Origin: an uncultured Bacteroidota bacterium
GTDB taxonomy: Bacteria; Bacteroidota; Ignavibacteria; UBA10030; UBA6906
DNA length: 64,000 bases
Assembly (NCBI GenBank): GCA_963700635.1
Contig: CAVOYH010000002.1
Span: 32,001 to 96,000 of the forward strand
Direction of reading: 5' to 3'
Shown here: positions 1 through 64,000 of the stretch, piece after piece
Numbering within the stretch: the first letter of the stretch is position 1
How the letters are laid out: the number at the start of each line of letters is the position of its first letter
Notes under the pieces: model-generated
What the model was told of the DNA's origin: nothing
The model's input: only the letters and a program-made list of their open reading frames with translations
The model's database searches: none
Translations under genes and position numbers: made by a program

Positions 1-412
1 GAACGTCATCATCTGGCTGACCAGCAATAATCCGACCCACCCCCATGTCGTAAATTCGAAGATGTATCAGGAAGTGGATTGGCTGATGAATGAGGGCGGC
101 GATCTGGAGCGTATCAACGCTATAAGACCCATGGTCGGCAAAGACACCCGGCTCATCACCTGCCTGGCCAGCTGGAACGAACAGGATGCCACCAAGGTCG
201 TGCCGGCAGCCCTGCAGGCAGGCATCGGACTTTACGGCTTCGCCACACCTGGAGGGAATTCCCTATTTCCTCTTGAACCGTTATTGGTACGTCCCGTGAG
301 CGATCTGACGGGTGACGACCGGAACATCGCTGTCCTTGCACGCGTGTATCACGGTGTTTCCATTGAGGCAGTCAGGGACGATTACGGCGAGTTCGTTGAG
401 CCGAGGAAGTAG
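1..412 (+). CDS. hypothetical protein, 5'-partial
   Basis: Frame of ORF 62..412 stays open back to the window edge (NVIIWLTSNNPTHPHVVNSKM...); no family recognised. Confidence 0.6.
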   Translation, partial: NVIIWLTSNNPTHPHVVNSKMYQEVDWLMNEGGDLERINAIRPMVGKDTRLITCLASWNEQDATKVVPAALQAGIGLYGFATPGGNSLFPLEPLLVRPVSDLTGDDRNIAVLARVYHGVSIEAVRDDYGEFVEPRK

Positions 413-484
413 GGTTGCCCGACTAAGCGTCGCACCAGGGCGTCTCGTGTCTGCCTTCGTTGATCACAATAGCAGGAGACTTGC

Positions 485-772
485 ATGTTGAGCGTAGTGA
501 AGCAGATTGAATCTGCTCGATTGGTCTGTCCGGTGACATATCAGCCATTGGTCATTCGAGGTGACCGGTTGGAATCGAGGGACAGGTTACATCGGTACCC
601 ATTTGTGAACGGTGTTCCCATTCTGTTCGCTGATATTCAGATGCAGAGGGAGTATCTCGAACAGGAGGGGGGTGGAATGAATCGTGAGTATCTGGCACCG
701 CCGGCGCCGAATCGTGCGAAGTTATTCACGCGGTCAAGGCAGATGAGCAGGAGTTGTGAGGAGCACACGTGA
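485..772 (+). pseudogene. Trm112-like N-terminal domain, probably a truncated methyltransferase
   Basis: LVCPVTYQPL...YPFVNGVPIL resembles the Trm112 pattern; sequence then runs into an unrelated T9SS fragment. Confidence 0.45.
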
Positions 773-948
773 CGCTCGCAGTCTTCAACGCGCTTGGGCA
801 GGAGGTGGCCAAGTTGGCAAACGGAGAGATGGATGCGGGGTATCACGAGGTGGAGTTTGATGGAAGAGGTCTTTCGAGTGGCGTGTACTTGTACAGGTTG
901 CAGGCGAGATCGTACGTGGAGACCAAACAATTTCTGCTCTTGCGGTGA
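769..948 (+). pseudogene. orphan T9SS type A C-terminal sorting domain fragment (not in ORF track)
   Basis: Translates VTLAVFNALGQEVAKLANGEMDAGYHEVEFDGRGLSSGVYLYRLQARSYVETKQFLLLR*, clearly similar to the C-terminus of 9036..10085; in-frame TGA at 757-759. Confidence 0.85.
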
Positions 949-1002
949 GGATTGCGGTGCACTACGTGGCCAGTCAACAAGATTCTAAGGAGAATACGAT
1001 CC

Positions 1003-2226
1003 ATGAGCACGGACACATTGGTTGAAGATGCGCTGAAGCGACTTAAAGAGTTTTTGCGTCTCGAGGCTGCAGGCGGGATTCTGTTGATGGCGGCAGCGGT
1101 GGCGGCGATGGTGGTTGCCAACTCTCCGCTAGCCATGTACTACGACAGGTTGCTGGATCTCCCCTTGGTCATCAAGATCGGAACATTTGGACTGAGTAAG
1201 CCTCTACTTCTCTGGATCAACGACGGGCTGATGGCCGTCTTCTTCTTTCTTGTTGGAATGGAACTGAAACGCGAGGTAGTCGAGGGGCACCTGTCGAGTC
1301 TGCGCCGGGCGAGTTTGCCAGCGTTCGCTGCAGTGGGCGGGATGCTCGTGCCTGCCGCCATCTATGTTACGCTAAACTGGGGCGACCCGGTTGCGATGAA
1401 AGGGTGGGCTATCCCTACGTCCACCGACATCGCCTTTGCGTTGGGCGTGCTCTCGCTTCTTGGCGATCGGGTGCCGACCGCGCTTAAGGCATTTTTATTG
1501 AGTCTTGCCATTTTCGACGACATTGCGGCCATCGTGATGATTGGGCTGTTCTACACGGCCGAGATCTCGCTTCTGGCACTTGTCGTTGCGGTCGTTCTGG
1601 TGATAGGGCTCTTCTGGCTGAACCGTTCGGGAGTAACGAGACCTGCGGCCTACTTCCTGCTCGGTGTCCCGTTGTGGGCGGCTGTCTTGAACTCTGGCGT
1701 GCACGCTACACTGGCTGGAGTCGTGTTAGCGATGTTCATCCCGTTGCGCGTTCCGGAGAACACGCTTACCTGGACGTCGGACAGGTCGCCATTGCACCAT
1801 CTCGAACATGCGCTGCATCCGTGGGTGGCGTATGGTGTCCTGCCGATCTTCGCGTTTGCCAACGCGGGTGTTTCAATTCTGACGCTCTCGTTCGCTGACC
1901 TGCTTCATCCGGTGCCGCTTGGTATCGCGACCGGGCTCTTGCTTGGCAACCAGGTCGGGATCATGGGAATGTCCTGGCTGGCGGTGCGGACGGGGATCGC
2001 GTCGATCCCCGAGGGCGTGCGCTGGTCACACATCTATGGTGCGTCGTTGATCAGCGGCGTCGGGTTTACGATGAGCCTGTTTATTGCGTCCCTGGCGTTT
2101 GAGCAGGGCGGCGCAGCGTATCTCGGACTGGAGCGACTCGGAGTGCTCACCGGATCGCTGCTTGCCGGGCTGGCGGGCTATGTCGTGCTTCGTCTTGTGT
2201 TGCGTGACGGGCAAAAAGTCTTATGA
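1003..2226 (+). CDS. nhaA: Na+/H+ antiporter NhaA
   Basis: WINDGLMAVFFF, GWAIPTSTDIAF, LAIFDD, GVHATLAG, GVGFTMSLFI motifs; AAGGAG upstream of ATG 1003. Confidence 0.97.
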   Translation: MSTDTLVEDALKRLKEFLRLEAAGGILLMAAAVAAMVVANSPLAMYYDRLLDLPLVIKIGTFGLSKPLLLWINDGLMAVFFFLVGMELKREVVEGHLSSLRRASLPAFAAVGGMLVPAAIYVTLNWGDPVAMKGWAIPTSTDIAFALGVLSLLGDRVPTALKAFLLSLAIFDDIAAIVMIGLFYTAEISLLALVVAVVLVIGLFWLNRSGVTRPAAYFLLGVPLWAAVLNSGVHATLAGVVLAMFIPLRVPENTLTWTSDRSPLHHLEHALHPWVAYGVLPIFAFANAGVSILTLSFADLLHPVPLGIATGLLLGNQVGIMGMSWLAVRTGIASIPEGVRWSHIYGASLISGVGFTMSLFIASLAFEQGGAAYLGLERLGVLTGSLLAGLAGYVVLRLVLRDGQKVL

Positions 2227-2410
2227 CAAGCAGTGCACGCGAGAGTTACTCTTTGCGACCGCGGGATCGTCAATTGTCGAAATACCGCACACTAGATCAC
2301 ACACTCGCACTGCCTGAAAATAGTGGTTTTGGATCGTGGCCCCCGCAATTGTTGCTCAACATTGTTGAGCAGGGCTTCACATCGAGCAGGATCGCGGGCA
2401 TGACGAAATC

Positions 2411-2440
2411 AATATAGCATCAAGGGGTGGGGTGTGTCAA
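2411..2440 (-). promoter_or_regulatory. sigma70-like promoter with no intact downstream gene
   Basis: Minus strand TTGACA-18 nt-TATATT with TG extension. Confidence 0.45.
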
Positions 2441-2571
2441 GAGCGTGCCGGCGTTTCTCTGGACCGTCTAATTGCCACATCCTCCTGCTGTTACGTGGGA
2501 TTTTTTCTCCACAGGTCACCCAAATGCAGATATATTACTCATGAATCGCAATATCTCCGATGCTGCTTCAC

Positions 2572-2590
2572 AACCTACTATATGTTAGAC
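2572..2590 (+). other. putative integron attI site
   Basis: AACCTAC-TATAT-GTTAGAC. GTTAGACCGCC (2584-2594) is complementary, with one mismatch, to GGCGGTCAAAC (3145-3155) at the next attC. No attC hairpin precedes this GTT. Confidence 0.55.
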
Positions 2591-2653
2591 CGCCATGCGA
2601 AGGAGGGTTAGACTGTGCAGAGAGAGCAATACCCGATCAAATGGAGAAGCGAC

Positions 2654-3139
2654 ATGACAACGCCAGCAAAGAACACGGTGTGCCTTTGGTACGATGGCGG
2701 CGCCGAAGAAGCGGCACGGTTTTATGCCGACACTTTTCCAGATTCGTCCGTCGGTGCAATCCACCGCGCGCCGGGAGACTTCCCCTCGGGAGAGAAAGGG
2801 GAAGTATTGACAGTCGAGTTCACTGTAATGGGGATCCCGTGCCTCGGGCTCAATGGCGGACCTGCATTCACACACAGCGAGGCGTTTTCGTTTCAGGTGG
2901 CGACCACTGACCAAGCGGAAACGGATCGCTATTGGAACGCGATCGTCGGCAACAGCGGTCAGGAGAGCGCGTGTGGCTGGTGCAAAGACAAGTGGGGGGT
3001 GTCATGGCAGATAACGCCGATCGCCCTGTTGAAAGCAATCACGGACCCCGATCCTGCAGCCGCCAAGCGCGCATTCGATGCGATGATGCAGATGAGAAAT
3101 ATCGACATCGCTGCAATTGAGGCGGCGCTTCGCGGTTGA
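2654..3139 (+). CDS. VOC/PhnB-like (3-demethylubiquinone-9 3-methyltransferase family) protein, cassette 1
   Basis: CLWYDGGAEEAARFY, LNGGPAF, CGWCKDKWGVSWQI motifs. Confidence 0.92.
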   Translation: MTTPAKNTVCLWYDGGAEEAARFYADTFPDSSVGAIHRAPGDFPSGEKGEVLTVEFTVMGIPCLGLNGGPAFTHSEAFSFQVATTDQAETDRYWNAIVGNSGQESACGWCKDKWGVSWQITPIALLKAITDPDPAAAKRAFDAMMQMRNIDIAAIEAALRG

Positions 3140-3148
3140 AAGCGGGCG

Positions 3149-3270
3149 GTCAAACAAACGGCTGCACCTGACGCCGCGGTGTGGTGGTGGTCACGATGCG
3201 GTAACCAGAGACGGTATACATTCAATTCAACAGCACGACTCGCGGCGCAGGTGAGCCGCAGCCGTTATGC
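3149..3270 (+). other. attC site 1
   Basis: R'' GTCAAAC, 5-nt spacer, L'' GCTGCACC (3161-3168) ... L' GGTGAGC (3250-3256), R' GTTATGC (3264-3270); one extra base in L'' and inner GCCGCG/CGCGGC stem. Confidence 0.92.
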
Positions 3271-3288
3271 GTCTGAACTACCGACAGC

Positions 3289-3717
3289 ATGGAGAGTAAG
3301 AGCATGAAAGGAACCTCATCCGCCGTATCTGAAGTTCGTGCAGTGCTTGAAGCCTGGGCGGCGGCGACACGACAAAACAAGAAGAATGAAATCCTGAAGA
3401 ACCATGCCGACGATCTCGTGATTTTCGATGTGTTGCCACCGATGAAATATGTAGGGGCCGAGTCCTATCAGCGTGGCTGGGACGATTGGCAACCAGAAAC
3501 GCAGGGCGAGGCGGTTTTCAATCTTGAGGGTCTCTCCGTTACGGCAGGTAACGACGTCGCATTTGCCCATTGCTTTATTCGTTGTGGCGGGACCATGCCG
3601 GATGGCCACACATTTCAAGATTTGGTCCGTGCTACGTTTTGCCTCCGAAACGTAAATGGTGCTTGGAAAGTGGCGCATCAGCATGTCTCGAAGCCCTTTG
3701 AGCGCTCAGATAGCTGA
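3289..3717 (+). CDS. SnoaL-like/NTF2-fold (YybH/DUF4440) protein, cassette 2
   Basis: DLVIFDVLPP, VRATFCLRNVNGAWKVAHQHVSKP motifs; bounded by GTTATGC and GCATAAC. Confidence 0.9.
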   Translation: MESKSMKGTSSAVSEVRAVLEAWAAATRQNKKNEILKNHADDLVIFDVLPPMKYVGAESYQRGWDDWQPETQGEAVFNLEGLSVTAGNDVAFAHCFIRCGGTMPDGHTFQDLVRATFCLRNVNGAWKVAHQHVSKPFERSDS

Positions 3718-3732
3718 CAGCAAGCAACGGAC

Positions 3733-3790
3733 GCATAACAACCGGTTTCACGCGACCGGCTACGCCGGCGCGTGAACCGGAGCGTTAGGG
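3733..3790 (+). other. attC site 2 (58 bp)
   Basis: GCATAAC AACCG GTTTCACG CGACCGGC TAC GCCGGCG CGTGAAC CGGAGC GTTAGGG; its R'' is the exact complement of GTTATGC at 3264. Confidence 0.95.
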
Positions 3791-3794
3791 GGAT

Positions 3795-4067
3795 TCAGGC
3801 AGCGTGAATGAGGCGTCGTTCGGCCTTATAGAGATCATGGGTGACTTGGAGATTCATCCAGAACTCAGATGAGGTTCGGAGCACACGGCCAAGGAGAATG
3901 GCGGTTTCGGCAGTGATATCTCGCTTGCCGTTGACAACAGTATTCACTCGCTGGATTGGCACCTTCATTCTCTTGGCCAGTTCGACCTGTGAAATCCCCA
4001 TGGGCTCGAGAAACTCGGTACGGAGAATTTCCCCCGGGTGTGTTGGCGTGCGCTTCTTCGGAACCAT
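3795..4067 (-). CDS. higA: HigA antitoxin (HTH)
   Basis: PTHPGEILRTEFLEPMGISQ...FWMNLQ motif. Confidence 0.95.
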   Translation of the reverse strand: MVPKKRTPTHPGEILRTEFLEPMGISQVELAKRMKVPIQRVNTVVNGKRDITAETAILLGRVLRTSSEFWMNLQVTHDLYKAERRLIHAA

Positions 4068-4074
4068 GTGACAC

Positions 4075-4368
4075 CTATGAATGATAGTCGAGAATACAGA
4101 CCTTTTTGGCGTTGCCTTCGGTCCAGTGAAAGATAAGACGAAACTGATCATTGACTCGTATGCTGTGAAAAGCCGAGAGCTTGCCCTTGAGCTTTTCGAG
4201 TCGGTTCCCCGGCGGGACTCGGAGATCCCGCAGATCATGGGCTGCGTTGAGCATATCAAGCTTTCGGCGTGCTACGAGCCACATTGTCATCGGGATTCGC
4301 CGTGCCGCTGGCGTATCCTCACCGTTGAAGATGTCTTCCGTGGACTGGTCACCGAAGTCAAGGATCAT
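4075..4368 (-). CDS. higB: HigB (RelE/ParE superfamily) toxin
   Basis: DLRVPPGNRLEKLKG...HSIRVNDQFRLIF...DYH motif; lies upstream of the antitoxin. Confidence 0.95.
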   Translation of the reverse strand: MILDFGDQSTEDIFNGEDTPAARRIPMTMWLVARRKLDMLNAAHDLRDLRVPPGNRLEKLKGKLSAFHSIRVNDQFRLIFHWTEGNAKKVCILDYHS

Positions 4369-4373
4369 GGGGC

Positions 4374-4402
4374 AATATACTGATTTAACGGTTGCTGTGC
4401 AA
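4374..4402 (-). promoter_or_regulatory. higBA promoter, likely leaderless transcript
   Basis: Minus strand TTGCAC-17 nt-TATATT, -10 ends 5 nt before the ATG at 4368; no SD. Confidence 0.65.
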
Positions 4403-4429
4403 TAGGTATTGACGATATTGCCTGAACCC

Positions 4430-4567
4430 CGCTAACCCGCGGCTGCACCTGACGCCGCGAGCGGGGGAAGATCTATTCGTTTCGCGTGTCATCTCGCAAT
4501 TGTGATCGGGTTTCTGAGTCCGGGATGCACATCCGTCATCTTGGTGGACTCAGCAGAACCGTTGGAC
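4430..4567 (+). other. damaged or chimeric attC site 3
   Basis: CGCTAAC CCGCG GCTGCACC TGAC GCCGCG matches the left arm of attC1; matching right arm absent, a GTTGGAC occurs at 4561-4567. Confidence 0.65.
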
Positions 4568-4743
4568 AATGACTGGGTCTTCAATTATGATCAGGTGAAT
4601 GCCCGACTAGTCGATGAGCCAGCCACAGCCAACCGAATCGTCCGTGAGGGCGCACCATAGATAGACAGAAGGCACGGTGACAGTGCACTTTCGCTGCATG
4701 TGCACTGTCGCCGAGAGTGCCACAATCATTCGAGGGGAGGGGT

Positions 4744-5181
4744 ATGAGCAAAGAAAAAGTGCTGTTTGTCTGCATTCACAACAGTGCGCGAAGCCAGATG
4801 GCCGAAGCGTATCTTAGTGTGCTCGGCGGTGATCGTTTTGAGGCGGAAAGCGCCGGGATCGAGCCGGGTGTGCTCAATCCACTGGTGGTAGAGGTGTTAA
4901 AAGAGGATGGGATCGACATCTCGGGCAACAAAACTAAAGATGTCTTTGATTTCCTGAGACAGGGCAAGAAGTTTGCATACGTTGTCACGGTGTGTGACGA
5001 GACTGCGGCCGAACGATGCCCCGTATTCCCCGGAACGGCGGTGCGCCTTCATTGGGGATTCCCGGATCCCGGCGCCCTGGCCGGAACACTCGAGGAGCGG
5101 CTCGTTCAGACAAGAGTGATCCGGGATAGGATCAAAAAGAAGATCGAAGCGTTTCTGAGCGGTGATACGGCTCACTCGTAG
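4744..5181 (+). CDS. arsC: arsenate reductase, thioredoxin-coupled LMW-PTP type
   Basis: [16 protein letters not shown]-loop, VTVCD...[15 protein letters not shown]. Confidence 0.93.
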
Positions 5182-5314
5182 GCAGCATGGGCCTCGCCGG
5201 GCCTTGCGGCTGATCGCTGGATTCCCAACAGCCGGAAACCGATTCCCATACGTAAGACTAACCGTGTGCGACTTCCGGCATTTGGTGCGAGAAGAGGGGA
5301 TTTTCGCTGGCATG

Positions 5315-5338
5315 CTATATGAGTATATACTCATATAG
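5315..5338. promoter_or_regulatory. probable ArsR operator
   Basis: Perfect 24-bp palindrome CTATATGAGTAT/ATACTCATATAG 30 nt upstream of arsR. Confidence 0.75.
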
Positions 5339-5368
5339 GTAAATACAACGATAGAGGTATATTCACGC

Positions 5369-5686
5369 ATGAAGAAGACATCTGCAGATCTCAAGGCTGG
5401 CATCTTGGCCGCGCTGGCTCACCCGAACCGGATCAGGATACTGGAGTATATCCGCCGCGATGTCCGGTGCAACTGCGAACTCGCTCCGGCGTTGGAGCTG
5501 GAACAGTCAAACCTCTCGCGCCACCTAAAGATCCTGGTGCAGGCCGGTGTTCTCGTGTCGTGGAAAGACGGATTGCGTGTGAATTTCAAAGTTGCGGACG
5601 AGAGGATCTTCAGAATCCTCGAGATCGCAACAGGCATTGCCCGGCAAGAAACGGAAAAACGCGCGGCAGCGCTGGAAGAAGCATAA
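5369..5686 (+). CDS. arsR: ArsR/SmtB family repressor
   Basis: ALAHPNRIRIL, RCNCEL, QSNLSRHLKIL. Confidence 0.92.
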   Translation: MKKTSADLKAGILAALAHPNRIRILEYIRRDVRCNCELAPALELEQSNLSRHLKILVQAGVLVSWKDGLRVNFKVADERIFRILEIATGIARQETEKRAAALEEA

Positions 5687-5705
5687 AACTCTGGAGAAGA
5701 CATCT

Positions 5706-5960
5706 ATGCTCATTAAAGTTCTTGGACCCGGTTGTATGAACTGCAAAACCCTCGAGAAACGCACTCAGGAGGCCGTTGCCTCCCTCGGGGTCCCTGCTGA
5801 AGTGGAAAAGGTGGGAGACATAATGCAGATAGCAACCTATGGCATCTTGCGTACTCCGGGATTGGTGATCGATGAAAAGGTTGTATCATCCGGACGTGTT
5901 CCCGCCGTCGAGGAGATCAAACAAATGATCCTCGCCCATTCAGCAAAGACAACGTCGTGA
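5706..5960 (+). CDS. small redox-active disulfide protein (MTH895/TM0996 type)
   Basis: IKVLGPGCMNCK...YGILRTPGLVIDEKVVSSGRVP. Confidence 0.9.
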   Translation: MLIKVLGPGCMNCKTLEKRTQEAVASLGVPAEVEKVGDIMQIATYGILRTPGLVIDEKVVSSGRVPAVEEIKQMILAHSAKTTS

Positions 5961-6973
5961 AGATCACACCCCTCTGGATAGCAATACTTTCTCTCATTGT
6001 TTGGCTGATCGCATACATATTCCTTCCCTCGGCAGTTGACGGACTGGTGTTTGGGGTCCTCCAGATGGAATCCGGCTCACGGATGACTTCTGCACTCCAT
6101 TTCTTCCTGTACGATACTCCCAAGGTCCTGCTCCTGCTCACGATCGTTGTATTCGGCGTCGGAATCGTGCGCTCGTATTTCTCACCTGAAAAGACCCGCA
6201 AGATCCTTGAGAATAAACCCCTCCTCCTGGGCAATGTTCTTGCGAGTACCCTTGGGATCGTAACCCCGTTTTGTTCCTGTTCGGCCGTTCCGCTCTTCAT
6301 CGGATTCGTCGAGGCGGGGATCCCCCTCGGCGTCACTTTTTCGTTCCTGATCGCAGCGCCGATGATCAACGAGATCGCCATCGTGCTGCTGTTCGGTTTG
6401 TTCGGCTGGAAGGTCACGCTTCTGTATGTCGGCACGGGGCTGAGTATTGCCATTCTGGCCGGGTACATAATCAACAAACTCAAGGTGGAACGGTTCGTCG
6501 AAGATTGGGTCTATACCATCCGGTCTCAGTCCCTGGACATGCAGGAGCAACGACTCACCCTCAACGACCGGGTGGAATATGGCTTCACCCAGGTGAGGGA
6601 GATCGTGTCGAAGGTGTGGCTGTATGTGCTTCTGGGCATAGCCGTGGGAGCGAGCATCCATGGGTACGTTCCCGAGAATTTCATGGCAAGCTTCATGGGC
6701 AAATCTGCCTGGTGGGCCGTCCCCGTCTCGGTGTTGATCGGTGTTCCGCTCTACTCCAACGCTGCCGGCATTATTCCGATCGTCCACGCACTGCTCGAAA
6801 AGGGTGCTTCGTTGGGCACGACGCTCGCCTTCATGATGTCGGTGATCGGACTGTCGCTTCCGGAAGCCATCATTCTCAGGAAGGTTCTGAAACTCCCGCT
6901 CATCTTCATATTTGTCGGCGTCGTAGCCATGGGGATCCTGATCGTGGGTTACCTCTTCAATGCAATTATGTGA
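5957..6973 (+). CDS. arsP: ArsP-family (DUF318) permease
   Basis: TPFCSCSAVPLF, GVPLYSNAAG, LSLPE motifs; multi-TM; ars context. Confidence 0.88.
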   Translation: MKITPLWIAILSLIVWLIAYIFLPSAVDGLVFGVLQMESGSRMTSALHFFLYDTPKVLLLLTIVVFGVGIVRSYFSPEKTRKILENKPLLLGNVLASTLGIVTPFCSCSAVPLFIGFVEAGIPLGVTFSFLIAAPMINEIAIVLLFGLFGWKVTLLYVGTGLSIAILAGYIINKLKVERFVEDWVYTIRSQSLDMQEQRLTLNDRVEYGFTQVREIVSKVWLYVLLGIAVGASIHGYVPENFMASFMGKSAWWAVPVSVLIGVPLYSNAAGIIPIVHALLEKGASLGTTLAFMMSVIGLSLPEAIILRKVLKLPLIFIFVGVVAMGILIVGYLFNAIM

Positions 6974-6993
6974 CACCAACAGTTGGACGTGTG

Positions 6994-7245
6994 ATGACAA
7001 CAGTGAAAGTTCTTGGGGCAGGATGCGCAAAATGCAAGGTCCTCCACCAGCGGTTGCTTGACCTGAAGACAGAGCAGGGTCTCGATTTCGAACTCATCAA
7101 AGTCACAGAGATAAATGAGATCATCTCCTACGGCATCATGGCAACACCCGGGTTGATCGTGAACGGTGTTGTCAAGAGCGTGGGGACCGTACCGAAAGAT
7201 GCACAACTCATACAATGGTTGAAGGAAGCAAGCAATGTATCATAA
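6994..7245 (+). CDS. second small redox-active disulfide protein
   Basis: VKVLGAGCAKCK...YGIMATPGLIVNG; true start is inside track ORF 6271..7245. Confidence 0.88.
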   Translation: MTTVKVLGAGCAKCKVLHQRLLDLKTEQGLDFELIKVTEINEIISYGIMATPGLIVNGVVKSVGTVPKDAQLIQWLKEASNVS

Positions 7246-7657
7246 TGGAACTCGATTGATCGCTCTCATGACGGCCACTCTCCTGGTCGTTGGCTCAACC
7301 CTATGGTCCCAGTCAAAGCCCGCGAAAGGTCAGGCGGCAGGTGAAGCGACGGCCATACAACCGCTTGTGACATTTGTCGAACTCGGCTCGGTGAAATGCA
7401 TCCCCTGTCGTCAGATGCAGCCGATCATGAAAGCCATCGAGGAGAAATATGGCAAGCAGGTGAACGTCGTATTCTATGACGTGTGGAAGGAAGATCAGCG
7501 TGCGTATGCTGAGAAGTATGGCATCAAGGTTATTCCAACACAGGTGTTCCTTGATAAGGAAGGCAAAGAGTTTTTCCGACATGAAGGGTTCTTTCCTGAA
7601 TCGGAGATCGACAAACTCCTGCAGAAGCGCGGACTGAACGCCCGTAGCGGAGGTTAG
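7235..7657 (+). CDS. exported thioredoxin-family protein
   Basis: Signal peptide, ELGSVKCIPCRQM, IPTQVFLD. Confidence 0.9.
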   Translation: MYHNGTRLIALMTATLLVVGSTLWSQSKPAKGQAAGEATAIQPLVTFVELGSVKCIPCRQMQPIMKAIEEKYGKQVNVVFYDVWKEDQRAYAEKYGIKVIPTQVFLDKEGKEFFRHEGFFPESEIDKLLQKRGLNARSGG

Positions 7658-7660
7658 TCC

Positions 7661-8362
7661 ATGCTTGATCAGATCTTGACGTGGCTGACTATGGGAATGG
7701 GCGACTCATTTGGGATCGCACTGGTTGCCGCCGTCGGATGGGGCGTTATCAGCATTCTTCTCAGCCCCTGTCATCTCTCGAGCATTCCCCTCGTTATTGG
7801 CTACATCAGCAGTCAGGGGCAGGAAGGGTCGAAACGGCCCTATCTGCTTTCCCTGGTGTTCGCGGTAGGGATTCTAATCACGATCGGTGTGATCGGCGCG
7901 GCCACCGCATCGGTGGGCAGGATGATGGGCGACGTCGGCGTGTGGGGCAACGTTATAGTCGCGGGGGTGTTCTTTGTTGTTGGCCTGTACCTCATGGACG
8001 TCATCAGCCTCTCGTGGGGTGGGATCATCCCCCGGACTTCATTCGCTCGAGGGTGGAAAGGGGCGCTTCTGTTGGGCCTCATTTTTGGCATCGGGCTGGG
8101 TCCCTGCACGTTTGCCTATATGGCGCCAGTGCTCGGCGTCGCTTTCAGCATGGCCTCGACAAGTGTGCTCCGGGCCGTTTCGCTTGTTGCTGCCTTCGGG
8201 TTGGGGCACTGTGCCGTGATCGTGGGAGCCGGAGGCGCGGCCGGAACAGTGCAGAAATATCTGAACTGGACGGAACAGTCGAAGGGTGCAACGTATCTGA
8301 AGCGTGGCGCCGGGGTGCTTGTCATCCTGGCAGGCGTGTACTATATCTACACGGCTTTGTGA
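7661..8362 (+). CDS. ccdA: CcdA/DsbD-type transmembrane electron transporter
   Basis: LSPCHL and GPCT motifs in a hydrophobic protein. Confidence 0.85.
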   Translation: MLDQILTWLTMGMGDSFGIALVAAVGWGVISILLSPCHLSSIPLVIGYISSQGQEGSKRPYLLSLVFAVGILITIGVIGAATASVGRMMGDVGVWGNVIVAGVFFVVGLYLMDVISLSWGGIIPRTSFARGWKGALLLGLIFGIGLGPCTFAYMAPVLGVAFSMASTSVLRAVSLVAAFGLGHCAVIVGAGGAAGTVQKYLNWTEQSKGATYLKRGAGVLVILAGVYYIYTAL

Positions 8363-8488
8363 GGTTCAGTATGCATGCTTGCGTTGAGAGGTGCATGGTT
8401 TGTGAATTCGATCGGCAGGTTTGCGAAAGATGATGATGCCACTCACCTACATCGACCAAGTTATTCCCACATCCGTAAGGACGGAGTC

Positions 8489-8767
8489 ATGAGTGTCCCC
8501 CGAGAACTGATCCCGTGGTATCCTACCATAGAGCAGGACCTTTGCACGAATTGTGGCGTGTGTGTGGATTTCTGCAAACATGGCGTATATGCGTTGGAAG
8601 ATGTCCGGACTGTGGTTTCGGTCCCTTTTAACTGTGTCGTAGGATGCACCGGTTGCGAAGGTCAATGCGCCAGTGGTGCGATCCGACTCCCGGAAATGGA
8701 GCAATTTATCATAACGCCGAGGGAACTTCGCGCGGGGGCCTGCCCCAAGTTTGTGTACCAATGTTGA
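8489..8767 (+). CDS. 4Fe-4S dicluster ferredoxin
   Basis: IPWYPTI, CTNCGVCVDFC and CVVGCTGCEGQC; GGAG before ATG 8489. Confidence 0.88.
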   Translation: MSVPRELIPWYPTIEQDLCTNCGVCVDFCKHGVYALEDVRTVVSVPFNCVVGCTGCEGQCASGAIRLPEMEQFIITPRELRAGACPKFVYQC

Positions 8768-8774
8768 GGTAAAC

Positions 8775-8801
8775 AAAAAACGCCCCGATACCTGGGGCGT
8801 T
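8775..8801. terminator. intrinsic terminator-like hairpin
   Basis: AACGCCCC-GATACCT-GGGGCGTT with an A-tract on the left (U-tract on minus strand). Confidence 0.55.
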
Positions 8802-8812
8802 CGTGTTCTAAT

Positions 8813-8845
8813 CCCGCCATCATCACCGGGCTCGTTGACAATCCG
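8813..8845 (+). repeat. direct repeat copy 1 (33 bp)
   Basis: CCCGCCATCATCACCGGGCTCGTTGAC(A)ATCCG, repeated at 10097-10129 with one mismatch. Confidence 0.95.
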
Positions 8846-8863
8846 ATCTCCCTTCAGTATCAT
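8835..8863 (+). promoter_or_regulatory. sigma70-like promoter for the T9SS cargo gene
   Basis: TTGACA-17 nt-TATCAT; the -35 lies within the direct repeat. Confidence 0.65.
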
Positions 8864-9035
8864 GTGTCATATTGTCCGGGGAAGCCCATTCCCTCGCGGA
8901 TCCGGGAATAATAGTTGTCGTAAACCGCAAAGAATAGTTGTCGTCAAACAGTGGATTGGGAATGATGTTGACCTGAAGGCCTCTATACGGGGGAATATAA
9001 GTGGGCCTCGACACAACGCAAAGGAAAACTCACCG

Positions 9036-10085
9036 ATGAGATACATTGCTATCATTTGTCTGGTACTTTTTGCCAGCGCAGCAGCCATGAGTCAGACCAT
9101 CACGAATACTCTCAAGAACTTCTCCAGGAACGGGGACACATACACGTTTGAAATATGGAGTCAGGCCTCACAGAGTGGCATGGGTACAAATCAGGCATTA
9201 TTTCAAGTGTACATCACCTACGGCGCGTTCACCGTTTCAGGATCGACTGTCACGCTGGAGAGCAAGTTCAGTTCATTTGGTCCTGGCAGTCTGGGGTTGT
9301 GGACCTCGGGGGGCATCCAGGGCTTTCAGTTTTCGTTCGGTGGAAGCGGTCTCCCCGGAATTGAAATCTCGTCTGCCGTGGGGGGCGAGAAGGTTCTTAC
9401 GCTCAGATGCAAGATCATCGATACGACCAAGACCTCAGGTCTTTCTTGGGTAACGGCCAACGGATGGTTCTGGTTGACCAACCTCTGGGCGGGCAGCGAC
9501 AACAGCCCGCTGCCGGTTCAGTTGTCGTCGTTCGCGGTTCAGGTGATCAGTGGTGCTGCGCGCTTGACATGGATCACCACGTCTGAAATTGACAACTACG
9601 GGTTTTGCGTAGAGCGTGGTAACTCGCCGGACAATCTGGCAGATGCCGAGGATGGCTTTGTTCCCGGTCATAACACGACGATTGAGCCGCACGAATACTC
9701 GTGGACAGATAAAAATCCCGTATCATACTACAGGCTGCGCCAAATCGATCTAAACGGGAGCGTCCATTACTCGGATATCGTGTCGACAAGTACTGCCGGG
9801 GTGATACCAGTTCTTGCTGCGCGTGAGTTTGTCCTGATCCAGAACTACCCCAACCCCTTTAACCCTTCAACGACGATCCGCTACGGCTTGCCCAACAGGA
9901 CAGCTGTACAGCTGTCAGTCTACAACACAATCGGGCAGCAGGTATCCATTCTGCAGAATGGGGAACAGGAAGCAGGGTATCATGAGGTCAAGTTCGATGC
10001 GCGAAATCTCCCGAGCGGGGTTTATTTCTATCGGATGCAGGCGGGCGCATTCACAGAGACCAAGAAACTTCTCCTGGTCAGATAG
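9036..10085 (+). CDS. secreted protein with T9SS type A sorting domain
   Basis: Signal peptide MRYIAIICLVLFASAAAMSQ, LPVQLSSF Ig-like module, QNYPNPFNPSTTIRY...SGVYFYRM...KKLLLVR; AAGGA upstream. Confidence 0.92.
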   Translation: MRYIAIICLVLFASAAAMSQTITNTLKNFSRNGDTYTFEIWSQASQSGMGTNQALFQVYITYGAFTVSGSTVTLESKFSSFGPGSLGLWTSGGIQGFQFSFGGSGLPGIEISSAVGGEKVLTLRCKIIDTTKTSGLSWVTANGWFWLTNLWAGSDNSPLPVQLSSFAVQVISGAARLTWITTSEIDNYGFCVERGNSPDNLADAEDGFVPGHNTTIEPHEYSWTDKNPVSYYRLRQIDLNGSVHYSDIVSTSTAGVIPVLAAREFVLIQNYPNPFNPSTTIRYGLPNRTAVQLSVYNTIGQQVSILQNGEQEAGYHEVKFDARNLPSGVYFYRMQAGAFTETKKLLLVR

Positions 10086-10096
10086 TGTATCACGGG

Positions 10097-10129
10097 CCCG
10101 CCATCATCACCGGGCTCGTTGACTATCCG
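10097..10129 (+). repeat. direct repeat copy 2 (33 bp)
   Basis: CCCGCCATCATCACCGGGCTCGTTGAC(T)ATCCG. Confidence 0.95.
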
Positions 10130-10151
10130 CTCACCGTTCCGTGCTATGCGA

Positions 10152-10669
10152 TCATAGCGTCCTCGGGGAGAGGCGTGCGGGGGATAGAGCGGAGGCCTCT
10201 TCGTCGAGAGATGGGGAGGCTGCGTCTTTTGGAGGCAAGCTGTCGATCTTCACTGGAACCGCAAGCCTATCTCCAGATGGCGGATTCCTGAAATCGGAAA
10301 TCCAACTCACGCATTGGTAAAGACAAAGGGGGCTGGTCACGTTAGCACGAAGACACGTGTCGGGCTCGTGGTCGGCGTGCGCCAGGACCATCGGGATGTG
10401 AGCGGACTCAAGTAGATCTTTGAGCCAATACCATCCGGTGGTGGATTCAACGGCAGTCTGGTGTTCGGCGTCAAGGGTGGTGAAATAATCCGGCACAAGC
10501 GGTAGAGAATTAGGAACACGTCTTTGTTTGACGATTGCGCCTGTTTCATCAACAGTAGTGATGTAACAATTATCGCGGTGCAGATCGATACCTGAATAGA
10601 ACACGACAAGCCTCCTTTCGAATTGTTACTCTAAATTGCAACTTTCGAAAGTTCCTTGTTGGTAATATC
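10152..10669 (-). mobile_element. internally deleted IS110-family element abutting an attC site
   Basis: Transposase N-terminus, short left end with AAGGAGG in a hairpin (10605-10669), and a long downstream non-coding segment; left end joins the attC spacer at 10670. Confidence 0.8.
10375..10604 (-). pseudogene. IS110 transposase N-terminal (RuvC-like DEDD) fragment
   Basis: YSGIDLH...AVESTTGWYWLKDLL...VLAH, similarity stops after ~76 aa. Confidence 0.9.
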
Positions 10670-10827
10670 CAGTCGCTCAAGCTGACGTGCGAACCGCAAA
10701 CGCGCCAAAGTCTTGAGAGTTGAGTTACCAACTGAGAACTTACGATGCAACAAGAACTAACGTATCTAAAAAATTAATCCCAACCCGCTGGAGCGTTCGC
10801 ACGCAGCTTAGCTCCAGTCCGTTAGGC
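10670..10827 (+). other. attC site 4, R'' box missing
   Basis: CAGTC GCTCAAGC TGAC GTGCGAAC ... GTTCGCAC GCA GCTTAGC TCCAGTCC GTTAGGC. Confidence 0.9.
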
Positions 10828-10857
10828 AACATATTTGATATTTGAGGATATAAAGTC

Positions 10858-12857
10858 ATGAGATCCATTAAAATTACAATATTTATTTTATCTGATATTA
10901 TTTTGCTTTCCTTTCACTCAGATCAAGGCACAAACGAAGAAACGGGCAATGACTTTTCTGGATATAATCCAGATGAGAAGCCTTGGTTCGCGGCAGAATG
11001 GAGATATTTCTCCTGATGGGAAATGGTTTGTTTATACAATTAGAGTTCCTGATTGGGAAACAAATAGAAGATTTGAAGACATTTATATTACTACTTTAAC
11101 TGGCGGTAAGACAAAGCAGATGACCTTCACAAAAGATAAGAATGAAAGATTCCCCAAATGGTGCAAAGATAGTTCAGTCTTTGCATTTTTATCAAATCGT
11201 TCCGAGGATAAGAACCAGATATATTTTATGCGACCAGATGGAGGTGAAGCATGGCAAGTAACTGATGATAAATTTGGCGTAAGCAGTTATGAATTGAGCA
11301 GTAACGGGAAATATCTTGCCTATCTGGGTGGAAAACCTGAAGAAAGACAAATCTGGGTTATGCCAGGTGAAGGAGGGAGAAGCCGAAAAACTAACAAACC
11401 ATAAAATCCCCGATTAGTTCATATTTGTGGAATCCAAACGGTAAGAAGATCTATTTTGTTGCCTCCGCTCATCTATGGGAAATTGACATTGAGACAAAGG
11501 AAGAAATACGTCTTACAGGGGAAAATGAATATTCGGTTTCAGATGTTATAATTTCGGACGACGGAACGAACATCGCATTTATCGGTTCCTCAAAAACTAG
11601 TGAAGTCTACCTTCTTGACTTAAATACTAATACCATTTCACGATTAACAAATAATTCAGTAGATGAATGGTCACTGAGTTTTTCTCCAGACAGCAAATGG
11701 TTTGCTTTTATTTGTGGAGGCGGTGGGGTATTTGGTGATCCGGGGGGGAAAGTCTACATTATGCCCACAGAAGGAGGAGAACTTAAGAAATTGATGAGTA
11801 ACTTTGACTACGCTGACAACTTAGGCTATTTTTGGGGTGACGATAGCAGGTATATCTATTTCACTTCTCAGGTTGGAGTGGATTATCATCATTTCAGTGT
11901 ATCAATCGATAATGACCAAATAAAACTGATTGCAAAATTTGAGGGTGGTATTCATTTTAGAAAGGATAAAGATTCTGGAAAAATGCTTATTTCCTATTCA
12001 GATCCGGAAAATCCAGCAGACTTATTATTACAGCGAACCCGATAAATTTTAACGACAGAGATAAATGGATAAGACTTACAGATGCAAATCCACAGGTAAA
12101 AGGATTCTTGCTAGGCAAATATGAAACCATAAGGTGGAAAAGCACAGACGGTAGAACCATTGAAGGTCTTCTTATAAAACCGGTAAATTATAGTGAAGAT
12201 AGAAAATATCCCCTGATAGTCGATATACATGGAGGACCCGCATCTGCATCCATCAATAATTTTAATTCTTATATTCACATTTTCGCAGCGAACGATTATG
12301 TTGTTTTTCAGCCAAACTATCGTGGTTCTTCAGGATATGGTGAAAAATTCAAAAAAGAGATTGAAGGAGACTGGTTTGGGCAGTCATTCGATGATATTAT
12401 GACAGGCGTAGATTACCTGATTGAAAGGGAGATAGTTCATCCGGACAGTATGGGTATTATGGGCTGGAGTTTCGGAGGCGACTTGTGTAATGAGGCGTTG
12501 GTATCTACCAACCGGTTCAAGGCAATTTCAACAGGTGCCAGCTCGAATGTACCAAAAAGGTATTTGAATAATGCAAAGACACCGACATTAATACACTGTG
12601 GTGAGAATGACAATGAATAATATAAGTCAAAGTGAAGAATTATATATTGCTTACAAAACATAGGAGTGCCTACAGAATTTATTGTTTATCCTAATACAGG
12701 ACATATGATCGGTGTTGTTGAATATGGAATCGGTAATATGAGATACATGATGGTTAAAATGCAATCAGAATTTTACTGGTTTGAGAAATGGATTAGAGGT
12801 AAAGAAAAAGGATGGATTGACTGTAAAGAAATAATAGAATCCTTGGAAGAAAGATAG
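10858..12857 (+). pseudogene. S9 family peptidase (beta-propeller + alpha/beta hydrolase), fragmented; cassette gene
   Basis: Consecutive fragments 10949..11404, 11425..12045, 12108..12620, 12666..12857 with SPDGK repeats, HGGP, PNYRGSSGYG, GWSFGG; visibly AT-rich; bounded by GTTAGGC and GCCTAAC. Confidence 0.9.
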
Positions 12858-12908
12858 AACCAACAAAAGAATAAGAAATTAATTGAATGGATTATCATTC
12901 AGTAAGAT

Positions 12909-12927
12909 GCCTAACCAGCTTTTAGGC
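12909..12927 (+). other. collapsed attC remnant
   Basis: GCCTAAC-CAGCT-TTTAGGC: R'', spacer and R'-like box with no L boxes; R'' complements GTTAGGC at 10821. Confidence 0.7.
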
Positions 12928-12978
12928 AACCCAATGGATAGGAAGCTATTGACAAGTTTGAACGGGTGATTGAAATTA

Positions 12979-13190
12979 TGTACGTCTTCAGACCATTTTG
13001 GACACTTTGGGCGCAAAGTTAAGAGACAGTTTTTGGCATATCCCGGTTGATGGTAGGTGTGTACGTGTGTAACTGATTGTGCCTTCTCCGCTGTTCAAAC
13101 GTCTGCCGCTTGATCTTTTCCCGCTTCGTTTCGATTTCCTTAGCACGTCCGAAGTAGACATCTGCCGGCGTCAGGTTGTGCAGTGACTTG
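12979..13190 (-). mobile_element. IS481/IS3-like element, 3' remnant with terminal repeat
   Basis: SLHNLTPADVYFGRAKEIETKREKIKRQTFEQRR is a DDE transposase C-terminus; end reads TGTACGTCTTCAGACC on plus strand (TGT terminus). Confidence 0.75.
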
Positions 13191-13329
13191 ATTGCCCCTG
13201 CCTGGAAACGCTCGTCACGAACTTCAGTGCGTCGGATCTTCGGGAGCATCGGGTAGACACCTTTCGACGGGTACCGCTTTCGTCGTGGAAGTACAGGTAG
13301 TAGTAACGGCCACGTTTGGTCAGGAACAT
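13190..13329 (-). pseudogene. N-terminal remnant of a phage-type tyrosine integrase (not in ORF track)
   Basis: MFLTKRGRYYYLYFHDESGTRRKVSTRCSRRSDALKFV resembles an integrase arm-binding N-terminus; starts 150 nt downstream of the tRNA and is cut by the IS remnant. Confidence 0.65.
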
Positions 13330-13411
13330 GGTTCACCCTGTGGATTGGGTGAGCAGGGGAGTGGTTACTCGACTGGTTACTCTTGCGGGTCACCTTGAAG
13401 CGCACGGACAT

Positions 13412-13439
13412 AAAAAAAGTGCGTGTGGCGAGCACGCAC
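13412..13439 (-). terminator. intrinsic terminator after tRNA-Ser
   Basis: GTGCGTG/CACGCAC stem followed by T7 on the minus strand. Confidence 0.75.
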
Positions 13440-13478
13440 GTTTTGAAAACTGCCTAATACCGATCAATTTCGGTAGGG

Positions 13479-13567
13479 CGGAGGGGGAGAGATTCGAACT
13501 CTCGGTAGAGTGTAAACCCTACGACGGTTTAGCAAACCGTTGGTTTCGGCCACTCACCCACCCCTCC
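13479..13567 (-). tRNA. tRNA-Ser(GCT)
   Basis: GGAGGGG/CCCCTCC acceptor, ACGGT-TTGCTAA-ACCGT anticodon arm, long variable arm, GTTCGAATC; no encoded CCA. Confidence 0.97.
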
Positions 13568-13715
13568 ATCATCAAAAAGGGCACTGAAGTGCGCAGAATA
13601 GATACAGAAGAGCAATCCGCCCTCTTCTGAGTACAACGCGCCGATAAGATAACGAAAAATTCACCCCCCCGCAAGACCACTACTTGATTCTTCACTTCCT
13701 TTTTACCATTTTTTT

Positions 13716-16190
13716 ATGATTATGCCGGATACTATAGTTAACCACCCGGCTGCAAAGCAGGCTTATGATGACGACAGGGGAGTACACACCGTGAGGAGCA
13801 AACGACGTTGGCTGTGTTTCAGCATGCTCGTTCTTTTCACCGTGCTGGGTGCCCACGCGCAATCGCAGGATCAACTCCGCCAGCAGGCGGAATCACGCCT
13901 CCGCCAGATGTCCCCCACCGAAATCGAACAAGCCCTCAAACAGTACGGTATGACACTCGATGAGGCCGTCCAGAAAGCACAAACACTGGGCATATCACTC
14001 CAGGACTACCTCGGAAAAGCCAGCAGCACCACGCAGGAACGCACAGAACAACTGCTCGTCGATCCCCGCCTGAACTGGCAGGGAATGGCAACTGCCAAGA
14101 AGACTCTCGACAGCGCCCTTGTTGCCAAGATCCTCCCGGCCATCACCGCGCCTGTGGATGTGCCCGGCTTTAAAGGACGGCTGGGCATCGGAGAAAATAT
14201 CCGACCCTTCGGCTATGACGTGTTCCAGTACCCGGCGACTACGTTTCTCCCGTCTCTGAGCGTGGCAACGCCACCATCGTACGTGCTCGGGGCCGGTGAC
14301 GAACTGGTGGTTTCCGTGTGGGGCGAAACACAACTTTCACACCGGGTCCAGGTGAACAGGGAAGGGAATATCGTCATACCCGACGTGGGACCCGTGGCAG
14401 CCATCGGACAAACGATAGAGAAGTTCCGGGACCGGCTCCAACGCCGGATGTCAGGCGTGTATTCAAGTCTGGCCGGCTCACCCGGCCGGACCCGTTCGTA
14501 TCTGGATGTCTCCCTCGGAAAAATGAAGACCATCCAGGTGTTCGTCCTCGGCGAAGTCCAGAAACCAGGCGGATACCAGCTCTCGTCCATGTCATCCGCC
14601 CTGCACGCTCTCTATCTGGCCGGCGGACCGACCGTGGACGGGACACTCCGGAATGTTCAGGTGCTCAGACGCGGGGAACCCGCCCTGAACGTTGATGTGT
14701 ATTCCTTCGTCCTCCTGGGCGACCGGTCCAGCGATCAACCCCTGCAGGACGGAGACATCGTCCTCGTAAAACCTGCCGGGAAACGGGCCGCCGTGGTCGG
14801 TACCGTGCTGCGCCCGGCAATCTACGAGGTGAAGCCGGGAGAAAATCTCGGCGCACTGATCGGCCTCGCAGGCGGGCCCCGATTTGATGCCCATCTGGAA
14901 CGTGTGCATATCGAACGTATCGTGCCCTTTGACCGACGCAGAGAATATAGCCGGGACATCTTGGATTTTGATGTGCACTTCCGGAACGAAGGCGATCTCC
15001 TGACAGATACCACCGTTGTAGAGGATGGTGATGTCGTCACGTTCCACGAAATTCTCTACCTCCACGAGAATCGCGTCGTGATCATCGGGAATGTCAACAA
15101 GCCGGGTCCGTTTGAATTCCGTGAGGGTATGCGCGTGGCAGATCTTATCATGGCCGCCGATAGCCTCCGGCTCGCGAGCTTTGCCGAGTGGGCAACGCTC
15201 TTTCGCACATTGCCAAACCTGCGCAGGGAAGTGATCGGGTTTAGTCCGCGTATGGCTCTGCAGGGAGACCCCCACGAGAATCTGTTGCTGCGGAATGAAG
15301 ATAGTGTTGTGGTGTATTCCTTCAACCAGTTCTATCCCGGTGAAGAAGTGTCTGTGTTCGGTGCAGTGAGGAAGCCGGGGAATTACCCGCGCCACGATAG
15401 CATGACCGTCTCTGATCTGGTCGTGATGGCAGGTGGGCTTGTGGATGGCGCAACCACAACGGGATGGGAGTTATCGCGCCTGGACACTTCAGACATCAAA
15501 ACGTATACGCAAATGATCAAGGTGGAAGGCGATCAGGACTACTGGCGGCACGACGGGGGGAAGGGTGTGCACCTCCAGGATTATGATGTGCTGACGGTTC
15601 CGTATGATCCGCGGTTTTCGACTCCGAAATTTATCCGTGTCAGCGGCTATGTGATGTATCCCGGTACCTACACAATACAATATGAGGGTGAGCGTATCGC
15701 GGATATTTTCAGGCGCGCCGGAGGGCTCCGTCCGGGGGCCTATCTGGAAGGATCACGGCTGGTCCGCAAGTTCAACAACGCCGGACTCGTGCCCCTGGAT
15801 TTCCGGAAAGCTATGGAGCGCGAGAATTCGCGGGACAATGTGGTGGTCTATGACGGTGACTCCATCAATGTGGCATTTACCGAAGACATGATCTATGTGA
15901 GCGGGGAAGTCTATGTGCCTTCGCCCGTGCTGTATGAAGAAGGCGCCGGGCTGAGCTACTATATAAGGCAGGCAGGCGGATACAAGGAAGAGGCGGAGAA
16001 AGGGAACACCGTGGTGTTCCTCCCCGGCGGGAAAAAATGGGATAGCGGAGAGATCCTTCCGGGAAGCACGATCCTCGTGCCAAGGGAGCTCGACAAACCG
16101 GACAATACGCTCCCAGTTCTCCGTGACCTGGCGACCATTCTTGCCAGTCTGGCGGCAATCACCGTCGCCCTCGTTCAGGTCACCAAGTAA
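13716..16190 (+). CDS. SLBB-repeat polysaccharide export protein (Wza/KpsD-like); start may be further downstream
   Basis: PFGYDVF, YVLGAGDEL, repeated V.GEV.KPG.Y SLBB motifs. Confidence 0.92.
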   Translation: MIMPDTIVNHPAAKQAYDDDRGVHTVRSKRRWLCFSMLVLFTVLGAHAQSQDQLRQQAESRLRQMSPTEIEQALKQYGMTLDEAVQKAQTLGISLQDYLGKASSTTQERTEQLLVDPRLNWQGMATAKKTLDSALVAKILPAITAPVDVPGFKGRLGIGENIRPFGYDVFQYPATTFLPSLSVATPPSYVLGAGDELVVSVWGETQLSHRVQVNREGNIVIPDVGPVAAIGQTIEKFRDRLQRRMSGVYSSLAGSPGRTRSYLDVSLGKMKTIQVFVLGEVQKPGGYQLSSMSSALHALYLAGGPTVDGTLRNVQVLRRGEPALNVDVYSFVLLGDRSSDQPLQDGDIVLVKPAGKRAAVVGTVLRPAIYEVKPGENLGALIGLAGGPRFDAHLERVHIERIVPFDRRREYSRDILDFDVHFRNEGDLLTDTTVVEDGDVVTFHEILYLHENRVVIIGNVNKPGPFEFREGMRVADLIMAADSLRLASFAEWATLFRTLPNLRREVIGFSPRMALQGDPHENLLLRNEDSVVVYSFNQFYPGEEVSVFGAVRKPGNYPRHDSMTVSDLVVMAGGLVDGATTTGWELSRLDTSDIKTYTQMIKVEGDQDYWRHDGGKGVHLQDYDVLTVPYDPRFSTPKFIRVSGYVMYPGTYTIQYEGERIADIFRRAGGLRPGAYLEGSRLVRKFNNAGLVPLDFRKAMERENSRDNVVVYDGDSINVAFTEDMIYVSGEVYVPSPVLYEEGAGLSYYIRQAGGYKEEAEKGNTVVFLPGGKKWDSGEILPGSTILVPRELDKPDNTLPVLRDLATILASLAAITVALVQVTK

Positions 16191-16208
16191 AGCAAGGACC
16201 GACTCATC

Positions 16209-17234
16209 GTGGACAGCTCCCAGAATCCAACACCAACCCCGCAGCCGCGCAAGCTTCATGAGCTGCTGGCTCCGGTCTGGGCCGAACGTAAACGTATCCT
16301 CATCTGGTCATGCGTTGCCGGTATTACCACCCTGCTCTTCAATTTTTTCGTACTCAACCTGACGTACAAGGCATCAACGTCGCTGCTTCCCGAGACGGAA
16401 AAGGGGAAGATGGGGATGCTGAGTCAGTTCTCCGGTCTCGCGCAACTCGCTGGCGTAAATGTTCCGGGATCTGAAGTTGCCCGGCTGTATCCGATTATCG
16501 TCACAAGCGAGACCGTCTTGCGCCCGGTTATCGAACAACTGTATCAGACCCGGCGGGACTCTCTGCCCATCAACCTCATCCAGTACTTTGAACTGGAAGA
16601 GAGTACCCCCGAAAAGAATATGTTCGAAGCGCTCAAGGAACTCCGCGGCGCAATGGCTACTACCTACGACACCAAGACGAGCACCGTTGTGGTGACTCTG
16701 GAATTGGAAGAGCCCCGGCTTGCGGCAGACGTGTTGAATGCCATCGTGCGCGAGCTGGACAGGTTTATGCGTCTAAAACGTATTAACACGGCTTCAGAGC
16801 AGGCAAAGTGGATCAGCTCCCGGCTTGAAGAGGTGGAAAAGGAACTACAGGATGCGGAGGATGCCCTCAAAAGGTTTCGTGAACGTAACCGCAGGGTGAC
16901 CGATTCGCCCGAATTACAGTTACGCCAGGACAGGCTCAGCCGTGAGCTCATCGTAAAATCGACGATCGTCGTTGAGCTCAAGAAACAATATGAGCTGGCC
17001 AAGATTGAAGAGATCAAAAACATTACGATTGTGAACGTCCTGGATGAGGCCCGCGCCCCGGTGAAAAAGGAACGGCCCAAACGGGCTACAAACGCGGCTA
17101 TTGCGTTTGTTTTGGTGTTTCTGGGAATGGGGGGATATTACGCGATGAAGCCTGCCTACGAACCCAGGGTGAGGGAATTTCTCAGCGGTGTAAAACGTAG
17201 TGCTCCCGACAGGATTCGAACCCATACTAAGTGA
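16209..17234 (+). CDS. Wzz/GNVR chain-length determinant
   Basis: Two TM segments, central coiled coil, VLDEARAPVKKERPKR. Confidence 0.88.
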   Translation: MDSSQNPTPTPQPRKLHELLAPVWAERKRILIWSCVAGITTLLFNFFVLNLTYKASTSLLPETEKGKMGMLSQFSGLAQLAGVNVPGSEVARLYPIIVTSETVLRPVIEQLYQTRRDSLPINLIQYFELEESTPEKNMFEALKELRGAMATTYDTKTSTVVVTLELEEPRLAADVLNAIVRELDRFMRLKRINTASEQAKWISSRLEEVEKELQDAEDALKRFRERNRRVTDSPELQLRQDRLSRELIVKSTIVVELKKQYELAKIEEIKNITIVNVLDEARAPVKKERPKRATNAAIAFVLVFLGMGGYYAMKPAYEPRVREFLSGVKRSAPDRIRTHTK

Positions 17235-17272
17235 TCCGTAGTCACTCGTGCTATCCATTACACCACGGGAGC
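17201..17272 (-). tRNA. tRNA-Arg(ACG)
   Basis: GCTCCCG/CGGGAGC acceptor, AGTGA-CTACGGA-TCACT anticodon arm, GGTTCGAATCC. Confidence 0.95.
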
Positions 17273-17313
17273 AATATTCTAAAATATACCGACCTGCTGT
17301 GTAAGAATCAATA

Positions 17314-18024
17314 TCATTTTTTACGAGATATTGAGGTCAGGCCGGTCGCTGCATACACGTACCCCAGCACCTCTCCCACCACGTCCTTCACCCCCGCGCT
17401 CGTCTGCCACCAGGTATCCGGCCCATAAGAAGTTTCCGGGACGGCGATCACACCCACAGCAATCGAATCCCCCAGAACCCGCTGGAATAACATGCGCGTC
17501 CTTCGTGCGTGAGGGCCAACGGTCACTATGTCGATAGTCCGGGGAAGGGGGCCGGAGCGTTTGATCCAATCGTCCAGCGCCACGGCTGAGGCCATAGTTC
17601 GATCGCGCACAATATGCCCCTGTACCGGCGCGGCAGACAGTTGCTCTGCCGGAGCCCCGAGTTTCAGAAGAGTTGCCCTGGCAACTTCAGCGGTAGTACC
17701 GTATTCCGATAGGAATTGGCCTGCTTCGATAGGGACCCCTGTCGTGACAATCCGGGAGTAGGCTCCCCGGCGGTACGTCTCAAGGGCGTACTGAATGGCA
17801 TAATCCGGGACCCACCCCTCCACAACAAGCATCCCCTCTCCGAGCGGCCGGGTTGTCGAGAAAAAGGTGTAGATCCCGGAGCAAAGGAATGGCCACGTTA
17901 CCACCGAGAGGACCAGGATAACAATCAACCCCTTCAGGGAAGGGACTGGAATCCTCCTGAAACGCACGAGCCCGAAGAACGTAGTGTCTTGTCCCATTGC
18001 TGCAATATACCAGACCTGGCGCAA
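17314..18024 (-). CDS. YdcF/DUF218 family protein
   Basis: LVVEGWVPDY, IVTTG, DRT, HARRTRMLF motifs. Confidence 0.8.
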   Translation of the reverse strand: MRQVWYIAAMGQDTTFFGLVRFRRIPVPSLKGLIVILVLSVVTWPFLCSGIYTFFSTTRPLGEGMLVVEGWVPDYAIQYALETYRRGAYSRIVTTGVPIEAGQFLSEYGTTAEVARATLLKLGAPAEQLSAAPVQGHIVRDRTMASAVALDDWIKRSGPLPRTIDIVTVGPHARRTRMLFQRVLGDSIAVGVIAVPETSYGPDTWWQTSAGVKDVVGEVLGYVYAATGLTSISRKK

Positions 18025-18136
18025 TCATCCAAATCCATTTGCATTTTTGCCCCTCCTTCACTACCTTATACAATCCTTGGTATGTACTTGAAGTGCTCTT
18101 TTGCACTCTGAAATTTTGACTTTTTACGGCTTTTCC

Positions 18137-18209
18137 GGGGCTGTAGCTCAGCTGGGAGAGCGCCTCGTTCGCAACGAGGAGGTCGTCGGTTCGACCCCGA
18201 TCAGCTCCA
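18137..18209 (+). tRNA. tRNA-Ala(CGC)
   Basis: GGGGCTG/CAGCTCC acceptor with G3:U70, CCTCG-TTCGCAA-CGAGG anticodon arm. Confidence 0.97.
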
Positions 18210-18210
18210 C

Positions 18211-18311
18211 TGAGGTCAAGTCCTGTGCAACCGCAAGGTGCCCAACCCCGCCAGGTCCGGAAGGAAGCAACGGTCAGCTCCCCAAGGTGTGACACAGGGT
18301 CCTTGGCCTCA
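18211..18311 (+). ncRNA. ffs: small SRP RNA (4.5S)
   Basis: Domain IV CAGGTCCGGAAGGAAGCA; terminal helix TGAGGTCAAG/CTTGGCCTCA followed by a T-run. Confidence 0.95.
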
Positions 18312-18590
18312 TTTTTGTTTGTTCCCTGTTGCAACCCTCAACGGTTTTTCGTAGGTTACGTGCGAAGAGTTCAGGTGTTGAGTGAGGCGAATCCACGCTT
18401 CTCCTTTTGTACTAACAGGGATCAATACCATCACACACTCTCTACACCACAGACCGGTAAACGATGCGAGTCTTAATAGTCCAAACGATGTGTCTTCCGA
18501 TCCTGCTCGGAAGCCTGCTCTCTTCGTTCCGTTTCTGGGGTGTTCTCCAGCGAAACCCGCTGGAAGAAAGGCTGGAACAAACGGCACGGT

Positions 18591-20228
18591 ATGAAGAAGG
18601 AAATAATTATCAATGCGGCGGCCAACGAAACTCGGATTGCCATCACCGAGGATGGTCGCCTGGCAGAGCTCTTTGTTGAAACTGCAAACAAAGAGAAGAT
18701 GGTCGGAGATATCTACCTCGGCAAAGTAGCCAAGGTAATGCCCGGTATCAGGGCAGCATTTATCGATATAGGACTCGGTCAGGACGGTTTCCTTCATTTC
18801 TCGGACATCGGGAGCCGGTTTGACGAGTACAACACGCTCATCGAAGACGAGGATGAAGACGAGGACGAGGACGCCAAAGGCAATTCGTCCGATCCTTCGA
18901 ACGGTGAAAAGGCAGCGGTCGCTGCCGAATCACGCTCGCAAGGCCGCCGTGGCGGCCAACGAAGACCACCCCCCCCCGCTGAACCTCCCAGACACCCGTC
19001 GAAAGAAGTTCTGCTTGAAAAAGGGCAGGAGATCATTGTCCAGATCATCAAGGAACCCGTCGGCAAAAAGGGTGTCCGGGTAACATCCGAAGTTTCCCTG
19101 GCCGGCCGCTTTCTTGTGCTCCTCCCGTTCGACAACAAGGTCGGGATCTCGAAGAAGATCACCAACTTCAAAGAAAAACGCCGCCTGCGGCGTATTGCAC
19201 AGGGTATTCTTCCCCCGGGTTTCGGTACGATTATCCGGACCGTCGCAGAAGGTAAGGAAGAATCCTCGATCAAAAATGATCTGGAAGATCTGATTTCGAC
19301 GTGGCGTGAAATTGAGAAGACGGTCAAAACCGAAACGGCACCCTGCCTGCTGTACAAAGACCTTGCCACCACGTCCAGCGTTATCCGGGACCTGTTTTCG
19401 AACGATGTGTCGCGCGTGGTGATCGACTCAAAGAAGCTGCACCGCGAAATTCGAGCCTATATCAAGTACACGTCGCCGCAGCTTCTTGAAAAAATCGAAT
19501 GGCACAAAGACCGCGCTCCGATCTTCGATGCATACGGAGTGGAGAAGGAAATCGAGACAACACTTTCGCGCAAAGTATGGATGAAGAGCGGTGGGTATAT
19601 CATCATCGAGCCAACAGAAGCGATGGTGGTCATCGACGTGAACAGCGGCCGCTACGCACCCAAAAAAGAGCAGGAACAGAACTCTCTGCGCACGGACCTG
19701 GAAGCGGCTCGGGAGATCACCCGGCAGCTCCGTCTCCGTGATCTCGGCGGCATTATCGTGTGCGACTTCATCGACCTCGACGATGAGAAGAACAAGAAGA
19801 AGCTGTACGAGGAGCTGAAGAAAGAGTTCCGGAAAGACCGCGCCAAGGTGACGGTGTTGCCCATGACCGAATTCGGACTTGTGCAGATCACCCGGCAGCG
19901 GATCCGGCAGAATATTATGCACAGCTTCACCGAGCCCTGTCCGACGTGCGGCGGAGTCGGGCTGGTTCAATCAAAGACAACCACCCTGAATCAACTCGAG
20001 CGGTCGGTCCGGCGGTTTAAGACGGAAACCCATGAAACACGGATCCTGCTGCGCATCAACCCTTCGCTTGCACCCGCTTTACGCGAAGGTGTGATCAGCC
20101 GCAAGCGCAGGATTATGTTCAAATACCGCGTTATGATCAAGCTCGAAGAAGATCCGTCCATTCCGATCGGGGAATTCCGCATGATCTCCCGCAAGCAAGG
20201 GAAAGATGTGACGGACCAATTTAAGTAG
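18591..20228 (+). CDS. rng: Rne/Rng family ribonuclease
   Basis: VGDIYLGKV...AAFIDIG S1 domain, VIDVNSG, LRLRDLGGIIVCDFID, CPTCGG. Confidence 0.95.
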   Translation: MKKEIIINAAANETRIAITEDGRLAELFVETANKEKMVGDIYLGKVAKVMPGIRAAFIDIGLGQDGFLHFSDIGSRFDEYNTLIEDEDEDEDEDAKGNSSDPSNGEKAAVAAESRSQGRRGGQRRPPPPAEPPRHPSKEVLLEKGQEIIVQIIKEPVGKKGVRVTSEVSLAGRFLVLLPFDNKVGISKKITNFKEKRRLRRIAQGILPPGFGTIIRTVAEGKEESSIKNDLEDLISTWREIEKTVKTETAPCLLYKDLATTSSVIRDLFSNDVSRVVIDSKKLHREIRAYIKYTSPQLLEKIEWHKDRAPIFDAYGVEKEIETTLSRKVWMKSGGYIIIEPTEAMVVIDVNSGRYAPKKEQEQNSLRTDLEAAREITRQLRLRDLGGIIVCDFIDLDDEKNKKKLYEELKKEFRKDRAKVTVLPMTEFGLVQITRQRIRQNIMHSFTEPCPTCGGVGLVQSKTTTLNQLERSVRRFKTETHETRILLRINPSLAPALREGVISRKRRIMFKYRVMIKLEEDPSIPIGEFRMISRKQGKDVTDQFK

Positions 20229-20240
20229 GGGAACACCGGT

Positions 20241-21335
20241 ATGGCGCTGAAACGCACTGCATTCTATGACAGGCACGTGCACCTCGGCGGGAAGATTGTG
20301 GAGTTTGCGGGGTACGAGATGCCCGTGCAGTACTCTGGAATCGTTGATGAGCACAGACGCGTGCGCGAGCACGTCGGGATGTTTGATGTGTCGCATATGG
20401 GTGAAGTGGAAATCCGGGGCTCCGACGCCCTGGCGTTCATTCAATCCATTACCATCAACAACGCTGCCAAACTTTCCCCCGGACGGGTGCAGTATTCTGC
20501 CATGTGCTACCCCGACGGCGGCATTGTGGATGACCTCCTGGTCTACCATATGGGTGACTATTACGGACTGGTCATCAACGCCGCCAATACGGCCAAGGAC
20601 ATCGCGTGGATGCAACAGCATCTTCGCGGAGATGTGACCCTCATCGATCGCACCGACTCCACATCGTTGCTGGCCGTTCAGGGACCACGGTCGCTGGACA
20701 CCCTCAAGAAGCTCACCAACGCCGATCTGGCCGCGATGCCATATTACAGCTGGATCCGGGCCCGCGTGGCTGATGTTGATATGGTGCTCTCCCGGACGGG
20801 ATACACCGGCGAACTTGGATTTGAACTGTATTTTCCCGCGGACAGGGAAGCCGGCGAACGGATCTGGGATACGATCCTGGAGGCAGGCAAGGAGTATTCA
20901 ATCGCCCCCGCGGGTCTCGGGGCACGTGATACACTGCGGCTGGAAATGGGATTCTGCCTGTACGGCAACGATATCGACCACACCACCAATCCGCTTGAAG
21001 CCGGACTCGGGTGGATCACCAAGACTGAAAAGGGGAGCTTCATCGGACAGGAGGCGATTCAGAAAGTCAAGCAGGCAGGGCTGACGCGAAAACTGGCGGC
21101 CTTTACGGTGAACGACAAGGCCTTTCCCCGTCACGGGTATCCGATCCATGCCGGGGGCGCCCAGGTGGGTACCGTAACATCAGGGACCTTTTCGCCCACT
21201 CTGGAATACGGAATCGGCATGGGGTACGTCCCGTCTGCTCTCGGTGCGCCGGGAATGACCATCGAAGTGATGATCAGGAACAAAGCATTTCCTGCGACCG
21301 TTGTATCACCACCGTTCGTGAAGAAGAGCTCATGA
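20241..21335 (+). CDS. gcvT: glycine cleavage aminomethyltransferase
   Basis: FDVSHMGE, SRTGYTGELGFE, GLGARDTLRLE. Confidence 0.98.
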   Translation: MALKRTAFYDRHVHLGGKIVEFAGYEMPVQYSGIVDEHRRVREHVGMFDVSHMGEVEIRGSDALAFIQSITINNAAKLSPGRVQYSAMCYPDGGIVDDLLVYHMGDYYGLVINAANTAKDIAWMQQHLRGDVTLIDRTDSTSLLAVQGPRSLDTLKKLTNADLAAMPYYSWIRARVADVDMVLSRTGYTGELGFELYFPADREAGERIWDTILEAGKEYSIAPAGLGARDTLRLEMGFCLYGNDIDHTTNPLEAGLGWITKTEKGSFIGQEAIQKVKQAGLTRKLAAFTVNDKAFPRHGYPIHAGGAQVGTVTSGTFSPTLEYGIGMGYVPSALGAPGMTIEVMIRNKAFPATVVSPPFVKKSS

Positions 21336-22111
21336 TCCGACTTACGGTGTACCTCACGCCACACCAGGTCGATGAACTTGCGTTGCGGGAGAAGACCGTT
21401 GTGGTGGTGGATGTGCTGCGTGCCGGGACAACGGTAACGACGGCGCTCAGCAATGGAGCGCGCGAGGTGATCCCGACGGCGACCGTCGAGGCAGCCGCCC
21501 GGGTGTCGGGAAATCTCACCGGCGGCGTTACGTTGCTCGCGGGCGAACGTAACGGCAGGATGATCGAAGGATTTCATCTGGGCAATTCGCCACTCGAGTA
21601 TACGCCGGAGAAGGTCCGGGGAAAAGCGATCGTCTTTGTCTCTTCCAATGGTACACCCGTGTTCCTGAAGGCGCGGCATGCCCGGGAGATGGTCGTGTGC
21701 AGCTTCGTGAACATCAGCGCCGTATCCGAGTTTGTACGTGAAAAAGACGGCGATGTGGCAGTCCTGTGCGCGGGTAATGCCGGAGCGCTTTCTTTCGAGG
21801 ATGCCGTCTGCGCCGGAATGCTTGTTCATCTTCTGTCCGGCGCCGAAGGAAATACCATCCACCTGAGTGATGCCGGACGTGCCGTGCACGCGCTGCACAA
21901 AATCCATGCGAAAAATCTGCTGCGGATGCTCAAGGGGACGGACAACGGCCGTAGTCTGATTGAACTAGGTTTTCTGGAAGATATTCGTTTTTGCGCCAAA
22001 CTTGACACGGTCCCGGTAGTCCCTCTGCTTGACGGCACTGTGTTGCGCCTCCCGCGCACCGGAGAGAAAAAGGACACTCCCGTAGAGGTGTCAGGGCAAT
22101 TGGAGAAGTAG
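21332..22111 (+). CDS. comB: 2-phosphosulfolactate phosphatase family
   Basis: VVDVLRA, GER, LGNSPLE, SSNGT, EDAVCAG. Confidence 0.92.
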   Translation: MIRLTVYLTPHQVDELALREKTVVVVDVLRAGTTVTTALSNGAREVIPTATVEAAARVSGNLTGGVTLLAGERNGRMIEGFHLGNSPLEYTPEKVRGKAIVFVSSNGTPVFLKARHAREMVVCSFVNISAVSEFVREKDGDVAVLCAGNAGALSFEDAVCAGMLVHLLSGAEGNTIHLSDAGRAVHALHKIHAKNLLRMLKGTDNGRSLIELGFLEDIRFCAKLDTVPVVPLLDGTVLRLPRTGEKKDTPVEVSGQLEK

Positions 22112-22115
22112 AGGA

Positions 22116-24569
22116 ATGCCCCAGCAATTTCGACAACGACCCGCCGCTCAACCAGCGCGCAAGGAACCTTCAAAAGCCCGGACCCGGCACCAGTGGGCGG
22201 TGCTGTCTATCCTCCTCTTCGCGTGTGCCCTCCTGATTTTTATCGCTCTTGCAACCTATGACGCCGCTGATGAGGCTAACGCAGACGTCCGGTTTTCACA
22301 CCTCTGGGGTGTGCTTGCAGGTGATCGGGAGGCCCAGAGACTCTGGGATACCACACACAACGGCCTCGGCCTGGTCGGGGTCCTCATTTCCGATTTCCTG
22401 ATCCGCTCGACGGTCGGGTTCAGCGTCTTTATTCTCCCCGTGCTTATGGTGCTCTGGGGGTGGACACTCCTCCGGAAGGGGGAGGCACGGCGGACGATTA
22501 CCCTGACGAACTATTCAATTCTCTGGGCCCTCCTCATCTCGGCTGCCTTCGGAATGATCCGGCGGATATTTCCCGAAACTGGTCCGACGATGGAGTGGAG
22601 CGGGGCAATCGGCGAGTTTATCTCGACCGTGCTTTCACAACTTATCGGACGTGCCGGCGGAGCGCTGGCAATCTGCGTGGGTATGTTTATCACTGCAATG
22701 ATCGGGGCCGACCTGGATTTGCACAATCTGGCTGACCGATTGCGCTCCTGGTGGGTCAAGGGGCAGGATTGGTACGCGCGGAAACGGGAGGAGTGGGAAG
22801 CCAGGGCTGCGAAAGAAGCGGAAGAAAACGAAAAAGTAGCAGAACGTGACAGCGGAATTGCGGGAGAGAATGGGAAAAATCAGGCGCCGGTGAGAATTAC
22901 CCGGAGGCCCATTGAAGACCCCCCGGGATTATACAACCCCGAATCCACTTCTGCTGCCTCTACACGAATCATGAACTTTCCGACAGTCCCCCGTACTGTT
23001 GACGCTGAGGAAACAACAGACCACGGTGTGGACCCGGTAACGAATCGTGTTGCATCCTCCCCGAAGGGATCCACGGCCACGGAAGACATCGAGTACGTCT
23101 TTCCGTCGGTGGAGCTTCTGGATCCTCCCAAGCCCGGCAGAGAAGACGTGGACGAGTCCGAACTGCAGGCAAACGCCGAGTTGCTCCGCGAGACCCTTCT
23201 CCAGTTTGATGTGGAAGTGGAAAGTGTGAGTGTAACACCGGGTCCGGTGGTCACGCTCTATGAACTCGTCCCGGCCAGCGGCGTCAAGATCAGCAGCATC
23301 GTCAGTCTCGAAAATGACATTGCACTCAAGCTTGCGGCCAGAGGAATTCGCATCATGGCGCCTATTCCGGGAAAGTCTGCGGTGGGCGTCGAAATTCCGA
23401 ATTCGCATAGGTCCCTCGTTACCATCCGGAGCGTCATCAACTCTGCCGTCTTCCGCGATTCCAAAGCGAGCCTCCCCATGGCAATGGGAAAGACTATTGC
23501 CGGTGAAGTGTTCGCGGACGACCTGGCAAGAATGCCCCACCTGCTTGTTGCGGGATCCACCGGGTCTGGAAAAAGTGTGGGCATCAACACCATGCTCGCC
23601 AGCTTGCTTTACAGGATGCATCCGTCCGATTTGAAACTGCTGATCATCGATCCGAAAAAGATCGAACTGGCGCAATACGGGCGATTAAAATCACATTTCC
23701 TGGCGGTGTCTCCGGATGTGCAGGAGGAAATCCTGACCACACCCGCAACGTCCGTGCTCGCCCTGAAGGGCGCTGAACTGGAAATGGAACGTCGTTACGA
23801 CCGTCTCTCCAAAGCCGGTGTGCGTAACATTCTGGACTACAACCAGAAACTTGCCAGCGGGAAGATCAAAAGCACCCCCGAACAGACACACGTAAAAATG
23901 CCGTATCTCGTGGTGGTGATTGATGAACTGGCCGACCTGATGATCACAGCGGCGCGGGAGGTGGAAGAACCGATCGCCCGGCTGGCCCAGCTTGCACGTG
24001 CAGTGGGGATCCACCTGATTGTCGCCACCCAGCGCCCATCGGTAGACGTGATCACGGGAGTTATCAAGGCGAATTTCCCCGCACGCATAGCGTTTCAGGT
24101 GGCCTCAAAAACCGATTCGCGCACCATCCTGGACATGAACGGAGCGGAACAGCTTCTGGGCAACGGGGACATGCTCTACCTTGCGAGCGGCAGTCCAAAG
24201 CCCATACGGCTCCAGAATGCGTATATCTCCCCCGATGAAGTTGAAGCCCTGATGGAACATATCGGAAAACAGAAGGGATATCCGGAGCCGTTCGCGCTGC
24301 CATCTGTGATCGAGAAAAAACGCAACGCCGATGCGAGCAGCGGCGGAGCACGCGACGAGCTCTTTGAGGATGCTGCGCGTGTTATCGTCCGGTATCAACA
24401 GGGCTCGGTGTCATTGTTGCAGAGACGTTTGAAAGTGGGGTATTCCCGCGCCGCGCGACTCGTAGATGAATTGGAGGCGGCGGGAATCGTCGGACCGGCG
24501 GACGGCAGCAAGGCCCGGGATGTACTGGTGGAATCTGAAGTCGAACTGGATATCATTCTTCAAGGATAA
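22116..24569 (+). CDS. ftsK: DNA translocase FtsK
   Basis: N-terminal TMs, PHLLVAGSTGSGKS, IDELADLM, SLLQRRLKVGYSRAAR. Confidence 0.98.
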   Translation: MPQQFRQRPAAQPARKEPSKARTRHQWAVLSILLFACALLIFIALATYDAADEANADVRFSHLWGVLAGDREAQRLWDTTHNGLGLVGVLISDFLIRSTVGFSVFILPVLMVLWGWTLLRKGEARRTITLTNYSILWALLISAAFGMIRRIFPETGPTMEWSGAIGEFISTVLSQLIGRAGGALAICVGMFITAMIGADLDLHNLADRLRSWWVKGQDWYARKREEWEARAAKEAEENEKVAERDSGIAGENGKNQAPVRITRRPIEDPPGLYNPESTSAASTRIMNFPTVPRTVDAEETTDHGVDPVTNRVASSPKGSTATEDIEYVFPSVELLDPPKPGREDVDESELQANAELLRETLLQFDVEVESVSVTPGPVVTLYELVPASGVKISSIVSLENDIALKLAARGIRIMAPIPGKSAVGVEIPNSHRSLVTIRSVINSAVFRDSKASLPMAMGKTIAGEVFADDLARMPHLLVAGSTGSGKSVGINTMLASLLYRMHPSDLKLLIIDPKKIELAQYGRLKSHFLAVSPDVQEEILTTPATSVLALKGAELEMERRYDRLSKAGVRNILDYNQKLASGKIKSTPEQTHVKMPYLVVVIDELADLMITAAREVEEPIARLAQLARAVGIHLIVATQRPSVDVITGVIKANFPARIAFQVASKTDSRTILDMNGAEQLLGNGDMLYLASGSPKPIRLQNAYISPDEVEALMEHIGKQKGYPEPFALPSVIEKKRNADASSGGARDELFEDAARVIVRYQQGSVSLLQRRLKVGYSRAARLVDELEAAGIVGPADGSKARDVLVESEVELDIILQG

Positions 24570-24570
24570 C

Positions 24571-25221
24571 ATGATGGGTAAGCGAAGCATCAGGAGCGTT
24601 CTGCTCTTTGTACTCCTGCTCTCCGCGACGGTGGGGAGTGCGGCCGGGGAAACGGCGAAAGAGGTCCTCGAAAATGTGCGTGACCGGTATGAGTCTATCA
24701 CGGATGGTGAGGTCCGGTTCACTCAAAAAGTTGTCTTTGCGATGGCGCGCATCGAGCAGGAGGTGACAGGTACCCTGGTATTTAAGAAAGAGCACAAGTA
24801 CCGGGTGGAATACGAGGGACAGGTGATCGTGACAGATGGTGAAACGGTGTGGTCATACTCCCGCTCTACGAACCAGGTCCTCGTCGATCATTTTAAGATC
24901 AATGAACGGTCACTGACCCCGGAACGCATTCTCGGCAATGCTCCGGACGACTACACTCCGACGCTTGTGGGAAAAGAGAAAATCGGTAAGATCGAGACGA
25001 TTATCGTGAAGCTCACACCGCCGGAGACCGGGGGGATGGTAAAATCCATGAAGGTGTGGGTACAGGAAGGTGAGTGGCTCATCCGGCGCGTTGAGCTGCT
25101 GGACCTTCACGGGAAACAAACAACCTACCAGGTGCATTCCATCAAAACCAACACCGGAATTCCGGATTCACGGTTTGTCTATCAGCCCCCGGCGGGCGTC
25201 GAGATCATCGACCTCCGATGA
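24571..25221 (+). CDS. lolA: outer-membrane lipoprotein carrier LolA
   Basis: Signal peptide, FTQ...GTL, IVTDGETVWSY, PPAGVEIIDLR; ftsK-lolA order. Confidence 0.88.
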   Translation: MMGKRSIRSVLLFVLLLSATVGSAAGETAKEVLENVRDRYESITDGEVRFTQKVVFAMARIEQEVTGTLVFKKEHKYRVEYEGQVIVTDGETVWSYSRSTNQVLVDHFKINERSLTPERILGNAPDDYTPTLVGKEKIGKIETIIVKLTPPETGGMVKSMKVWVQEGEWLIRRVELLDLHGKQTTYQVHSIKTNTGIPDSRFVYQPPAGVEIIDLR

Positions 25222-25236
25222 GGATGTAATCAAACG

Positions 25237-26280
25237 ATGACTCCCGGTCCGGTGCCCACAAAAAAGAACCGCACTCGCAGGTTCCTGCAATACGGGATGA
25301 GTATCGGCATTACCGGGGTCTTCCTGTATGTCGCGTTTCGTGGGACGGATTTTGAAAAGCTGCTTGTATCACTCCGCGAAACAAACTACTGGTGGATGAT
25401 CCCCAACTTCGCCTGCCTGATGGGTAGCCACTTTCTGCGCTCCTGGCGATGGCGCTACATGCTGGAACCCGTAAAGCCCAATATTTCCCTCCGGAATCTG
25501 TTCTCCGGCGTCATGGTGGGGTACATGATGAACAACATCCTCCCCAGGGCGGGTGAAATTGTACGGCCCTATACCATCGGCAAACTCGAACATATCTCCA
25601 AGGGTGCGGCCTTCGGGACGATCGTGGTGGAGCGGATCATCGATACCCTCTCATTCCTCTTTCTGGTGGCTGCCATCCCGTTTCTGTATGAAGGCCCGCT
25701 GACAGAGTCGTTCCCCTGGCTGGAAAAAACCGGACTGATCGTCTCGGTTGTCACCGGAGCCCTCCTCGCGCTTCTGGTTGCGCTGATGCTCCGACGGAAC
25801 TGGACGGACGGGCTCCTCAGAAGCCTGGCGCGAATTCTTCCTGCGCGCCTGGTCACACGGATAGAGAGTCTGGTGCATTCCTTTCTGGATGGTTTCCTGT
25901 TCCTGACCCGGCCCGGCCGCTTTATTCCGATCTTTGTCCTGAGTGTACTGATCTGGTTTCTCTACGGGCTCATGGTGTACGTCGCATTTTATGCCTTTGA
26001 CCTGCAGGAACTCGGGTTCCGCGCGGCCATCGTAGTCCTTGCGATATCCAGCATCGGCATCGCCATGCCAACGCCCGGCGGTACCGGAACGTACCATGTC
26101 CTTGCTTCGCAGACCTTGAGCCGGCTTTTCGCGGTGGACGCGACGACGGCGCTGACCTTTGCGACCGTCACGCATGCCGTAGGATTTGTGGGTGTTACCA
26201 TCATCGGGGTCTACTACTTCCTCCGGGATCATATCCGGGTATCGGAAGCGGTGGATTCGCACGAGGGGCGGGGAGAATGA
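25237..26280 (+). CDS. lysylphosphatidylglycerol synthase TM-domain (flippase-like) protein
   Basis: RSWRW, NNILPRAGEIVR, VERIID, PTPGGTGTYH. Confidence 0.9.
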   Translation: MTPGPVPTKKNRTRRFLQYGMSIGITGVFLYVAFRGTDFEKLLVSLRETNYWWMIPNFACLMGSHFLRSWRWRYMLEPVKPNISLRNLFSGVMVGYMMNNILPRAGEIVRPYTIGKLEHISKGAAFGTIVVERIIDTLSFLFLVAAIPFLYEGPLTESFPWLEKTGLIVSVVTGALLALLVALMLRRNWTDGLLRSLARILPARLVTRIESLVHSFLDGFLFLTRPGRFIPIFVLSVLIWFLYGLMVYVAFYAFDLQELGFRAAIVVLAISSIGIAMPTPGGTGTYHVLASQTLSRLFAVDATTALTFATVTHAVGFVGVTIIGVYYFLRDHIRVSEAVDSHEGRGE

Positions 26281-26951
26281 GCAAACGGATGTGCCTGTCC
26301 ATGCTTGTCTTCCTGGGGATCTCCGGTGCGCATGCTGCCGACGGGGGTCAGACACCTTCATCGCGCATAGGCATCAGCGCGGGCATGGGCGTGAGCTATC
26401 TTACCCAGCGTGATCTTGTGGACATGATTAATGGCGGCTTCACCCCCGGCCGGCGTGTTGAGGAATTTAATTCGGCGGTTGACTTCTTCGGATCGGTCTT
26501 CATTCCGCTCTCGGCGGATTGGGCGCTCAGAGCCGAGTACACGTATCTCTTGAACACATACAATATTGCGGCGGCATTCGGCCCCGGAGAATTTACCACC
26601 ACGGTGCATATGCCCACCCTTGTGGTCGAATACATTCTGGTCGAGGAAGGACTCTACAACCTTAGCGGGGGCCTGGGCGCTGGATACCACGTGGGAGTGC
26701 TGAATCTGAAGTACGGCACGATCAACGACACGTACACGGCGACTGGACCGGGCATGGTGATGGTGATACACGGGAACACCGCCTTCGGCGAAGACCTGTT
26801 CGTGCATCTTGGCGTCAATGCCCGCTGGGAGTTTCTTGGCGAACTGCGCAACGCGAACGGTCAATCGCCGGGCAAAGGTGCACAGGGGAATGCAGCAACG
26901 CTGGGGAGTTTTGGGGTGGGGGCGAGATTGGGGCTCAGCTACTACTTTTAG
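26277..26951 (+). CDS. small outer-membrane beta-barrel protein
   Basis: Signal peptide, alternating beta pattern, C-terminal LGLSYYF. Confidence 0.7.
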   Translation: MSKRMCLSMLVFLGISGAHAADGGQTPSSRIGISAGMGVSYLTQRDLVDMINGGFTPGRRVEEFNSAVDFFGSVFIPLSADWALRAEYTYLLNTYNIAAAFGPGEFTTTVHMPTLVVEYILVEEGLYNLSGGLGAGYHVGVLNLKYGTINDTYTATGPGMVMVIHGNTAFGEDLFVHLGVNARWEFLGELRNANGQSPGKGAQGNAATLGSFGVGARLGLSYYF

Positions 26952-27010
26952 GGTACGGGAGAGATCTCATCTCCTCACGGCTATTCGACACCTATCATAC
27001 TGGAGGACAA

Positions 27011-27628
27011 ATGAAACAACCATTCATCTATCTACTGGCGGGACTTATGATAACCATGATTGCTGGTGAGGCCGACGCGCAAAAATCAGCGCCGGCAAAA
27101 AAGAAAGAATTTGCGGTGATCGAAACATCCATGGGCACGATTGAGGCGGAACTCTATGGCGCCGATGCACCCAAGACTGTTGAGAACTTCGTGAAACTTG
27201 CAGAAAAGAAATATTTTGACGGCGTGATCTTTCACCGCATCTCAAAGGGGTTTGTGATCCAGGGCGGAGACCCAACGGGAACCGGAACGGGCGGAAAGAG
27301 TATCTATGGAGGGGAGTTTGCCGATGAATTGAATCCGAATACCCCGTCATTCAAGGCCGGCTACGGCAAGGGCGTGCTGGCGATGGCAAACAGAGGGCCG
27401 AACACGAACACCAGCCAGTTTTTCATCATGCTCCAGGACGCGCCGCGTATGCCGAAAAACTACACGATCTTCGGCAAGGTGGTGAAGGGTATCGAAGTGG
27501 TCGACAAGATCGGGGACGTGGAGATCACCCCGCAGATGGGAGCGCGTGACGGCAAACCCAAAGTTGACGTGGTGATGAAGACTGTGACCATTCGACGCGA
27601 ACCGGCGAGCGAGCCCGCCAAAAAGTAA
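27011..27628 (+). CDS. cyclophilin-type peptidyl-prolyl isomerase
   Basis: APKTVENF, FHR, FVIQGGDP, LAMANRGPNTNTSQFFI. Confidence 0.97.
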   Translation: MKQPFIYLLAGLMITMIAGEADAQKSAPAKKKEFAVIETSMGTIEAELYGADAPKTVENFVKLAEKKYFDGVIFHRISKGFVIQGGDPTGTGTGGKSIYGGEFADELNPNTPSFKAGYGKGVLAMANRGPNTNTSQFFIMLQDAPRMPKNYTIFGKVVKGIEVVDKIGDVEITPQMGARDGKPKVDVVMKTVTIRREPASEPAKK

Positions 27629-28656
27629 TGGCAAAAGGTGGTCAGACATACAAAGACCTGACTGCAGCTCTCAAGAAGAAGTCCTTTCTCCCTGTGTACC
27701 TCCTGCACGGGGAGGAGGACTTTTTACTTGATATGGTTCTGAACGTGTTGCTTGATGCCGTACTCCCGGTTGACCTGCGTTCCCTTAATCTCGACGTTGT
27801 AAGCTGCGGAGAGGTGGACGGACGAGAAATTGCGTCGCGGGCCTCGTCAATGCCGATGATGGGTGACATGCGGGTGGTGGTGGCCAGAAACATCGAACGT
27901 ATGACCCAGCGGGATCTGGAACTGCTGGGCAGGTACGTTGACGCCCCGTCGGAAACCACTACACTTGTGCTTGCCGGGAAGAAAGCGGATCTACGGCGAA
28001 AACCATTCTCCACATTGAACGCCCGCGGCGCTGCCTTTGAATGCGCCCCGCTCTATGACGCAAAAATCCCTGCATGGATATCCGAGCGGGTCAGACTGCG
28101 AGGTGCCTCCATCGATGAAGAAGCAGCCCTTCTTCTCTCCGGATATGTCGGATCATCACTTCGCGAAATTGAGAGTGAAATAGAAAAACTGCTGACCTAT
28201 GTCGGAGACCGTAAAGCGGTGACAGGTGATGACGTGGCAGCCGTGGTGGGATTTTCAAGGGAATACACGATTTTTCAACTTCAGGATTCCATCGGGCGGG
28301 GGGATGCGCGTGGAGCACTCATTATTCTGGACCACATGCTGGACGACGGGCAGTCAATGCCGTATTTTATTGCGATGCTGACAGGCTACTTTTCGTCCCT
28401 CTGGAGGCTTCATCACCTGCTTCAGAGGGGGACACGAGAAGCCGGGGATCAGGCCGACTTCCCAAAGGCCTGGAATTGGAAGAAAAACGAGTATTTGGCC
28501 GCCCTGCGCCTCTATCCAGCCTCAAGGATTGAACGGGCTTTTAAACTTATGGCCGAAACCGCCTTTGCCTCAAGGCAAACGAGTGGCGCAGACGACCGCG
28601 ATCTCCTTCATACCATGCTGGTTCAGGTGATGGAAGACCTCCCTCCCGTCACTTGA
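27628..28656 (+). CDS. holA: DNA polymerase III delta subunit
   Basis: PVYLLHGEEDF, PMMGDMRVVV, SEIEKL, IFQL. Confidence 0.93.
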   Translation: MAKGGQTYKDLTAALKKKSFLPVYLLHGEEDFLLDMVLNVLLDAVLPVDLRSLNLDVVSCGEVDGREIASRASSMPMMGDMRVVVARNIERMTQRDLELLGRYVDAPSETTTLVLAGKKADLRRKPFSTLNARGAAFECAPLYDAKIPAWISERVRLRGASIDEEAALLLSGYVGSSLREIESEIEKLLTYVGDRKAVTGDDVAAVVGFSREYTIFQLQDSIGRGDARGALIILDHMLDDGQSMPYFIAMLTGYFSSLWRLHHLLQRGTREAGDQADFPKAWNWKKNEYLAALRLYPASRIERAFKLMAETAFASRQTSGADDRDLLHTMLVQVMEDLPPVT

Positions 28657-28717
28657 CTTCTCACTTCCCAAGTCTTAAATTAAGGATATAGCCCAGAGAC
28701 TTAAGAAAACACTTTAT

Positions 28718-31711
28718 ATGGTGGGATACACCCTGCGTATTTTGGCGCTATTTGTTCTTTTTGTCTCGGTCGTTCATGGGCAACATCTCGCCCCAACACG
28801 TGAAGCCCAGGACTTCACCGTGGCATACGGACTGTATAACGACAGTCAGTACCAACTCGCTTTTGACGAACTCCAACGATTTATCAGCCGGCATCCTGCC
28901 AGCACGCGGCGGGCGGAGGCGGCATTCCTTTCCGCTGAGTCGCTCGTCCGGCTCGGGCAGAGCGCCGAAGCCTTTGACCGATTTGATCGATTTCTTCGGG
29001 AATACCCCGGCAGTCAGCTGACGGATGAAGCCCGATTCCGCACCGGGGAACTGGCCCTGGGGGCCGGACGCGCACGTGAGGCCATCGAAAGACTCGCCCC
29101 TCTTGTTACCGGTGCAAACGCCGGAATAGCGAGCGAAGCGTGTTACTGGACGGGAGAGGCATTCGACAAACTCGGTCATCAAGATAGTGCCCTGGCATAT
29201 TATCACCGGTCTATCACAAAAGATCCAGCCGGCCGTCTTGCGGACTATGCGACATATTCCGTGGGGTGGGTGTATCAGCAACAGGGACAATTCAGCAAAG
29301 CACTCAAGGCATATGCTGACGTGGAAAGCCGTTTTCCAGCGAGTGGGCTTCGGTCGGCGGCGAACGTACGGACGGGGGAGGTCTATGCACAATCGGGGGA
29401 TACGGAAAAAGCGATAACACATCTTCAGCGTGTGCTCCCCCGGCTCCAGGAGAGTAATGATCACGCAGAGGCAGTGTACCTTCTCGGGGAGTCACATTTC
29501 CGAAGCCGCAGATTCCCGCAGGCGCGATCCTGGTACGATACCTTTCTCGTCCATCATCACGGTCATCGTCTGGAAAGGGATGTCCGGTATGCGCGGGCCT
29601 GGACTTTCTTACAGGAACAAAGAGGGGACGAGGCGGCGGCGGCATTCCTGGATCTTGCGTCGGGCTCCGATGCTCTCGCACATGCCTCGGCGTACCGCGC
29701 CGGTATTGCACTAAAACTCGCCGGGAAGTCCGGAGAAGCCGAGAAGATATTCAGGAGAGTAGCCGCGACCTCAGGCGGCGAGTTTGCGGATGATGCGTTG
29801 TACGAAATCGGCGTACTTCGCTTTGAACAGGGTGCATACGACTCGGCCATGACCGTGTTTCACAGGGTCCTCACTACATTTCCGTCGGGTGACGTCAGGC
29901 CACAGGCGTTGTTCATGATGGGTGAAGTCCACAGGATGCGCGGGGCGCTGGAAGCGGCACTTGCATCGTATCGCGACGCGCGTGCCCAGGCGGGCGCGAG
30001 TCCTCAGCTCCTTGCTGATCTTCTTTATGAAGAGGGGCTGATTCTGGGACGGATGGGACAGCACGGTGAAGCTTCGTCCATGCTGCACGCCTTCCTCACG
30101 GAATTTCCTGCCGACCCTCAGGCCGGAGAAGCCTGGTTCTGGCTTGGAGAAGCATTGTTCCACGGCGGTGCATACGAACGGGCAGACAGCGCATACGCTC
30201 TTGCCGTACAGAAACTTCCGGCCCAACGTGTGCCCGACGCCCTCTATGGCAAGGCGTGGAGCAGGTACCGGCTTGAAGACTACAAGGGCGCCCTGGAACT
30301 CTTCTCCCGCCTGGTGTCAAAATATCCGCGAAGTGCCTATGCGGTAGACGCCCGGTTACGTGCGGGAGACTGCCACACGTCGCTTCGTGAGTATGGAAAA
30401 GCAGCAGCGGCATACAGGGAGGTATTACGGACGGGCGAAGGATCTGAAAACGCGGAGTATGCGCGGTATCAGCTGGGCGGCGCGTTGATCAGAAACGGCC
30501 AGTCGGCGGAAGGGCTCAAGGAGTATGAGACACTTCTTGCCCGCACTCCCCGGTCACCATACGCAGACGACGCGCGGTATGCAATCGGGTGGGTGCACTT
30601 CCAGAAGAAAAATTACCCGCGTGCGATAAAGGAATTCCGCGAGACGCTTCGCCTGTACCCCCGGAGCGACCTGGTTCCCCGGGTCCTCTGCAGTCTCGGT
30701 GATGCATTGTACAACACGGGGGATTATCCGGGCTCCATCGCTTCATACAGGGAAGTCCTGGCGGCACATCCTCAGAGCTCGTCGGTTCTGGATGCGGCCA
30801 GAGGGATTCGTGATGCCTATGTGGCGCAACATGACGGGGCCGCGGGTGAGGCGGTTGTTGCGGAGTTTCTGAACCGGCACCCCGCCGCCACGGTAGCCGA
30901 TCGGCTTGCACTGCAAAACGCCGACGAACGATTCACCGCAGGTGAGTACGATACAGCACATGATCTGTACACCGGCTTTATCCGGGACTATCCGCGGAGT
31001 TCACTCGTACCGGATGCAACTCTTGGCGCCGGAAAGGCAAGTCTGGCACTCGGCCGGTTGCGGGAGGCAGAAGATCTGTTCCGGTCAGTATCGGAACGGT
31101 ATCCGGGCAAGCAGGCCGCCGGTATTGCATCCCTCGAACTCGGCAGACTGCTCGTCCGACAGCTTCGTCCGGCCGATGCCATGAAGTTGTTTGAACGGGT
31201 GGAAGCGGATTACGCCGGTTCGCCCGAAGCCGGCGAAGCCCGCCTTGAGCGCGCGCGCACGCTGCGCGCCGAAGGTGACCTGTCAGGCGCAGTGTTGTTG
31301 TTGAAGACCATACAGAGCGGGACGTACACAGATGTTCTTGCGGATAGGGCCCGCGTGGAAACTGCAGATATTCATCTGGAGAAAAAGCAGTACGACCTGG
31401 CTTTTTCGCTCTACGCCGCAGTCGCCCAGGTCCGCCCGGATGATCTTGGAGCCGAAGCACAATGCGGCGCCGCTGAGGTGCTTTTTGCACGTAATGAAGT
31501 TGAGGCCGGCATCGCTGCATTCGCCCGCGTACGGTATCTCTATCCCGCATCGAGGGAGTGGATCGGACAGGCAACAATCAGGATGGCTGACGGATACGTG
31601 TTACTGGGGCAGACAGAAAAAGCGCGGGGGCTCTATGCCGCCGTAGCTTCAGAACACGAGGGAAGTGCGCTTGGTCGCAGTGCAGAAGCCAGAGTTGAGG
31701 GGTTACGATGA
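28718..31711 (+). CDS. large exported TPR protein (CpoB/BamD-like repeats)
   Basis: Signal peptide; many A.Y..G...YP.S TPR pairs across 997 aa. Confidence 0.93.
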   Translation: MVGYTLRILALFVLFVSVVHGQHLAPTREAQDFTVAYGLYNDSQYQLAFDELQRFISRHPASTRRAEAAFLSAESLVRLGQSAEAFDRFDRFLREYPGSQLTDEARFRTGELALGAGRAREAIERLAPLVTGANAGIASEACYWTGEAFDKLGHQDSALAYYHRSITKDPAGRLADYATYSVGWVYQQQGQFSKALKAYADVESRFPASGLRSAANVRTGEVYAQSGDTEKAITHLQRVLPRLQESNDHAEAVYLLGESHFRSRRFPQARSWYDTFLVHHHGHRLERDVRYARAWTFLQEQRGDEAAAAFLDLASGSDALAHASAYRAGIALKLAGKSGEAEKIFRRVAATSGGEFADDALYEIGVLRFEQGAYDSAMTVFHRVLTTFPSGDVRPQALFMMGEVHRMRGALEAALASYRDARAQAGASPQLLADLLYEEGLILGRMGQHGEASSMLHAFLTEFPADPQAGEAWFWLGEALFHGGAYERADSAYALAVQKLPAQRVPDALYGKAWSRYRLEDYKGALELFSRLVSKYPRSAYAVDARLRAGDCHTSLREYGKAAAAYREVLRTGEGSENAEYARYQLGGALIRNGQSAEGLKEYETLLARTPRSPYADDARYAIGWVHFQKKNYPRAIKEFRETLRLYPRSDLVPRVLCSLGDALYNTGDYPGSIASYREVLAAHPQSSSVLDAARGIRDAYVAQHDGAAGEAVVAEFLNRHPAATVADRLALQNADERFTAGEYDTAHDLYTGFIRDYPRSSLVPDATLGAGKASLALGRLREAEDLFRSVSERYPGKQAAGIASLELGRLLVRQLRPADAMKLFERVEADYAGSPEAGEARLERARTLRAEGDLSGAVLLLKTIQSGTYTDVLADRARVETADIHLEKKQYDLAFSLYAAVAQVRPDDLGAEAQCGAAEVLFARNEVEAGIAAFARVRYLYPASREWIGQATIRMADGYVLLGQTEKARGLYAAVASEHEGSALGRSAEARVEGLR

Positions 31712-33432
31712 CCGGTCAGATACAACGGGCGTGTTGTGTACTGCTGACAGTGGTCTTGCTCTGCGCTTACGGGTCTGAGGGGAGCGGACAGACAAAGCCG
31801 GAACCTCCCCCGCGCAGGCCGGTGCCGATCCTGCGTGACACAACGCTCTCCCGGGATTCATCGTCGGCTGAAGAGAGTCTGCCCGGATCAAAGAGCCGGC
31901 TCCCGGTTTTTGATGTTCCCGAGTATACGATTACCGGGGAGGAGACAGGTTCTCCGAGTAACACGCCCCGTCCGCTTCAGGCGGAGTATTCCGCGCGGAG
32001 CGCGTATCGGTCAGATGGTCCGGGCATGCGGGATCCAGCCGCGGCGGTGGGTAATGCACGCCGGCCGGCCGGAGGCTACGGAGGAAACAGATATGGAGGT
32101 GGCGTCCGTGTGGGGTATGGCTCGTTTTACACCCCTGCCCTGGACCTCTGGCTGTCCTATGGGGCGCAGCAAACAGATCTCCTCCTCAGTACGGGCTACA
32201 GCTCCACGAGGGGCCATGTGGCACATGCTCAGTCTCAAAAAGCGTCCAACACAATCTCAGGAGGTTTTGGCGTACTCGGGACAAGGGTCCGCGCCACTCT
32301 CGGGCTCTCCGGCGATGGTTACCGCTTGTACGGCTCCGATTGGCCGACGCGCTGGCGCACGGTGAATGGGGTTCAGGGTGACGTTGAGGTCGGGTCGATT
32401 CGAATCGGCAATGGCGGCATCTATTCCGGGATGCACTTCCGATCGACGGTGCTTGAAGATTCCCTCAGGTCGACCGAGTACCAGCTGGGTTTCGACCTCA
32501 ACTTCCAGACCACAGCGGGTCCGGTGCGTATTATGGCGGATGCGGAATTGTTGGCGAGTGTGTATTCAAACGGGATGGATATGCTGAATCCACACCTGCA
32601 CACGCTGGCTCTGCGGGCGCGTTATACGGTACTGCCGGCGTTTGATGTGGAAGCAGGCATCCGGGCCGGGGTGCGGCGGGGGACAGACGTTTCGGCCGTT
32701 GGATGGGTGGATCCCCTCCTGGCGTTCTACTGGAGAGGGTGGTCGGGCATTACAGCGTATATGCGCTTTGAACCCTATGCTGAGAAGGCATCGCTTATGT
32801 CCCTGAGTGCGGAGAACCCCTATGTCACCGGGCGTCCTCACTTGCGGCCGAGGCATTACGCCACGAACCTGCTTACCGGAGTGGCATTCAGACCGGGATC
32901 CAACATCCGGTGTTCTGCAGAGCTGTTTTATCTCCGGGGCCACGATGTGCCGGTATTTGTAGATCAAGATACCACGGGAATCTGGACTCCGGTCTATGGT
33001 GGTGTTGTACGGTCAGCGGGCCTGAGGGGTTCCATTGCCGCGGACCTTTCGCCGGATGATATCGTCCACGCGACGTTGACCATCAGGAACGCCCGCTGGT
33101 CCGGGATAGACACCGCGGACCCGAGGTTGTCCGGAGACGCGGTCCCGAACATGCCCGGTCTCGAAATTGATGCATTTAGCATCCATAGGTTTCCATTCGG
33201 GCTCACTCTTGCCCCCTCCATGCGGCTTGCAGGGAGCAGACCGGTAGATCCCGCCAACTCCCGATCTCTGACATCGTATCTTGACATCGGGTTCCGCGCA
33301 GAGTACATTGTACTGCCATCGTTCACTGTTGCACTGACTTTTGAAAATCTGTTCGGAACCAAACGGACCTTCTGGGATGGTTATCCCGGAGTCCCGGCGA
33401 CGGCAGCATTATCTGGATCATATTCCTGGTAG
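31708..33432 (+). CDS. outer-membrane beta-barrel, TonB-dependent-receptor-like
   Basis: Signal peptide, PEYTITG segment, C-terminal ENLFG...ALSGSYSW; ATGA-coupled to TPR gene. Confidence 0.7.
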   Translation: MTGQIQRACCVLLTVVLLCAYGSEGSGQTKPEPPPRRPVPILRDTTLSRDSSSAEESLPGSKSRLPVFDVPEYTITGEETGSPSNTPRPLQAEYSARSAYRSDGPGMRDPAAAVGNARRPAGGYGGNRYGGGVRVGYGSFYTPALDLWLSYGAQQTDLLLSTGYSSTRGHVAHAQSQKASNTISGGFGVLGTRVRATLGLSGDGYRLYGSDWPTRWRTVNGVQGDVEVGSIRIGNGGIYSGMHFRSTVLEDSLRSTEYQLGFDLNFQTTAGPVRIMADAELLASVYSNGMDMLNPHLHTLALRARYTVLPAFDVEAGIRAGVRRGTDVSAVGWVDPLLAFYWRGWSGITAYMRFEPYAEKASLMSLSAENPYVTGRPHLRPRHYATNLLTGVAFRPGSNIRCSAELFYLRGHDVPVFVDQDTTGIWTPVYGGVVRSAGLRGSIAADLSPDDIVHATLTIRNARWSGIDTADPRLSGDAVPNMPGLEIDAFSIHRFPFGLTLAPSMRLAGSRPVDPANSRSLTSYLDIGFRAEYIVLPSFTVALTFENLFGTKRTFWDGYPGVPATAALSGSYSW

Positions 33433-33474
33433 AAATTAACCGCGTTCACCTGAACCACAAAGGAGGGATTCACG

Positions 33475-34137
33475 ATGCCACGATTCAATCTTAAGGATGA
33501 CGAGACGAATCTAGAGCCCGGAATGCCGGGACCAGGCAAGGGTCAGACCCCACCGTCACTTCGGGAAGTTGGCGGCGGCGGCGGCGGGCGCATTTCGCCG
33601 ATTTTTCTGGTCCTTCTGATACTTGTCGTGCTTGCAGCGGGTGTGTTTGGCCTGAACTACTTCAAGGTGATCAACCTGTGGGGAAAGAAGGCTCCCGTTG
33701 TTGCAGAGACATTCTCTGAACCGGATCTGCCGCCGCTTGAGGAGGGTGGAGCCGAAGCTGGCGGGACGATTCCGGGCGAAGAGACCCTCCCGTTGCCGTC
33801 CGCGACACCAACCAGTCCTACAACGGTAAGCCCGGGCGCGGGCAGTACGTCCGGATCCACCACGCGGCGCGACCTGAGCATTATGCCGACGGGGACCGGG
33901 AAGTACACCATTCAGTTCTCCGCATGGCTCAGCAGGGCGAAAGCGGAAGATCAGGCCACGCGCCTCTCGGCCGGCGGATACGATGCATTTGTTGATGAAG
34001 CAAAGGCGGGCGGAGAAACATGGTACCGCGTCCGGGTCGGCCGGTATGATTCGCGCAGCCAGGCACGTGATGTGGTTGCACGGTTGCAGGTCATGACCGA
34101 AGATGACGTCTGGCTGGCTCCCCAGCGGGCGAGGTAA
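33475..34137 (+). CDS. membrane-anchored SPOR domain protein
   Basis: Single TM, Pro/Thr linker, YTIQFSAW...WYRVRVGRY. Confidence 0.9.
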   Translation: MPRFNLKDDETNLEPGMPGPGKGQTPPSLREVGGGGGGRISPIFLVLLILVVLAAGVFGLNYFKVINLWGKKAPVVAETFSEPDLPPLEEGGAEAGGTIPGEETLPLPSATPTSPTTVSPGAGSTSGSTTRRDLSIMPTGTGKYTIQFSAWLSRAKAEDQATRLSAGGYDAFVDEAKAGGETWYRVRVGRYDSRSQARDVVARLQVMTEDDVWLAPQRAR

Positions 34138-34152
34138 TTTTCAGGAGAATCG

Positions 34153-34860
34153 ATGAATCTAATGGATATGTTGATGAGGGGGGGCGTGCTGATGTGGCCC
34201 ATCCTCCTCTGCTCTGTGATTGCTGCATTTGTTGTCATTGAACGGTTGCTTGTTCTCCGGCGCGCCCGGATGGATGCCGGCCAGTTTATGCTAAAACTAA
34301 AAAGTATCTACCGGCATGGCGATACCACAGGCGTCCTCTCCTATTGCAGCCAGAAAGACGCTCCGATAGCCAATATCGTCAGACGGGGCGTGCTGAAGCA
34401 CGGGCAAGGTGAGGTGAAGGTGCGTGAGGCCGTGGAAAATGCTGGCCGCGAGGAGGTGTTCCACCTTGAACGACGGCTTCCTATTCTTGCGAGCATCGGC
34501 GGCGTTGCGCCGATGCTCGGGTTCCTGGGGACAGTGACCGGGATGATCGCCGCATTCCAGGTGATCGAACAGCAGAGCGGTGTTGTGAACCCCGGGGCCC
34601 TTGCAGGCGGAATCTGGGAGGCATTGCTGACGACGGCCTTCGGCCTGACCGTGGGAATCCCTGCGCTGGTTGTGTACAACTATTTTGTCACTCGGATCCG
34701 GCGCCTGGTGAATGATATGGAAGTCACGTCGAATGAGTTTCTGGAGATGCTCGATCTGGAAACTCCGCTCCCGGCTCCCATTGATGACCCGATGCCGCCG
34801 GTCGTGACCCGCGCTGTTGCACCGCCAGAAGAAGAGTTCTTCCGCCGGAAAGGTTCATGA
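34153..34860 (+). CDS. exbB: MotA/TolQ/ExbB proton channel
   Basis: APMLGFLGTVTGMI, EALLTTAFGL. Confidence 0.93.
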   Translation: MNLMDMLMRGGVLMWPILLCSVIAAFVVIERLLVLRRARMDAGQFMLKLKSIYRHGDTTGVLSYCSQKDAPIANIVRRGVLKHGQGEVKVREAVENAGREEVFHLERRLPILASIGGVAPMLGFLGTVTGMIAAFQVIEQQSGVVNPGALAGGIWEALLTTAFGLTVGIPALVVYNYFVTRIRRLVNDMEVTSNEFLEMLDLETPLPAPIDDPMPPVVTRAVAPPEEEFFRRKGS

Positions 34861-35267
34861 AACTCGACCCGGAACAGCAATTGCTGGCGACCTTCAGCTA
34901 CACCTCACTGACAGACGTTGTGATGTTATTGTTGATCTTCTTCCTCCTTTCCTCATCCTTTATCGCCGAACCCTCGATCAGCGTTCAGCTCCCGAAAGCC
35001 GAGTCCGCGGACCCAAGGACGGAACAGACGATAACGCTCACAATGACGGATAAGGGAGCGGTGTACCTGAACGGTGCCCCGGTGCGGCTGGAGCAACTCG
35101 GGAAGAGCCTGGAAAGTCTGTTCAGGGAATTTCCCGATCGCACGATTCAGATCCGGGCCGACAAGGATGTGCGGTTGCAGGAGACTGTCCGTGTGATTGA
35201 TATTGCCAAAGCAGCCGGCGCTTCACGGTTTCTTATCGCCACGGAACCGGCAGGGACAGCCCGGTGA
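34857..35267 (+). CDS. exbD: ExbD/TolR protein
   Basis: SLTDVVMLLLIFF, IRADKDV. Confidence 0.92.
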   Translation: MKLDPEQQLLATFSYTSLTDVVMLLLIFFLLSSSFIAEPSISVQLPKAESADPRTEQTITLTMTDKGAVYLNGAPVRLEQLGKSLESLFREFPDRTIQIRADKDVRLQETVRVIDIAKAAGASRFLIATEPAGTAR

Positions 35268-36058
35268 CGATCACGTTGCGTGAACGGGATCAGGTATACG
35301 GCTGGACCGGCGCAATCCTGATTCACCTGTTTGCTGCCGGTATTCTCTTACTCTGGCATATCGATGCGCCAAGGGTCCGAGTGGATACTGTAGAAATCGA
35401 TTTTGTCACTGCGTCCCCACCCCCTGTACCGGTTGTTACGCCTCCCGCACGTTCAAAACCAGCTCCGGCGGCAAAAGCCCGGACGGGCACAGCGCCCCCG
35501 TCGGAACGGACGCGGCGTGTGAAGTTGCCGGAGCGGTCCTCGGTTTCCCGCGACGATGTACTTGCCGTGCCTCCCGCAAAGAAACTTGATGTTGCAGAAG
35601 GTTCCGGGGGATCACGCCGCACGGGAACGGCAGGCTCCAAGGGGAGAGGGGAACGAGCAGGAAGCACAGCCGGGGCGCGAGTCGGCCGACTGCCGGCGGG
35701 TGGAAAGTCCGGTGCAGGCACCTCAACGGGACGGGATGTGCCGGGTATCGCTGATCGTCGCGCGGGATCGTCCGCCCTGGGATCAGTCCAGTGGATCGGG
35801 GGTGGGAAGCGCCGGAAAGTAAGCGGTAATCTGCCGCGGTATCCATCCGGAACCAATGTTCAGGCGCAGATCAGAGTGGAAGCAGTGGTGACCCCGAAAG
35901 GTACGGTGAAGTCGGTGCGGCCTACACAGAAAGCGAACGCGCGTCTTGAAGAGGCTGCAATGCGGGAACTCCGTCAGTGGCGGTTCGAACCGCTCGCGCG
36001 CACTCTCCCCCAGAAGGATCAACGGTGTATTGTCACGTTCAACTTCACCCTGCGGTAG
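35264..36058 (+). CDS. TonB/TolA-like energy transducer
   Basis: TM with His, Pro/Gly-rich linker, PRYP...WRFEP...VTFNF C-terminal domain. Confidence 0.85.
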   Translation: MTITLRERDQVYGWTGAILIHLFAAGILLLWHIDAPRVRVDTVEIDFVTASPPPVPVVTPPARSKPAPAAKARTGTAPPSERTRRVKLPERSSVSRDDVLAVPPAKKLDVAEGSGGSRRTGTAGSKGRGERAGSTAGARVGRLPAGGKSGAGTSTGRDVPGIADRRAGSSALGSVQWIGGGKRRKVSGNLPRYPSGTNVQAQIRVEAVVTPKGTVKSVRPTQKANARLEEAAMRELRQWRFEPLARTLPQKDQRCIVTFNFTLR

Positions 36059-36359
36059 GTTCCGCGTCGTCCTCTCCCCTCGGCGGAGAATCCTCCCTGA
36101 AGTAGAAGAAGTAAAACACTGATTCTGCCGCGGTCAGAAGTGCGAGTGACGCAGCGTCAGCGTCAAACCATCGACCAAATCCTTCCGGCGGTAACACCAG
36201 CCTCAGCAAGAACGATGACATGCTCCATCCCACGAAGAAGATCAGCGCCATGAACACGACGCCGAGAACCCCTTCACTGACTCCTTCCTCCTGCCACCGT
36301 TTTGTAAAGACGAGGGCGAAGGCTACAACATGCAGATAGAACACAATGAGTGGGATCAT
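36045..36359 (-). CDS. small membrane protein
   Basis: Three hydrophobic segments; 2 nt after wcaJ. Confidence 0.75.
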   Translation of the reverse strand: MIPLIVFYLHVVAFALVFTKRWQEEGVSEGVLGVVFMALIFFVGWSMSSFLLRLVLPPEGFGRWFDADAASLALLTAAESVFYFFYFREDSPPRGEDDAEPTAG

Positions 36360-36361
36360 GA

Positions 36362-37786
36362 TCAGTCCTGCTCTTTGAACGTCACTGCCGCACGGAGAGT
36401 CCGGAGGAGAATGCGGATGTCAAAAGCCAGCGACCAGTTTTCGATGTAATAGAGGTCGTACTTAATGCGGTCTTCGATGGACGTGTCGCCGCGCAGCCCG
36501 TTCACCTGGGCCCAACCCGTAACCCCGGTTTTTACGCGGTGCCGGTCAAGATACTTCGGAATACTCTCCCCGAATTCCCGGACGACATGTGTTCGTTCAG
36601 GGCGGGGGCCCACCAGACTCATATCTCCCCGCAGCACGTTCCACAACTGGGGGAGTTCATCAAGGCTGAATCGCCGGAGAAATCTCCCGAGTCTGGTCCG
36701 GCGGGGATCGTTCTTTATACCGAGCCCCGCTTCACCGTCCTGCTGCTCCGCGCCTTCGACCATAGATCGGAATTTCAGCATCGTGAATTCACCTCCGTCG
36801 AGTCCGACTCTCCGCTGACGAAACAGGACCGGTCCGGAAGAATCCATGCGGATGGCTATGGCTACGGCTGCAAGCAGAGGCGAGAGGATGAGCAGAATCG
36901 CCCCCGCCACAATGGCGTCGAAGGTCCGCTTTGTCGCGCGCCCGAATGTTCCGAGTGGGATAGTCTTCACACGCAGAAAGGGAATCCCTTCGAGATCACG
37001 CACACGCACCTGGCTGGTCAGGACTTCCAGGAGGTCGGGGACGAGCATAAATTCGATGTTGATTCCTTCACACTCGCTGACAAGATTAAAGAGTTGCGGA
37101 TGATCCCGGGAGGTCAGAGCGATAAAGCCCAGTTCTATATTGTGCTCCTGTATATAGGCCGGCGCACCATCAACGGGTCCGAGGTACGAGCCTCCGGTGA
37201 GGGGGGATTCCGCGGGTGCGGCTGCGTCGGCGAAATATCCGACAATCCGGAACCCGAACGAGCCGTGGAGGTGGAGCCGGGTATACACCTGTTCCGCGAG
37301 CGGCCCGTTCCCGATGATAATTGCCGGTTGGAGGTGCCACCCTTTCCGGTACAAACGGCGTTCGATACTCTGCACCAGAATCCTGCCGGCCGTGATCCCG
37401 ATGATCGAGAATATCCACAAAAGCCCAAAAACAACGCGGGAATACGAGAAGTCGCGGTAAAAGAATGCAGCGCTCATGACAACGAGCATTCCGAGACTGA
37501 CAACTTTGACGATGCTGACAAGTTCGTCGGAGAGGTTGACATTTCGGCGGGAACTGTACATTCGGCGCGAATGAAACAGAATCAGCCAGGCAAGGATGAC
37601 GAACGCCGATCCGAGAAGGTAGCCATGAAGGGGCGGGGCGTCCTCACGGATAAAGCCGAGGGCGTCGAACACCGAACTCTGAAAGCGCAGCCAGTAGGAG
37701 AGGATAAATGCAAACTCAATGGCCAGCGCGTCACAGATGACTGTGAGCAGGGGGAGCCAGAAGTCTGCGCGCCGGGCGCTGTTCAT
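36362..37786 (-). CDS. wcaJ: undecaprenyl-phosphate glucose phosphotransferase
   Basis: KRTFD, KFRSM, LDELPQLWNVLRGDMSLVGPRPE, TGWAQVNGLRG. Confidence 0.93.
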   Translation of the reverse strand: MNSARRADFWLPLLTVICDALAIEFAFILSYWLRFQSSVFDALGFIREDAPPLHGYLLGSAFVILAWLILFHSRRMYSSRRNVNLSDELVSIVKVVSLGMLVVMSAAFFYRDFSYSRVVFGLLWIFSIIGITAGRILVQSIERRLYRKGWHLQPAIIIGNGPLAEQVYTRLHLHGSFGFRIVGYFADAAAPAESPLTGGSYLGPVDGAPAYIQEHNIELGFIALTSRDHPQLFNLVSECEGINIEFMLVPDLLEVLTSQVRVRDLEGIPFLRVKTIPLGTFGRATKRTFDAIVAGAILLILSPLLAAVAIAIRMDSSGPVLFRQRRVGLDGGEFTMLKFRSMVEGAEQQDGEAGLGIKNDPRRTRLGRFLRRFSLDELPQLWNVLRGDMSLVGPRPERTHVVREFGESIPKYLDRHRVKTGVTGWAQVNGLRGDTSIEDRIKYDLYYIENWSLAFDIRILLRTLRAAVTFKEQD

Positions 37787-37789
37787 GGT

Positions 37790-38395
37790 CTATCCATACA
37801 TCTCACGTTCAACAAGCGCGCAGAGGATATGACCGACGGTGATATGGCCTTCCTGAATGCGCTGTGTGTCGTCGGAAGGGATCACGATCGCCACATCCAC
37901 AAGGTCGCGTGCCGGGCCGCCGTCTTTCCCCAGCAATCCGATGGTTGCCATTTCCAGCGCCCGCGCCTTGCGCAGTGCCATATTAACACTTTCCGACTTT
38001 CCGGTGGTGCTGATCGCGATGAGGACGTCACCTTTGCGCCCGAGCGCTTCCACCTCACGGGCAAAGACGTTATCGTATCCGATATCATTCGCCCCTGCGG
38101 TCAGCATGGATGAGTCCGTGGTCAGGGCGATTGCAGGGATTGCGGGACGTTTGATGGCGGGGTTCATGCGGATGACCAGCTCGGTTGCGAGGTGCTGTGC
38201 ATCCGCCGCACTCCCGCCGTTTCCGCACAACAGAATTTTCCCCTGCTGGTTGAGCGTGCGGATAAGCGTATCCACCGCCTTGATGATGCTATCGTTACAC
38301 TGTGCGGCGATTTTCTGTTTTGTCTCCGCGCTGGCTTTTAGCTCATCCTGAATAAAGGCCTGGCGGGCGAGAATGGTGAGGGGGAGATGGGCCAT
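37790..38395 (-). CDS. gmhA: phosphoheptose isomerase
   Basis: CGNGGSAADAQH, ANDIGY, RIQEGH. Confidence 0.97.
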   Translation of the reverse strand: MAHLPLTILARQAFIQDELKASAETKQKIAAQCNDSIIKAVDTLIRTLNQQGKILLCGNGGSAADAQHLATELVIRMNPAIKRPAIPAIALTTDSSMLTAGANDIGYDNVFAREVEALGRKGDVLIAISTTGKSESVNMALRKARALEMATIGLLGKDGGPARDLVDVAIVIPSDDTQRIQEGHITVGHILCALVEREMYG

Positions 38396-38437
38396 GGTGA
38401 TGATCTGTCTTTCCGGTTCGTCGTCTGGATTGATGCT

Positions 38438-41182
38438 CTACTGTTTCAGCCGTTGTATGATCCCGGGGAGAGCCAGGAGCGCCTCGTCGAGTCGAGAAGG
38501 GTCTTTGCCTCCCGCGGTAGCCAGATGGGGGCGGCCCCCTCCTCCTCCGCCAACAAGCTTAGCGGCTTCACCGACGATCTTTCCGGCCTGCAGTGATGTG
38601 GACCGTAGAAGGTCATCCGTCACCACGCAGAGAAGTGTGGCCTTGCTGTCAATCACGGCGCCGAGCAGCCCCACCCCGGATCCCAGGCGGGTGCGGAGCG
38701 AATCCCCGATCCGCTTGAGGTCGTCAATATCCGGAACTTCGATCCGGGAAGTCACCACACGAATCCCTTCAATGGTCTGCGCTGCCGCCACGAGGGCATC
38801 GAGCGAGGAAGCCGCATCGGCGACATGTGCCTTGCTGACCTCCTTTTTTAGCTCCATCGTTGAGGAAGTCAGCTGATCAATTGTACGATGGCGTGATTCC
38901 AAACCGGATTCGACCTCGTCAATCGCCGTCTGTGTCAACTCCGCGGCGGGTACAGTAAGAGTAGCGGAAGATGGACGCTTCAGGCGGGGAGCCGTTTCTC
39001 CGTGTTGTTGAATCTGGCGCTCAAGCTCGGACTGTTCTTCGATAAGGCGCGCGATGCGCTCATCAAGTTCCGTGGCCTTGCGCACCTGCTCGTCGAGGTA
39101 CTGTCGGAGCCCCTCACCTGTTACCGCTTCGATGCGTCGGACGCCACTGGCTATTCCGGTCTCGGAGATAATCTTGAACAGGCCGATCTCACCGGTCGAG
39201 GCAACATGGGTGCCGCCGCAGAACTCGACGCTGAAGCTTTCGTCAATAAAGACGACGCGAACGGTGTCGCCGTATTTATCGCCAAAGAACATCTTCACGT
39301 TAGGTACTTTGCGGGCTTTCTCGACCGGGATATCCACATCCGTGTGTACGGTGATGTCTTCTGCGATCTTGGCGTTCACCATCTCCTCGATCGCGCGGAT
39401 TTCCGGCGGAGTGATCTTCCCGAAATGGGGGAAATCGAACCGCAGGCGGTCGGGTGCAACAAGCGAGCCCTGCTGGTGCACATGGGTGCCGAGTACGCGG
39501 CGGAGGGCTTCATGAACAAGATGCGTTGCGGAATGGTTACGCTGAATGTTGCGGCGGCGCGGGGCGTCAACACGGGCCCGCACGGTGCCCTCGCGGACCT
39601 GCCCCGGGGAGCCACGCAGGAATCGTACTTCGTGAACGATACGCTTGTCCAGCCGGATCGAATCCACAACTTCGGCAGCAAACTGTTCCCCTTCGATAAT
39701 ACCGACATCATCAACCTGCCCGCCGGATTCCACATAAAACGGGGTACGGTCGAGCCAGAGATACTTGCCTTCCACAATGCGGCCGAGATGTGCTTCTGTC
39801 TCGGTCATCCCGTAACCGACAAATTCCGAAGGAGGGAGGTCGCTGAGTTCTTTTACCAGTGTTGATGCCACCTCGATGACATCGATCTTTCCCGCGTCGC
39901 GCGCCCGGGAGCGTTGTTCTTCCATACGCTGCGTAAATTCACCGGTATCCACCTTCAGGCCGCGCTCCTCGGCCATCAATTGAGTCAGGTCGAGCGGAAA
40001 ACCGTATGTGTCGTACAGCTTGAACGCATCATCACCCGGGAAAACCGTCGAGTGTCCGATCCGTTCCAGAACGGATTCGAAAATCTCAATACCCCGGTCG
40101 AGGGTGGCATTAAAACTTTCCTCTTCGGACCTGATGGTACGTTTGATGTGTGTGCGCCTGTCGAGGAGTTCAGGGAACACATGGCCCATGGTATCGACGA
40201 CGGCATCTGCGATGGAATAGATGAAGGGTTCGCGCATGCCCAGATTGCGTCCGAACCGTGCTGCGCGGCGAAGAATACGGCGGAGCACATATCCACGTCC
40301 GTCATTACCCGGGATCGCGCCGTCGGCAATGGCGAAGCTGAGCATGCGGATATGGTCGGCGATTACCCGCATCGCCACCTGTTCTGCATCGGAACCGTAC
40401 GGACGGCCCGTTGCCTGACTGATGGCTGAAAGAATTGGCGTGAAGACGTCCGTGTCGTAATTTGACTGTTTCCCCTGGAGGACTGCGCAGATTCGTTCAA
40501 AGCCCATACCCGTATCAACGTGGGTCGCGGGCAGCTGCTCGAGAGTGCCTGACAGAGTCCGGTTGTTCTGGATGAACACCAGATTCCATATTTCCATGAC
40601 ACGCGGGTCGCCGGCATTAACCAGGTGTCCTCCGGAACGATCGGGGGTCAGGTCGATATGAATTTCGGAGCAGGGCCCGCACGGTCCCGTATCGCCCATC
40701 TCCCAGAAGTTGTCCTTTTTCCCGAAGGGGAGGATGTGGGAGGGGTCAATGTCCGTTTCGGACTTCCATAACGAAGCCGCCTCCGCATCGGTCTCGAACA
40801 CCGTCGCATACAAACGGGACTTGTCCAGTTTCCAGACGCCGGTAAGCAAATCCCAGGCCCAGGAGATAGCTTCCTTTTTGTAATAGTCTCCGAAGGACCA
40901 GTTACCCAGCATTTCAAAGAAGGTGTGATGATAGGTGTCACGGCCGACTTCTTCAAGGTCATTGTGCTTGCCGCTGACCCGGATACATTTTTGCGTGTCG
41001 GCGGCCCGCGCATAGTCACGGGTACCGGTTCCGAGGAAGACGTCTTTGAACTGGTTCATTCCGGCGTTGGTGAACAGTAACGTGGGATCACCATGGGGTA
41101 TGACGGGAGCACTGGGGACAATACGGTGGTTGTGCCGTGCAAAAAAATCAAAAAAACTCTGTCTGACCTCGTCCGCCTTCAT
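38438..41182 (-). CDS. alaS: alanine--tRNA ligase
   Basis: [46 protein letters not shown]. Confidence 0.99.
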
Positions 41183-41460
41183 TACACCTCTATCTGTGTC
41201 ATCAATTGGATCTCTTCCAGAATACTGCTTACCTGCACGCACCTGATCATCTCACCGTAAAACACGATGGCTTTTCCTTTTGTGTGGACTTCCCACGCAA
41301 GGCCTTCGGCCTTGTCCTTGGTGCAGAGGGTGGCCTTTATCAGTTGCGTAATGACCTCTTCGAACGTATGGACCTCGTCGTTGAACAGGATCACCTTTCC
41401 AGGTTCCTGTATCTGGACGTCTTCTTCAACGTGTTCAAGTTCGAGGGGATCTGTGGTCAT
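41182..41460 (-). CDS. clpS: ClpS-like adaptor
   Basis: [15 protein letters not shown]...EVHTKGKA; TAATG overlap with alaS. Confidence 0.85.
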
Positions 41461-41601
41461 GGTCAAAAACTCAAAATGTCCTTAAATAATAGCAAAAATT
41501 GGGGTGTATTGCAATGCGGTGACTTGCGTGAAGTTGTCGCTCTGTGTATATTATCCCACGTATTTCTGAGAATTCCCGTCAACAAACCTAGGACATCGTG
41601 T

Positions 41602-44052
41602 ATGATCCACGATCTCGATCTTATCCAGCGGGTGTACGCCCGCACGCCGGGCCGGATCCGGGTTGCAAGAAAAATCATCGGTCGACCGCTGACCCTCACC
41701 GAAAAGATCCTCTTTGCCCACTACTGGCGGCCGGTCAAAAGTCCGGCTGAACGGGGAGTATCGTACGTGGAATTTGCCCCGGATCGTGTGGCAATGCAGG
41801 ACGCGACGGCGCAGATGGCCCTTCTGCAATTTATGTCCGCCGGGATCCCTACGGTGGCAGTCCCTTCAACGGTGCACTGTGATCACCTGATCCAGGCACA
41901 GGTCGGGGCGGATGCAGATCTGGAGCAGGCCCACCACGATAACGCGGAGGTGTATCATTTTCTGGGCGGTGTCTCCGCCAAGCACGGTATCGGGTTCTGG
42001 AAACCGGGGTCGGGGATCATCCATCAGGTTGTCCTGGAGAACTACGCATTTCCCGGTGGGATGATGATCGGGACAGATTCGCACACGCCAAACGCTGGCG
42101 GGCTTGGCATGCTTGCCATCGGAGTCGGGGGCGCCGATGCGGTGGATGTCATGGCGGGAATGCCCTGGGAATTGAAGTTCCCGAAAGTCATCGGGGTGCA
42201 TCTGACAGGCGAGCTGCACGGTTGGGCGAGTGCCAAGGATGTGATCCTCAAGCTGGCAGGGATCCTCACGGTCAAAGGGGGAACCGGAGCCATTGTGGAA
42301 TATTTTGGTGAGGGCACACGCTCAATTTCGGCCACCGGGAAGGGGACGATCTGTAACATGGGGGCGGAAATCGGCGCCACGACTTCCGTGTTCCCCTACG
42401 ATGATCGTATGGCAGCCTATCTCCAGGCCACCGGTCGCGCGAAGGTCGCAGACCTTGCTAACGGTATTGTGGAATTTCTCCGGGCCGATCCTGATACAGC
42501 GGCTTCCCCTTCAAAGTTTTACGATCAGGTCATCGAGATTAATCTTTCCGAACTGGAGCCGATGATCAACGGACCGTTCTCACCGGACCGCGCCTGGAAG
42601 CTTTCGGAGTTTGCGGCGGCAGTCCGGTCCAACAACTATCCCGATGAACTCAGAGTGGCGCTGATCGGAAGCTGCACGAACTCGAGCTATGAAGATATCG
42701 AGCGTGCTACCAGTATTGCACGACAGGCCCTCCGGTACGGATTGAAGGCAAAGTCCGAGTTCACCATTACCCCGGGGTCGGAACAGGTGCGTGCAACGAT
42801 CGAGCGGGATGGCCATCTGAAGGTGTTAACCGATATGGGCGGACGTGTGCTGGCAAATGCATGCGGGCCGTGTATCGGACAATGGAAGCGGCATGATGTG
42901 CAAAAGGGAGATCGTAATTCCATCATTACTTCCTTCAACCGGAACTTTGCCGGACGTAATGATGCCAACCCGGAAACACACGCCTTTGTTGCAAGTCCGG
43001 AGATTGTGACTGCGTTTGCGCTAGCCGGACGGTTAACGTTTAATCCGTCCAGCGACGTGCTTGTGAACCAGCAGGGTGAAACGGTACGGCTGACTCCTCC
43101 CGGCGGGGCGGAACTTCCGCTCAATGGGTTCACGCAGGGTGTTCAGGGGTATGTTCCCCCTGCAAAAAACGGTTCAAAAATCCGCGTAGAAATATCCGGA
43201 TCAAGCGATCGCCTCCAGGTTCTTCTTCCCTTCCCGGCCTGGGACGGTATGGACATCATCGACCTTCCGGTCCTGGTGAAAGCCAGGGGCAAGTGCACGA
43301 CCGATCACATCTCTCCAGCAGGAAAATGGCTTAAGTACAGGGGTCACCTTGACAATATTTCGAACAACATGTTCGTGGGAGCCCTGAATGCTTTTACGGG
43401 CGAGGCAGGCCTTGGGCGTAATGTGTTGACCGGCGAGAAGAAAGAATTCTCAGCGGTTGCACGTGAGTACAAAGTCCGTGGGGTGGGATGGGTTGTGTTC
43501 GGGGATGAGAACTATGGCGAGGGATCCAGCCGCGAACACGCCGCGATGGAGCCTCGCTGGCTCGGGGGCCGGGCGATTATCGTAAAGAGTTTTGCGCGGA
43601 TTCACGAGACCAATCTGAAAAAGCAGGGGATGCTACCGTTGACGTTTGCCCGACCTGCCGACTACGATCTGGTGCGGGAGGATGACCTTGTTTCGATCAT
43701 CGGACTGACCGATCTGAAACCCGCTACTCCGCTGACCCTCGTGCTGAAACACGCCGACGGGACGGCGGATGAATGCCTCCTGAATCATTCGTTCAATAAG
43801 AACCAGATCGAGTGGTTCAGGGCAGGGAGTGCACTGAATCTGATAGCGGCGGGAACAAGCAAGCAGACAAGTGGTACACGCGAGCAAGCGTGCCGCCAGC
43901 ACAAAAAGTGCGAAGCCAAAGCGTCCGAAGCCGAAGGGCAAGAAGCTGGGTGCAAAGAAGCTGGCTGCGAAGAAGTTGGCTGCGAAGAAGCTGGCTGCCA
44001 GGAGACTGACGCCCAAGAAGCGCGGGAGAAAGGGTGTAGGATCGGCAGGTAG
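41602..44052 (+). CDS. acn: aconitate hydratase (mitochondrial-like type), C-terminus probably frameshifted
   Basis: [61 protein letters not shown]. Confidence 0.97.
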
Positions 44053-44260
44053 GAAAGCGGCACCTGTGAAGAAAAAGGGGATAAAAGCCCCGGGCAAAAG
44101 GAAGGCCGGGAGGGCTTCTACGGTCAAAAGCACGGGCAAGCGTACCGCCAGCAAGCGGACCGCCCGGAAGGGGACCTTCAGGAAGGGCGCATCCGGAAGA
44201 ACTACGGCCAGAAAACCTGCCGTACGACGGCGAAAAAATCCCCGTACACGGAGGAAATAG
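43871..44260 (+). CDS. histone H1-like Lys/Arg/Ala-rich polypeptide (separate ORF or aconitase tail)
   Basis: KKLAA repeats and [10 protein letters not shown]-type sequence; fills the gap before brxA/B; no SD for GTG 43871. Confidence 0.7.
43940..43999 (+). repeat. 4 x 15-nt tandem repeat
   Basis: AAGAAGCTGGGTGCA, AAGAAGCTGGCTGCG, AAGAAGTTGGCTGCG, AAGAAGCTGGCTGCC. Confidence 0.92.
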
Positions 44261-44329
44261 CGGAACCTGGCGCCCGCATAGTGCGTTATGAGTCTAAGAA
44301 GGCTCTTTTCATAACAACAGGAACGTGCT

Positions 44330-44770
44330 ATGCGCTACGACCCGCAGATGATTCAGCCATACCGGGATGAGTTAACCCGTCTCGGATTCAAAGAACTCCA
44401 GACCGTCGATGACGTTGATCAGTCGCTGCTGTCAGGAAAAGGTACAAATCTGCTGGTGATCAATTCCGTGTGCGGATGTGCCGCAGGCAAGGCCCGACCG
44501 GCCATTGGCATCGCGCTGAAAAATTCTCCGACCCGGCCGGATCACCTTACAACGGTGTTTGCAGGGGGAGATATCGAATCTACAGCGCGGGCGCGCCAAC
44601 ACATGGGGAACATCCCGCCTTCATCCCCGTCCATGGCACTCTGGAAGGATGGGAAACTCGTGGAGTTCATTCCCCGCTATCTTATCGAAAGCCGGGACGC
44701 CGCGACCATCGCAGATCACCTGAAAGAGATTTTCCAGGAGCATTGCAGCACCACCGTCGGGGCAAAGTGA
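44330..44770 (+). CDS. BrxA/BrxB bacilliredoxin
   Basis: NSVCGCAAGKARP, TVFAG, PPSSPSMAL. Confidence 0.95.
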   Translation: MRYDPQMIQPYRDELTRLGFKELQTVDDVDQSLLSGKGTNLLVINSVCGCAAGKARPAIGIALKNSPTRPDHLTTVFAGGDIESTARARQHMGNIPPSSPSMALWKDGKLVEFIPRYLIESRDAATIADHLKEIFQEHCSTTVGAK

Positions 44771-44807
44771 TAGACGCACTGCCCCTGATGTACCCACCGG
44801 GCTCCGT

Positions 44808-45584
44808 ATGAACCTCGTATCGATTACCGTCTATCCGATCAAAGCCCTTGATCCGGTTCATCTGAATCAGGTGCGTATTACATCGGGCGGCATCCTGGAA
44901 CATGACCGTGTGTGGGCGATACGGGGGCGGGACGGGCGGTACGTTAACGGAAAAACTTTCCCGCGCATTCACCAGCTTCGCACACGGTATATGCTTCCGA
45001 GCGGCTATGTGACGGTGGCCTGTATGGGGGAACCCGACGAATTCACGTACTCACTCGAGAGGGAACAACATATCCTGGGTGACTGGCTGGAGCGGAAGCT
45101 CGAGATCCCAATTGAAATTGTCAACGATGAGGAACATGGTTTTCCCGACGACACCCGCGCCAGCGGGCCTACGGTGGTCAGCAAGGCCACGCTCGAGACA
45201 GTTGCCTCCTGGTTTCGGGGGATGACCGTGGAGGATGTGCACCGCCGCTTCAGGCCGAACCTTGTCATCGCCGGCGTACCTCCGTTCTGGGAAGATCACC
45301 TTTACGCCCGATCAGGCGAGGTGCAATTCCGGGTGGGAGACGTCACCCTGAGCGGAATGAATCCGTGTGCACGATGCGCGGTTCCCACACGTAACCCCGT
45401 AACCGGAAAAGAGAACCGCAGCTTCATGAAGAAATTTATCGAACGCCGGCGGGAGACGTTACCAGCCTGGGCAGAGCGCTCCCGCTTCGACCATTTTTAC
45501 CGGCTTGTCACCAACACGCGCATCGATCCGTCCGAATCGGGGAAGGTTCTCCGGGTCGGCGATCCCGTTGTGTTCCCCGCCTGA
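44808..45584 (+). CDS. MOSC domain protein
   Basis: YPIKA, DRVWA, RRFRPNLV, PCARCAVP. Confidence 0.92.
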   Translation: MNLVSITVYPIKALDPVHLNQVRITSGGILEHDRVWAIRGRDGRYVNGKTFPRIHQLRTRYMLPSGYVTVACMGEPDEFTYSLEREQHILGDWLERKLEIPIEIVNDEEHGFPDDTRASGPTVVSKATLETVASWFRGMTVEDVHRRFRPNLVIAGVPPFWEDHLYARSGEVQFRVGDVTLSGMNPCARCAVPTRNPVTGKENRSFMKKFIERRRETLPAWAERSRFDHFYRLVTNTRIDPSESGKVLRVGDPVVFPA

Positions 45585-45623
45585 ACCCCTTCCGTCAGCG
45601 ATTCAGATCACCTTCCACCCGGT

Positions 45624-47687
45624 TCACTCACCGATACCATATCGTTCAGAGATGTCCAGGGGCGGCATTGGGCCCTGGAGGGGTTTGGCATCACGCACAT
45701 ACCAGTCATACCAGTCCAACGTACGATGCAGCAGATCGATACGCCCCGGTTGTTTCGCATTCCCATGCTGCTCGCCCGGATACTGGACAAGCCTGACTGC
45801 GGGGTGGTTGTTCATCTTCATGATACGATAGAGTTCCAGGCTCTGGGATGGGTGAACCCTGGTATCATCAGCGCCGCCGCATATAAGTGTCGCTGTGGAA
45901 CTCTGTTTGGCCCAGTATATCGGACTTCTTTTCAGACTTAACTCCCACATCTCCTCGAGGGGCTTCCCTGAATGAACATACAGCTCCTCATAGGGGATAT
46001 CGGTAGTTCCACGCCGGCTGATGAGGTCGCTTACCCCCACGAACATGAGTACGGCACGCACGTAGCGCGTGTAGTATGTCGCAAACCATGCAGCGGCATA
46101 TCCTCCGTAGGATCCTCCGCCCAGTCCGACGCGTTCACGGTCGGCAATCCCTTCGGAAACAAGGTAGTCAATCCCGTCGGCGATATCATCGAACTCCTTC
46201 CCTGCGGGATCCCCTAACCCCTGCGCCGCAAATTCCAGGCCGTATCCCGTGCTGGCACGATAGTTCGGATAGAACACGGCGTACCCTCTGGCAGCCAGTA
46301 CCTGACCGGGTTCGCCGTATGAACTGAGCCACCCATGTGAGTAGTGTGCTTCGGGTCCGCCATGAACCACGACAATCAGGGGATACTTTTTCCCTTTTTC
46401 ATAACCAACAGGCGAGAGAAGGAGCCCTTCAATTTCCAATCCATCCCGCGCCTTATACCGGATGACGCTTTGCGTTCCGAGCGTGATGGTGCCGAGTTCC
46501 GGAGACACGGTGGTAAGGCGCTGAACATCTTTTCCGGGAGTCCAGAAAAACAGATCACCCGGACAGGTAGGCGACTGCCCGACAAACGCCCATACGTTAG
46601 GGCCGGGCACCATCGAGGGACTTCCGAATACGATTCCTGACTGCTCCGAGGAAAGGAGTATCTGCCGGCCGGTGCCGTCTGGCTTGACTGTAGAAAGTGT
46701 TGTCCGCACCCCCTCACCCGCACGGTACACCAGGGTGCGGTTGTCACTCCATTCGACCCAGTTGATATGGCCCCGGAAATTCGGGGGTGTTACGTTCAGG
46801 TGGGTGCCACCCCTGAGGTGGACGACAAAGGCCTGGCTTACCGAGTGGTCGGATCGTTGCTTTGCGGCGGCGACGGCCAGAGATGACCCATCAGGGCTAA
46901 ACGCGTACTCGCCCAGCTTCCCGGGGGGCGAAAACACGAGCGTCTTTGTCTTTTCCCGGAGGGAGAGAAGGTAAATCTTCTGAAACATATAACTCTCGTC
47001 GATGCTGTTCTTCGGGGAAACAGCAACCGCAGCACTGTTACCATCCGGCGAGAATTCGAACGACCAGACGTTTTCCTGTGCGGTGAGTTGCCGGGGCTCT
47101 CCTGATCCATCCACGCTGGCAACAAACAGGGTACGTGGGCGAAGGTTCTCCTCGTAGAAAATAAATCCGTACCCTTTACTCTCGAGTTTCCTCTCCCTGG
47201 AAGTCCTGGGCACAAGAGCGAGATATCCCAGCATTGTCCCGGAAGGGTGCCAGCGGAACGAAAGGACGCCTTCCTCTGCCTTTGTCACCTGGACGGCCTC
47301 TCCACCCCCGGCGCTGATCATCCATACCTGCGTCTGGGCTTTCTCACCCCGCTTCATCGTGAAGGCAATGGACAGGCCATCGGGGCTCCAGGCAGGTGCT
47401 CCAACCCGGACTTTCCCCGCTATGAACGACCTTGAGTTTCCCGTGCGCCGGGAGTAAACATGCAGTTCATTATATGATGCTCCCGGATCATCTGCCGGGA
47501 GCCGGGGCACTTCGACTGTGTAGGCGATAGACTCTCCGTCGGGGCTTACTGCAGCTGTTGACACGCGACGAAGGCTCAAAAATGTCTCCGGAGTGAGAAC
47601 ATCCGCAATGGTCAGGGTTGTGCCCATGACGATCAGAATCCCCAGGAAGAATACTATCGTCCGACGGGCTTTGATATATTCAGTCAT
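45624..47687 (-). CDS. S9 family peptidase
   Basis: SPDG propeller repeats, HGGPE, GGSYGG, DTRV, GEQHG. Confidence 0.95.
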   Translation of the reverse strand: MTEYIKARRTIVFFLGILIVMGTTLTIADVLTPETFLSLRRVSTAAVSPDGESIAYTVEVPRLPADDPGASYNELHVYSRRTGNSRSFIAGKVRVGAPAWSPDGLSIAFTMKRGEKAQTQVWMISAGGGEAVQVTKAEEGVLSFRWHPSGTMLGYLALVPRTSRERKLESKGYGFIFYEENLRPRTLFVASVDGSGEPRQLTAQENVWSFEFSPDGNSAAVAVSPKNSIDESYMFQKIYLLSLREKTKTLVFSPPGKLGEYAFSPDGSSLAVAAAKQRSDHSVSQAFVVHLRGGTHLNVTPPNFRGHINWVEWSDNRTLVYRAGEGVRTTLSTVKPDGTGRQILLSSEQSGIVFGSPSMVPGPNVWAFVGQSPTCPGDLFFWTPGKDVQRLTTVSPELGTITLGTQSVIRYKARDGLEIEGLLLSPVGYEKGKKYPLIVVVHGGPEAHYSHGWLSSYGEPGQVLAARGYAVFYPNYRASTGYGLEFAAQGLGDPAGKEFDDIADGIDYLVSEGIADRERVGLGGGSYGGYAAAWFATYYTRYVRAVLMFVGVSDLISRRGTTDIPYEELYVHSGKPLEEMWELSLKRSPIYWAKQSSTATLICGGADDTRVHPSQSLELYRIMKMNNHPAVRLVQYPGEQHGNAKQPGRIDLLHRTLDWYDWYVRDAKPLQGPMPPLDISERYGIGE

Positions 47688-47728
47688 AGGTTTTATTCCT
47701 CTTGTATAACTTGTTGTGGTTAAAAGAG

Positions 47729-48733
47729 TTAGCCTGTCTTTGCTGAATTATGGGATAGAGGATATTTTTTGATAAGCCAGTGTGTTACCACCACAACCAG
47801 TGTCGCCAGCACTGTTCTTTCGGCCAAAACAATAAGGAGTGTGTGAGGGTCCTGAATCAGGGTGTTTATGACGTTCTGGACCTCCAGGAGCACCAGGAAC
47901 ACGGCGGTTGCCAGAACCACCCCTAAAACGCGCTTTATGACCGTTCGGGGCAGATCCAGGGCTTTCAGCCGCCCGGATAGTATGTACCCGGTGTTCAGCC
48001 CCAGCAGAACAGCGGACTCCTCGCGTGCTGGTGTGACAAAAATGATGGCTGCAATTGGGAGCACGAACAGATAGACCGTTTCTGCAAAGCTCAAGAAGGG
48101 TGCGTGCTCCCGATACTCCTCGGGTTTGCCGGGACCGATGACCCGGCCACGTTGTAGTGAAGCGACGAAGAGGAGGACAAGCACTCCGAGAAACAAGCCG
48201 CCGAGGACATCCGCCAGAAAGTGCCTGCCGAGATAGATGCGGGAGAGGGGCATCAGGAACACGAGGGCAAGGGTACACCATGCAAGCCAGGAGCGGCGGA
48301 ACAGGAGGGCAAGAGACCCCCATGTTGCGATGGAGGAACTGCAGTGCCCGGAAGGGAATCCGTAGAGCAGATCAGGGACATTCCGGTAATAGGCGACAAC
48401 GTCATCGGGCAGGGGAGCAAGGAACCCCGGGGCGCCCCGCCCGAGAAACGGAGACGGATGTGACCCGGCATTGGTATAGTCAACCACCAGTGAGTCGACA
48501 TCCACCGGGCGCGGCAGGGCAAACGTATCCTTAAGCGCGGCAGTGAGGATTGCTGTCCAGAGAATAATCTGCATCATGATAAATCCCCGATGCCGGTCGA
48601 TGCCGAACAGCAGGACCATGATCAACAGCGTGTAGAACTCTTCTTCGCCGAGCATGCTGACAGCCTGCATTGCGAAACGCAAAAGAGGGGAGTCAAAGGA
48701 TTGGAACCAGCGATGAAGTTCGGTCTGGAACAT
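47729..48733 (-). CDS. PAP2 family phosphatase
   Basis: K...PRP, FPSGH, SRIYLGRHF. Confidence 0.93.
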   Translation of the reverse strand: MFQTELHRWFQSFDSPLLRFAMQAVSMLGEEEFYTLLIMVLLFGIDRHRGFIMMQIILWTAILTAALKDTFALPRPVDVDSLVVDYTNAGSHPSPFLGRGAPGFLAPLPDDVVAYYRNVPDLLYGFPSGHCSSSIATWGSLALLFRRSWLAWCTLALVFLMPLSRIYLGRHFLADVLGGLFLGVLVLLFVASLQRGRVIGPGKPEEYREHAPFLSFAETVYLFVLPIAAIIFVTPAREESAVLLGLNTGYILSGRLKALDLPRTVIKRVLGVVLATAVFLVLLEVQNVINTLIQDPHTLLIVLAERTVLATLVVVVTHWLIKKYPLSHNSAKTG

Positions 48734-48758
48734 GCGGTAACATACAACTATTCGGGGA

Positions 48759-49604
48759 ATGGTGCAAAAAGGGCAGGTGCAGGAACCATCCGGTCTTGTA
48801 TGTCTACTCTGTTTCTGGTACATTTTGTACCAATCCGTTCACGCACTATCGAGGATAACGGTGTTCGCTGCTGTCGTAGGAATGTGCCTGTTGCTCCTGA
48901 CTGATCCCGAAGGCCTTATGATTTCGGGAGACGGTGCCTTCTTCCGGATTGCCTATCCGGAGGCAATCGTCTCCTACGAAGCCGCGTTACATGCGGTGCC
49001 GGACGATCCACGACTCCTCTGGCGTCTGGCGCGTGTGTATGTCTGTATGGCTGAAACAGAAGAAGATGAGTCCGCACGGCACCGTTTGCTGGGGCACGCC
49101 GAAGAGTTTGCCCGCCGATGTATCGCGGCTGACCCATCAGGCGCGGAAGGTCACACATGGCTTGCCGCCGTTCTTGGCTACACCGCGCTGGATGCAGGGA
49201 TGGGCGAACAGGTACGGCTCTCGAAGGAGCTGGTCGAGGAAACGGAAAAAGCAATCACCCTGAATCCCGCAGATGATGCGGCATATTCCATACGGGGGTC
49301 ATTCTACAGGGCGCTGGGAAACGTCGGGTGGCTGAAGCGTCAACTTGCGGCTCTCTTGCTCGGTGAGATTCCAGAGGGTGGATTCCCCGAGGCAGAGCGG
49401 TCTCTTCTTACCGCTATCGCGCTCGCACCGGATATCATGCGGCACCACTATGAGCTGGGGATTCTGTATATGGATTGGGGACGCACTGCAGATGCCCGGC
49501 GGGCGTTGGAGCGTGCGGTGACGCTTCCGATCCGAACCGCCATCGACCGTCCGCGAAAAGAAAAATCATTACGACTTCTCAACACCCTCGCAGACGGAGA
49601 ATGA
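48759..49604 (+). CDS. TPR protein resembling RMDN (regulator of microtubule dynamics) family; start uncertain
   Basis: LLWRLARVY, GHTWLAAVLG, KAITLNP. Confidence 0.7.
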   Translation: MVQKGQVQEPSGLVCLLCFWYILYQSVHALSRITVFAAVVGMCLLLLTDPEGLMISGDGAFFRIAYPEAIVSYEAALHAVPDDPRLLWRLARVYVCMAETEEDESARHRLLGHAEEFARRCIAADPSGAEGHTWLAAVLGYTALDAGMGEQVRLSKELVEETEKAITLNPADDAAYSIRGSFYRALGNVGWLKRQLAALLLGEIPEGGFPEAERSLLTAIALAPDIMRHHYELGILYMDWGRTADARRALERAVTLPIRTAIDRPRKEKSLRLLNTLADGE

Positions 49605-49608
49605 CCCG

Positions 49609-50421
49609 GTGACTGTCCATGATGTACGCAGCATACGCAGCTGGTTCTCTTCGTTTGTGAAGGAGTATGCGCGGGGCGACAACGATGTGCGGCGGAACAT
49701 GCTTCTCAAACAGTCGCATACCAACCGGGTTTGCCGTGAAGCTCTTGCGATCGGGGGTGCGCTCGGACTGACGCCGGACGAGCTGCGAACGATTGAAGTT
49801 ATCGTGCTCCTGCATGATGTGGGTCGATTCGAGCAATATGCGCGTTACCGGACATTTTCCGACGCGCATTCCGAAAACCATGCAAAGCTCACCCTCTCAA
49901 TTCTGCGTACACGGAATGTGCTCGGGCGGTTTGATGCGCACACGCGCAGTCTGATACGGCGCGTGATCGCGTACCATAATCTCCCTCAACTCCCTCCGGG
50001 CATCAAAGACCGCACGGTACTTCTGTTTGGACGGCTCATGCGTGATGCCGACAAACTGGATATCTGGCGGCTGGTGATCAAGTATTATAACGCGGAGCCC
50101 GGTCAGAAGAACCACGCTATCTCTGTCGGGTTATCGGATACGCCGGGGATCACCCGGGAGGTCTATGCTGCCGTACTGTCCGGACGGATCGTCCAAAGCA
50201 AACATCTGAGAAATCTCAACGACTTCAAAGTCTTTCAGATGGGGTGGGTGTACGATGTCAACTTCGTACCCACGTTACGAACGGTGAGACGGAGGAAGTA
50301 TCTGGAGAAACTCCGGGCTGCTCTGCCCGATGTGCCGGAAGCGGATCACGTGTACCACGCCGTAGCGTCCGCCCTTGAGAGCCGCATTACCGCAGAAGGA
50401 TCATCTTCCGTGAAAACATGA
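49609..50421 (+). CDS. HD domain protein
   Basis: HT.RV, LLHDVGRFEQY, YHN, RDADKLDI. Confidence 0.93.
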   Translation: MTVHDVRSIRSWFSSFVKEYARGDNDVRRNMLLKQSHTNRVCREALAIGGALGLTPDELRTIEVIVLLHDVGRFEQYARYRTFSDAHSENHAKLTLSILRTRNVLGRFDAHTRSLIRRVIAYHNLPQLPPGIKDRTVLLFGRLMRDADKLDIWRLVIKYYNAEPGQKNHAISVGLSDTPGITREVYAAVLSGRIVQSKHLRNLNDFKVFQMGWVYDVNFVPTLRTVRRRKYLEKLRAALPDVPEADHVYHAVASALESRITAEGSSSVKT

Positions 50422-52369
50422 GGTGATCTCCGCCGCCCGCCGGAACGACGGTCAGGCGGGCAATGTACATGCTTGATCCCGGCGAGGTCCCCGTGATGCC
50501 GGACGCATCCCACAGAACCTGATGAGTGCCAGCCCCGTACGTTCCCTCTGCAATTACCGTCATCTCCTGGCCGACAAGGTTGAACACCCTCAGCTCGATA
50601 CGGGATTCCGATGCGAGCGTGAACCGGATGTGTGTCGTGGGATTAAAGGGATTGGGATAGTTCTGATCAAGCGAGAAACTCGCCGGCACGCCGGATGGTG
50701 TTGAGGGAACGACGCTTGAGACGCTGGGCAGGGCTGATGGATCGATAAAACGTTTTACCGTGCCGAGCCAGTGCACCAGCGTGGCACGATGGCTCCCGTT
50801 GTAGAGGTCGCGGTCTGCCTGAAGCATTGCGTTCGCGGCATCCGCTGCAGTCGAGCCAGTACCGAGGTAGAAGAGACTTTTGATGACAAGCATGTCCGTG
50901 ACGTCTCTTCCCAGTTCATTCCAGATGCCCATAAGTGCTGCTGACCATATCTGCCCTGCGCTGTGGACGGTGAGGGATCCGAACGGATAGGTGCGCTGGT
51001 CATCCAGTTTGCGTCCTGCCCAGAACTCGTTGTGTCCGTCCCACTTGTACACCCAGTTGTAGGGAATGTCGCCGTTCACCCATGATCCTTCGGAGCGGGA
51101 ATAGGAGGCGGCCCAGTAATCGGCATATCCTTCGCCCAGCGCGGCACATTCGCCACCGCCCCAGCCTGCCGCGAAGGTGTACTGGATAGCGTGACCGTAT
51201 TCATGCCAGATAACGTCGGCATCTTCCGCATCATCCACACCGCCTGTTCCGAAGGAAATCCAGTTGCCGGTCGGGCTAAAATGCGAGTTGTCTTTTCCCT
51301 GGAATCCGTGTGGATCAATCCGGATTTGCCTGAGCACCGGGGAAGAAAAACCGAGATCCAGGAGGCGACGGTATGCGGAGCTGACGTGATAATACGCGTT
51401 CACCGCCTCGAAGCCATGCTGCCCGCGTGTGAAAGAAAACCCGTCGGGAGTAGCTGCGGCCGGAATCGTGTCTACCGGAGTTTCAATATCTGCGATGGTG
51501 CAATACGGTCCCTGGAGCCAGAACAACCCCCCGGAGTACGTTATCGAATCCAGCGTCACGAGTGTCCGGTACGCCGTGAGCGAATCAGAATCCCGGTCAT
51601 TGTCATCGACGAACCCCGTCGCGCCATACTGTTGCCGCGCCGCACTCAGCGGGTCAACACGATACACATGCCCCTGTCCCTGCACCCGTTCGCCCTCGCG
51701 AAACTCTACAAAGAGATTCTCATGCTTCAGAACCACCCCTGATTCGGCATCCACGAGCAGTTCCCAATCGCCAGCGGGGTTTTCGCGGGTAAGGGTCACA
51801 CGATAGACAAGATGGTCGACGCCATCAGCCGCCCTGAAGACCATCAACTGCGCGGCGTCGGGTGATCCGATAGAACGGGCATCCGTGCCGAGAAATTCAC
51901 GGGCAGTGGTAATGGCGCGCCGGCTGTCAAGAACCGGTGCAACGGCAACTTCGATATCCGGGATCGTTGTGTTGATAACCATGCCAATGGTGTTGCCCGT
52001 ATTCGTGCTGACAACGATTCGTCCGCCGTAGACAGGGATTCCTCGATGTATCTGGAGAAACCGCGCGTGAGCCCCGCCGGGGACCTGATCGATACGATCG
52101 ACCGACAACGACGAGGCCGCGTCTTGAATGCCGAGCGATGCAGCATGTGTTGCGAGGAATGTGCGGGCCGCCTCTTCAACCGACTGCTGTCCGGCGGGCA
52201 CGGAAAGATTGTACATGGCGCGGACGTGGCCGTGGTTGTCGACCTTCAAGGAGCCGGTGTAGCGCATCGCATCCTGATCGCCGGCAAACGCTGCGTGTGC
52301 GTGGATACACAGAATCGCCGCCGCTACAATACGAAAGATTCCGCGTATCACCGTCCTTGATAGACGCAT
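50387..52369 (-). CDS. secreted M36/M4-like zinc metallopeptidase with T9SS sorting domain
   Basis: FTP/PepSY-like propeptide, HEYGH, EGYADY, QNYPNPFNP C-terminal domain. Confidence 0.9.
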   Translation of the reverse strand: MRLSRTVIRGIFRIVAAAILCIHAHAAFAGDQDAMRYTGSLKVDNHGHVRAMYNLSVPAGQQSVEEAARTFLATHAASLGIQDAASSLSVDRIDQVPGGAHARFLQIHRGIPVYGGRIVVSTNTGNTIGMVINTTIPDIEVAVAPVLDSRRAITTAREFLGTDARSIGSPDAAQLMVFRAADGVDHLVYRVTLTRENPAGDWELLVDAESGVVLKHENLFVEFREGERVQGQGHVYRVDPLSAARQQYGATGFVDDNDRDSDSLTAYRTLVTLDSITYSGGLFWLQGPYCTIADIETPVDTIPAAATPDGFSFTRGQHGFEAVNAYYHVSSAYRRLLDLGFSSPVLRQIRIDPHGFQGKDNSHFSPTGNWISFGTGGVDDAEDADVIWHEYGHAIQYTFAAGWGGGECAALGEGYADYWAASYSRSEGSWVNGDIPYNWVYKWDGHNEFWAGRKLDDQRTYPFGSLTVHSAGQIWSAALMGIWNELGRDVTDMLVIKSLFYLGTGSTAADAANAMLQADRDLYNGSHRATLVHWLGTVKRFIDPSALPSVSSVVPSTPSGVPASFSLDQNYPNPFNPTTHIRFTLASESRIELRVFNLVGQEMTVIAEGTYGAGTHQVLWDASGITGTSPGSSMYIARLTVVPAGGGDHLMFSRKMILLR

Positions 52370-52580
52370 GGAGGAGGCTCTGTTGAGACTAAATGACGTT
52401 GTGTAGTATGACCGGACCTGATTCCCGCGAGGGTGTACGCGGTGCCCGATACTGTATCAATATACTACCTTCATCGCCGATGCGGACGTGCGGGATATCA
52501 CATTTTGTAGAAACGACATGGGTGACACTATCGCTCTTACAAAATCCTGGGGGGGAGTGACGGCTATGTGACTACATAGG

Positions 52581-54821
52581 TTACGGCTCGTTTGTCTGTC
52601 GCAGGAGACCCATTTCCCCGAATGGTACGCTCTTGAAGCCTACCTTTACCAGAGGGGAATCTTCGGGGATTGAGATCCTCCGGTTTACAGGATCGAACAT
52701 GAGGGGTGGAGCCGAAACAAAATAATCCTTTGGAAATTCAACCTGCGCTTGCCGGTCCGTGCGTCTCACGGCGATGTATCCCTCCCGGGTATCGATATCG
52801 AGGTAATACGGGTCCCATCCTTGCTGTCCATCCGCCCTCCTGCGTAGTACGATGGGATCGAAAACGACATTGTCCATAATCGTGCAGATTGACCTGTCGA
52901 AGTCAAGGTAATCGTAAATATCCATCCAGCGCCCACCCATGGATGCATTACGAACGATCCGGTTGTTCATGGGAAGCCGTTCCGTCGGCCCGGGCAGTGA
53001 AGTCAGCTCCGGGTACCGTGTACTGTAAGGGGGGGCGTCGTGAAACATTTCCTTCAGGCCTTCAAAGAGGACGGGGTATGTACCGTCGAAATAATATCCC
53101 GCCCAGCTCAGTCCGCGTGCATCCAGATGGATTGAGGGGGAGCACTCGACATACACGTTGTTCTCCACCACATTGTCTCGGCCGCCGCCGATCAGCGTCG
53201 CACGTCCGGCGCGGTAGAACACGTTCCCGAACACCGTGAACCCGCTGGCCCAATCATCCATGTACATTCCCATGACACCGTGCAGTCCGGGACCCTTAAA
53301 ATCGTGGAAATAGTTATACCGTACGACATTGCCGCGCCAGGTCCAGTTCCGGCCGGTATGGATGGCACCGGCATCTCCCGATTCCTGCATGACATTGTAA
53401 ATTTCCGTGTACTCCACGAGGTGATCGTTACCCTTGATATAGATCGCTTCGAACGGGGCATCGTGAATGAGGCAATGTTCCACTCGCTGTCCGACGCCAT
53501 CCAGGACGACGGCATATCCTCCCGTACGCAACCACCGGCTGTAGTGGTGGACGGCCGTGTTGAACACCACGTGTCCCGCAGGCTCAAGGCTCCGGCGGTT
53601 ACCGCCGGACAGGAGCACACCACCCCGTGCGACATGATCAATTTCCGAGTTGCGCACGGCGTGCCGGGTGCCGCCTTCTATCACGACGGCTTCACTCCCG
53701 AGGTTGCGGAAGGTGCAACGGTCCAGAGTCACGGAAGTGCCACCGCGGACACGGACGCCAATACCCCGGGATGTCTCAAAGGAAATATCCCTCAGAATAA
53801 GGTGTGAGGTGGAATCGCACTGCACAATCGGCCCTTCAAGGAGTGACACTTCGACGGACGAGCCCTCAAGGTGCGCAGGTGGATAGAACAGGAGCAGTCC
53901 CTTCCTGCGGTCCAGATACCACTCGCCGGGGGTATCAAGCTCCTCCATGATGTTCAGAAAATAATAACGCTGGTTCTTGGTGTAGCCGTAATGGTGATGG
54001 GGTTCGGCGAGCGTGATCTCGTGCCCGGCGGTATCAATACTCTTCACCTTCTGGAACGAGTCACTCCAGTCCCACGTCCAGTAACCGTGGAGGAGGATTT
54101 CGTTATCCGGCGACCATGTGGCGGGCCGATCTCCTTCAAAGGAGATGCGTCCGTAATGCCGTCCGACCGGAACATTGTTAAACCGTTTTTCCCGATCCAG
54201 GCCTTTGTTGTACAGCGAATCGCCGTGTTGCGGCACATCCGTGATGTACAACCAATCGTTGTTCGGCCAGCGGGCTGGCTGCATCCGCTCCCCTCGAAAA
54301 AATAACTCCATGCCAGGGTTACCTCGCGGCGCGATTGTTCCGTAGTCGCGGACCCCCATTAAGCGAAGGTCAAGCTGGACGATGTTCCGTACCAGTTCAG
54401 GCCTGATACGGTGGAGCGCGACAGAATCCGTCACCGCCGTAAAGCGGGAAAGGGCAGTGCCGCCGATCACCCTGACTTTCTCCCCGGGGAAAGCAGTCCA
54501 GACCACAGGAAACTCGGCTGTGCCACCGTCACCCGCACCAAGCAGGAGCGTCTTCGGACACTCGTACGTGCCTCCCCGGATGACAACCATGAACGTGTCT
54601 TCCTGAGCCAGGATCGACTGGTGCAGGCGCCGCAGAACTGAGTTAGCAAATTCGAGCGTTGCTACCGGTCCGTCAGTTCCCGAAGGATCGGGGTAGGGCA
54701 AGCGGCCGGACCAATGGTCGCTCCCGTTTGTCGCGACATACACCGTTGATCCCGGCGAGACAGGTGCGGTAAAGGCAGAGCACGTTAATGAGATCAGAAG
54801 GAAGAGAACGGAAATTTTCAT
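52581..54821 (-). CDS. right-handed parallel beta-helix protein (GH141-like)
   Basis: Signal peptide, YVATNGSDHWSG, ARWPN, ELDTPGEWY, DAGAI, YMDD. Confidence 0.85.
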   Translation of the reverse strand: MKISVLFLLISLTCSAFTAPVSPGSTVYVATNGSDHWSGRLPYPDPSGTDGPVATLEFANSVLRRLHQSILAQEDTFMVVIRGGTYECPKTLLLGAGDGGTAEFPVVWTAFPGEKVRVIGGTALSRFTAVTDSVALHRIRPELVRNIVQLDLRLMGVRDYGTIAPRGNPGMELFFRGERMQPARWPNNDWLYITDVPQHGDSLYNKGLDREKRFNNVPVGRHYGRISFEGDRPATWSPDNEILLHGYWTWDWSDSFQKVKSIDTAGHEITLAEPHHHYGYTKNQRYYFLNIMEELDTPGEWYLDRRKGLLLFYPPAHLEGSSVEVSLLEGPIVQCDSTSHLILRDISFETSRGIGVRVRGGTSVTLDRCTFRNLGSEAVVIEGGTRHAVRNSEIDHVARGGVLLSGGNRRSLEPAGHVVFNTAVHHYSRWLRTGGYAVVLDGVGQRVEHCLIHDAPFEAIYIKGNDHLVEYTEIYNVMQESGDAGAIHTGRNWTWRGNVVRYNYFHDFKGPGLHGVMGMYMDDWASGFTVFGNVFYRAGRATLIGGGRDNVVENNVYVECSPSIHLDARGLSWAGYYFDGTYPVLFEGLKEMFHDAPPYSTRYPELTSLPGPTERLPMNNRIVRNASMGGRWMDIYDYLDFDRSICTIMDNVVFDPIVLRRRADGQQGWDPYYLDIDTREGYIAVRRTDRQAQVEFPKDYFVSAPPLMFDPVNRRISIPEDSPLVKVGFKSVPFGEMGLLRQTNEP

Positions 54822-54822
54822 G

Positions 54823-55818
54823 TCACCTCGTTGGGCAAAAAGTGGAATGGAGGTACCTCGCAGCCGCAATGCCGGAGAGGGCGGCGCTCTCACAATCGCC
54901 TCCACCGAACGCTTCGCCCGCCAGAACAAGCGGCGGAGTCTCACGCGCAGCCAGGAATGGGACCTGGAGGGTCCGTATTGGCTGACTGTATCGCCATCGG
55001 TGAAGCTGCGTTGATACGACAGAGGATGTCAGCAGGGTCCGGACTGCGCCGAGTAACACTTCGGTTACGTGTTCAGCCGGTTCGTCGAACATCCGATTGC
55101 TAAACACTTCGCCGGCATACACGGTCACGGATCCCGGAAGCGCATCAACACCCTTGGTGTGATTGTCGGTGATCCAGGCCAGCGGATCCCCGTCCAGGGC
55201 CATCGCCCCCGGATCAGGGAGTCCCGCGGGTCCGTCCAGAACCAGCATCAATGCGAAACATGGCACGTATTTGATCGAGAGCAGCTGAGTCAGGATCTCC
55301 GGCGGGATCGGCACGTTTCCGGCTTCGAGCATAGCCAAAGTTTGCGGGACGGGAGACGTTATCAGAAGGGCCTGGGACATATAGACGTCCCCGCGAGATG
55401 TCTCGATGCTCCAGGCGTCCTGCGAGATGCGTACAGCCGTGACCTGTTTCCGCAGTTCTACGGTGAGGCCGCTGGCGAGGGATTTTGGAACGGCCGTCAT
55501 GGCGGGAACGCCCCTGTAGAACGGTCCGGGGTGTCTCTTCTCCCGGGGAATCCGTGAAACATCTGGATGCCATTCCGCGAGGAGGCCTGATGCCTGCCAC
55601 GAGGTGAGCAACGACTGGAAGTGGGGAGTCCGCGCTGCCAGGAACTGGGCTCCGAAGTCGAAGGAATGTTCACCTGCGCGGCGTGTTGCCATACGGCCGC
55701 CAACGCCCCTGGCTTTTTCCAGGATCGTTGCTTTGCAGCCGTGGCGGGCTAATGTATCGGCTGCCAGCAATCCGGCAATACCTGCGCCGATTACTGTACA
55801 GGTCGGTTGTGCGTCCAT
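54823..55818 (-). CDS. renalase-like FAD-dependent oxidoreductase
   Basis: IGAGIAGL, EKARGVGGRMATRR, FDFGAQF, HRWRYS. Confidence 0.92.
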   Translation of the reverse strand: MDAQPTCTVIGAGIAGLLAADTLARHGCKATILEKARGVGGRMATRRAGEHSFDFGAQFLAARTPHFQSLLTSWQASGLLAEWHPDVSRIPREKRHPGPFYRGVPAMTAVPKSLASGLTVELRKQVTAVRISQDAWSIETSRGDVYMSQALLITSPVPQTLAMLEAGNVPIPPEILTQLLSIKYVPCFALMLVLDGPAGLPDPGAMALDGDPLAWITDNHTKGVDALPGSVTVYAGEVFSNRMFDEPAEHVTEVLLGAVRTLLTSSVVSTQLHRWRYSQPIRTLQVPFLAARETPPLVLAGEAFGGGDCESAALSGIAAARYLHSTFCPTR

Positions 55819-55908
55819 AGTGGTGGCGATTCGAATAGCCCGAATGTACACACTCTCAGGAAGATATCCAACGTTGCCGATGCAATAGATTTGTTGTATC
55901 TTTACGGA

Positions 55909-56411
55909 ATGTCTGACGCACAATTCTGGATCCGGACACTTGGCCTGGAGCGCCATTCTGAAGGCGGGTGGTATCGCGAAACCTACCGCTCGTCTGAGTC
56001 TCTTCCGTCTTCGTCGCTCCCGGAACGGTATGTCGGTAGCCGGCCGTATGCCACTTCGATTTATTTCCTTCTTGATGGACAGGATGTTTCACATTTCCAT
56101 CGCCTGCTCTCCGACGAGATGTGGCACTTCTATGAAGGGAGCGGACTCACTCTCCATCTCCTTCATCCCGATGGGTCATATTCCAGTGCCCGCCTCGGTC
56201 CACGCCATGAAGAGGGGGAACGATTCCAGATTCTAGTCCCTCGGGGAATCTGGATGGGGCGGAAGTGGACGATCACCGGGGCTATGCGCTTCTCGGTTGC
56301 ACAGTGACCCCCGGTTTTGAATATGATGATTTTGCGCTGGGTTCCCGTTCGGAGTTGATTTTGCTCTGTCCGGAGCAGCAAGCACTTATTGAACGACTCA
56401 CAACCCCCTGA
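55909..56411 (+). pseudogene. cupin_5 (DUF985) protein with a frameshift at ~56255
   Basis: EGGWYRETYRS, TSIYFLL; continues in another frame as AEVDDHRGYALLGCTVTPGFEYDDF; one G missing in a G-run. Confidence 0.85.
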
Positions 56412-56417
56412 TGATGT

Positions 56418-57398
56418 ATGCTTTTTGACCTGCCGCTTGAAGAACTCAGAGTGTACACGCCACCGCGGATGGAGCCTTCTGATTTCGGAGACTTCTGGGA
56501 CCGGACTCTTGCTGCCGCGAGAACTTTCCCGATGAACGTGGAGATGGTTGTCTATCCTCACCAACCTTCAACGGTTGAAGTTTTTGATGTCAGCTTCCCC
56601 GGCTATGGCGGGCAGGAGGTCAAGGGGTGGTTAATACTTCCCCGGCAACGGACAGGCGCGCTGCCCTGTGTTGTTGAATATATCGGGTACGGCGGGGGAC
56701 GCGGCCTGCCTTTCGACTGGTTGCTCTGGAGTGCCTTTGGGTATGCGCACTTTGTCATGGACACACGGGGCCAGGGGAGTCTGTGGCTGCCGGGCGACAC
56801 GCCGGACATCGAGGACCTTGTAGGAAATCCGCAGGCTCCCGGTTTTATGACCCGGGGGATTCTCTCTCCTGACACGTATTACTACCGCCGCGTGTTCACC
56901 GACGCAGTGCGGGCCATCGATGCGGTACGCAGCCTGGAGCAGATTGACGCTTCACAGATTGTTGTGACCGGCGGAAGCCAGGGGGGCGGCATAAGTCTGG
57001 CTGTGGCGGGTCTTGTTCCCGATCTTGCGGGGGCGATGCCGGATGTTCCGTTTCTCTGTCATGTTAAGGTCGCAACGGAGATTACCGACAGGGATCCCTA
57101 CCAGGAGATCGTCCGATTCTGCAAGATTCACAGAGCCCGGACCGACAGGGTCTTTTCGACACTTGCGTATTTTGACGGGGTGAACTTCGCCGCACGGGCG
57201 GGGTGCCCGGCCCTGTTTTCAGTCGGGTTGATGGATGATGTGTGTCCGCCCCGCACGGTCTTCGCCGCGTACAATCATTACGCCGGGGTGAAGGATATCC
57301 GTGTATGGCCCTACAACCAGCATGAAGGAGGGCAGGGAGCCCAGACCCTCGAAAAAATCACCTGGCTGCGGCAAAGAGCAGTCGTCCCGGGGCACTAG
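56418..57398 (+). CDS. acetylxylan esterase / cephalosporin-C deacetylase (CE7)
   Basis: RGQ, GGSQGG, DDVCPP, HE. Confidence 0.95.
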   Translation: MLFDLPLEELRVYTPPRMEPSDFGDFWDRTLAAARTFPMNVEMVVYPHQPSTVEVFDVSFPGYGGQEVKGWLILPRQRTGALPCVVEYIGYGGGRGLPFDWLLWSAFGYAHFVMDTRGQGSLWLPGDTPDIEDLVGNPQAPGFMTRGILSPDTYYYRRVFTDAVRAIDAVRSLEQIDASQIVVTGGSQGGGISLAVAGLVPDLAGAMPDVPFLCHVKVATEITDRDPYQEIVRFCKIHRARTDRVFSTLAYFDGVNFAARAGCPALFSVGLMDDVCPPRTVFAAYNHYAGVKDIRVWPYNQHEGGQGAQTLEKITWLRQRAVVPGH

Positions 57399-57471
57399 AT
57401 CACTCTGCCGTCGGGGCTATTCCTGAGAGAATGCCGGCTCCTGACCGCGCAGCGCGGACAACCGATGATTC

Positions 57472-58392
57472 TCAGCGGAGCTGGTCCGGGACCAGGGCCT
57501 TGATAACTTTCAGGGCGATTTCCGTGCCGACCCGTTCCTGTGCTTCAATGGTCGAACCGCCGATATGCGGGGACACGCTCACCCGCGGGTGATTGATCAG
57601 TGCACGTTCGTCTTCCGAGGGTGGTTCGTGTTCGAATACATCCAGTGCCGCAGCAGCCACCTTCCCGCTCTCCAATGCTGCGAGGAGAGCTTTCTGATCC
57701 ACGACTCCGCCGCGCGCGCAGTTGACGATCACCACCCCTTTTTTCATCATATCAAATTCTTTTTTGCCGATGATCGCCCCGGACTTTTTGTCAAAAGGGA
57801 GATGCAGGGTAATAAAATCTGACCGGGTGAGCAGCTTCTCGAGTGTCGTGACCTCCACGATGAAGTCCATGGGGGTGAACGGCGGATCGTATGCCAGCAC
57901 ATGCATACCGAATCCGAGGGCGCGCCGGGCAACTTCTTTACCGATGTTTCCCAGTCCGAGGATCCCGAGGGTCTTTTTGTAGAGTTCAATCCCCGCGCCA
58001 AATTCCTTTTTCGGCCAGTTGCCCTGGCGCATCTGCATGCTGCTGATATGCAGGAAGCGGCTTACGGCGAGCATGTGGGCCAGCGTCAGTTCGGCGACCG
58101 ATACGGCTGACGCACCGGGAGTATTCAACACAGGGATATCACGGGCAGCAGCGGCCGTGGCGTCAATATTATCCAACCCGACACCGCCGCGGGCAATAAC
58201 CTTGAGGTTCTTGCCGGCCGCGATCACTTCTTTGGTGACTTTTGTAGCAGAGCGGACGATGATTGCATCGTAACTCCCGATACGGGCGACAAGTTCTTCG
58301 GGAGAGAGCTTCACCTTGTCAACTTCCATTCCTGCGTCAGTGAGCACCTTCGCTCCGTCAGGAGAAATGCCGTCGGTTATGAGGATCTTCAT
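57472..58392 (-). CDS. serA: D-3-phosphoglycerate dehydrogenase-like D-2-hydroxyacid dehydrogenase, no ACT domain
   Basis: VRSATKV, RGGVGLDNID, GLGNIG, NCARGG, PHIGGST. Confidence 0.8.
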   Translation of the reverse strand: MKILITDGISPDGAKVLTDAGMEVDKVKLSPEELVARIGSYDAIIVRSATKVTKEVIAAGKNLKVIARGGVGLDNIDATAAAARDIPVLNTPGASAVSVAELTLAHMLAVSRFLHISSMQMRQGNWPKKEFGAGIELYKKTLGILGLGNIGKEVARRALGFGMHVLAYDPPFTPMDFIVEVTTLEKLLTRSDFITLHLPFDKKSGAIIGKKEFDMMKKGVVIVNCARGGVVDQKALLAALESGKVAAAALDVFEHEPPSEDERALINHPRVSVSPHIGGSTIEAQERVGTEIALKVIKALVPDQLR

Positions 58393-58566
58393 GGGGGTAC
58401 TCCGATTGCTGGTGGATAAGAACACTGGGGAGGAAACACCAGAAGATACTCAAACGTAAATCAAGCTGCAAGGGATCCGGCCGGTAACTTGCTTGTTGAA
58501 CGGGCTTTAAGTAAATTGCGCCTCACCGAGTAGCCCATCATATCTCACCAGGCCCTTGTTGAACTC

Positions 58567-59635
58567 ATGACTTCCAAAGAACGGGTGAAGCGTGCCTTCG
58601 CACACGAAATACCGGACCGTGTTCCAATCGACTATCTTGCCAACCCCGGGATTGATGGCCGCCTGAAGGACCATTTTGGGTTAACGCGGGATGATGACGA
58701 GGGACTCCGCCGCGCACTGGGTGTGGACTTCATCGAGATTATCCCGCCGTACACAGGACCCGGGCTCCATCCTGATGTGGAAGGGAGGCACATTGACCTG
58801 TGGGGGATCCATACGCGGTGGGTGGAGCATGAAAGCGGCGGATACTGGGACTATTGCGACTTTCCCCTGCGCGGTGCAGACCTTGAGGCGGTGGAAGCAT
58901 GGCCGATGCCTTCGCCTGACGACTTCGATTACGACGCTGTTCCCGCGCTCTGCAAGGGGATGAAAGACTACTGCCTGCTGATCGGAAATCCCGGTGCGGC
59001 GGACATGATCAATACGGCGGGTATGATACGCGGGGTTGAAGATGTGCTGATTGGTCTTATGACAGATGATGAAGCGTGCCTCCGCTTTATGGAGCGGAAG
59101 AATGAAGTTCAGCTCAGGATGCTCGAGCGTGCCATTGAAGCGGCAAAAGGCGCAATTGATATTCTCTGGCTGGGCGAGGACCTCGGAACGCAACGGGGAC
59201 AGATGATCAGTCTGGAGTTATACCGCAAGCATATCCGTCCCCAGCACCGGAAATTCGCAGACCTCGCAAAACATTTTGGTATCCCGGTCATGATGCACTC
59301 CTGCGGTTCCAGCAGCTGGGCATTCGACGATTTTCTGGAGATCGGGATCACCATCGTGGACACGTTGCAACCGGAGGCGAAGGATATGGCCCCCGCGATA
59401 TCTGAAGAAGCGGTATGGAGAACGGATGTCGTTTCACGGCTGCATCTCCACCGCCGGTGCCGTGGCACGCGGGTCGGTGGAAGACACGGTTGCCACGGTT
59501 CAGGAGACGCTGGAGGTGATGATGCCCGGGGGCGGGTATGCACTTTCACCGACACATCTTCTGCAGGACAACTCGCCGACCGAAAATGTGGTTGCGCTCT
59601 ATGAGGCGGCGAAAAAGTATGGCCGGTATACGTAA
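58567..59635 (+). pseudogene. uroporphyrinogen decarboxylase (URO-D/MtaA) family protein with a frameshift at ~59398
   Basis: MTSKERV...PDRVP, EDLGTQ, HSCG; after MAPA continues in another frame YLKKRYGERMSFHG...GGGYALSPTH. Confidence 0.85.
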
Positions 59636-59703
59636 GCGGCGTGTTCGCCCGAGCAGGGCTGCCGCCAGGGAAGTTGCAGGTTTCGTATCGTTGGAGGATA
59701 ACC

Positions 59704-60813
59704 ATGGACATCGGCGTACCCCGCGAACAGCGGCCAGATGAATATCGTGTCGGCCTTACACCGGCCGGCGTTGAATTACTCACCGGGGCCGGGCACACGT
59801 GTTATGTTGAGCTCGATGCCGGTTCGGGAGCAGGTTTTTCGGACCTGGACTACCAGAATGCCGGCGCGCGTATTGTGTATTCCCCTGAGGAACTCTACGG
59901 CAGGGCGGCATTGGTGGTGAAAGTCGGCCGTCCGACAGCCGGAGAGGTCGACCTGCTTCAAGACGGCTGTATCCTGATGGGATTCCTGCATCTCTCCGTT
60001 GCACGCCCGGAACGGATTGCAGCACTCCTCAAGAAGAATATCACCGCCCTCTCCTATGAGCTGATCCAGGAGCCCGACGGGACCCTTCCCGTACAGGTGC
60101 CGTTGAGCCAGGCGGCAGGGAGGATGACACCCCAGATTGCGGCCGTCCTGATGCAGAATAATCACGGGGGCAAAGGTATCCTTCTGGGCGGCGTACCGGG
60201 TGTCCCCCCTGCCGAAGTGGCCATCATAGGTGCCGGGAGTTATGGAACTGCCGCCGCCCATGCGTTCCTCCGTCAGGGCGCCAGCGTGTACGTGCTGGAT
60301 AAGGACCTCCGGAAGCTGCAGGAAATCGATGACGCGCATGGCGGTCTCGGGCGCCTTGTGACGATGGTCTCACACGAATTTAACCTCCGCAAGGTCATGA
60401 AATTCGCAGATGTGCTGGTGGGGGCGGTGCTCGTGCCGGGAACCCGTTCTCCCATCGTAATCACTCGTGAGCTCGTCAAACTCATGCGGCCTCGCTCGGT
60501 GATCATGGATATCTCCATCGACCAGGGAGGATGTGTTGAAACCAGCCGTCCCACCACCCACCGGGATCCGGTGTTTGTCGAGGAGAATATCATTCATTAT
60601 TGTGTGCCGAACATGACGTCGGTGGTGGCGCGGACCGCGACGCACGCGTTTAACAATGCAGCGTGGCCGTACATCTATACGATTGCGAAAAGTGGTCTTG
60701 ACGCTGCCCTGGCTGGATCCTCCGCTCTTGCGCTCGGCGTCGCTACCCACGGCGGCAAGGTGCTGAATCAGACCCTTGCTGCAGGCCTCGGGCGGAAGGA
60801 GAAGGCACAATGA
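59704..60813 (+). CDS. ald: alanine dehydrogenase-like protein
   Basis: IGVPRE...EYRVGLTP, DISIDQGGCVETS, HYCVPNM. Confidence 0.85.
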   Translation: MDIGVPREQRPDEYRVGLTPAGVELLTGAGHTCYVELDAGSGAGFSDLDYQNAGARIVYSPEELYGRAALVVKVGRPTAGEVDLLQDGCILMGFLHLSVARPERIAALLKKNITALSYELIQEPDGTLPVQVPLSQAAGRMTPQIAAVLMQNNHGGKGILLGGVPGVPPAEVAIIGAGSYGTAAAHAFLRQGASVYVLDKDLRKLQEIDDAHGGLGRLVTMVSHEFNLRKVMKFADVLVGAVLVPGTRSPIVITRELVKLMRPRSVIMDISIDQGGCVETSRPTTHRDPVFVEENIIHYCVPNMTSVVARTATHAFNNAAWPYIYTIAKSGLDAALAGSSALALGVATHGGKVLNQTLAAGLGRKEKAQ

Positions 60814-62111
60814 GCTGGATGGATATCTACCGGGAACGTACGGTCTCTCCGGAGAAGGCCGCGGCCGTCATTCAATCCGGCTTCCGCATTTTCCTTACCG
60901 GGAACTGCTCCGTCCCGCAAAAAGTCCTTGCCGCGTTCGTGGCCCGCGCAAAGAGTCTGCAGAATGTCGAAATCGTCCAGGTCCTCACCATCGGTAACGC
61001 AGACTATGTTGCACCCGAGATGGCCGGGCACATCCGCGTGAACACGTTGTTCATCAGCGACAATGTGCGGCAGGCGGTCAACGAGGGGAGAGCAGACTTC
61101 ACCCCCTGCTTCCTTTCCGAAATCCCGGGGCTCTTCAAGAATGGCTACCTCCCGCTGGATGTGGCGATGATACACGTCAGCCCTCCTGATGAACACGGTT
61201 TTTGCTCTTTCGGGGTCGAGGTGGGCGTCACAAAGACTGCAGCACAATCCGCGCGGGTGGTGATCGCCGAAGTGAATCCGAATATGCCACGAACACTCGG
61301 GGACTCATTCATCCACGTCTCGAAGATTAATTTTATCGTGCCCGTGGAGTATGCACTCCCCGAAACACCCATGGGCGGGAGCTCGGAGATTTCCGAGCGG
61401 ATCGCAAAATATATCGCCGGTATGATCCCCGATGGAGCCACCCTGCAGATGGGTATCGGCGGAATTCCGGATGCGGTTCTCCATCAGCTGATGAACCACA
61501 AGCATCTGGGTGTGCACACAGAGATGTTCTCCGATGGTATCATCGACCTCGTCGAGAGGGGCGTCATTGACGGTGAAATGAAAACGCTCCACCCCGGAAA
61601 AATTGTTGCGGGATTTATGCTCGGGACAAAGCGCCTCTACGACTTTGTCCATGATAATCCGGTCGTGGAATTACATCCCACGGAATATGTGAATGATCCC
61701 TTTGTCATTGCCCAGAACGCGAAGGCCGTGGCGATTAACAGCGCCATCGAAGTGGATCTGACGGGCCAGGTGTGTTCGGACAGCATCGGCCCGCGGTTCT
61801 ACAGCGGTGTAGGCGGACAGGTTGATTTTATCTACGGCGCGTCGCGAAGCAAAGGCGGGATTCCGATCATCGCACTGCCGTCCACCGCACAAGTGAAAGG
61901 GATCCCGACCAGCAAAATTGTTCCCGCAATCAAACTCGGGGGTGGTGTGGTCACGACGCGTAATCATGTGCGCCTCGTGGTGACGGAACATGGTGTGGCC
62001 GACCTCTACGGAAAACGGGTGCGCGACCGGGCAAGGGCATTGATCAGCATCGCGGCCCCTGAGTTCCGCGAGGAGCTTGAGAAGAACGCGCGCGAACTGA
62101 AATACCTGTGA
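60810..62111 (+). CDS. acetyl-CoA hydrolase / 4-hydroxybutyrate CoA-transferase family
   Basis: LQMGIGGIP, HTEM, SGVGGQVDF, VTEHGVA. Confidence 0.95.
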   Translation: MSWMDIYRERTVSPEKAAAVIQSGFRIFLTGNCSVPQKVLAAFVARAKSLQNVEIVQVLTIGNADYVAPEMAGHIRVNTLFISDNVRQAVNEGRADFTPCFLSEIPGLFKNGYLPLDVAMIHVSPPDEHGFCSFGVEVGVTKTAAQSARVVIAEVNPNMPRTLGDSFIHVSKINFIVPVEYALPETPMGGSSEISERIAKYIAGMIPDGATLQMGIGGIPDAVLHQLMNHKHLGVHTEMFSDGIIDLVERGVIDGEMKTLHPGKIVAGFMLGTKRLYDFVHDNPVVELHPTEYVNDPFVIAQNAKAVAINSAIEVDLTGQVCSDSIGPRFYSGVGGQVDFIYGASRSKGGIPIIALPSTAQVKGIPTSKIVPAIKLGGGVVTTRNHVRLVVTEHGVADLYGKRVRDRARALISIAAPEFREELEKNARELKYL

Positions 62112-62153
62112 CAGAATATTCGAAAAGAGTGTCAATCGTGCCGGACCTGCACC

Positions 62154-63899
62154 ATGGATAGAAAGGAAGTTTCACGTATTCTCGAGGAGATGGGAACTCT
62201 GCTGGAATTGCAGGGGGCCAATCCCTTTAAGTCCCGCGCATTTCATAATGCCGCACGGACACTCCAGGGAATGACCGAAGATCTTGCCGCCGCGGTGGAG
62301 TCCGGCACCATCAGGAAGGTGAAGGGCATTGGTGAGGGGATTTCGAAGGTTATCGGGGACCTGGTCTCGACCGGACACTCCAAAGACTACGATGAAGTCC
62401 GGAAAGGGATACCCGACGGCGTTCTGGAAATGTTGCGGATCCAGGGACTCGGGCCAAAAAAGATCAGAATTCTGCACGAAAAGCTGAAGATATCATCGAT
62501 CGACGAGCTGGAGGCGGCTGCCAGAAATGGCCGGTTGGCGGACCTGGATGGTTTCGGGAAGAAAACTGAAGAGAACATTCTCACGGGAATTCAAGCGGTC
62601 CGGAGCCGAAGCGATAAATCCCTGTTTCCCGCGGCGGAACAGGCGGCGCAGCAGATTCTTGCGAGTCTCGCGGAAGAGCGTGGAATCCTCCGCTCCTCAG
62701 TCGCCGGGAGCTTACGGCGCCGGAAGGAGATCATCGGGGATATCGATCTGCTCGTGAGTGCCACCGCGGCAGCCCGGAAAAAAATTATGTCCCGTTTTGT
62801 GTCGTTTCCCGATGTGGAACGGGTCATCGCACACGGAGAAACAAAATCCACCGTTGCACTGCGGCAGGGGATCAACTGCGACCTCCGGATTGTGACGGAC
62901 GATGAATTTCCCTTTGCGCTGAGTTATTTCACTGGCAGCAAAGAGCACAACGTGGAGATGCGCACCCGGGCAAAACGACTGGGATTGAGCCTGAATGAAT
63001 ACACGTTTTCGCCACTCGACGTAAAGGGGAAAAAGGCGGCAAAGATTCCGCGGGTGCGTTCGGAAGAAGACCTCTACAGGGTGCTGGGACTGTCGTATGT
63101 GCCTCCGGAACTGCGCGAACAGATGGGAGAGTTTGAAGCAGCGGAAAAGAACACCCTCCCTGAACTCGTCCAGGAATCAGACCTCCGGGGTACCCTCCAT
63201 TGCCATACGACCGCCAGCGATGGAGATCATACGCTCAAGCAAATGGTTGATGCTGCAAGAACCTACGGGTGGGAGTACCTCGGGATCGCCGATCACAGTA
63301 AGGCAGCGTCGTACGCGGGGGGACTCACTCCTGATGACGTGCGCCAGCAGATCCGCGCAATTGATACGCTTAATGAGGAGATGGACGGATTTACGGTACT
63401 GAAGGGGACGGAGTGCGATATTCTTGCGGATGGATCGCTGGATTGGCCGGAAAAGATCCTCGCTCTTTTTGACTATGTCGTCGTATCAGTACACAGTCAG
63501 TTCAGAATGACCGAAGCGGAGATGACCAGGCGGGTTGTCACGGCCCTGCGGCATCCCCGCGTTACGATGCTGGGTCACCCGACCGGCCGGCTGCTGCTCT
63601 CCCGTGACCCTTATCCCATCGATATGGTGCAGGTGATCAGGGCCGCCGCCGATTATGGCAAGGCCATCGAAATAAATGCGCACCCCATGCGGTTTGATCT
63701 TGACTGGCGTCTGTGTAAATTCGCAAAGGAGCAGGGTGTGAAGATTTTTATCAACCCCGACGCGCACAACATGGATGGACTACGGGATACCCTGTACGGT
63801 GTCGGCATTGCACGAAAGGGGTGGCTCACAACGGCGGATGTGGTGAACACATGGCCAACCGCAGAGGTGAAAAAATATCTTAACGGGAGAGGGAGGTGA
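62154..63899 (+). CDS. polX: DNA polymerase/3'-5' exonuclease PolX
   Basis: HhH motifs, GSLRR, GDIDLL, FTGSKEHN, PHP motifs HCHT, DH, HP, DAH. Confidence 0.97.
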   Translation: MDRKEVSRILEEMGTLLELQGANPFKSRAFHNAARTLQGMTEDLAAAVESGTIRKVKGIGEGISKVIGDLVSTGHSKDYDEVRKGIPDGVLEMLRIQGLGPKKIRILHEKLKISSIDELEAAARNGRLADLDGFGKKTEENILTGIQAVRSRSDKSLFPAAEQAAQQILASLAEERGILRSSVAGSLRRRKEIIGDIDLLVSATAAARKKIMSRFVSFPDVERVIAHGETKSTVALRQGINCDLRIVTDDEFPFALSYFTGSKEHNVEMRTRAKRLGLSLNEYTFSPLDVKGKKAAKIPRVRSEEDLYRVLGLSYVPPELREQMGEFEAAEKNTLPELVQESDLRGTLHCHTTASDGDHTLKQMVDAARTYGWEYLGIADHSKAASYAGGLTPDDVRQQIRAIDTLNEEMDGFTVLKGTECDILADGSLDWPEKILALFDYVVVSVHSQFRMTEAEMTRRVVTALRHPRVTMLGHPTGRLLLSRDPYPIDMVQVIRAAADYGKAIEINAHPMRFDLDWRLCKFAKEQGVKIFINPDAHNMDGLRDTLYGVGIARKGWLTTADVVNTWPTAEVKKYLNGRGR

Positions 63900-63906
63900 C
63901 GATCCT

Positions 63907-64000
63907 ATGCGAATGAACGGACGTGCGTCCTGGGGTATTATCCTTATTGCCGCCGGGGTCTTCTTTTTGCTGGACGGTCTGCAGGTGCTGGATGCAGGGG
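63907..64000 (+). CDS. membrane protein, 3'-partial (LiaF/DUF5668-like N-terminus)
   Basis: MRMNGRASWGIILIAAGVFFLLDGL; GGAGG upstream. Confidence 0.55.
   Translation, partial: MRMNGRASWGIILIAAGVFFLLDGLQVLDAG

Follow-up and report, generated by a model that had tools for sequence, protein, structure and literature searches.

Can a truncated IS110-family gene at an attC site still be accompanied by the RNA that would guide such an element to its target? The question is raised by positions 10152-10827 of the window, that is, the whole 64,000-nucleotide stretch that was analysed here (G000:C2:32001-96000). An initial annotation of this DNA had described an RNA-guided, attC-targeting IS110-family element, now non-autonomous, that keeps a candidate bridge or seek RNA. 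We have compared the locus with full-length relatives of the element, with its own genome and with public sequencing runs. Our main conclusion, which we hold with a probability of about 0.9, is that positions 10374-10669 on the minus strand are an immobile, non-functional 5' stub of an attC-targeting IS1111-type (IS110-family) insertion sequence (IS). The stretch that had been taken for a seek or bridge RNA is a composite of unrelated DNA, made up of a leader repeat of the host genus, the right end of an IS3 element and 34 bases (Table 1).

Table 1. Features around the attC site, in window coordinates
Feature	Positions	Strand	Evidence
Host-lineage repeat, leader-like	10097..10225	+	Own-genome and same-genus matches
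IS3-family right-end fragment	10245..10339 (left limit 10232-10245)	+	Profile, alignment, BLAST
34 bases that separate IS3 end and IS1111-type stub	10340..10373	.	X1 contig bridges at about 96% identity
DEDD transposase gene, first 77 codons, GTG start 10602-10604	10374..10604	-	Profile and protein matches
Left end of IS1111-type element, 65 nt	10605..10669	-	Model positions 1-~80 of 17-copy profile
attC without R'' box	10670..10827	+	Sequence reading, attC profile, contig of run X3
Low-GC (about 37%) cassette, S9 prolyl-oligopeptidase-type protein, five open frames	10858..12857	+	ORFs, Pfam, GC
GCCTAAC, 6 bases, TTAGGC	12910..12929	+	Sequence reading; repeat families D5, I22
tRNA-Ser(GCT)	13476..13568	-	ARAGORN; Rfam tRNA E 1.5e-10

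The attC site and its junction with the insertion sequence

The attC site had been described as complete except for its R'' box, and this description holds. A profile of the unoccupied sites in the relatives' arrays has a single match in the genome, at 10670-10827 (E 2e-6); a second attC site was not found in the genome with this profile. The site is composed of the spacer CAGTC (10670-10674), the L'' box (10675-10694), a variable stretch, the L' box (10795-10812) and the R' box GTTAGGC (10821-10827), which conforms to GTTRRRY. When the bottom strand is folded as DNA, 10675-10694 pairs with 10795-10812, and single unpaired bases remain on the L'' arm, which has two extra bases. Canonical attC sites have extrahelical G and T bases in their bottom strand. 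The minimum free energy of the fold is -24.9 kcal/mol, with a z of only -1.8.

At the junction, ...GAGCGACTG/GATATTACC, the IS terminus is found where an R'' box (RYYYAAC) is expected. The left end adjoins the CAGTC spacer exactly at the R'' position, and the element points in the direction opposite to the cassette, as had been read from the letters. In the relatives R'' lies on the far side of the IS, and this side is lost in the window. Taken as a unit, the attC site and the IS left end are 81% identical to the relative locus L004.

Contigs from public sequencing runs cover parts of this region. No run contains a fraction of more than 0.22 of the sampled words, and the support from runs X1-X4 within 9900-11100 is limited to the parts with contig cover. 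The X2 contig covers 10607-10815 and bridges the junction at 10669/10670. In run X3 an independent contig shares the downstream cassette from 10822 on and has other sequence before it; this break at 10821/10822 is the G/TT crossover of R' and thus marks a cassette boundary. Run X1 carries the attC site up to 10825, followed by different sequence.

A 296-nucleotide stub of an IS1111-type element

The 296 nucleotides of the stub comprise the left end and the first 77 codons of the transposase gene. When 17 full IS copies are combined into a DNA profile, model positions 1-313 of 1378 align with the window from 10669 to 10374 (E 6.7e-56), and no second match in the window is better than E 0.8. The left-end words named in the initial annotation, GATATTACCAAC, AAGGAGG (10611-10617) and GTG (10602-10604), are all present at their places. 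Within the left end we find the terminal GATATTA, a subterminal inverted repeat at 10652-10662, set 7 nt in from the stub terminus, and AAGGAGG as the Shine-Dalgarno sequence. The same left terminus is found in all 17 full-length relatives and, by pattern, in 55 of 80 metagenome loci.

The open reading frame on the minus strand (10152-10604) encodes 150 amino acids, with a GTG start and AAGGAGG 7 nt upstream. Residues 1-79 are up to 84% identical to full-length relatives of 333-335 aa. The Pfam domain PF01548 matches residues 5-76 with E 1e-3 and 19.4 bits, which is under the 29-bit cut-off; the match spans profile positions 2-77 of 155 and hence half of the domain is present in the stub. The same domain reaches 56.3 bits in the relative P0002, which also contains Transposase_20 (PF02371) at 65.5 bits, a domain that Pfam does not find in the window ORF. 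In a search for longer proteins we obtained 20 full-length relatives, with lengths of 251-377 aa, and these contain both PF01548 and PF02371. In the protein alignment the similarity between the ORF and its relatives ends past residue 77 (...VLAHA), and protein searches gave no homologues for the last 73 residues (78-150). An apparent match of the locus L153 to residues 80-133 was a spurious extension and was rejected. The transposase had been thought to stop after about 76 aa; in fact the frame runs on to 150 aa through unrelated DNA.

The other end of the element is missing. Neither a right end nor a right subterminal repeat (TTCCTTTTTAA-type) was found with the IS profile in the window or in the genome. 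In the whole 4.2-Mb genome the stub is the single match to this profile, the protein search gave one partial match, and a full-length IS1111-type copy is not present. Because the right end is missing, the stub is not a non-autonomous element either, and the initial annotation has to be corrected on this point: what is left is an immobile stub.

Relatives of the element occupy one position in attC sites

A scan of one genome per species yielded 33 loci, mostly in Ignavibacteriota and Bacteroidota assemblies. Among these are 17 unique insertions with both ends. The left flank ends in ...CTG in all 17, and the right flank reads GTTAGG, except for one GTTATG and one GTTAGA. Just before the left junction the L'' word CAG[CG]TTGA is present in 14 of the 17, while the other three have a variant word or an inserted small hairpin. 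In the same arrays 37 unoccupied attC ends read ...GAGnnnCTGGTTAGG, and all of them are oriented as the IS gene. Comparison of the occupied flanks with these empty sites places the IS between R'' and the spacer. TG is shared at both IS junctions and there is no target duplication. A comparison of the flanks of homologues had been proposed as a check, and it gave a clear answer: all 17 unique full-length copies share one attC position and one orientation, and the stub in the window has this position and orientation as well. In the left flanks of the loci L016, L123, L132, L139 and L141 a small GC-rich hairpin lies between CAGCTTG and GAGnnnCTG words, and these sites are still occupied by the IS.

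The metagenome loci agree with this picture at their left junctions. Of 80 such loci, 55 have a recognisable left end and 25 have none by pattern; 53 of the 55 have a flank of at least 20 nt. Forty-eight of these 53 flanks end in CTG and 40 contain the L'' word. Since the alignment A2 began with the 150-aa stub, the metagenome loci end about 30 nt past the stop codon of the relatives, and the junction counts concern left junctions.

The non-coding region of full-length copies

Full copies are 1364-1405 nt long and consist of a 65-nt left end, a gene of 333-335 codons, about 330 nt of non-coding DNA and the right end. Their 11-base subterminal inverted repeats lie 7 nt inside the left terminus and 3-4 nt inside the right one. 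Such subterminal repeats are given as marks of the IS1111 group in passages of PMC11187229 and PMC11208160.

The non-coding region of the relatives is conserved and foldable, with 26 consensus pairs, of which 8 show double changes. It contains four words that track DNA sites. Word 1 is R''-like, overlaps the stop codon and matches the complement of the right flank at 5-8 of 8 positions (18 sites). Where word 1 is unusual it follows the R'' box that is occupied: L028 has TTCTAAC at GTTAGAA and L005 has CCCTAAC at GTTAGGG. Word 2 is formed by the bases that precede the conserved TGGATTGGGAAG, which match the last 4-7 of the 9 left-flank bases. Word 3 is the complement of the left end over its first 10 nt, at 7-10 of 10 positions. 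Word 4 repeats the final 6 nt of the right end without change at 17 of 18 sites, and in 9 of 10 variants, with four different right-end words. In L003-L028 the stop codon lies inside the R''-like GCCTAAC word, about 45 nt before the conserved TGGATTGGGAAG, and thus the presumed guide for the right target overlaps the end of the coding sequence. Folding of the downstream region and comparison of its loop bases with the target had been suggested; in the relatives this region is structured and has words that track both target and donor sites. From these correspondences we infer that the region resembles a seek or bridge RNA with a target part and a donor part, and the relatives appear to use RNA-guided DEDD recombination.

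One relative is itself a deletion derivative. At L029:2936-3674, in a Chitinophagaceae assembly that also holds the full copy L003, model positions 1-326 are joined to 984-1375. This copy retains the left end, the non-coding RNA region (E 3.6e-17 with the covariance model R1 described below) and the right end, and it sits at an attC site. Its breakpoint at model position 326 is near position 313, where the stub in the window ends. Judged by their sequence, deletion copies of the L029 type would be candidate natural mini-elements that could be mobilised in trans.

Search for the RNA region in the window

Does the window contain a counterpart of this region? Eleven distinct non-coding regions went into the covariance model R1, which has 170 positions and 26 pairs; it amounts to only 2.74 effective sequences, and its E-values are rough. 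As a positive control R1 gave 10 matches in 9 of 14 held-out loci with E 1e-5 to 3e-41, and among these loci are the deletion copy L029 and a relative with 45% identity, L030. With filters off, R1 gave 10 matches over 8000-14000, all with E 1.2-9.2 and none in 10152-10373, and over the genome it gave nothing. With nhmmer at maximum sensitivity the non-coding region of the family was found neither in 10152-10373 nor elsewhere in the window. An Rfam scan of 8000-14000 (E<=1) picked up the tRNA and, on the other strand, a plastid model that overlaps it; there was no further match, and none in 10152-10373.

The candidate guide words do exist: CAAGCTG is present at 10236-10242 and again at 10678-10684, and GCCTA at 10265-10269. 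As guide matches they do not stand. The segment 10152-10330, taken on both strands, has 7 7-mers in common with the attC site. Shuffled sequences share a mean of 3.0 and 8% of 2000 shuffles reach 7, while random host segments share a mean of 2.8 and 6% of them reach 7. The words are thus at chance level, and they lie on the strand opposite to the transposase.

The disputed segment is a composite

The leftmost piece belongs to the host lineage. Positions 10097-10169 are 81% identical to window positions 8813-8882, which lie upstream of the gene 9037-10085 for a cargo protein of the type IX secretion system (T9SS; Por_Secre_tail). The motif at 10154-10225 is found again in the own genome at C1:399305-399379 (L155:506-580), ahead of a gene for a secreted protein, and in 4 of 5 genomes of the same genus; loci with the motif are L050, L051, L052, L053, L056 and L058. 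It is laid out as a promoter-like TTGAC word, about 45 nt, a conserved stretch, a 12-bp hairpin and a T-rich run. A CCTC/GAGG mini-hairpin is also part of this genus-specific motif, which precedes genes for secreted or T9SS-cargo proteins. No IS110-family gene lies near the copies in the own genome. The piece 10097-10225 has the look of a leader whose downstream gene has been lost, and the motif at 10154-10225, for which Rfam gave no match, may be an undescribed leader or attenuator.

The second piece is the right end of an IS3-family element of 1243 bp, which has three copies in the genome and is also present in the genome G008. It contains the last codons of an rve-type transposase, the stop codon and the terminal repeat ending in ...GGTCA. 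An nhmmer profile of the three own-genome copies matches 10245-10339 up to the last model position (E 3.8e-4). In an alignment with five IS3 copies all sequences end at ...GGTCA, and BLAST against G008 gave an E of about 5e-4 at the stop codon of an rve_3 ORF, which itself is identified with E 1.6e-25. These scores are modest, but the assignment is convincing, mainly because the alignment stops exactly at the terminus and shares the stop codon. A further right-end fragment of the same IS3-family element is found at 8733-8770 on the minus strand, and it and the fragment at 10245-10339 on the plus strand face outward. The two right ends bracket the T9SS-cargo gene together with the 70-nt repeats at 8813-8882 and 10097-10169, and a ferredoxin-like ORF (8375-8767) runs into the left fragment.

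The third piece, the 34 bases at 10340-10373, has no match to the IS profile, to the loci of the relatives or elsewhere in the genome. When the relatives' loci were searched for DNA resembling 10086-10400, only the host motif and the edge of the transposase were matched. Run X1 has a 422-nt contig that differs from the window at 11 places over 10187-10476 and bridges the junctions at 10339/10340 and 10373/10374. Because this contig spans all four pieces, the order of host motif, IS3 end, 34 nt and IS stub is real, in a population that is about 4% diverged. The X1 contig possibly comes from a population near the source of the window, and hence its support is not fully independent.

These results bear on the reading with which we began, that an IS110-family derivative without its own transposase keeps a seek or bridge RNA in 10152-10330 and could be guided to attC if a transposase were supplied. 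The stub does sit at the canonical attC position of the family, the RNA-keeping deletion derivative L029 shows that such a scenario occurs in nature, and the number of short words shared with attC, 7, is a little higher than the roughly 3 that are expected. Against this, nhmmer and R1 find no non-coding region of the family at their most sensitive settings, the right end, the right subterminal repeat and a full-length copy are all absent, a host repeat and an IS3 right end, both read against the direction of the transposase, explain the segment, and the shared words are no more than chance would give. We therefore consider a retained guide RNA very improbable. The roughly 200 nt that had been treated as one non-coding unit are a composite, and 10152-10330 is not conserved downstream of related transposases, a result that the initial annotation had named beforehand as speaking against its reading. 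Family and target of the element were recognised correctly; the retained RNA and the mobility are what had to be given up.

The stub might also have been kept for a new use, either as a truncated DEDD N-domain protein made from the 150-aa chimeric ORF or as an outward signal in the left end that acts on neighbouring genes. The 150 open codons with AAGGAGG 7 nt upstream would fit this idea, and the composite arrangement persists in run X1 at about 96% identity. However, residues 78-150 come from reading the IS3 end and the host leader in the reverse direction and are without homologues, the chimeric ORF turned up neither a second copy nor a conserved relative, and 96% persistence is what neutral debris is expected to show. 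A new function has a slim chance at best, and we keep to the reading as a non-functional stub.

The surrounding cassette and the tRNA gene

Over 10.5-13 kb the GC content falls from about 55% to about 37%. The cassette downstream of the attC site lies in this block and its five frames (10858-11016, 10949-11404, 11425-12045, 12108-12620 and 12666-12857) contain the domains PD40, DPPIV_N and Peptidase_S9. Near-identical pieces of the 5' part of this S9 cassette occur in runs X3 and X4 in other contexts. At the 3' end of the peptidase cassette the short pair of R-like boxes at 12910-12929 looks like a collapsed or minimal attC, with just its two R boxes left, or like the scar of a recombination event. 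For the ORF pieces at 13019-13435 Pfam and PHROGs gave no match, and their counterpart beside tRNA-Ser in the genome G003 is also without a Pfam family; the pieces may be the C-terminus of a transposase and the N-terminus of an integrase. An integron integrase above the TIGR02249 cut-off was not found in the genome (best 83 bits against 265). The host genome is T9SS-bearing (FCB-type), and its array is down to one attC site.

The tRNA-Ser(GCT) gene forms the right bound of the foreign, decayed segment. In G003, which belongs to the same genus, the orthologous tRNA-Ser is followed by a 5.5-kb segment (L163, G003:C81:37000-42951) that contains HamA-like, Fic and T9SS-cargo genes and ends in a 68-nt repeat of the 3' part of the tRNA. 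This segment with its tRNA repeat identifies tRNA-Ser as an integration hot spot in the genus. A repeat of the tRNA-Ser 3' part that would mark the far boundary of an island was found neither in the window nor in its genome.

The change in composition raises the question whether the junctions are assembly artefacts, with a low-GC contig of mobile elements misjoined into a high-GC metagenome-assembled genome. The assembly has 6 contigs and an estimated contamination of 6.73%, and together with the fall in GC these values are what such an error might produce. However, the junctions are spanned by contigs from further public runs (X1, with about 96% identity, for 10187-10476; X2 for 10607-10815), and the 238-kb contig that contains the low-GC block has host-like sequence and a tRNA to either side of it. 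We give a misassembly only a very small chance and treat the junctions as genuine.

Discussion

How could the locus have come about? Our reading of the stub as a remnant suggests that the attC site once received a full element, about 1.37 kb long, which went in between R'' and the spacer. The insertion would have occurred by RNA-guided DEDD recombination, as the full-length relatives appear to do it. Later rearrangements, probably including the arrival of the IS3-family element whose right end lies at about 10245-10339, would then have taken away about 1.07 kb of the IS: the greater part of the transposase gene, the non-coding RNA region behind it and the right end. R'' and the sequence on its far side would have gone as well. 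The stub, the orphan attC site and the frameshifted peptidase cassette are debris in a decayed foreign segment beside tRNA-Ser. We infer the order of these events and the completeness of the ancestral copy; for 10340-10373 neither the IS profile nor the loci of the relatives nor the rest of the genome offers a match. Passages of PMC11089894 describe IS110/IS1111 and IS3 transposases as known in environmental cassette arrays.

The stub can be seen as the scar of an attC-targeting IS that once invaded a cassette, which later decayed in a tRNA-linked foreign segment. The locus also shows that an open frame and some 200 apparently non-coding bases beside a truncated IS110-family gene are no evidence for a retained guide RNA. 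The relatives offer more than the stub itself. With about 70 junctions and 37 empty sites from environmental arrays of the FCB type they form a natural data set in which guide words can be set against occupied sites, and this data set could serve work on the programming of seek and bridge RNAs or on the decay of integron arrays.

Elements that target attC sites have reportedly been brought together as the 'IS1111-attC group' by Tetu and Holmes in 2008 and by Post and Hall in 2009. The relatives described here are like this group in their subterminal repeats and in the one fixed position and orientation at the attC end. Unlike the members of the group, the window holds only the first 296 nt of an element, and unlike the elements hosted by Proteobacteria, the relatives are found in Ignavibacteriota and Bacteroidota assemblies. 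ISKpn4, ISPst6 and ISPa25 target one attC end, with a seekRNA that derives from the downstream region, as stated in passages of PMC11187229. Hence attC-targeting IS1111 elements and seekRNAs are already in print (PMC11187229). Compared by description, our relatives are like these three in having DEDD and Transposase_20 domains and a long downstream non-coding region. None of the literature matches listed deals with elements of this kind in Ignavibacteriota or Bacteroidota. Against 72,556 plasmids the highest tblastn identity is 35.7%, and since identity to plasmid-borne relatives does not exceed about 36%, a separate origin of attC targeting from that of the proteobacterial ISKpn4/ISPst6 group is possible. 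We tentatively propose, and give it a little less than an even chance, that the cassette arrays of Ignavibacteriota and Bacteroidota harbour a separate clade of IS1111-like elements that target attC and have a downstream RNA of the two-loop, bridge type.

In the relatives the non-coding region is like the bridge RNA of IS110 and IS621 in that it has two internal-loop-like regions, one with words for the target flanks and the other with words for both ends of the element. Together with the TG shared at both junctions of the relatives, without duplication, these regions resemble the loops for target and donor binding and the core that passages of PMC11208160 describe. There is a difference in the position of the RNA region, which follows the gene in the relatives and precedes it in IS621. 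For the IS1111 group, passages of the same paper place the RNA region in the right end, after the gene (PMC11208160). None of these bridge-RNA-like parts of the relatives is found in the window.

The attC site and cassette without an integron integrase in the genome resemble remnants of the CALIN type. Two or more attC sites are usually required for this label. The window differs from CALIN in having a single attC site without R'' and the collapsed pair of R''- and R'-like boxes at 12910-12929. Degenerate 'footprints' of IS1111-attC elements are said to lie at the ends of Pseudomonas cassette arrays, as reported by Tetu and Holmes in 2008. Like these footprints, the stub is a decayed piece of an attC-targeting IS at an attC site, at the edge of a cassette remnant. 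Unlike them, it belongs to a T9SS-bearing host of the FCB type and to an array of one attC site.
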